A stretch of 29,795 nucleotides of DNA from a virus (taxonomy: Duplodnaviria > Caudoviricetes), in the IMG/VR virus record IMGVR_UViG_3300033516_000105, positions 1 to 29,795 of that record; one strand, written 5' to 3'. Positions within the stretch are counted from its first letter, which is position 1. Every line of letters starts with the position of its first letter. Made by a program: the position numbers and the translations under genes. The notes under the pieces were generated by a model that saw only the letters and a list, made by a program, of their open reading frames with translations, was not told where the DNA came from and did not search any database. Shown piece by piece: positions 1 through 29,795 of this stretch.

Positions 1-2
1 AT

Positions 3-656
3 GCTTATTCTACTAATTTAACTTTTCTACCAGAATTACCAGAAAGTTTAAAAAAGTTGGTTTGTGTGAGGTCTTTGTTATCTTATTTACCAGAATTACC
101 AGAAAATTTAAAAGAATTATATTGTTATAATAATAAATTAAAATCTTTACCTAAATTACCAAAAAGATTAGAAGAATTAAAATGTGAAAATAATGATTTA
201 ACTTCTTTATCTGAATTACCAGAAAATTTAAAAGAATTATATTGTTATAATAATGAATTAGAATCTTTACCAGAATTACCAGAAAGTTTAACAAAATTAT
301 ATTGTAGTATTAATAATTTAACTTCTTTACCAAAATTACCAGAAAGTTTAATAACTTTATCTTGTAGTGCTAATAATTTAACTTCTTTACCAAAATTACC
401 AGAAAGTTTAAAATATTTATATTGTTATGATAATCCATTTGAGTATCCAATTCCACATAAATTCTATAATAATCAAGATAAAGAATGGTTAAAAAAATTT
501 AACCTTAAACTAAGTTCATATGAACATCAAAAGAAATTAATCGAAGAAAATGGTGTATATATAATGAAAAAATATGAAAATCATCCAGAATTAATAAATG
601 ATAAAATAAAAGAAGAAAATCCAACTTACTTTTTATCTGTTGATTATGGATTTTAA
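3..656 (+). CDS. Leucine-rich repeat protein (20-aa LPX/IpaH-YopM-type LRR), 5'-partial
   Basis: Frame is open from position 3 (AYSTNLTFLPELPESLKKLVC...), so the gene starts before the window. Repeats LxxLPxLPxxLxxLxCxxNx have a 60-nt period. C-terminus ...IKEENPTYFLSVDYGF. Confidence 0.9.
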   Translation, partial: AYSTNLTFLPELPESLKKLVCVRSLLSYLPELPENLKELYCYNNKLKSLPKLPKRLEELKCENNDLTSLSELPENLKELYCYNNELESLPELPESLTKLYCSINNLTSLPKLPESLITLSCSANNLTSLPKLPESLKYLYCYDNPFEYPIPHKFYNNQDKEWLKKFNLKLSSYEHQKKLIEENGVYIMKKYENHPELINDKIKEENPTYFLSVDYGF

Positions 657-670
657 AAATAAAAGATGAA

Positions 671-1252
671 ATGAAAAGATATTTAGAGTTTATTAAAGAG
701 AGTTCTATAGAAAAAGAGATTACTATTTATAGTGAAAAGGATTTTCATAAAATTAAAGAAGGAATTGAAAAAATTTATACTAGAGATAATGATTTAAAAT
801 CTCTACCTGAATTACCAGAAAATTTAAAAGAATTACATTGTTGGAATCTTGAATTGGAATTTCTACCAAAATTACCAAAAAATCTAAAAATATTAAATTG
901 TAGATCAAATAAATTAAAATTTCTACCAGAATTACCAGAGGATTTAATACAATTACATTGTTGGGATAATCAATTAACTTATTTACCAGAATTGCCAAAA
1001 AATTTAACATTTCTTGCTTGTTATGATAATCCATTAGAATATCCAATTCCACATAAATTCTATTATAAACAAGATAAAGATTGGTTAGAAGAATTAAATC
1101 TTAAATTAAGCACATATGAACATCAAAAGAAATTGATAACTGAACATGGTGTTTATATAATGAAAAAATTTGAAAATCATCCAGAATTAATAAATGATAA
1201 AATTAAAGAAGAAAATCCAACTTACTTTTTATCTGTTGAATATGGATTTTAA
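671..1252 (+). CDS. Leucine-rich repeat protein, tandem paralog of the upstream gene
   Basis: Same LRR consensus; last ~75 aa nearly identical to the upstream ORF; N-terminus MKRYLEFIKES. Confidence 0.9.
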   Translation: MKRYLEFIKESSIEKEITIYSEKDFHKIKEGIEKIYTRDNDLKSLPELPENLKELHCWNLELEFLPKLPKNLKILNCRSNKLKFLPELPEDLIQLHCWDNQLTYLPELPKNLTFLACYDNPLEYPIPHKFYYKQDKDWLEELNLKLSTYEHQKKLITEHGVYIMKKFENHPELINDKIKEENPTYFLSVEYGF

Positions 1253-1300
1253 ATAAACTTTTCAATATTTTTAATCTTTAATACTAAAATATTATTAAAG

Positions 1301-2806
1301 ATGTTAATAGATAGCGAATATAAAAATGGAAATTTAATTTGTTCATATGTCAATGAAAAAGGAAATATTAAATTAAAATATTATCCTTGGAATAAGACAA
1401 CTAAATATGTAATAACCACACCAAATGATCCAGAAAAATGTGATGAATTTGTTACATGGGATGGAAAACATGTGAAGGAAATATATTCAAGATATCCAAA
1501 TAAATATTCAGTTTATTATTTTATTGATTCTCTTCCAAAAGAAGAACAAGAATTATTATTTAATTATTATGAACCAAATATATTCTTTATAGATATTGAA
1601 ACTGAAATCATAGAAAAGAAAATGGAACCACATCTTGCAGAAAGTGCAGTTCTATCAATATCAATTGTTAATAAAAATAAAGCTTTGGTTATGGGTGTTG
1701 ATCCATTAACAAAAGATGAAATAAAATCAATAGAAAATGATTTAAATGAAAAATATGGAAAACCATTTGATAGAAGTTGGGAATTTAAATATATTTGTCT
1801 TAAAAATGAATGGGAACTTTTATTTAATTTCTTTAAAACATATGTACCACAAATGGCAGTTATTTCTGGGTGGAATGTTGTAAATTTTGACTGGGTATTC
1901 TTAGTTAATAGATTTAGAAATATTGGTGGTGATCCATCAATATCATCTCCAACTGGACTTTTAAGAAAATCATATAGATTGGATGATTATAAAGAAATAC
2001 CAGCTCATAAATTGATTGTGGATTATATGGATTTGTATAAAAAAGATGCATGGAATTCATTCGTTCAAATAAAGGAATCTAATGCATTAGATTATGCTGC
2101 TGGACAAATTCTTGGAGAAAAATTTGGAAAAGTTGGTTATGCTGGAGATTTGAAATATCTATATAGAACAGATAAAAGAAATTTTATGTATTATAATGTA
2201 GTCGATTCAATTTTAGTTCAATTAATACATGAAAAAACTAAAATTATAGATATATTATATGGAATTGGAACACTATCAAGAATAAATACTCAAAATGCTA
2301 TGTCTACATTAGCAGTAACCGAAGGTATATTAAGAGGAAAATTAAAAGATAAAAAAAATATAATCTTAGTAAAAGATGATGGATTAGATGTTGATGTTAA
2401 TGATGATAATGTTTCTGGTGGATTTGTTTTGCCACCAGTTAAAGGAATGGCTACTTTTACCACATGTTATGATTTTTCAAGCCTATATCCAACTACAATC
2501 AGAGAACTTAATATATCAGCAGATAGTTACAAAGGACAAGTTCCAATTAAAAAAATAGATGGTAGAAAACTTCCAGATTTATCAGCAAAAGTATCCATAT
2601 TCAATGGACACCAAATTCCAATTGAAAAGGATGATATAATATTATTATCTGGTTCAGTATTTAAAAATGAAGAAGGTGTAGTTGCACAAGTTATGAGAGA
2701 AGTATATTCAGATAGAAAAAAATATAAAGGAATGATGAATGAAGAATATGAGAAATTGGAAGATTTGAAAAAAATTAAAAAATTAATTGAATCTGAAATT
2801 TTTTAA
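1301..2806 (+). CDS. Family B DNA polymerase, N-terminal half (3'-5' exonuclease + motif A) of a split gp43-like enzyme
   Basis: ExoI DIETE, ExoII GWNVVNFDW, ExoIII YNVVD, motif A DFSSLYPT. Ends after the fingers helix DRKKYK; motifs B (KxxxNSxYG) and C (YGDTDS) are absent. Confidence 0.85.
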   Translation: MLIDSEYKNGNLICSYVNEKGNIKLKYYPWNKTTKYVITTPNDPEKCDEFVTWDGKHVKEIYSRYPNKYSVYYFIDSLPKEEQELLFNYYEPNIFFIDIETEIIEKKMEPHLAESAVLSISIVNKNKALVMGVDPLTKDEIKSIENDLNEKYGKPFDRSWEFKYICLKNEWELLFNFFKTYVPQMAVISGWNVVNFDWVFLVNRFRNIGGDPSISSPTGLLRKSYRLDDYKEIPAHKLIVDYMDLYKKDAWNSFVQIKESNALDYAAGQILGEKFGKVGYAGDLKYLYRTDKRNFMYYNVVDSILVQLIHEKTKIIDILYGIGTLSRINTQNAMSTLAVTEGILRGKLKDKKNIILVKDDGLDVDVNDDNVSGGFVLPPVKGMATFTTCYDFSSLYPTTIRELNISADSYKGQVPIKKIDGRKLPDLSAKVSIFNGHQIPIEKDDIILLSGSVFKNEEGVVAQVMREVYSDRKKYKGMMNEEYEKLEDLKKIKKLIESEIF

Positions 2807-2872
2807 TAAAAATGATTTTTTATTAAAAAATTTTTATTAATTTTAAATATATAAATAGAAAATTAAATAGTT

Positions 2873-3685
2873 ATGTATATTAAATTTTATAAAGAATATA
2901 TTTCAGTTTTGAAATATGATACAGTTGAAGATAAATATGTTGAAGTGAATTTATCAAAAGAAGAAAAATTAATTAAATATCTTAATTATTATGTAGATTT
3001 TGGCGAAAATGTAACACTAAGAGATTTTTTCAATCTATTAGAACCATACAAAGACACAATAAATGATTTAACAATAGAACAAACAGATGGAGTTTCAATT
3101 TTTGATTATTATGAAAAATATAAAGAAACAAAACCTACAAAAAATAAAATAAATATTATAGAATTTCAACAACTTGGATATAGTAGTGATTCAATGTTTG
3201 GATTGGAATGTAATTTTAAAGGTTATAATGAAAAATTAGATGAATTTGTATTGTTAGATTTAGTTCCACTCAATGAAATATTGGATTCAAAAATTGAACT
3301 AAATAATGATTTTTTTATTGCTGAATACAATAATATTAATGGTGAAAATAAATGGGAAGATGATACAGATGAGGAAGATGAGGAAGAAGATGACGAAGAT
3401 GATGATATTGAAAATAATGATACAAATTTATCAATAGATATAAATATGTTATCATATAAAGAAATAAATCTATTTGAATTATTAGATGGATTTTCAACAC
3501 AATTAACAATGTTTGGAACTGTGGATGAATTTGAAAAAGTTTTGGAAATAGAAAAAGAACAAACAAACAAATTTGAAAAAATAAATAATTTAGAAAAAAG
3601 ATTAAAAAATTCTATATTAACTGAAAATTATGAAGAAGCATCGAGAATAACAAAAGAAATTAAAGAATTAAATATTAAAAGTTGA
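2873..3685 (+). CDS. Hypothetical protein with acidic tract and C-terminal UVR (UvrB/UvrC) coiled-coil motif
   Basis: EDDTDEEDEEEDDEDDD tract; C-terminal LEKRLKNSILTENYEEASRITKEIKEL fits the UVR motif. Confidence 0.6.
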   Translation: MYIKFYKEYISVLKYDTVEDKYVEVNLSKEEKLIKYLNYYVDFGENVTLRDFFNLLEPYKDTINDLTIEQTDGVSIFDYYEKYKETKPTKNKINIIEFQQLGYSSDSMFGLECNFKGYNEKLDEFVLLDLVPLNEILDSKIELNNDFFIAEYNNINGENKWEDDTDEEDEEEDDEDDDIENNDTNLSIDINMLSYKEINLFELLDGFSTQLTMFGTVDEFEKVLEIEKEQTNKFEKINNLEKRLKNSILTENYEEASRITKEIKELNIKS

Positions 3686-4555
3686 ATTTAATTTTTCAAA
3701 TATATTTTCATCATATCTAATTCTTATCAAATGAATATTGTTTTTTAAACAATATTCATTTTTTATTTTATCATTTTTGATAATTTTAGTTAAATAATCA
3801 TCTCCACCAAATATATCAATAGAATTAAAATGTTGCCTACCATCATATTCTATACAAATATTATATTTTGGTAAATAAAAATCAAATGGTAATTTATTTA
3901 TATTTTTACAATCATCAAATTTTTTCTGATTAATATATTCTATATTTTTATCTTTTAAATAATTTTCAATTATTATTTCACTTTTAGAATTATTACATTT
4001 ACAACAACCATGTCCTTGTTTATGTTTTGTTATAGATTGTTCAAATTCTCCATGTTTATTACAAATTATTAATATTTTATCTATGTGATTTTCATATGAT
4101 AAAAATTTTGAATAATCATATCTATTATGATGAATTTTATTAAATTCTTCTTTTATTTCTTCTATTGATAGATTTTTATATGCACATTTTGGACAACCAT
4201 TTCCATTCAAATGTTTCTTTGGTGTTTGTGCAAACTCACCATGTCTATTACAAATAATATCTACATTTGTATGATTATTTATATGAATTACTTTTGAATA
4301 ATCATATCTATTATTATGTATTTTATTTGATTCAATTATAAATTTTTCTTTTGATTTTTTATTATTATTTGAACATATATTACAACCAAATCCACTTAAA
4401 TGATTATTTGGTTTTTGATAAAATGAACCATGAATTTTACATATTATTTCAACCTTAGTTCTTGTGTTTATATAAATTACTTTTGAATAATCATATTTAT
4501 CATTATGTATTTTAATTGATTTATCTATGAATTCTTGTGTGGTTAAATTTTTCAT
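3668..4555 (-). CDS. Putative homing endonuclease: three DUF723-like Zn-binding repeats + PD-(D/E)XK nuclease domain
   Basis: 3x YDYSK...ICxxHGxFxQ...HxxGxGCxxC; C-terminal LPFDFYLPKYNICIEYDGRQHF. Start moved to ATG 4555 (MKNLTTQEF) because the track start lies inside the capsid gene terminator. Confidence 0.75.
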   Translation of the reverse strand: MKNLTTQEFIDKSIKIHNDKYDYSKVIYINTRTKVEIICKIHGSFYQKPNNHLSGFGCNICSNNNKKSKEKFIIESNKIHNNRYDYSKVIHINNHTNVDIICNRHGEFAQTPKKHLNGNGCPKCAYKNLSIEEIKEEFNKIHHNRYDYSKFLSYENHIDKILIICNKHGEFEQSITKHKQGHGCCKCNNSKSEIIIENYLKDKNIEYINQKKFDDCKNINKLPFDFYLPKYNICIEYDGRQHFNSIDIFGGDDYLTKIIKNDKIKNEYCLKNNIHLIRIRYDENIFEKLNSTFNI

Positions 4556-4574
4556 GTTGATATTATATATAAAT

Positions 4575-4605
4575 AAAAAAGGAGTGATTAAAACCACTCC
4601 TTTTT
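4575..4605 (-). terminator. Intrinsic terminator downstream of the major capsid gene
   Basis: AAAAAAGGAGTG-ATTAAAAC-CACTCCTTTTT inverted repeat with A/T tails. Confidence 0.85.
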
Positions 4606-4624
4606 ATATTTATTATCTATTTTA

Positions 4625-6352
4625 TTAGATTAATACACCGTTTGTATCAGTAACTTCAATTTCCATGAATTGTTTTTCTGGGAAGAAACCAATATCAGCA
4701 ATAGCATATCTACTACGGATTAACATACGTGGAGCAAAAGTTGCTTCAGAAATAATGCTAATTGATTGTGCCATTAAGTAAGGTATGAATAAAATACCAG
4801 GTTGTTCAACAGAGTTTTTACGACCTAAGAAAATTCTATTATCATCCCATTTCATATAAGGATCAACATAAATAGCAAGGTTTCCAATATTACCCATAGG
4901 ATATAATTGACCATTAGTATTTAATTTGCTTGCATTAACTGGGTTGATAGTATATCCAGCTATGTCTTGGATAACAGATGCTAAATTACCATTTGTTACT
5001 AAGTATTGTGCAGGACCAACTCTACCATCAGTTGCGATGAAGTTTGATGCATTGTTAATTTTAGCAATCAATTTTCTTTGAATTGAATGAGTAGTTTCAC
5101 CACCAGGAGCTGGACCGAAACCAGTGCTACCAATATAATTATCTACATTGAAATCAAAATCAGGACTTGTTGCAGAATTTTTATTTTTGTTAGCCAATTC
5201 ACGAATTTTTGCTACAATTTGTTTAGAAATAGTTTGAGTTAATTCATTAATTAAAACACTTTCTAATTTTTGAACTATATCCATACCAGTAGAAGCTTTG
5301 ATATCTTCTATTTGAGTTCTCTTTAAAGATGAACTGATTTCGATATCACCAACTTGTATTGATTTGGTAAATACATCAGGACCAATAACACCAGGATAAG
5401 TATTTTCATCTTGATTACGTGTCATACCGTATTTATCATTCCAACCAGCAACAAAACCAGGGATTTGATCTTCTAATAATGAAACTAATTCAAATGTAGC
5501 ACCAGAAATTTCAGTAGTTGATGTAGTTGTAAATTGAACAGTTACACCTTGTGCAAAAATATTTGCTAATGAATTATCACCAGTTGAATTGTATTGAGGG
5601 AATGTGTTTTTAGAATCAACCCATATAAAATTTGCAGATGGAGAAACTTGTTGTCTAAATGTTCTAAACATTGGAAGACCATCAATTCTTGAAAATCCTA
5701 AAAATTCAATCCAACCTTCTTTACCAGATGTTGGTTCAGATTCAGTTGTTAATGCTGTTCCTACTGCTGTAGCACCTGCTGTATTGAAAAATGTTCCAGC
5801 AACAGTTCCACCAGATAATTTAACAAAAATTCTTTCAGTTAAACCACCGATAGTTTCTTTAATACCTGCTGTAGTCATTTGAGCTAAAATAGTAGTTTTT
5901 AAAGTTGAAGCATTTGCACCATTGTTAATTTTGAAAACAATTGGTCTTTCGTTAGTTTCACCCCAAATATTGTTTTCATTACCATATTTGAAATCAACAA
6001 ATAACAATTCAATTCTTGGAGAAGAAGTAGGTTTTACTGCTACTAAATCCAAACCAATAGTTTGAGCTGCAATTTTCATAGAAACTGGTAATAAGTTTTG
6101 TGCTATGTCACCAGAACCTTGTGTTCCTGAACCAGCTTGGAAAACTGAACCTGGAACTGAACCTACTACAGGAGAAGATACTGGACCCATACCTTGTAAG
6201 TTACCTAATGTTGAATAAGAAATATTTTCATTCAATGAATGCATTTCAGCATAAATTGACATCCAAGATTTTCTATCTTCATCTTTAACACCAATTTTTT
6301 CTAAAACTGGTGTCCATTTTTTCAACGCTTTTTGTTCGTCTATAATATTCAT
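4625..6352 (-). CDS. Major capsid protein (T4 gp23-like)
   Basis: N-terminal KKWTPVLE propeptide, IAAQTIGLDLVAVKP, C-terminal PGILFIPY and TFAPRMLIRSRYAI motifs of gp23-family proteins; downstream of the prohead protease. Confidence 0.92.
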   Translation of the reverse strand: MNIIDEQKALKKWTPVLEKIGVKDEDRKSWMSIYAEMHSLNENISYSTLGNLQGMGPVSSPVVGSVPGSVFQAGSGTQGSGDIAQNLLPVSMKIAAQTIGLDLVAVKPTSSPRIELLFVDFKYGNENNIWGETNERPIVFKINNGANASTLKTTILAQMTTAGIKETIGGLTERIFVKLSGGTVAGTFFNTAGATAVGTALTTESEPTSGKEGWIEFLGFSRIDGLPMFRTFRQQVSPSANFIWVDSKNTFPQYNSTGDNSLANIFAQGVTVQFTTTSTTEISGATFELVSLLEDQIPGFVAGWNDKYGMTRNQDENTYPGVIGPDVFTKSIQVGDIEISSSLKRTQIEDIKASTGMDIVQKLESVLINELTQTISKQIVAKIRELANKNKNSATSPDFDFNVDNYIGSTGFGPAPGGETTHSIQRKLIAKINNASNFIATDGRVGPAQYLVTNGNLASVIQDIAGYTINPVNASKLNTNGQLYPMGNIGNLAIYVDPYMKWDDNRIFLGRKNSVEQPGILFIPYLMAQSISIISEATFAPRMLIRSRYAIADIGFFPEKQFMEIEVTDTNGVLI

Positions 6353-6493
6353 ATATTTTATAATTATTTTTTATGTATATATATATTTTATTGAAAACTC
6401 CAATTTTTTCCATTTTTAAAATGTTCTGAAACATCAGATTTTATTGGACTTTTATGTATAAAATACATTATTTTTGTTTTTTATGCCTTTGAA

Positions 6494-8770
6494 TTATTTT
6501 AAGCTTTTCAACCTTTCTAAGAATTTTTCTACTTCATTTTCAGATAAAGAATTTTCATCAAATTTTTTATTTTCAACTATTAATTTTTTTGATTCTTTAA
6601 CCTGAATAAATTGATCCAATTTTCTGGATTGCCAGAATGATTCAATTTTTGAAATGGTGTCTAAATTTGGATATAATTTAGCAGTTGCAATCAAACTTTC
6701 TTTGATTTTATCATCTAATCCATTATAAACATCTTTCAACTCAGATGGAATATTTTCAATTAATATTGCTTCAAAAGTTTTTGATGGTGCTAAGACTTCA
6801 GCCATTTTATTGACAATTTCATTTTCTGAATAGTAACTGCTTTCGTTTAATGCAAGATTAACTTTTTCTTTATTTTCATTTGTCAATGAAAAATATACTT
6901 TTTTTGTCTTTTCTGTTAAGAATTGTAAAAAATGAGGATCTTTTTGTTCAGAAGCTTTACGTTTTTTAGTTTCAGAAATAAGATTTCCTATGTAATTTTT
7001 AATATCTTTCTTTTCATTTAATTTGTTTCCTAAAATAGTCACTTGACTTTCTTGAATTTGAATTTCTTCGTCATTGTCAGAAAATTTAACCACTATGATT
7101 CCATTTGTTGGATTTGATGCAATTACTTCACCAGGTCTATTTTCTACTGATACTGTCATACCAGGTACTATTTCAGTTGTTTGTTCAATTGCATCACCTT
7201 CAACAGAAGTTTCATCATTTTGAACTTGAACTGGTTCTTGAACTTGAACTGGTTCTTGAACTTGAACTTGTGTTTGAACTGGTTCTTGAACTTGAACTTG
7301 TGTTTGAGTTTGAACTGGTACTTGAACTTGTGATTTAATTTCATCTTCATCATAATATTGTTGAACATCAGTTGTTTTGAATTCTTCAAAATCTTCTACA
7401 TTTTCAAATACTTTTTGAGATTTTATTTTATCAATAGTTTTATCTAATGATTCTGCAATATATCTTGTATATGCTTTTGTGTTAGATAAATTTTCAACAA
7501 TATATTCAGAATAAGCAATATTATTATCTAAGTGTTCTGCAACATATTCAGAATAAGCAATATTATTATCCAAATGTTCAGCTAAATATTCACCATATTT
7601 AATTGAATTTTCCAAATTTTCTGCAATATATTCACCATATTTAATTGAATTTTCTAAATTTTCAGCGATGTATTCAGAATAATTAATATTATTTTCTAAA
7701 TTTTCAACAATATATTGTGAATAATCTATTGATTGATCTAATTTTTCTGCAATATATTCAGAATATTTAATTGATTTTTCAACATTTTCAGCGATGTATT
7801 CATTAAATTCAATTGATTTGTCTAATGTTTCAGCAATATATTCAGAATAACCAATAGTTTTTTCTAATTCTTCAGCTAAATAATCATTATGCTTAATCAA
7901 TTTTGTAGTAGTTGATTTTAATGATGCATTTTCATTAACTAATATTTGAATTTTTTCACTCAAATAATCTAAGTATTTTTCAACTTTTTGTTGTGTTTGA
8001 ACTAAATTTTCTAATAGTTCAGATTTTTCAACAATTTCGGTAGCATCAACTTTACCAGTTTTTACATTTTCAGTTACAAAATTCTTAACCAATTCTATTT
8101 GTTCAGTTAAATAGTTTGAATATTCTACCATTTCTTTTTTAGAAACATAATCTTGATTGTTATTATCCATAATTAATTTATTAAATTTTGACTCGTCAGA
8201 TAAATCATATACCCTAAAGTTTGTGTTTTCATTTTTATATCCAAGAGATTCATTTATTGATTTAACTTCCATTATCGCACTTGGAAATCCTGGATCTGCT
8301 ACTGCATCATAAGTAAATAATTTTTTAACAGATACTGTTCCATCACTTTCAGTGATACCAGCAGCTCTTGATGATACAAATATTGGACATCCATCAGATA
8401 CTAAAGCTCTTGCTTCTTTACCCCAATGTGTTGTCAATAATCTTATTTCACCTTCTACTCTATTAAAATCTTTGTTATACCAAAGATTTTCTAATGTGTG
8501 AGATACTCTTGATAGTGAAGTATCAAAAACATCTGGATGATCAAATTCACCATAAACTACGGTTAATTTTTTCTTTCTCTCCAATAATTCATTCATATGT
8601 GGAAGAAATTTATCAGCAGTATAAATTCTTTCATTTCTATTCAAAATTCCAAATTCCGTGAAAATACCACCCAAAATAAAATCTTTCCTTGCATTTGTTG
8701 ATTCGTTAATAGGTTTTAATCCATTTGTACAATTTTCAACAATCAAAACAGGTTTATTTTTTTGATTCAT
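6494..8770 (-). CDS. Prohead protease (gp21-like) fused to a scaffold/core region
   Basis: GIFTEFGILNRNERIY, YGEFDHP, VSSRAAG, TYDAVADPGF protease motifs, then coiled coil, 14-aa repeats, QV linker and a C-terminal domain. Confidence 0.9.
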   Translation of the reverse strand: MNQKNKPVLIVENCTNGLKPINESTNARKDFILGGIFTEFGILNRNERIYTADKFLPHMNELLERKKKLTVVYGEFDHPDVFDTSLSRVSHTLENLWYNKDFNRVEGEIRLLTTHWGKEARALVSDGCPIFVSSRAAGITESDGTVSVKKLFTYDAVADPGFPSAIMEVKSINESLGYKNENTNFRVYDLSDESKFNKLIMDNNNQDYVSKKEMVEYSNYLTEQIELVKNFVTENVKTGKVDATEIVEKSELLENLVQTQQKVEKYLDYLSEKIQILVNENASLKSTTTKLIKHNDYLAEELEKTIGYSEYIAETLDKSIEFNEYIAENVEKSIKYSEYIAEKLDQSIDYSQYIVENLENNINYSEYIAENLENSIKYGEYIAENLENSIKYGEYLAEHLDNNIAYSEYVAEHLDNNIAYSEYIVENLSNTKAYTRYIAESLDKTIDKIKSQKVFENVEDFEEFKTTDVQQYYDEDEIKSQVQVPVQTQTQVQVQEPVQTQVQVQEPVQVQEPVQVQNDETSVEGDAIEQTTEIVPGMTVSVENRPGEVIASNPTNGIIVVKFSDNDEEIQIQESQVTILGNKLNEKKDIKNYIGNLISETKKRKASEQKDPHFLQFLTEKTKKVYFSLTNENKEKVNLALNESSYYSENEIVNKMAEVLAPSKTFEAILIENIPSELKDVYNGLDDKIKESLIATAKLYPNLDTISKIESFWQSRKLDQFIQVKESKKLIVENKKFDENSLSENEVEKFLERLKSLK
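7221..7335 (-). repeat. Low-complexity QVQ/QEPV/QT coding repeat (linker)
   Basis: tgaact / ggttcttgaact units encoding QVQVPVQTQTQVQVQEPVQTQVQVQEPVQVQEPVQVQ. Confidence 0.85.
7431..7892 (-). repeat. 11 tandem 42-nt (14-aa) coding repeats, consensus YSEYIAENLENSIK
   Basis: From HNDYLAEELEKTIG to YTRYIAESLDKTID within the protease-scaffold ORF. Confidence 0.9.
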
Positions 8771-8882
8771 TATATTTTTATTATTTTTTAATTATATATT
8801 TTATTATTATGATTGAATATATTTAAAAGTTATTTTTGGTTAATTTGAACCAATTTTTTAAAATATATACTAAGTAAAAAAT

Positions 8883-10397
8883 ATGATACTAAGTAAAAAA
8901 TTAAATATTAATATATCATCATCTAACATAACACATTATTCTTCTTATTATGATGATTTAAAAATTGGAAATAAACTAAATGTTAATTTCAATGAACTTC
9001 CACAATTTTCAAATACAACTATTAAGGTTAAGTGTGATTATTGCTCAAAGGAGAATGAATTAAAAATGAAAAATTATTCAAAATATGGATATTATGATGG
9101 TGATTATTTATGCAAATCTTGCAAAACAAAGAAGAATAATTTAGAAAAATATAATGTAGAAAATGTGTTTCAATTAGATGAAATAAAAGAAAAAATAAAA
9201 AATACAATAAATGAAAAATATAATGTAGATTATATATCACAATCTGAAATAATAAAAGAAAAAATAGTAAAAACAAATATTGAAAATTATGGATATAAAT
9301 CTCATTTATCATCAGATATAATTAAAAATAAAATTAAAGAAACATTAAAAGATAAATATAATGTTGATAATATATCAAAGGTTGAAAATATAAAAATAAA
9401 GAAAAAAGAAACATCATTATTAAATAATGGATATGATATAATATCAAAATCTCCAAATTTTAAAACAGATATTAAAATCAATAATATTAAAAAATTATCA
9501 AAAAAATACAATTTAAATTTTGTAGATATAAATGATTTTGATTTTATAATAAATTGTGAATTATGTAATGAAAATTATACAATAAATAAAAAAGCATTTT
9601 ATACCAGATATAATTGCAAAACTATTATTTGTACAAATTGCAATAAAATGAATTCATTCTCAAACTCTGGATATGAAATAGAATTATTAAATTTTATAAA
9701 AGATAATTATAAGAAAGAAATAATTACTAATAGTAGAAATATTATTAAACCATATGAAATAGATATTTTCATACCAGATTTAAATTTTGCAATAGAATTT
9801 AATGGTTTATATTGGCATTCTGATATAAGAAAAGATTTAAATTATCATTATTTAAAATTTGAATTATGTAAGGAAAAAAATATAAAATTAGTTCAAATAT
9901 ATAGTGATGATTGGATTTATAAAAAAGAATTAGTTAAAAATTTAATATTAGATAAATTAGAAAATATTAAACTGGATAATTATAATATAGAAAAAATTGA
10001 TTTTAATATATTGAATAATTTTATGATTGAGTATTCTTTAATTGAATCATGTAAATCAAAAATAAACTATGGATTATATAACAATGGAGAATTATTATCA
10101 ATTATAGGATTAAATAAAAATAAAAATAGTTATAACATAGTTAATTTTTGTAATAAATTAAATATTGGATTGTTGATAATTAATTGGATTATTGATAACT
10201 TAAAATATGATGAAATTAATTTTAAATTAAATAATGATTATTATTCATTATTTGAATTTGAATATTTAAATTTTGAATTTATTAAAACAACAAAACCAAA
10301 TTTTTATTATTTTAAAAATGATAAAAGAACTTCCAATTTAACAAATTCTAAAATTTATAATTCAGGATATACTACAATCAAAAAGATATTAATTTAA
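8883..10397 (+). CDS. Putative homing endonuclease (Zn ribbons + 'EKYNV' repeats + PD-(D/E)XK domain), antisense between portal and protease genes
   Basis: CDYC/CKSC and CELC/CTNC pairs, repeated NLEKYNVENVFQ/INEKYNVDYISQ units, EIDIFIPDLNFAIEFNGLYWH nuclease motif. Confidence 0.75.
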   Translation: MILSKKLNINISSSNITHYSSYYDDLKIGNKLNVNFNELPQFSNTTIKVKCDYCSKENELKMKNYSKYGYYDGDYLCKSCKTKKNNLEKYNVENVFQLDEIKEKIKNTINEKYNVDYISQSEIIKEKIVKTNIENYGYKSHLSSDIIKNKIKETLKDKYNVDNISKVENIKIKKKETSLLNNGYDIISKSPNFKTDIKINNIKKLSKKYNLNFVDINDFDFIINCELCNENYTINKKAFYTRYNCKTIICTNCNKMNSFSNSGYEIELLNFIKDNYKKEIITNSRNIIKPYEIDIFIPDLNFAIEFNGLYWHSDIRKDLNYHYLKFELCKEKNIKLVQIYSDDWIYKKELVKNLILDKLENIKLDNYNIEKIDFNILNNFMIEYSLIESCKSKINYGLYNNGELLSIIGLNKNKNSYNIVNFCNKLNIGLLIINWIIDNLKYDEINFKLNNDYYSLFEFEYLNFEFIKTTKPNFYYFKNDKRTSNLTNSKIYNSGYTTIKKILI

Positions 10398-10408
10398 TAT
10401 CTTTTTGA

Positions 10409-12064
10409 TTAAAAACCTTGTGCTGGTGGTTGCGCTTGTGGTTGTGGTTGGCTTTGTGTTTGTGGTTGAACTTGACCACCTTGTGCTTGACCACCTTGAA
10501 CAATTGCCATTTTTTTCTGTTTATCCATTTCTTTATATCTATTATTTTCTGCAATATCATCATCTGTGAATTTCATAATTTTTCTAACTATTAATTCAAT
10601 ATGCAGATATGGAACTTGATTTCCTTCTGAATCTATTTCTTGTAAATTTGCAGTTAATGTAGAAGCAATTTCTGCTCTTTTTTGTAGATTTGTTAAATAA
10701 TTCCATTCTTCGAATAATTCATTTGAATAATATTTTAATTTTATATTTGATAAGAAATAATTATCATTCATCAATTCTGGAAAATCTAATATCATTTGTG
10801 TTCTTAGAGGTTTGATCATTATTTCCTTAAATATTGTTCTTATTCTCTTTATGAATGTATTAAATCTCAATTCATCTCTGGATATTTCTGATGCTGCAGA
10901 ATATACATTTCCACCACCAGTTGATTCATCAAATCTACCAAATGGAATTCTTGTTTCACGTTTTAAATTTTTATAAAACCATTGCAACATTATATCCTCA
11001 TTCAAATTTGTTCCATTAGTTGGAATTATATCAATTGTTGGTGTTCCAGCTTCACCAGATGGAAACCAAAAATCTTTACTATGTGGAATATCTCTTGCTC
11101 CATTTATTAATACTGTTCCCATAGTATCATCAAATGATATTTCCTCATGATATTCAGACATCAATTGTCTTATTTGTTGTTCTGCTTGTTGTCTGGTTAA
11201 ACCATTAACTGGAACTATAAATTTCTTATAAATTGCAGCCTGATTTATATTATAAAGCATTCTTGTTTGTTCAATCAATTTTAATTGATTATATGGTCTA
11301 ATTAATGGTTCAATGTATGATGTTTCTGAATATTCATTATTATTAGAATATGATATATAGATAAGTTGAACATCTAATAATATTTTTCTTCTCATTGGAT
11401 CATCTGGGTATATAATCCAAACCAAAGTATTTGTTTCTGGATCTGTTGCTGGTAATATTGTAATTGGATCTAATGGAATTAAATCTTTTACACTTTTCAT
11501 TTTACTATCAAAAACAATTTCAAAAGCAATATGACCATCAATCATTAAATTTTTTAAATAATTCCATGCTGTAATACCATCATTAAATCCAAAATTATAA
11601 TAAACCTTTTTAAAATTTTCAATATATTTTTGTCTAATTGTTTCATCCAATTCTTGTGGTAAATCTAATACTTGGCAAAAGAAATTATCCTCATCATAAC
11701 TAACACATTCATCACAAATGATATTTAGAAATTTTTTTATTTCATCTTTTATTGAATATTGTCTTAATATTTTTCTTTTATCTTCATATGTTCTATCTAA
11801 ATTAGCAAGAGATTTTCTACTAAGAATTTTTGAAATTACTCTTTTTGTGAAAAATTCATAATATGTTTGATATGAATCACTCTGTCCAACTGCATTTGTT
11901 GTTATATTATCGGTAACTGAATTTTGGGAAGTCATCATCATATCCTCATAATTCATACCAAAATTACTTAAATCTCTAAATATCTTATTAAAGAAACCTC
12001 TATTTTGTAAATTATTATTTGATATATTTTGATTTAATTGTAAATTTCTATTGTAACCAGACAT
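10409..12064 (-). CDS. Portal protein (T4 gp20-like)
   Basis: IDGHIAF, SYIEPLIRPYNQLKLIE, KDFWFP, RIPFGRF, EISRDELRFNTFIKRIR motifs; Q/P-rich tail. Confidence 0.92.
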   Translation of the reverse strand: MSGYNRNLQLNQNISNNNLQNRGFFNKIFRDLSNFGMNYEDMMMTSQNSVTDNITTNAVGQSDSYQTYYEFFTKRVISKILSRKSLANLDRTYEDKRKILRQYSIKDEIKKFLNIICDECVSYDEDNFFCQVLDLPQELDETIRQKYIENFKKVYYNFGFNDGITAWNYLKNLMIDGHIAFEIVFDSKMKSVKDLIPLDPITILPATDPETNTLVWIIYPDDPMRRKILLDVQLIYISYSNNNEYSETSYIEPLIRPYNQLKLIEQTRMLYNINQAAIYKKFIVPVNGLTRQQAEQQIRQLMSEYHEEISFDDTMGTVLINGARDIPHSKDFWFPSGEAGTPTIDIIPTNGTNLNEDIMLQWFYKNLKRETRIPFGRFDESTGGGNVYSAASEISRDELRFNTFIKRIRTIFKEIMIKPLRTQMILDFPELMNDNYFLSNIKLKYYSNELFEEWNYLTNLQKRAEIASTLTANLQEIDSEGNQVPYLHIELIVRKIMKFTDDDIAENNRYKEMDKQKKMAIVQGGQAQGGQVQPQTQSQPQPQAQPPAQGF

Positions 12065-12099
12065 AATATTAATTTTTCTTTTTATATATTAAAATATTA

Positions 12100-12819
12100 T
12101 TATTCAAATAATTTAAAATATTTTTCTAATTTTTTTAATTGTTTATAATAATCATCAGAATCTTCTTTATATGTATTTATAATATTTTCATATTCTTCTA
12201 ATAATTTTTGAATTTTTATTTTTTCAACCGATTCAGATAAACTATCATATACAATTTTTATATTTTTAGTATTGAATTTATTGAAATTTGTCATGATAAA
12301 TCTATATACAAAATTAGTTGATATTAAATAACATTCTTCTATTTTTAGTATATTAAATCCAGTTAAACAATATGTTAAATCATCTACATTTTTTGATAAT
12401 AATTGATATACAAAATCAAATGTTATTTTATTTAATGATTTTTCATTTTTAGCGATTGATAATTTTTCATTGTCTAATATAATTGAATTAAAACTTTCAA
12501 ATATCATATTAAAAAATAATATTCTTAATTTATAATTCATATGTGATATATTTATACAATATAAAACTTCTGGTGTGTATTCTTTTCTACTTGGTGGGTT
12601 TAATGAAAATATTGGTATCCAAATTCTATTTCCATTATAATTATATTTTATAAAATAAAAATTTCCTATTTTTATATCTTTAATATTTATCTTATCAATA
12701 TCAATTTTATTTGGTTTTTCAATTGATTTTAATATTAAATTGGTAGAATCATCAATATATTTATTGATATTTCCACCATTTAAATTAACTGAATTTGATA
12801 TTTTATCTTTTAGTTTCAT
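12100..12819 (-). CDS. Hypothetical protein (possibly gp2-like DNA end protector)
   Basis: Follows the gp4-like gene as gp2 does in T4; IKIGNFYFIKY loosely resembles the gp2 G-x-x-Y-x-F-x-Y segment. Weak. Confidence 0.35.
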   Translation of the reverse strand: MKLKDKISNSVNLNGGNINKYIDDSTNLILKSIEKPNKIDIDKINIKDIKIGNFYFIKYNYNGNRIWIPIFSLNPPSRKEYTPEVLYCINISHMNYKLRILFFNMIFESFNSIILDNEKLSIAKNEKSLNKITFDFVYQLLSKNVDDLTYCLTGFNILKIEECYLISTNFVYRFIMTNFNKFNTKNIKIVYDSLSESVEKIKIQKLLEEYENIINTYKEDSDDYYKQLKKLEKYFKLFE

Positions 12820-13363
12820 TTAAAACTCCCCATTCTTTTAATATATATTCATGAGCAACTTTAAATTCCATATTTCTTTTTTTACAAAATTCATCTGCTG
12901 CTTTCCATTTTATTAAATTTTTTTCAAATGTCTTTACTTGATATTCCCAATTTTCTAATGCTTTTCTTGAATTTTTTTCTGGTGGTAATATTTTTAATGA
13001 TCCATCAGAATCATAAATAATAAAATCTGGTTTATATTCTTTGAATGGTTTTATTTCTAAATAATATGTATTAAAATCATGTGGGTTTTTTGGATTTATT
13101 TTTTCAATATAAAAATCTGGAAAATATCTATGTGGTGTTAATTGACCAGCATCATTTTTTGCAAAATATTTCACTTCTGCTGTTTCTGAACCCCATTTTC
13201 TTATATCATTTGAATTATCACAATATATCATAAATTTTAATTCCCATGAACTTCTATATAAACATTCATTTAAATTTCCAATATATTTATCTACATTTTT
13301 GATTTGATATTTTCCTTTTGAATAATTTCTATTTCCAGAATTATTTAATATTGGTTTTCCCAT
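12803..13363 (-). CDS. Head completion nuclease (T4 gp4-like, TnsA-like fold)
   Basis: KGKY...KYIG, YRSSWELKFMIYCD, KWGSE, HRYFPDF, EIKP, NLIKWKAA. Confidence 0.9.
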   Translation of the reverse strand: MGKPILNNSGNRNYSKGKYQIKNVDKYIGNLNECLYRSSWELKFMIYCDNSNDIRKWGSETAEVKYFAKNDAGQLTPHRYFPDFYIEKINPKNPHDFNTYYLEIKPFKEYKPDFIIYDSDGSLKILPPEKNSRKALENWEYQVKTFEKNLIKWKAADEFCKKRNMEFKVAHEYILKEWGVLNETKR

Positions 13364-13380
13364 TTTTTATTTTATTAATT

Positions 13381-13776
13381 TTAAAGATTATGTAATCCTC
13401 TACCATCATTTGATCTATCAATTGATATGGTTTTATATTGATCTTTTTGACTATATTTTTTATTTAATAAAAGATTAAATCCTTCTGTTGAACCACGTTT
13501 GAAAATTTCGGTTATATATGGTAAAGATTTATTATATCTCCTTTCATCAAAGGATGACCATTTTTCAAACATTTTTATCAATCCTTGTTGATAACAATCC
13601 ATTTCATCATCTTTGCTTTTATACCTACTTTTTAATTTTGTATGTACTTTTTCAGATATTAGAATAAAGAAATTTTCTGCTCTCTTAGTTAAATATCCTT
13701 TTCCTTTTGATAAAACCAATTCATAAAACAAATCAGCATCATCAATATAAAAATTTTCTTGATTATTTTCTACCAT
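13381..13776 (-). CDS. Late-transcription sigma factor (gp55-like)
   Basis: YIDDADLFYEL...FILISEK...YKSKDDEMDCYQQG...WSSFD...YITEIFKR pattern of short phage sigma factors. Confidence 0.7.
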   Translation of the reverse strand: MVENNQENFYIDDADLFYELVLSKGKGYLTKRAENFFILISEKVHTKLKSRYKSKDDEMDCYQQGLIKMFEKWSSFDERRYNKSLPYITEIFKRGSTEGFNLLLNKKYSQKDQYKTISIDRSNDGRGLHNL

Positions 13777-13915
13777 ATTTTTTATTATTTTTTATTATTT
13801 CAAATTCCAAAAGCCATTAAAAATATGTAAAAATTTATATACCATTATATCTATTGATTTCCATTAATTAATGTTTTTAAAAATAAATTCATAAAAAGTT
13901 TATTATAAGTAAAAT

Positions 13916-13945
13916 AAAAAACCACTAAAATTACTTAGTGGTTTT
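13916..13945 (-). terminator. Intrinsic terminator after the 427-aa ORF
   Basis: AAAAAACCACTAA-AATTAC-TTAGTGGTTTT. Confidence 0.75.
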
Positions 13946-13966
13946 AAATATATTTAGTTTGGTAAA

Positions 13967-15250
13967 TTACTTAACCATTGACTTTCTTGTTGAAATTTTA
14001 TCATTTCTTATGATTGAAAGTTCTTTTTGTAGATTATGTTTTTCTAACAATAATAAATTAAATACATTTCTTAAATCAGTTGATTCATTTAATAATTCTT
14101 GTTGTTCAGATAACATATCAATTGATTCATTAACATCTTTTAATTTAATTTCAATTGTTTTTTCTTTTTCTTCTAAAGTTCTCAATTGTTTTAATTCGGT
14201 TGATAATTTATTTTCAAAGAAATATGAAATATCAAAATCAAATTCTCTTTGAATATCATGAATCAATTCTGTAACACTTTCAAATTGATAAAAATTTGAA
14301 CCAGTTCTTTTGTCTATTGTATATAAATAATTATTATTTTTATAATTAAAACAAAATGCTTCTAAATGTGGTTTTAAAGGATGTTCTAATTTTAAAGCAA
14401 TATCAAAATCCATAAATTTATCAATATTCAATCTATTAGTTTCACATAAGATATAATAATTTTTCTTTAATGGTGAAATAACTGGAGTATTGAAAATGGC
14501 TTCCAATGTTGTTTCTTTATCTAATTTTTCATCATTCAAATAAATTGAACCATCTTTTGATGAAATACCAATATTTAAATATTCATCAATTTTATAAGAA
14601 ATTTTATCAGAATTTATATCTGCAATTTTCATAATTTGTTCTAAAATTCTAATCTCTCTTATTTTATCATCACTTTTGATATATTCATCAGCTACTACTG
14701 GTTTAATTTCTTTTTCATTAACTAAAAACCATCTATCACCAACATACACAATACTACCTTCTTCTACTTTTTCAGCAATTGTATATACATTATGTCCTTT
14801 ACCATTTCTTGTAATGTTTTGAATTTCCATAGGATTTTTTGATAATTTTGCCAAATATCCTTTAACTTCTGGAATCCAATCATAAATTGATAAATTATTA
14901 ACAATAGCTTCCATTCTTTGTTCATCACCATCTAAATTAATAATTTCTAATAATGTCACCAATGATGGTCTATACAATTCACCATGATTTTTTCTTTCCA
15001 CTTTTTTATACAAATCTTTCAAATCATATACTAATGGCTTTGAACCAATTTCTTCATGAACACTTTCTAAAAATGAAACCACTGATGGATCATAAGTATA
15101 AGAATGTAAGTCCTTTTTCAACCCTTCATTAATTTCAACTTCAGATAAACTGTCAAAATTTTCTAAATAAAGAGAACAAATTTTTGATTCATTCAATTGA
15201 TCAATTCTAAGATTGTTTCTTAAATTGAATAACGATAATTTTATATTCAT
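13967..15250 (-). CDS. Hypothetical protein with C-terminal coiled coil (possible prohead core/structural protein)
   Basis: 427-aa ORF preceded by the AATATATA motif; several [LIV]NE/FLE motifs; heptad-like C-terminus. Confidence 0.55.
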   Translation of the reverse strand: MNIKLSLFNLRNNLRIDQLNESKICSLYLENFDSLSEVEINEGLKKDLHSYTYDPSVVSFLESVHEEIGSKPLVYDLKDLYKKVERKNHGELYRPSLVTLLEIINLDGDEQRMEAIVNNLSIYDWIPEVKGYLAKLSKNPMEIQNITRNGKGHNVYTIAEKVEEGSIVYVGDRWFLVNEKEIKPVVADEYIKSDDKIREIRILEQIMKIADINSDKISYKIDEYLNIGISSKDGSIYLNDEKLDKETTLEAIFNTPVISPLKKNYYILCETNRLNIDKFMDFDIALKLEHPLKPHLEAFCFNYKNNNYLYTIDKRTGSNFYQFESVTELIHDIQREFDFDISYFFENKLSTELKQLRTLEEKEKTIEIKLKDVNESIDMLSEQQELLNESTDLRNVFNLLLLEKHNLQKELSIIRNDKISTRKSMVK

Positions 15251-15337
15251 ATTTTTTAATTGTTTTTTGTTATATTTTGCATGATTTTGTCATAAAAATA
15301 TATTTGTAAATATATATTTAAATAATTTTATCATTTT

Positions 15338-16045
15338 TTACCAATTATTATTTTTATCTATATTAATAGTTTTTTCTTTATTATAAATCAAAATATAATT
15401 ATGATTAACTTTAGTTTTAAAATAAGAATAATATTTATCTTTTAATGGTTTTAAATTTCCTTTGAAATCTGCATTTCCATTTGAATATAATTTGATATCA
15501 ATTTCTCCAATATTTTGATAATCTGAAATTTTATTACTAAATTCCAATGCCTTTTTATTATATACCAATTCATATAATGTTTCAAATTTATATCTATCAA
15601 AATATTCTCCAAATCTTAATTTTAAAATATTTTTATCTAAATCATAATAAAATATTCTTGTTCCTGGACGTAATTCTGGACATCCATATTTTTCTCTAAA
15701 ATCTACATATTTTTTTATATCAGAAAATGATGGAATACTGTATGGAGAAGAAACAAAATCATTTTCAATCAATGAAAATCTATTAGCCAATTCAAATATT
15801 TTATCATCAGAATTAAATTTAGAAAAATAATTTCTACATATAGTATGGATTTTTTCATAATCTTTTTCATTTTTTATTAAATCTTTCAATTCACTACCTT
15901 TCAGCTCAATGTTTAATTTATTTTCTTTTCTTATTATATGATCTATTTTTTTATTATGAAATTCATATTCATTAATATAACCAAATCCTTCATCATATAA
16001 AACAGAAATATATTCTTTCAATTCTTTTTCATTTTTAATTTTCAT
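15338..16045 (-). CDS. Hypothetical protein
   Basis: 235-aa ORF, no recognised motif. Confidence 0.6.
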   Translation of the reverse strand: MKIKNEKELKEYISVLYDEGFGYINEYEFHNKKIDHIIRKENKLNIELKGSELKDLIKNEKDYEKIHTICRNYFSKFNSDDKIFELANRFSLIENDFVSSPYSIPSFSDIKKYVDFREKYGCPELRPGTRIFYYDLDKNILKLRFGEYFDRYKFETLYELVYNKKALEFSNKISDYQNIGEIDIKLYSNGNADFKGNLKPLKDKYYSYFKTKVNHNYILIYNKEKTINIDKNNNW

Positions 16046-16094
16046 GATTTTTAATAATTATTTTTAAATATATATTTAAAAATAATTATTAAAA

Positions 16095-16472
16095 ATGATA
16101 ACAAATTATTCAACATTTATAAACGAAAATATTCATACTGGAAAACTATATTCTAAAAATATTTATTTTAATTTAAAAGATGTAATAAATGAAAAATGGA
16201 AAGATATTGATATAATATCTGAAAATGGACTTTATTGTATTAAATTCTCTACATCTGAATATAGAGTTAGTGTCTATTATAAAATAGATCCAAAAACAAA
16301 CAAAGAAAAATTATTTATAGCAGATGTTGATGTTGATACATTTTGGAAAAAATTAGTAATTGAAATGAAAAATTATGTAAATTATACAAATTCTGTAACA
16401 TTTAAACATATACCAACAATAATTAAAGAAGAATTGGCAACTGAATTAAAAACTGCTGAATATGGATTTTAA
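16095..16472 (+). CDS. Hypothetical protein with CTS-like N-terminus and EYGF C-terminal tag
   Basis: MITNYSTFINEN...IPTIIKEELATELKTAEYGF. Confidence 0.6.
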   Translation: MITNYSTFINENIHTGKLYSKNIYFNLKDVINEKWKDIDIISENGLYCIKFSTSEYRVSVYYKIDPKTNKEKLFIADVDVDTFWKKLVIEMKNYVNYTNSVTFKHIPTIIKEELATELKTAEYGF

Positions 16473-17290
16473 TTATTAATATAATTAATTAACCTATTCA
16501 TTAATTTTTCTGCTATATTATTAATATAATCCAATTTTTCAAAATTTGCAGTATAATAATCTTTATTTTCATTTAAATACAAACATTCTACTAAATTATC
16601 TGGAACATATATTCCAGAATATTTACATTGTATAACTATCGGTTGAATTGAACTATGTGGATCCAATTCTTTATTAATATCATATGATTTTGGTAGTTCT
16701 CTATCATTATAATCAGTTGCACCATTATCTCCATGAATTAAAAATGATCCATATTTTCCTTCGTAATGATTTTTCATATATTTATTATAAATTCCACTTT
16801 TAAAAATTTTTCCAGTTATTTCTGAATTTTTAACATCATCTTTTAATAACTCTGAAGCTTTTTCTGTGGTTAATGTTAAATTAATACAAACTAATCTATC
16901 AAACATTGCTTTAACTTGTGTTGATACTGATTGCCAATGTATTGGTGATAAAACAAAAAATCCATCACACCATTTTAATTTTTCATATATATCATGTTCA
17001 TACATCAAATCTGGTTTGTTATCATCTCCTTTAAAATAACATGAACATGGATAAGTGCAATGAATACCACCAGCAGTTGAAATACAACCTTTACATGGTT
17101 GTATGATAGGTGTTTCATTTCTAACAGATAAATCAATCAATTGTATATCAACAAATCCATTAAATTTATTAATTAAATTTTTAACAATTTTCATAGTTTT
17201 TCCTTCGAAATTTGGACAATTATCAACCACTCTTGGTGATCCTTGAATTAACACTATTTTTGGTTTTTTGCTATATTTTACTATTTCCAT
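16469..17290 (-). CDS. Flavodoxin-like / iron-sulfur flavoprotein (NAD(P)H-dependent FMN reductase family)
   Basis: IQGSPR, PCKGC...CTYPCSC, DGFFVLSPIHWQSVSTQVKAMFDRL. Confidence 0.85.
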   Translation of the reverse strand: MEIVKYSKKPKIVLIQGSPRVVDNCPNFEGKTMKIVKNLINKFNGFVDIQLIDLSVRNETPIIQPCKGCISTAGGIHCTYPCSCYFKGDDNKPDLMYEHDIYEKLKWCDGFFVLSPIHWQSVSTQVKAMFDRLVCINLTLTTEKASELLKDDVKNSEITGKIFKSGIYNKYMKNHYEGKYGSFLIHGDNGATDYNDRELPKSYDINKELDPHSSIQPIVIQCKYSGIYVPDNLVECLYLNENKDYYTANFEKLDYINNIAEKLMNRLINYINN

Positions 17291-17293
17291 ATA

Positions 17294-18199
17294 TTATACA
17301 TTATATTTATTCCATTTGTCGATATCTGGTTTTCCATCTAGTTTTTTAGGTTTATCTACAGGATAATCATTTAAACTATAATAATAATTATTCCAAAAAA
17401 CTCTATTAAAATTACAACTATATCCTTTCTGACCATGTGCTTTATAATATTCTTCTATTGAATTACAAAAATCATCAGTTGGTTTTGGAATTCCTATAAA
17501 ATCCCAATCAATCTCACCATCATTTGAACATGGTTCTAAATCATCAGAATTAACTTTAAAAATTGGATAATAGGTTTCAACATTAATTGAAAATGTTAAT
17601 TTTTTGTATCTACTTTCAGTTGTCATTGAATCTTCTCTGTTTATTTCAATTTGAAAATCATCTGGTAATTTAAAATATGAATCAATATTCAATCCATAAT
17701 AATTAAATCTAAAAAATTGATAATTAAAATAAGTATCCATTATTTTTTGAATACATAAATCAGCATCTCTTTCTGTAGCTAATTTTATTTCAAAATTATA
17801 TGTTATTGATATTGGAGTAGCCTTTACTTTTGATATTATTTTTCTAATTTCATCATTTATATCCACTGTTTGTGATAGATATTGATTTGGATTTGCAAAT
17901 TCACCACTTTTAATATTAAGAACATTAAATGTAATAATTCCTCTTGGAATTTGATCTGTATTTAATTCAATTCTTTTATCTAATGTATCATCAACAAATG
18001 CATCTAATACAAATCTTTCATCACCAACCAATGATAAATAAAAAGGAACTAATACTCTAATTTTTTCACCATCTTCAAATCTATTAATCCATCGAATGGA
18101 TTTAGACCAAACTCTACAAACAGAAAGACCACAACTTCTTATAAATACATTATCATAATTTGTTATATTATTAATTTGATTATTATAATTTGAATCCAT
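17294..18199 (-). CDS. Tail terminator / sheath stabiliser (T4 gp15-like)
   Basis: VPFY, IPRG, PISITYNFEIK...DADLCIQKIMDTYF resembles the gp15 PYxxxFELxI...DxxQIxEQILPYF segment. Confidence 0.65.
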   Translation of the reverse strand: MDSNYNNQINNITNYDNVFIRSCGLSVCRVWSKSIRWINRFEDGEKIRVLVPFYLSLVGDERFVLDAFVDDTLDKRIELNTDQIPRGIITFNVLNIKSGEFANPNQYLSQTVDINDEIRKIISKVKATPISITYNFEIKLATERDADLCIQKIMDTYFNYQFFRFNYYGLNIDSYFKLPDDFQIEINREDSMTTESRYKKLTFSINVETYYPIFKVNSDDLEPCSNDGEIDWDFIGIPKPTDDFCNSIEEYYKAHGQKGYSCNFNRVFWNNYYYSLNDYPVDKPKKLDGKPDIDKWNKYNV

Positions 18200-18242
18200 T
18201 TTTTAAATTGCATTTTTATTTATATATAAAAATAAAAAAATC

Positions 18243-19028
18243 ATGAAAAATATAAATATTTTATTTAAATTATTTAAGCATAATATTGAAAATATCAAAG
18301 AAATAATTCAAAAAATAATTAATAATATTGATGAAAATATTAAAATAACTGAGTATTTAGGTAGTGGTGTTATGGGTTATTCCTTTTCAACAAATTTAAA
18401 CACTGTTATAAAAATAACCACCGATGATTTCGAAGCAATAAATTCACAATACCTAATAAATAATAAATTGAAAAATTTTGCAAAATATTATTGGGTTTAT
18501 AAAATAAATATTTTAGATTTTATTGAAACTGATAATAATGAAATAATTGAAAATAAATTTATCTATATTTTAAATATGGAAAAATTAAAGATGTTAAACG
18601 AAACTGAAAAAGAAATTACTTGGTTATTAAATAAAAGATTTTTTGAATCTAAAAAAGATAAATATTTAGTTGGATTTTTTGTTAATGATTTTAAATATGA
18701 TGAGTTTGTTAAAATAAATGATTTAAACAAATTAAAAATATTATATGAACATATAAAAACAAATGATATTAATAAATCATATCATTTTGAATTATCAAAT
18801 AAAACTATTGGAAATTTTTCATTTAATAAAAAAATAATTAATAACATATCCTTTGATGAGTTGAAAAATATCTATGATATAATGTTAAAAATATATAAAG
18901 AAGCAAATGAAAATAATATGTTTATTATTGATTTACATTGTGGAAATTTAGGTTATAATGATTTTGGAATGGTATCCTTTGATGTTGGAGTTTATTCAAA
19001 ATTTGATATACAAATAGAAGAAAAATAA
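18243..19028 (+). CDS. Protein kinase-like (PKL-fold) protein
   Basis: Gly loop YLGSGVMG, VIK lysine, helix-C Glu (DDFEA), catalytic loop DLHCGN, metal-binding FDVG. Confidence 0.75.
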   Translation: MKNINILFKLFKHNIENIKEIIQKIINNIDENIKITEYLGSGVMGYSFSTNLNTVIKITTDDFEAINSQYLINNKLKNFAKYYWVYKINILDFIETDNNEIIENKFIYILNMEKLKMLNETEKEITWLLNKRFFESKKDKYLVGFFVNDFKYDEFVKINDLNKLKILYEHIKTNDINKSYHFELSNKTIGNFSFNKKIINNISFDELKNIYDIMLKIYKEANENNMFIIDLHCGNLGYNDFGMVSFDVGVYSKFDIQIEEK

Positions 19029-19055
19029 AAAAGGTGGAAAAATTTCCACCTTTTT
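19028..19055. terminator. Bidirectional intrinsic terminator between kinase and dnaK
   Basis: AAAAAGGTGGAAA-AA-TTTCCACCTTTTT between convergent genes. Confidence 0.9.
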
Positions 19056-19059
19056 ATTT

Positions 19060-20922
19060 TTATTTAACTTCATCAAAATTGACATCTTTAACTTCTTCTT
19101 TATTTTCAGTTTTTTGTTCTGAATTTGGTTGATATAAATTTTGTGATATTGTATGCCACTTTTCAGTTAATTCAGTGGTTAATTTATCAACATCCTCTAT
19201 ATTTTTAGAAGCATGTGCAACTTTTAATTTAGAAACAACATCAGACAATTCAGTTTTTTGTGAATCTGATAATTTATCACCAAATTCTTTAATTTGTTTT
19301 TCAGTGCTAAAAATTAATGAATCAGCAGAATTCAATTTATCAATTAATTCTTTTTCCTTTTTGTCGTTTTGTTCATTTTGTTTTGCTTCTTCTTTCATTT
19401 TTTCAATTTCATCCTTATTCAAATTTGATGAACCTTCTACTCTAATTGAATTAACTTTTCCAGTTGCTTTATCTTTTGCAGAAACTTCTAAAATTCCATT
19501 AGCATTTATTGAAAATTGAATTTCAATTTGTGGAACACCTCTTGGTGATGACATAATACCTTCCAAATGAAACCTACCCAAAGTTTTATTATCTTTTACC
19601 ATTGGTCTTTCACCTTGTAATATATGAACTTCCACCGAAGGTTGATTATCAGAAGCTGTTGAAAATGTTTCTGCTTTTGATACTGGAATAGTTGTATTTG
19701 ATTCAATCATTCTTGTCATAACTCCACCCATAGTTTCAATTCCAATTGTTAATGGAATGACATCCAATAACAAAATATCATTAATTGATCCAGTCAAAAC
19801 AGCACCTTGAATTGCAGCACCAACAGCTACAGATTCATCTGGATTTATTGATTTGTTTGGTTCTTTTCCAAATATTTTCTTTACAGTTTCTTGTACAATT
19901 GGAATTCTTGTTGATCCACCAACCAATAATACTTCATCAATTTCACTAACATCAATACCAGAATCCTTAATTGCCTTTTCACAAGGTGTAATTAATTTTT
20001 GAATATATTTATCAATTAATTTTTCAAATTGACTTCTTGTTAATGATTTATTAAAATGTGTTGGAATATTATCAACCACAGTAATATATGGTAAATTAAT
20101 ATCACTACTACTTGAACTCGATAATTCAATCTTAGTTTTTTCTGCTGCTTCTCTCAATCTTTGCAATGCAAGTTGATCTTTTTTCAAATCAATTGTAGGA
20201 TAATCTTTCTTAAATTCTTCTACAATCCAATTAATTATTTCCTCATCAAATACATCACCACCTAAGAAAATATCACCATTTGTTGATTTTACTTCATATA
20301 CACCATCACCAATTTCTAATATTGAAATATCAAATGTAGAACCACCAAGGTCAAATACTGCAATTTTTTTATCACCTTTCTTATCATCACCATATGCAAG
20401 TGATGCTGCAGTAGGTTCATTTATAATTCTAAGAACTTCTAATCCAGCAATTTCACCAGCTTCCTTTGTTGCAGTTCTTTCTGAATCATTGAAATATGCT
20501 GGAACTGTAATGACTGCTTTTTTAATAGATTTTCCTAAATAATCTTCTGCTGTCTTTTTCATCTTCTGAAGTATCATAGCAGAAATTTCTTGTGGTGTAT
20601 ATTTCTTTCCTTCTATTTCAACCAAACAATTTCCACCATCTCCTTTTACCACCTTATATGGCAATGTAGATAAATGATTCTTATCCAAATCATCATACTT
20701 TTTTCCAATTAATCTTTTAATTGAAAAAACTGTATTTGGATTCACTGACATTTGTCTTTTTGCTGGATCACCAATTTTTCTATCATTATCCTTAAAAGAT
20801 ACAATAGAAGGTGTTGTTCTTTTACCCTCTGAATTGATAATCACAACAGGCTGACCACCCTCAATAACACATACACAGGAATTAGTACTTCCCAAATCTA
20901 TTCCAATAATTGTCTCACTCAT
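19060..20922 (-). CDS. dnaK: Hsp70 chaperone DnaK
   Basis: [47 protein letters not shown] linker, [15 protein letters not shown]. Confidence 0.97.
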
Positions 20923-20952
20923 AATACTTTACATTTTGTTTTTAGTTAATAT

Positions 20953-21363
20953 TTATTTTATTTCAATATATTTTTTCTTATTTTCCTCAATTTTTTCTTT
21001 TATTTGAATTGTAAGAATTCCATCTTTACATTCTGCTTTTATATCTTCCTCAGATATATTTTTTGGTAAAATAAACTTTCTTGAAAATTTTTCATTTTTA
21101 AATTCTCTAAAAGTATAGTTTTTACTTTCATTTTTATCAGAATTTTCACCAGAAACAACCAAATATTCATTATCAATTTGAATTTTGATATCTTCTTTTT
21201 TAAAACCTGGTACTTGCATTTCAAGAAGCCAATCTTTTTCATTTTTACTAACATTTGTTGATTTTAAACCATCATTCAAAAAACCAGTTTTGAAAATTGT
21301 TAAATCCTCATCATTGAAAAATTTTTCTAAAAAATTTTCATTAAATTTAATTAAATTCCTCAT
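20953..21363 (-). CDS. Small heat-shock protein (Hsp20/alpha-crystallin)
   Basis: VPGFKKEDIKI...LVVSGE...FSRKFILP...IKAECKDGILTI. Confidence 0.93.
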   Translation of the reverse strand: MRNLIKFNENFLEKFFNDEDLTIFKTGFLNDGLKSTNVSKNEKDWLLEMQVPGFKKEDIKIQIDNEYLVVSGENSDKNESKNYTFREFKNEKFSRKFILPKNISEEDIKAECKDGILTIQIKEKIEENKKKYIEIK

Positions 21364-21408
21364 ATTCTATAAAATTATTTTTTAAGTTTTTAAACTGGAA
21401 ATAATTAT

Positions 21409-21425
21409 ATCAATCAATATGCCAA
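21409..21425 (-). promoter_or_regulatory. Putative sigma54-type -24/-12 promoter for hsp20-dnaK
   Basis: Minus strand TTGGCATATTGATTGAT = GG-N10-GA, close to the consensus TGGCAC-N5-TTGC, 45 nt upstream of the hsp20 ATG. Confidence 0.55.
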
Positions 21426-21437
21426 ATCATTTTATAT

Positions 21438-21480
21438 GAAATTTTGTCACAAAAATAGGATATATTTGTGACAAAATTTC
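21438..21480. promoter_or_regulatory. Perfect 16-bp inverted repeat (11-nt spacer) upstream of the hsp20-dnaK promoter
   Basis: GAAATTTTGTCACAAA-AATAGGATATA-TTTGTGACAAAATTTC; may be a regulator site and/or the HD gene terminator. Confidence 0.6.
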
Positions 21481-22074
21481 CTATTTTAACAATTCATCAA
21501 TTTCATCAAACATTAATTTGAATTTTTCATTATATAACATTTTCTTAAAATGTGCATGTTCTTTTTTATACATATCCAACATCGAATCCAATTTAACTCT
21601 CTCAATTTTATAATACAATTTCCAAAATATATTATTTAATCTTTTTTGTTTTATTTTAGAAAAATTTATATTTGCAAATCTGTCACAAATTTTAACAAAT
21701 GTAGCAACATCATTATTTTTAATATCATTATAATATTTCAAATTTGCTCTTTCTTTTCTTGTTTTACCTTTTTCATTTGTTAATATAAATGAAATATTAG
21801 CAATAAATTCATTGGTATTATTTTTAACATCATTGAATGTTTGTCTTGTATCTTCTATCAAATCATGTGATAAAATCGAAGCTATTACATTAATTTCATT
21901 TTCATCTTTTAATAAAGATAAATATTTACAACCAAATTCAGTAGCCATTATTAAATGATAAGAATATGGATGAACATCATATAATTGATTTACTTTACTA
22001 TGTGAATTAATTATATAATTAAAATATTTTTTTAATTCTTTGCTTTCTTTTAAATGGTCTCTAAATTTTTTCAT
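21481..22074 (-). CDS. HD-domain RelA/SpoT-type hydrolase (small alarmone hydrolase / Mesh1-like)
   Basis: H...Y...PYSYHL, SHDLIEDT, LTNEKG, VKICDRFAN. Start moved to ATG 22074 (MKKFRDH), downstream of a TATCTTTG element. Confidence 0.85.
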   Translation of the reverse strand: MKKFRDHLKESKELKKYFNYIINSHSKVNQLYDVHPYSYHLIMATEFGCKYLSLLKDENEINVIASILSHDLIEDTRQTFNDVKNNTNEFIANISFILTNEKGKTRKERANLKYYNDIKNNDVATFVKICDRFANINFSKIKQKRLNNIFWKLYYKIERVKLDSMLDMYKKEHAHFKKMLYNEKFKLMFDEIDELLK

Positions 22075-22089
22075 TTTTAATATTTTTAA

Positions 22090-22097
22090 CAAAGATA
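22090..22097 (-). promoter_or_regulatory. Bacteroidota-type -7 promoter element (TAnnTTTG)
   Basis: TATCTTTG 15 nt upstream of the HD gene ATG. Confidence 0.6.
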
Positions 22098-22137
22098 AGA
22101 TAAATAAACAATATAAAAAAATATATAACATTAAAAA

Positions 22138-22455
22138 ATGAAAAAATTTTTAGAATTCATAAATGAAAATAAATCTGAAATATTATCATATAACAATAAT
22201 ATCTATAACTTAAAATTCTTTTATAAAAATAATAAACTTTATGTATATTTATATTTAAATAAAATGAAATATCAACCGTTATCCATATTAATTCCAGATA
22301 GTGAAAATTTAAATAAAAATGAATTTTATATCAATCCAGAAGTTGATTTAAATTTAATTGATGAATTAATTAAACAAAATTTTATTTCAAAAGGTGAAAA
22401 TACAGCAATTGCTGGTGATGTAGAAACTAAATCATATTTTTTAAATTTTTCATAA
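22138..22455 (+). CDS. Hypothetical protein with CTS-like N-terminus
   Basis: MKKFLEFINEN; AATATATA motif at 22120-22127. Confidence 0.65.
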   Translation: MKKFLEFINENKSEILSYNNNIYNLKFFYKNNKLYVYLYLNKMKYQPLSILIPDSENLNKNEFYINPEVDLNLIDELIKQNFISKGENTAIAGDVETKSYFLNFS

Positions 22456-22626
22456 AAATATTCTTTAACATTTTTAAAAAATTTTTAGATTGAAAATTAG
22501 CAATATATGAAAATTGAAAATACGTATTTTTATATAAATGAACACTTTATAAAGGTTGAAAAATAAAGAAAAAATTAAGAATTTGCAATAAAAATAAGAA
22601 TATATAAAAATAAAAAAGTAAGTAGT

Positions 22627-22980
22627 ATGATAGAAATTAACACAAAAGAGTTTAGGAATTTAGTATTTGATATTAATTCCAACAAACCAAGTTTAAAGAG
22701 TTCAAAACCAGTTATTTTAGATTTTTATGCTGAATGGTGTATGCCATGTAAAGCAATATCTAAAACATTAAATGAATTAAGTTTAGAATTTGATGAATTT
22801 GAATTTTATAAAATAAATTCAGAAGAAAGTTATGAATTAACTGAATATTTTAAAATCAAAAATCTGCCAACATTAATCTTAATTCCAACCGAAGGTGAAA
22901 TTAAAGTTTTGAATGGTAATGTTCCAAAATCAAAATTAATAGAAGCATTTAATAATACATTCAATAAGATTAGCATTTAA
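22627..22980 (+). CDS. Thioredoxin
   Basis: KPVILDFYAEWCMPCK, cis-Pro LPTL. Confidence 0.93.
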   Translation: MIEINTKEFRNLVFDINSNKPSLKSSKPVILDFYAEWCMPCKAISKTLNELSLEFDEFEFYKINSEESYELTEYFKIKNLPTLILIPTEGEIKVLNGNVPKSKLIEAFNNTFNKISI

Positions 22981-23003
22981 ATTCTTAAATATTAAAATTT
23001 CAG

Positions 23004-23034
23004 AAATCCATAAATATAAATTTATGGATTTTTT
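23004..23034 (+). terminator. Intrinsic terminator after thioredoxin
   Basis: AAATCCATAAAT-ATAA-ATTTATGGATTT followed by a T run. Confidence 0.7.
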
Positions 23035-23052
23035 ATTTTAATTAATTTTAAT

Positions 23053-23060
23053 TATCTTTG
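23053..23060 (+). promoter_or_regulatory. Bacteroidota-type -7 promoter element
   Basis: TATCTTTG 14 nt upstream of ATG 23075. Confidence 0.6.
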
Positions 23061-23074
23061 TGAAAAATATTACA

Positions 23075-23740
23075 ATGGAAAAAATAAAATTTATTAGATA
23101 TGGTGGTTTAAATTCATATAAGCAAGAACATAGAAAACCAGATAATGATAAAAATTTTCACAACCCTCCAAGAAAATCTGGGTTTTATGCATTTCCACAT
23201 AAATATGTTGATTTTTTCTTATTAACTGCAACAAATTATCCATCTGATATATCTGGAAAAACTATATGGTTAAAAGATGATAATGGTAATATAGTAAAAG
23301 AAAATATAAAATACGAATATGATAATAAATCTAAAAGAGATATTATAGTAGTTTCTGAACATGTTAATGAATTGTTGAAAAAGAAAAACATTGAATTGAA
23401 ATATCTAAGATCATTCTACAATGAAAAAGAAGATGTATATTATTTAGCATATTACAAAAAACCAAAAATATTTGAATATTATGGAAATATTTGGCATCAT
23501 TTAGGTGAAAATTGTGAAAATTTTGAAATTATAGATAGAACAAATTTTTGGTATCTAACATCATATGATAGTTATTTAAAAGCATTCAATAAGAATAGAC
23601 ATCAATTATTAAAAGAAATTCATAAAGATCATTTCAATGAAAGTAAAGAATTATTAAATAGAATTGATCCATATAGAAAATCACCATCATATACATATGC
23701 AATTGATGATTTGGAAGTATTCATTGAAAAATTAAAATGA
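23075..23740 (+). CDS. Hypothetical protein
   Basis: MEKIKFIRYGG...FHNPPRKSGFYAFP...IWHHL...DDLEVFIEK; start moved to ATG 23075 because the track GTG overlaps the promoter element. Confidence 0.7.
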   Translation: MEKIKFIRYGGLNSYKQEHRKPDNDKNFHNPPRKSGFYAFPHKYVDFFLLTATNYPSDISGKTIWLKDDNGNIVKENIKYEYDNKSKRDIIVVSEHVNELLKKKNIELKYLRSFYNEKEDVYYLAYYKKPKIFEYYGNIWHHLGENCENFEIIDRTNFWYLTSYDSYLKAFNKNRHQLLKEIHKDHFNESKELLNRIDPYRKSPSYTYAIDDLEVFIEKLK

Positions 23741-23851
23741 TTATTTTATTTGATTTGTTCCACAACAAGAACAATAATATGTTCCATTTTCAAAATAAAA
23801 ATTTTTTAAGTCATCACAATTAAAACAAAAATAAGCATTTGTATCTTCCAT
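23741..23851 (-). CDS. Small Zn-ribbon protein (36 aa), not in the ORF track
   Basis: MEDTNAYFCFNCDDLKNFYFENGTYYCSCCGTNQIK*: CxxC-x14-CxxC; AATATATA motif at 23869-23876. Confidence 0.7.
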   Translation of the reverse strand: MEDTNAYFCFNCDDLKNFYFENGTYYCSCCGTNQIK

Positions 23852-23898
23852 TTTTTAATTTTTTTAATTATATATTAAAATTATTATTTAAAAATTAG

Positions 23899-23978
23899 AG
23901 TTGGCTATTGGATTCGAACCAATGTGTTTAATTAACAATTTTGCAGATTGTTCCCTTCAACCACTCGGGCAAGCCAAC
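23899..23978 (-). tRNA. tRNA-Cys(GCA)
   Basis: Acceptor GTTGGCT/AGCCAAC, anticodon arm ACAAT-CTGCAAA-ATTGT, U73, enlarged variable loop; no encoded CCA. Confidence 0.9.
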
Positions 23979-23985
23979 ATATTTG

Positions 23986-24069
23986 TACTGTGTGCGGGGT
24001 TCGAACCCGACGAACTCTTTCGAGACCAATTTGAAGGATTGGCTACTTTAACCACTTGTATAACACAGC
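23986..24069 (-). tRNA. Atypical class II tRNA, anticodon loop CCUUCAA (UUC, Glu-decoding, by position)
   Basis: Acceptor GCTGTGT/ACACAGT + A73, D arm TAC-AAGTGGTTAAA-GTA, CCAAT-CCTTCAA-ATTGG, variable arm CTC-GAAA-GAG, T arm G(T)CGGG-TTCGAAC-CCCGC. Confidence 0.7.
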
Positions 24070-24074
24070 ATTAG

Positions 24075-24148
24075 TAGTATTGAATGGATTTGAACCATTG
24101 ACCTTCTCGGTATCAGCGAGACATTCTAACCAACTGAACTACAATACT
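24075..24148 (-). tRNA. tRNA-Ile(GAU)
   Basis: AGTATTG/CAATACT acceptor; TCTCG-CTGATAC-CGAGA. Confidence 0.93.
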
Positions 24149-24153
24149 ATAAG

Positions 24154-24226
24154 CACCACCTATGGGATTCGAACCCATGTACTCCTCCGTGACAGGGAGG
24201 CATGATAACCACTTCACCAAGGTGGT
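24154..24226 (-). tRNA. tRNA-Asp(GUC)
   Basis: ACCACCT/AGGTGGT acceptor, G73; CCTCC-CTGTCAC-GGAGG. Confidence 0.95.
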
Positions 24227-24236
24227 ATTTAATTTG

Positions 24237-24310
24237 TCGGGATGAGACGACTTGAACGTCCGACCTCCTGCTCCCAAAGCAGGCATTCTAACCAACTGAA
24301 CTACATCCCG
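24237..24310 (-). tRNA. tRNA-Pro(UGG)
   Basis: CGGGATG/CATCCCG acceptor; CCTGC-TTTGGGA-GCAGG. Confidence 0.95.
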
Positions 24311-24317
24311 TTTTTAG

Positions 24318-24403
24318 TAGCTGGAACAAGAATCGAACTTGCACAAACATTTCTGTTCATTGGATTTTAAGTCCAACGTGTCTACCAATTCCACCATCCA
24401 GCC
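24318..24403 (-). tRNA. tRNA-Leu(UAA)
   Basis: GGCTGGA/TCCAGCT, A73; TTGGA-CTTAAAA-TCCAA; long variable arm. Confidence 0.95.
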
Positions 24404-24411
24404 ATTAAAAG

Positions 24412-24484
24412 CGTCCAAAATAGGTCACGATCCTATAACCTTCTGATTAACAGTCAGATGCTCTACCAATTGAGCTACTTGGAC
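24412..24484 (-). tRNA. tRNA-Asn(GUU)
   Basis: GTCCAAG/TTTGGAC, G73; TCTGA-CTGTTAA-TCAGA; non-canonical T loop ATCGTGA. Confidence 0.9.
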
Positions 24485-24492
24485 AATATTTG

Positions 24493-24577
24493 TAGATTTG
24501 ATGAGATTCGAACTCACATGAGTATTACCTCAATAGTTTCTAAAACTATCGTGTCTCTCCATTTCCACCACAAATCT
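24493..24577 (-). tRNA. tRNA-Leu(UAG)
   Basis: AGATTTG/CAAATCT, A73; ATAGT-TTTAGAA-ACTAT; long variable arm. Confidence 0.92.
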
Positions 24578-24594
24578 ATAAAAGAACTATAATT

Positions 24595-24626
24595 AAAAAA
24601 TCCAGTTAATTTTTCAACTAACTGGA
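24595..24626 (-). terminator. Intrinsic terminator (attenuator) immediately upstream of the tRNA array
   Basis: TCCAGTTAGTT-GAAA-AATTAACTGGA-TTTTTT: 11-bp stem with one G:U, GNRA loop, U6 tail ending 17 nt before the first tRNA. Confidence 0.88.
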
Positions 24627-24666
24627 TTTTTAATATTTTAAATTTTTAAAAAAATCAAGTTAGTTG
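24615..24666 (-). promoter_or_regulatory. Antiterminator helix of the tRNA-array attenuator
   Basis: CAACTAACTTGATTTTT (24666-24650) pairs 16/17 with AAAAATCCAGTTAGTTG (24631-24615), which includes the whole 5' arm of the terminator. Confidence 0.82.
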
Positions 24667-24728
24667 GGTTGAGTTTTTGGCTCATCCAATAGATTGTTAC
24701 AAATGTTTAAGTTTAATAAATTTTTCAT
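24660..24728 (-). CDS. Putative attenuator leader peptide MKNLLNLNICNNLLDEPKTQPN (22 aa), not in the ORF track
   Basis: ATG AAA AAT TTA TTA AAC TTA AAC ATT TGT AAC AAT CTA TTG GAT GAG CCA AAA ACT CAA CCC AAC TAA; the stop codon lies inside the antiterminator strand. Confidence 0.8.
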   Translation of the reverse strand: MKNLLNLNICNNLLDEPKTQPN

Positions 24729-24757
24729 AATCTATTTTTTGTTTTTATTTGATATTT

Positions 24758-24765
24758 CAAAATTA
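24758..24765 (-). promoter_or_regulatory. Bacteroidota-type -7 promoter element for the leader + tRNA array
   Basis: TAATTTTG 29 nt upstream of the leader ATG; an AATATATA motif also lies near 24798-24805. Confidence 0.55.
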
Positions 24766-24955
24766 ATGTAAAGTTTTTAAATAAAAAAATTTTATTGTAT
24801 ATATTTTCAAAAAATATTCATTTTTTATCACTTTTATGGTCAAATATTGTTATTTGTTTGATTATTAAAACTTTAACTATTTTTGACATTTTAAAAATAT
24901 TTTAATTGGAACTTTTTATATTTATATATATAATTTAAAAATACTATAATAATCA

Positions 24956-25680
24956 ATGGCAACATTCACAATAACTGGAAATACTAATGTAGATAATATA
25001 AATGGTGGAGTTTGGGTAAATGGAGATTTATTGGTAATAAACAATGGATCTATTGTTACAGTAAATACAAATCAAACTAAATTTTAGACTACTGTTACAA
25101 TAAACAATGGAAAATTATTAATAGAAAACAATTCAGCAACATCAGCTATAAGATTTTTAACTGGTAGGTTGGCTGGAACATCTGCAGCAAATCAAATTAA
25201 ACCAACATCTGGATTAGCAACAATTGAAATTAATGGTGAATGGATTAATATAAATACTGGAACATCACAACAACAAATAATTCAAATTCCATACACAGAT
25301 TTCATTCCTTGTATTTGGGTAGAAACATATTCTGGTTCGAGTGATTATGAAATATGGTTTAATTCAAATGCTACATATGGACAATCACTAACATATTATA
25401 GAGAGAACTATGAATCAACTGGTTTTGATTCTGTTAGAGGTAGATATTTTATGCAAGTAGAAAAACCTGAACCATATCCAATAAACAGTGGATTATCTTA
25501 TCATTTTACAAATAATATAATACTTGGATTATCTGGTGCAACAGTTCCTATTGGTGCAAATATTAGAATTCCTAATATTATTAACGGATGATACAAAATG
25601 TAATTATTTTAGCACTACTGCACAATTAGCAACAAGAACTTGGAATTGTAATATTGATTTAACTTCTGGAGGTATATTAA
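24956..25680 (+). pseudogene. Disrupted, truncated beta-rich (tail-fibre/adhesin-like) gene
   Basis: ATG 24956 (MATFTITGNTNVD...) is in frame with the track ORF 25169-25591 but interrupted by TAG at 25085-25087. An apparent frameshift near 25583 continues ...TDDTKCNYFSTTAQLATRTWNCNIDLTSGG. Confidence 0.65.
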
Positions 25681-26052
25681 TTAAAATTATATGATAAAAA
25701 ATCAAAAGGTGAATTAAAATTTGAATTGGTCTCAGATGATTTATATTTTAAAGTTTGGGAAGATACATTTGAAATTGAAACCAAAGCAACTGTTAAAGTG
25801 GAAGAAGTATTAAAACAAATTACAAAAGAAAATAATAAACCACAAATTTCAGTTTCAACTGTTGAATTAATTAAACCAGAAACTAAAAAATCTGTTGAAA
25901 AAATAGTTGAAAAGATTGAAAAAGAAGAAAAAGAAGAAATAGAAGAAGTTGAAAATATTGTAGAAAATGTAGAAATTAAAAAAGATAACATTATTAAAAA
26001 AGATTTAACAACATTATCTTTTGATAAGTTTTTTAATAAATATGAATTTTAA
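25681..26052 (+). pseudogene. Probable 5'-truncated gene remnant (LKLYDKKSKGELKFELVSDDLYFKVWEDTF...)
   Basis: Frame opens right after TAA 25678-25680 with no ATG and no intergenic promoter; E/K-rich tail. Confidence 0.5.
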
Positions 26053-26529
26053 TTAAAAATCAGATTCTCCTATTTTTATGAATTCTCTATCAGCATTTAA
26101 ATAATACCAAGAATCAATATATAAATAACATTCTTCCCAAGGAAGTAATGTATTTATGTATTTTTCTTTATTTTCATATTCATCAATTTGAACAAATTCA
26201 TCAATCACATCATCAATATATTCTGTAATTCCTCCATCAATTTTAAAATTTATATTACATAAATTTTTCATTTTTTGAAAATTCTCATCACCAATTGATT
26301 TTTTCAATTCATTTTCTTTCGCCTTTAATTTATCTAAATATTCAGTTTTATTTATATATTCACCAACTAAAACAATATCACCATTTTCAATTAATTTTTC
26401 AGCTTTTGATATATCATTATAATATTTATATAAATTTTTACCTAATGATTTTAAATAACCATCTTTAATACATGAAACAGATTTTACTTTATTTTCATAT
26501 AAAATTCCTATTTTTGCATTTGTGCTCAT
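26053..26529 (-). CDS. Conserved phage hypothetical protein
   Basis: MSTNAKIGI...VKSVSCIKDGY...GKNL..YY...LIENGD resembles the common phage MSTRxxIG...YCHWDGY family. Confidence 0.7.
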   Translation of the reverse strand: MSTNAKIGILYENKVKSVSCIKDGYLKSLGKNLYKYYNDISKAEKLIENGDIVLVGEYINKTEYLDKLKAKENELKKSIGDENFQKMKNLCNINFKIDGGITEYIDDVIDEFVQIDEYENKEKYINTLLPWEECYLYIDSWYYLNADREFIKIGESDF

Positions 26530-26532
26530 AAA

Positions 26533-27534
26533 TTATTCATTTTTAATTCTACTATAATCAATAACAATATTTATTTTAATTATTAAATCACCTCTTTGGT
26601 GTCTATTAATTAACATTCCTTTTTCTTTTAATTTTATTAAATCTCCATTTTTAGTTCCTTTTGGAATTTTTATTGCTAATGTTGAATTATCTAAATGAAT
26701 ATATGTTATTGGATTTCCATCAATTGCATCTTGAAAATGAACATCCATTGTATATAATAATCCATATGTAGTAAATTCATATTTTTCATTATGTTTATAA
26801 TTTATATTCAATTTTAAATCACCTACTTTATTATAGTATTTAGAATAATGACCATAATGTTGCAAATATTGTGTTGATGATTGTTTAATTCTATAAATAT
26901 TATCTAAATTAAATGTTTCATTTTTAATTACCAATCTCTCACCATTACAAGTTGAACATTTTTTTGAATGAACATTTCCATTACCAAAACAAGTTTGGCA
27001 TAATAATCCATAATTATCCAAACCACTACCATGACATGATGGACATTTTGTTTGTGTAGATGTAAAATCAAATCCAGTTCCTTTACAATTTCCACATTTT
27101 ACATATCTTTTATATGTAATAGATAATGGATTATTAGAATATACATCAGATAATGTTAAATCTGAATTTACAATAATGTCTAAATTTTCTTGTTTTGTTT
27201 TGTTGAATGGATTATAACCAAATCCACCAAAAACTGAATTTATAAAATTTTCATCAAATGTGAAACCTCCCATATCACCAAATCCACTAAATCCACCATA
27301 ACTTGGATTGTAATCTTTTCCGTGAGGACTTTGTTGATCATAACTGCCTCTTTTTTCAGTTAAAATTTGGTGTGCTTCATTTATTTTTTTGAATTTTTCT
27401 TCTTTTGCCTTATCATTAGGATTCCTATCTGGATGATATTCTTTTGCTAATTTTTTGAAAGCCTTCTTAATAGTTTGTTCATCGGAATTTTTATCAATTC
27501 CTAATATATCATAATAATTTTTATTTAAATCCAT
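26533..27534 (-). CDS. dnaJ: DnaJ (Hsp40, class A)
   Basis: J domain with HPD, G/F region, four CxxCxGx(G) repeats, C-terminal domain. Start moved to ATG 27534 (MDLNKNYY). Confidence 0.93.
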   Translation of the reverse strand: MDLNKNYYDILGIDKNSDEQTIKKAFKKLAKEYHPDRNPNDKAKEEKFKKINEAHQILTEKRGSYDQQSPHGKDYNPSYGGFSGFGDMGGFTFDENFINSVFGGFGYNPFNKTKQENLDIIVNSDLTLSDVYSNNPLSITYKRYVKCGNCKGTGFDFTSTQTKCPSCHGSGLDNYGLLCQTCFGNGNVHSKKCSTCNGERLVIKNETFNLDNIYRIKQSSTQYLQHYGHYSKYYNKVGDLKLNINYKHNEKYEFTTYGLLYTMDVHFQDAIDGNPITYIHLDNSTLAIKIPKGTKNGDLIKLKEKGMLINRHQRGDLIIKINIVIDYSRIKNE

Positions 27535-27554
27535 TTTTATATGTTTATTTTTGA

Positions 27555-27562
27555 CAAATTTA
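27555..27562 (-). promoter_or_regulatory. Bacteroidota-type -7 promoter element
   Basis: TAAATTTG 20 nt upstream of the dnaJ ATG. Confidence 0.55.
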
Positions 27563-27590
27563 AAAAATATTTCCAATTAAAAAAATTATT

Positions 27591-27881
27591 TTACAATTGT
27601 TTATATAAATCATTGAATTTTTTTATCTTTCTTTGTCTTTCTCTTTTTACTCTTCTTTTGTTTAATATTTTTATATCATTTACTCTTATTGGTCTTTCAC
27701 CAGAGGATGTTGGAGTTCCTTGATTATTATCAAATTCACCACCAGCAATATTTCCACCATTTCCACCAGCAACACTACTAACAGTACCAAGTGGTCTATT
27801 ATCACCAGACCATGTAGTTATACTTGGTCCATTTGTGGTATCATATTTTATACATTCTAAATATTGTTTAAAATTTTTCAT
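27591..27881 (-). CDS. Small Gly-rich protein with CTS-like N-terminus and basic C-terminus
   Basis: MKNFKQYLE...AGGNGGNIAGG...KRRVKRERQRKIKKFNDL; overlaps the upstream ORF stop (TAATG). Confidence 0.7.
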   Translation of the reverse strand: MKNFKQYLECIKYDTTNGPSITTWSGDNRPLGTVSSVAGGNGGNIAGGEFDNNQGTPTSSGERPIRVNDIKILNKRRVKRERQRKIKKFNDLYKQL

Positions 27882-28129
27882 TATAATTGTGAAAATTTTT
27901 TTAATTTTTTCTTTTTCTTTTTAGATTTTTGATTAAATGATTGATATTGTGGATTTTTCATATACATTCCAAAATTTCCATTAGCAACATCACCACTACC
28001 AGGAATTGAACCTGAAACATCACCAGGAATTGCTGATACTGTTGGTGCTACAACATTTCCCATTCCACCAGTGTTACCAAGTGCAGCAACATCTTCTAAA
28101 AATTTTTCATAATTTAATATATTTTTCAT
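27881..28129 (-). CDS. Small protein resembling the N-terminal arm of the major capsid protein
   Basis: LGNTGGMGNVVAPTVSAIPGDV...GSGDVA vs capsid LGNLQGMGPVSSPVVGSVPGSV...GSGDIA. Confidence 0.75.
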   Translation of the reverse strand: MKNILNYEKFLEDVAALGNTGGMGNVVAPTVSAIPGDVSGSIPGSGDVANGNFGMYMKNPQYQSFNQKSKKKKKKLKKFSQL

Positions 28130-28206
28130 CTATGGCTTATTGTTTTTTATTATATATTATATATAAAAATAATATATTAAAAATTAATATATAAAATTAA
28201 AAAATT

Positions 28207-28782
28207 ATGAAATTAATTAAAAATTTTAGTGAATATACCAATGAATCATTTGTTGAATTTGGAACACCAGCTTATAAATTACAAACATTTATAGAAGGAA
28301 AAGTAAAAATGATCAAAAAATGGTTTGAAAGTGAGATATTATCAAATGCACAATTGATTGATATAGATATTACAAAATATTCACAATCATTAAATAAAAA
28401 TATTATATTTAATTTTACTGATGGTCAATATCAATTCCAAGTTATATTGGTATTTAGGATGCAAGATTATAACGATGGAAAGATTGGAAAATGTTTTATG
28501 AAAATTAAAAAATATTCATATGATGAAGATGATTCATTAAAAGGAACATTAATTGATTTTTGGGATTCGAATAATCCAGATAATGATACTGATGGAGAAA
28601 TTGATGGACAAGTTGAAATAAAAGATATATCACCAGAATTTATTTTAGATAAAATATCAAAAATGGATGATGAATCACAATCATTTGGAAGTAAAGAAAA
28701 TTCAATTTCAGAAGAAGAACCAGAAGGTTTGGAAAGTGAAGAAGAAACAGAAGAACAAACAGAAGAAGAAACAACATTTTAA
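28207..28782 (+). CDS. Hypothetical protein with CTS-like N-terminus and acidic tail
   Basis: MKLIKNFSEYTNES...SEEEPEGLESEEETEEQTEEETTF; AATATATA at 28186-28193. Confidence 0.7.
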   Translation: MKLIKNFSEYTNESFVEFGTPAYKLQTFIEGKVKMIKKWFESEILSNAQLIDIDITKYSQSLNKNIIFNFTDGQYQFQVILVFRMQDYNDGKIGKCFMKIKKYSYDEDDSLKGTLIDFWDSNNPDNDTDGEIDGQVEIKDISPEFILDKISKMDDESQSFGSKENSISEEEPEGLESEEETEEQTEEETTF

Positions 28783-28798
28783 AAATAAATAATAAATT

Positions 28799-29371
28799 AT
28801 GCAAATAGTAGCAAATAGTAGAATTCTAAAAGAATTTTCAAAGATTGATATATTCAATATTGATTTAGGAAAAAATTTAAGAGGATCAGTTCCAAAAACT
28901 GGAAAATATGATGATAATTTTAATTTTAAAATAACTGATACATTTGTTAAAAAATATGATAAAACTAATGGAAAGATTGTTTATAAATTTGGAACAATTG
29001 GAACATTGAAATTTTATGTAGAATATTCATTAGCAGATAATGAAATAGAAATACATAAATCAGAAGATGAAATATTTGAAATGAATATAAATTTCAATAA
29101 ATTGCAAGAAAATCCTAAAAAATATCTAACTAATCTTTTATATTTTGTTGAAAATGGTGAGCAACCAGAAGATGATATTATTGAAAATGTTTCAATTATA
29201 AAAGAAAATGATGATACTATTCCAGAACCAAGTATTGATTTGCCAAAGGATATTTTTATTGAAAAAATGATAGAAAGAAGAAGAAAATTAAGTCCTAATG
29301 TTTTTTCAGAAGAAGAACAAAAATCAATTGAAAATAAAAGAAAAAAGAATTTAGAAAAATATGGCTACTAG
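28799..29371 (+). CDS. Hypothetical protein with N-terminal similarity to the capsid protein C-terminal (A-domain) segment
   Basis: TNGKIVYKFGTIGTLKFYVE vs capsid TNGQLYPMGNIGNLAIYVD. Confidence 0.6.
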   Translation: MQIVANSRILKEFSKIDIFNIDLGKNLRGSVPKTGKYDDNFNFKITDTFVKKYDKTNGKIVYKFGTIGTLKFYVEYSLADNEIEIHKSEDEIFEMNINFNKLQENPKKYLTNLLYFVENGEQPEDDIIENVSIIKENDDTIPEPSIDLPKDIFIEKMIERRRKLSPNVFSEEEQKSIENKRKKNLEKYGY

Positions 29372-29795
29372 GTTAAAACCAATAAAAATTGAAAAGGTTT
29401 GGTGGAAAGGTCAATATGTTGATAAAGATAAAATTAAAAATGATGAAAAAGTTCCAAATCTAAATTCTAATTTAGATGAAAATTATTATAATACTAAAAA
29501 TGACAAAGGTGAATATACTCATGTAAATTTAAATCCATCACCAAATGCCGATCCATATGGAGATGATAATCATAAATGGAATAATAATAACAATAAAAAA
29601 GATAATAATACTGAACAAGAACTAAATTCATTACATGAAAATGATAATATAAATAATAATATTGGAAGTGATTTAGGAAAAAATTATGAAAATGACATGG
29701 AAAAAAATAATATTGGAAATGATTTAAATTCATTACATAAAAATGATAATATAAATAATGCAATTGGAAGTAATTTAGGAATAAATTATGAAAAT
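29361..29795 (+). CDS. Asn-rich repeat protein, 3'-partial (not in the ORF track)
   Basis: MATRLKPIKIEKVWWKGQY... open to the window end; ATG overlaps the end of the upstream gene; 17/34-aa repeats. Confidence 0.75.
   Translation, partial: MATRLKPIKIEKVWWKGQYVDKDKIKNDEKVPNLNSNLDENYYNTKNDKGEYTHVNLNPSPNADPYGDDNHKWNNNNNKKDNNTEQELNSLHENDNINNNIGSDLGKNYENDMEKNNIGNDLNSLHKNDNINNAIGSNLGINYEN

Follow-up and report, generated by a model that had tools for sequence, protein, structure and literature searches.

A probable leader-peptide attenuator in front of a phage tRNA operon, with differently spelled counterparts in related megaphages

The tRNA operon and its genome

Why phages carry tRNA genes is a long-standing question, with codon bias, the replacement of degraded host tRNA and the countering of tRNA-cutting defences among the answers. 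The locus described here raises the further question of whether a phage may adjust the supply of its tRNAs to the speed at which the cognate codons are decoded. In the window (the whole 29.8-kb virus record that was analysed) eight tRNA genes are preceded by a short ORF, and an intrinsic terminator lies between the two (Table 1). On the sequence evidence we hold it likely, with a probability of roughly 0.88, that transcription of this phage tRNA operon is gated by an attenuator which responds to the ribosome. It would represent a known mechanism acting on an apparently undescribed target, namely tRNA genes. Most tRNA blocks of related megaphages are preceded by an equivalent arrangement in which the leader is spelled differently.

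The window encodes a T4-like capsid, a head protease, a portal and a DNA polymerase, and also carries genes for DnaK, Hsp20 and DnaJ. Its major capsid protein shares 61% identity with that of LR756501 (a 735,411-bp genome) and 50-52% with those of three genomes of 635-642 kb, and by capsid identity the window probably comes from a T4-like megaphage akin to the Mahaphage genomes of 635-735 kb. Genomes above 634 kb are placed in the Mahaphage clade, with Bacteroidetes as the predicted hosts, in passages of PMC7162821. Most genes of the window lack a Shine-Dalgarno sequence when inspected by eye. A DUF4295 gene and a PorP/SprF gene of type IX secretion, both presumably typical of Bacteroidota, are found in related tRNA blocks, and we infer a Bacteroidota host for the window phage. 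A search of viral contigs gave no homologue of the neighbouring gene (23060-23740) and no match to the back-translated leader pattern or to the Asn-Leu-Pro tRNA pattern, and a blastn comparison of the locus with GenBank phages gave matches at the tRNA level only.

Elsewhere in the window, a 211-codon frame at 24956-25591 (+) is broken by a single TAG at 25085-25087. A related contig from run X2 has a sense codon at this position, so that the TAG is explained by a recent nonsense mutation or by faulty assembly rather than by recoding. Two tandem leucine-rich-repeat genes at 57-1252 (+) have a C-terminal tail in common. Weak Rfam matches to STnc40, below the gathering score, were found at a bidirectional terminator between convergent genes (18987-19095) and are likely spurious.

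The operon comprises, in order, the genes for Leu-UAG, Asn-GUU, Leu-UAA, Pro-UGG, Asp-GUC, Ile-GAU, Glu-UUC and Cys-GCA, without any gene that makes or charges the sensed amino acids. Rfam matches seven of the eight tRNAs, the exception being the UUC gene. A long-arm homologue of this gene occurs in locus L229 and a Glu-UUC gene with C33 in L100; more generally, relatives contain Glu, Cys, Lys and Gly tRNAs with comparable long arms (L229, L100, L228, L093). The idea that the UUC gene is a shifted UCA suppressor was rejected, since its long-arm homologue sits in a Glu/Tyr block. The leaders could provide an independent check on the decoding by such odd phage tRNAs, of which the UUC gene of the window is an example.

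Table 1. Features of the window and of related loci (positions without a locus prefix refer to the window)
Feature	Position	Strand	Remark
AATATATA motif, candidate phage-type promoter element	24798..24805	-	putative
TAnnTTTG, candidate Bacteroidota housekeeping promoter element	24758..24765	-	putative
Leader ORF, 22 codons	24660..24728	-	ATG at 24728; translation agrees with the 22 residues of the initial annotation
Sensor run, leader codons 3-17	24722-24678	-	all read by downstream tRNAs
Weak hairpin in ORF 3' end	24664..24689	-	possible pause or 1:2 helix; -5.3 kcal/mol, z -0.7
Antiterminator 5' strand	24650..24666	-	holds leader stop codon (24662-24660)
Intrinsic terminator	24595..24631	-	16-bp stem, GAAA loop 24615-24612, U6 tail 24600-24595
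boxA-like element	24579..24587	-	after terminator; putative function
tRNA operon, eight genes	23898..24577	-	ARAGORN
Glu-UUC gene	23985-24069	-	long variable arm (unusual for class), C33
Cys-GCA gene	23898-23978	-	long variable arm (unusual for class)
HisRS-like gene in His block	L098:9633-10262		Pfam
Class I W/Y-type synthetase in Trp block	L217:4935-5648		Pfam
AlaRS + class II core in Gly/Ala block	L222:6673-8305		Pfam
Class II core + anticodon-binding domain in Thr block	L234:5216-6376		Pfam
Tandem attenuator loci	L084 (G004 33-45 kb), L085, L102, L216, L221, L222, L224, L228, L229, L231, L234
A34-anticodon loci	L092, L093, L085, L099, L223, L224, L230		ARAGORN

Codon content and folding of the leader

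The initial annotation had placed a 22-codon ORF upstream of the tRNA array and held that 15 of its codons in a row are matched by the array, with every tRNA represented. The ORF is indeed present there, and the codon-anticodon check as well as chance tests bear out the run. Codons 3-17 use all eight tRNAs. Stop-free nucleotide shuffles of the ORF never reached a run of 15 (0/300,000; maximum 13) and neither did random sets of eight anticodons (0/1,000,000; maximum 14). At the codon usage of the window genes (0.417 per codon) a given run of this length has p=2e-6, and the longest matched run among the other 423 of the window's 424 short ATG ORFs is 7. The 15-codon run of the leader is far above chance. 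The ORF has no Shine-Dalgarno sequence and carries an A at -3, as do most genes of the window.

In a close strain, represented by one contig of run X2 at a depth of 7.9, the leader frame stays open. Codon 5 is changed to Ser in this strain, which shortens the run and indicates that the exact run of 15 is not fixed; a further two changes are synonymous, and another lies in the antiterminator tail. Over ~1,130 nt the strain differs from the window by at least 27 substitutions and at least 4 gaps, and in this comparison the conservation of the leader locus is not above that of the flanking DNA. A function for the leader peptide itself was rejected, because the peptide has no Pfam match and the window leader is at most ~45% alike to other leaders at the DNA level.

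A TAnnTTTG element, which we take to be the Bacteroidota housekeeping promoter consensus, had been proposed as the promoter. The motif is present upstream of the leader, and it precedes 23 of 46 leaders as compared to 64 of 427 long ORFs (15%), but its 63 copies in the window make the promoter call weak by itself, and a second motif is more regular: a AATATATA-like element lies at most 110 nt upstream of 37 of the 46 leaders, against 176 of the 427 long ORFs (41%) in the discovery loci (see below). On the other side of the terminator lies a boxA-like motif, presumably an rRNA-type antitermination signal. With one mismatch allowed, such a motif follows the terminator at a distance of at most 120 nt in 16/46 units, as compared to 1/43 control terminators and 0/46 upstream regions.

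The terminator (-17.8 kcal/mol, z -6.7) has only 3 G-C pairs in its stem, and the consensus scan did not detect it. The antiterminator strand (24666-24650) pairs at 16 of 17 positions with the terminator 5' arm (24631-24615), and this duplex has z=-5.7 relative to its own upstream region shuffled 60 times. Both elements, as well as the GAAA loop and the U6 tail, had been described initially and lie where they were then located, beyond what chance would give. Folding also recovered the mutually exclusive helices that had been proposed: the fragment ending at the terminator 5' arm folds to -18.4 kcal/mol, near-equal to the terminator fragment. A further hairpin was said to overlap the antiterminator strand. 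It does so, but it is weak, shares just 3 nt with that strand and coexists with the antiterminator in a shortened form. In the folding models it fails to block the antiterminator, so that, in contrast to trp, read-through is predicted when the window leader is not translated; the 1:2 hairpin of the window appears too weak for shut-off without translation. Rfam matched tRNAs only at the window locus, and no leader family here or in 10 related loci.

The effect of ribosome position was modelled by masked folding, in which a ribosome mask is combined with the withholding of 2-4 nt of the terminator 3' arm, as if these were held by the polymerase. The modelled terminator fraction of the window is 0.0 for A-site codons 7-17, climbs over codons 18-21 and reaches 0.8-0.9 at codons 22-23; at codon 17, the last of the matched run, it is still 0.0. 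A switch of this kind was obtained in 15 of 21 units with 2-4 nt withheld, and in 9 of 21 with nothing withheld. When no ribosome is present, the fraction in the window is 0.0 with 2-4 nt withheld and 0.73 with none withheld, and it lies above 0.5 in 9 of the 21 units. If the whole stem is left free and folding is taken to full equilibrium, the terminator prevails in the window at every ribosome position (0.91-1.0), and the modelled switch would consequently depend on the order of folding, in that the antiterminator must form first.

We infer that the leader is translated and that the switch takes the following course. A host ribosome would follow RNA polymerase along the leader and, if codons 3-17 are decoded fast, would arrive at codons ~19-23 and cover the antiterminator strand, upon which the terminator would fold and transcription would end before the tRNAs. 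If any cognate tRNA were scarce, cut or uncharged, the ribosome would lag within the matched run, the antiterminator could pair with the emerging terminator arm and the polymerase would continue, with the boxA-like site probably assisting read-through. The new tRNAs would relieve the stall, which would close a negative-feedback loop, and with one sensor per block the phage could top up whichever tRNA class is limiting. Such a sensor implies on-demand tRNA synthesis when particular codons decode slowly. Each leader would be a potential reporter of the tRNAs that become limiting in the infected cell, and attenuation would be extended from enzymes to the tRNA pool, as a feedback loop.

Leaders and tRNA blocks in related megaphages

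Relatives of the window were gathered by capsid similarity. Transfer RNAs were located in 18 of 68 records, and 38 stretches were analysed. In this discovery set 25 terminators are followed by a same-strand tRNA within 700 nt, and for 22 of them an ORF of 15-48 codons ends 10-45 nt upstream. The antiterminator duplex reaches -9.7 kcal/mol or below in 20 of these 22, as compared to -2.3 to -9.2 for 41 other terminators. The window unit, whose terminator falls below the detector, was added by hand to the discovery statistics (n=23), and two failures were kept in. These are the loose-rule candidates L088:6022 and L101:6780, which were rejected as having neither an antiterminator nor a codon match and were left out of the within-type and later statistics. 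The core codons of the leaders match their own block at 0.74 and other blocks at 0.26 (0/100,000 permutations; n=23), and past the antiterminator start the values are 0.255 and 0.261, respectively. Since the blocks fall into related types, the permutation was repeated within types (21 units), giving 0.76 for the own block versus 0.64 for permuted blocks (0/100,000).

The second set consisted of four complete GenBank megaphages and Lak-C1 (5 genomes, 28 stretches). Its terminator filter was looser, with the G-C pairs relaxed from at least 4 to at least 3 and the energy from -10 to -9, and it is a separate sample rather than an identical-rule replicate. A leader accompanies 27 of its 28 terminators and 25 of these pass the duplex cut-off; two leaders that match by eye were left out, their duplex being below the cut-off. 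Among the controls of this set, 7 of 36 terminators have a duplex of -9.4 or below. The core match is 0.62 for the own block versus 0.18 for others (0/50,000), and 0.23 versus 0.18 in the downstream part (2,088/50,000), permutation counts which, like those of the discovery set, overstate independence because the units are related by descent.

Together with the window, the 45 further units (from 16 records) make a pool of 46 units from 17 records. Leader codons covary with the array anticodons across these phages, as the initial annotation had anticipated, and 198 of 207 block amino acids occur in the block's own leader, versus 46% across leaders. Counted in codons relative to the antiterminator start, the match is 0.80-0.91 at positions -9 to -4 and 0.12-0.37 between -2 and +4. 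The gap that had been noticed between the matched run and the antiterminator thus recurs in the positional profile of the pool, and the spacing from peak to loss corresponds, on this profile, to one ribosome footprint, as ribosome-mediated attenuation predicts. The stop codon lies 17-40 nt from the terminator, and the mean duplex energy is -13.0 kcal/mol for own pairs versus -8.0 kcal/mol for cross pairs, with z<-2 in 36 of the 46 units. Leaders over-use G/C-ending synonymous codons (135 of 497, with 63.5 expected); GAG, CTA and AAC are examples of over-used G/C-ending or rare synonyms in the window. Such rare codons may raise the sensitivity or serve the RNA structure.

Individual loci illustrate how closely the spelling follows the block. 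In L087 a Pro/Thr/Gly/Arg/Val/Ala block without Gln has a leader with Val and no Gln, whereas the equivalent block of L091, with Gln and without Val, has a leader with Gln and no Val. The Ser/His/Phe/Trp/Lys blocks of L090 and L101 include Ile and Val tRNAs, and Ile and Val are found inside the sensor; the Gln-Asp-Pro block of L191 has a Q/P/D leader. In the second set, Gln-only blocks are preceded by poly-Gln leaders, a His/Phe block by a leader with an FWHFHF stretch, and the His-Pro-Arg-Ser-Cys-Met block of Lak-C1 by a leader built of just those residues. Judged from these sequences, the leaders track single tRNAs that move between blocks. Runs of tRNA genes without a leader also exist (in L088, and lone CUA-anticodon and Met tRNAs). 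Of 20 tRNA loci taken from a Bacteroidetes MAG 17 were usable, and none of these is preceded by the layout, which is also absent from phages PAU, pT24 and phiKZ and is therefore not generic to tRNA genes; PTm1 and MA9V-1, cultured distant relatives, gave no tRNA matches.

These comparisons bear on two simpler explanations. The terminator might merely end upstream transcription, with the tRNAs served by a promoter of their own and with the ORF and the pairing resulting from AT-rich chance or from an old terminator duplication. The antiterminator strand does resemble the terminator 3' arm, the locus region is 85% A+T and all leaders open with an N/I/L/T/K-rich stretch, in line with such an origin. 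We nevertheless consider it extremely improbable, given that merely 18 nt separate the terminator from the first tRNA, that leaders of blocks without Asn, Leu or Ile fit the window set at just 0.27 (codons 3-9), that codons and anticodons covary in the 45 other units, and that the MAG loci and the three other phages did not yield the layout. The leader might, alternatively, sense only a general slow-down of translation or a loss of coupling, as a timer or stress switch in which the codon content is incidental. This would agree with the read-through predicted for the window leader without a ribosome, by which an untranslated leader would also open the operon. It is very unlikely, however, in view of a codon content that follows each block (Gln-only, His/Phe, Arg/Ser) and of a match that is confined to the stretch upstream of the antiterminator. 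The arrangement is real and clade-wide, and it is very probably a functional attenuator.

The cause that is sensed by the attenuator, destruction of the tRNA or poor charging, is not separated by the sequence. A stalled ribosome cannot tell a missing from an uncharged tRNA, and the signal is consequently taken as slow decoding of the cognate codons. The same switch may have evolved mainly as a sensor of amino-acid starvation (uncharged tRNA), as in synthetase attenuators, and the blocks would then raise the charging capacity (tRNA and synthetase) in slow-growing hosts. A Pfam scan that covered 35 of 122 in-block ORFs identified cognate synthetase genes inside four matching blocks (L098, L217, L222, L234); these genes are short (209-386 aa), several look like the catalytic core only, and they point partly to control of charging. 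The match at the isoacceptor level depends on the wobble rule: it is significant with strict wobble (99/128, 80.8 expected) and not with superwobble (17/21, 14.0 expected). More tRNA, however, cannot by our reasoning cure a lack of amino acids, and the in-block ORFs scanned (35 of 122) included none recognisable as a gene for amino-acid biosynthesis. The window block, with tRNAs alone, and the RNA ligase gene in the block of L100 fit a replacement of lost tRNA. We regard starvation sensing as a possible main role, with the odds somewhat against it. Tentatively, and at odds only a little short of even, we suggest that these megaphages keep watch on host tRNA-cutting defences through a genome-wide circuit partitioned by codon, in which the leaders report the destroyed class and release the matching block. 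If this is true, several short leaders jointly cover most of the genetic code, the replacement block sometimes includes a synthetase or an RNA ligase, and the phage obtains an inducible, target-reading counter-defence from ribosome speed alone.

Known systems and minor features of the blocks

The E. coli leaders thrL and ilvL are multivalent leader-peptide attenuators, and trpL, hisL and pheL share their layout. The assignment of the window to this trp/his/ilv/thr type agrees with sequence and folding as regards the ORF, the antiterminator, the terminator and the position of the sensor. Like thrL and ilvL, the phage leader is a short ORF rich in sensed codons, by which several amino acids would be sensed together; the antiterminator strand would be covered by a ribosome near the stop, the terminator is intrinsic and rare synonymous codons are over-used. 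Unlike them, it is phage-borne and would control tRNA genes instead of biosynthetic enzymes, and phage leaders would sense up to ~10 amino acids each. The pheM-pheST system of E. coli is a synthetase attenuator. Here too cognate codons would attenuate genes of translation supply, and some phage blocks include cognate synthetase genes; the main phage product, however, is the tRNA itself, so that feedback would act directly on the tRNA level.

A T-box reportedly precedes tRNA-Asn genes in Clostridium acetobutylicum. The T-box resembles the phage leader in that antitermination responds to the state of the tRNA and, in the Clostridium case, controls tRNA genes. According to passages of PMC2494555 and PMC4574755, it works by direct binding of uncharged tRNA and involves no ribosome; unlike the sensor proposed for the phage, it cannot sense an absent tRNA. 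A T-box identity was rejected, as the Rfam T-box model had no match in the window (E<=1) nor in 10 related loci (gathering score). In Anabaena, a cryptic trn operon of 26 tRNAs is repressed by TrcR and induced by translational stress, as stated in parts of PMC10272220 and PMC8421152. It is likewise a spare tRNA array that is turned on under translational stress, but its control by a DNA-binding repressor is global rather than codon-specific. According to the abstract of PMC11464382, the tRNA-Lys of phage T5 rescues infection from PARIS, and host nucleases cut tRNA, which supplies a likely selective motive; the abstract gives no regulation of phage tRNA genes.

A full-text literature search, with paper supplements and most subscription journals outside its scope, gave no leader-peptide control of tRNA genes. 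Attenuation, a leader or a terminator is mentioned neither in the text of PMC8421152 nor in the main text of the Lak paper, and a search of the huge-phage paper for attenuation gave no mention. In passages of the phage G paper the term 'antiterminator' denotes a protein.

Tandem attenuators, with a second leader and terminator inside the same-strand tRNA run, occur in several loci (Table 1), and the first leader of L084 also holds residues of the second block. At L223:6454 (+) and L231:7806 (+) a terminator is accompanied by a short ORF and, upstream, by a strong duplex, but no tRNA follows in the stretch analysed; these units may gate other genes. Many blocks contain genes for HNH and other endonucleases between the tRNA genes (L084, L087, L090, L100 and others), with none in the window block. 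Genes for a DUF4295 small protein (L097:3801-3950), ribosomal protein L7/L12 (L216:4960-5331) and an RNA ligase (L100:10868-12145) are located between a leader and its tRNAs or in the same-strand run. Single or paired tRNAs with a CUA anticodon, reading amber, stand apart from the leader-gated blocks in L085, L086, L098, L199, L200 and L220. Finally, anticodons with A34, which are rare in bacteria, were called by ARAGORN for Gly-ACC, Val-AAC, Thr-AGU, Ser-ACU, Pro-AGG and Leu-AAG.
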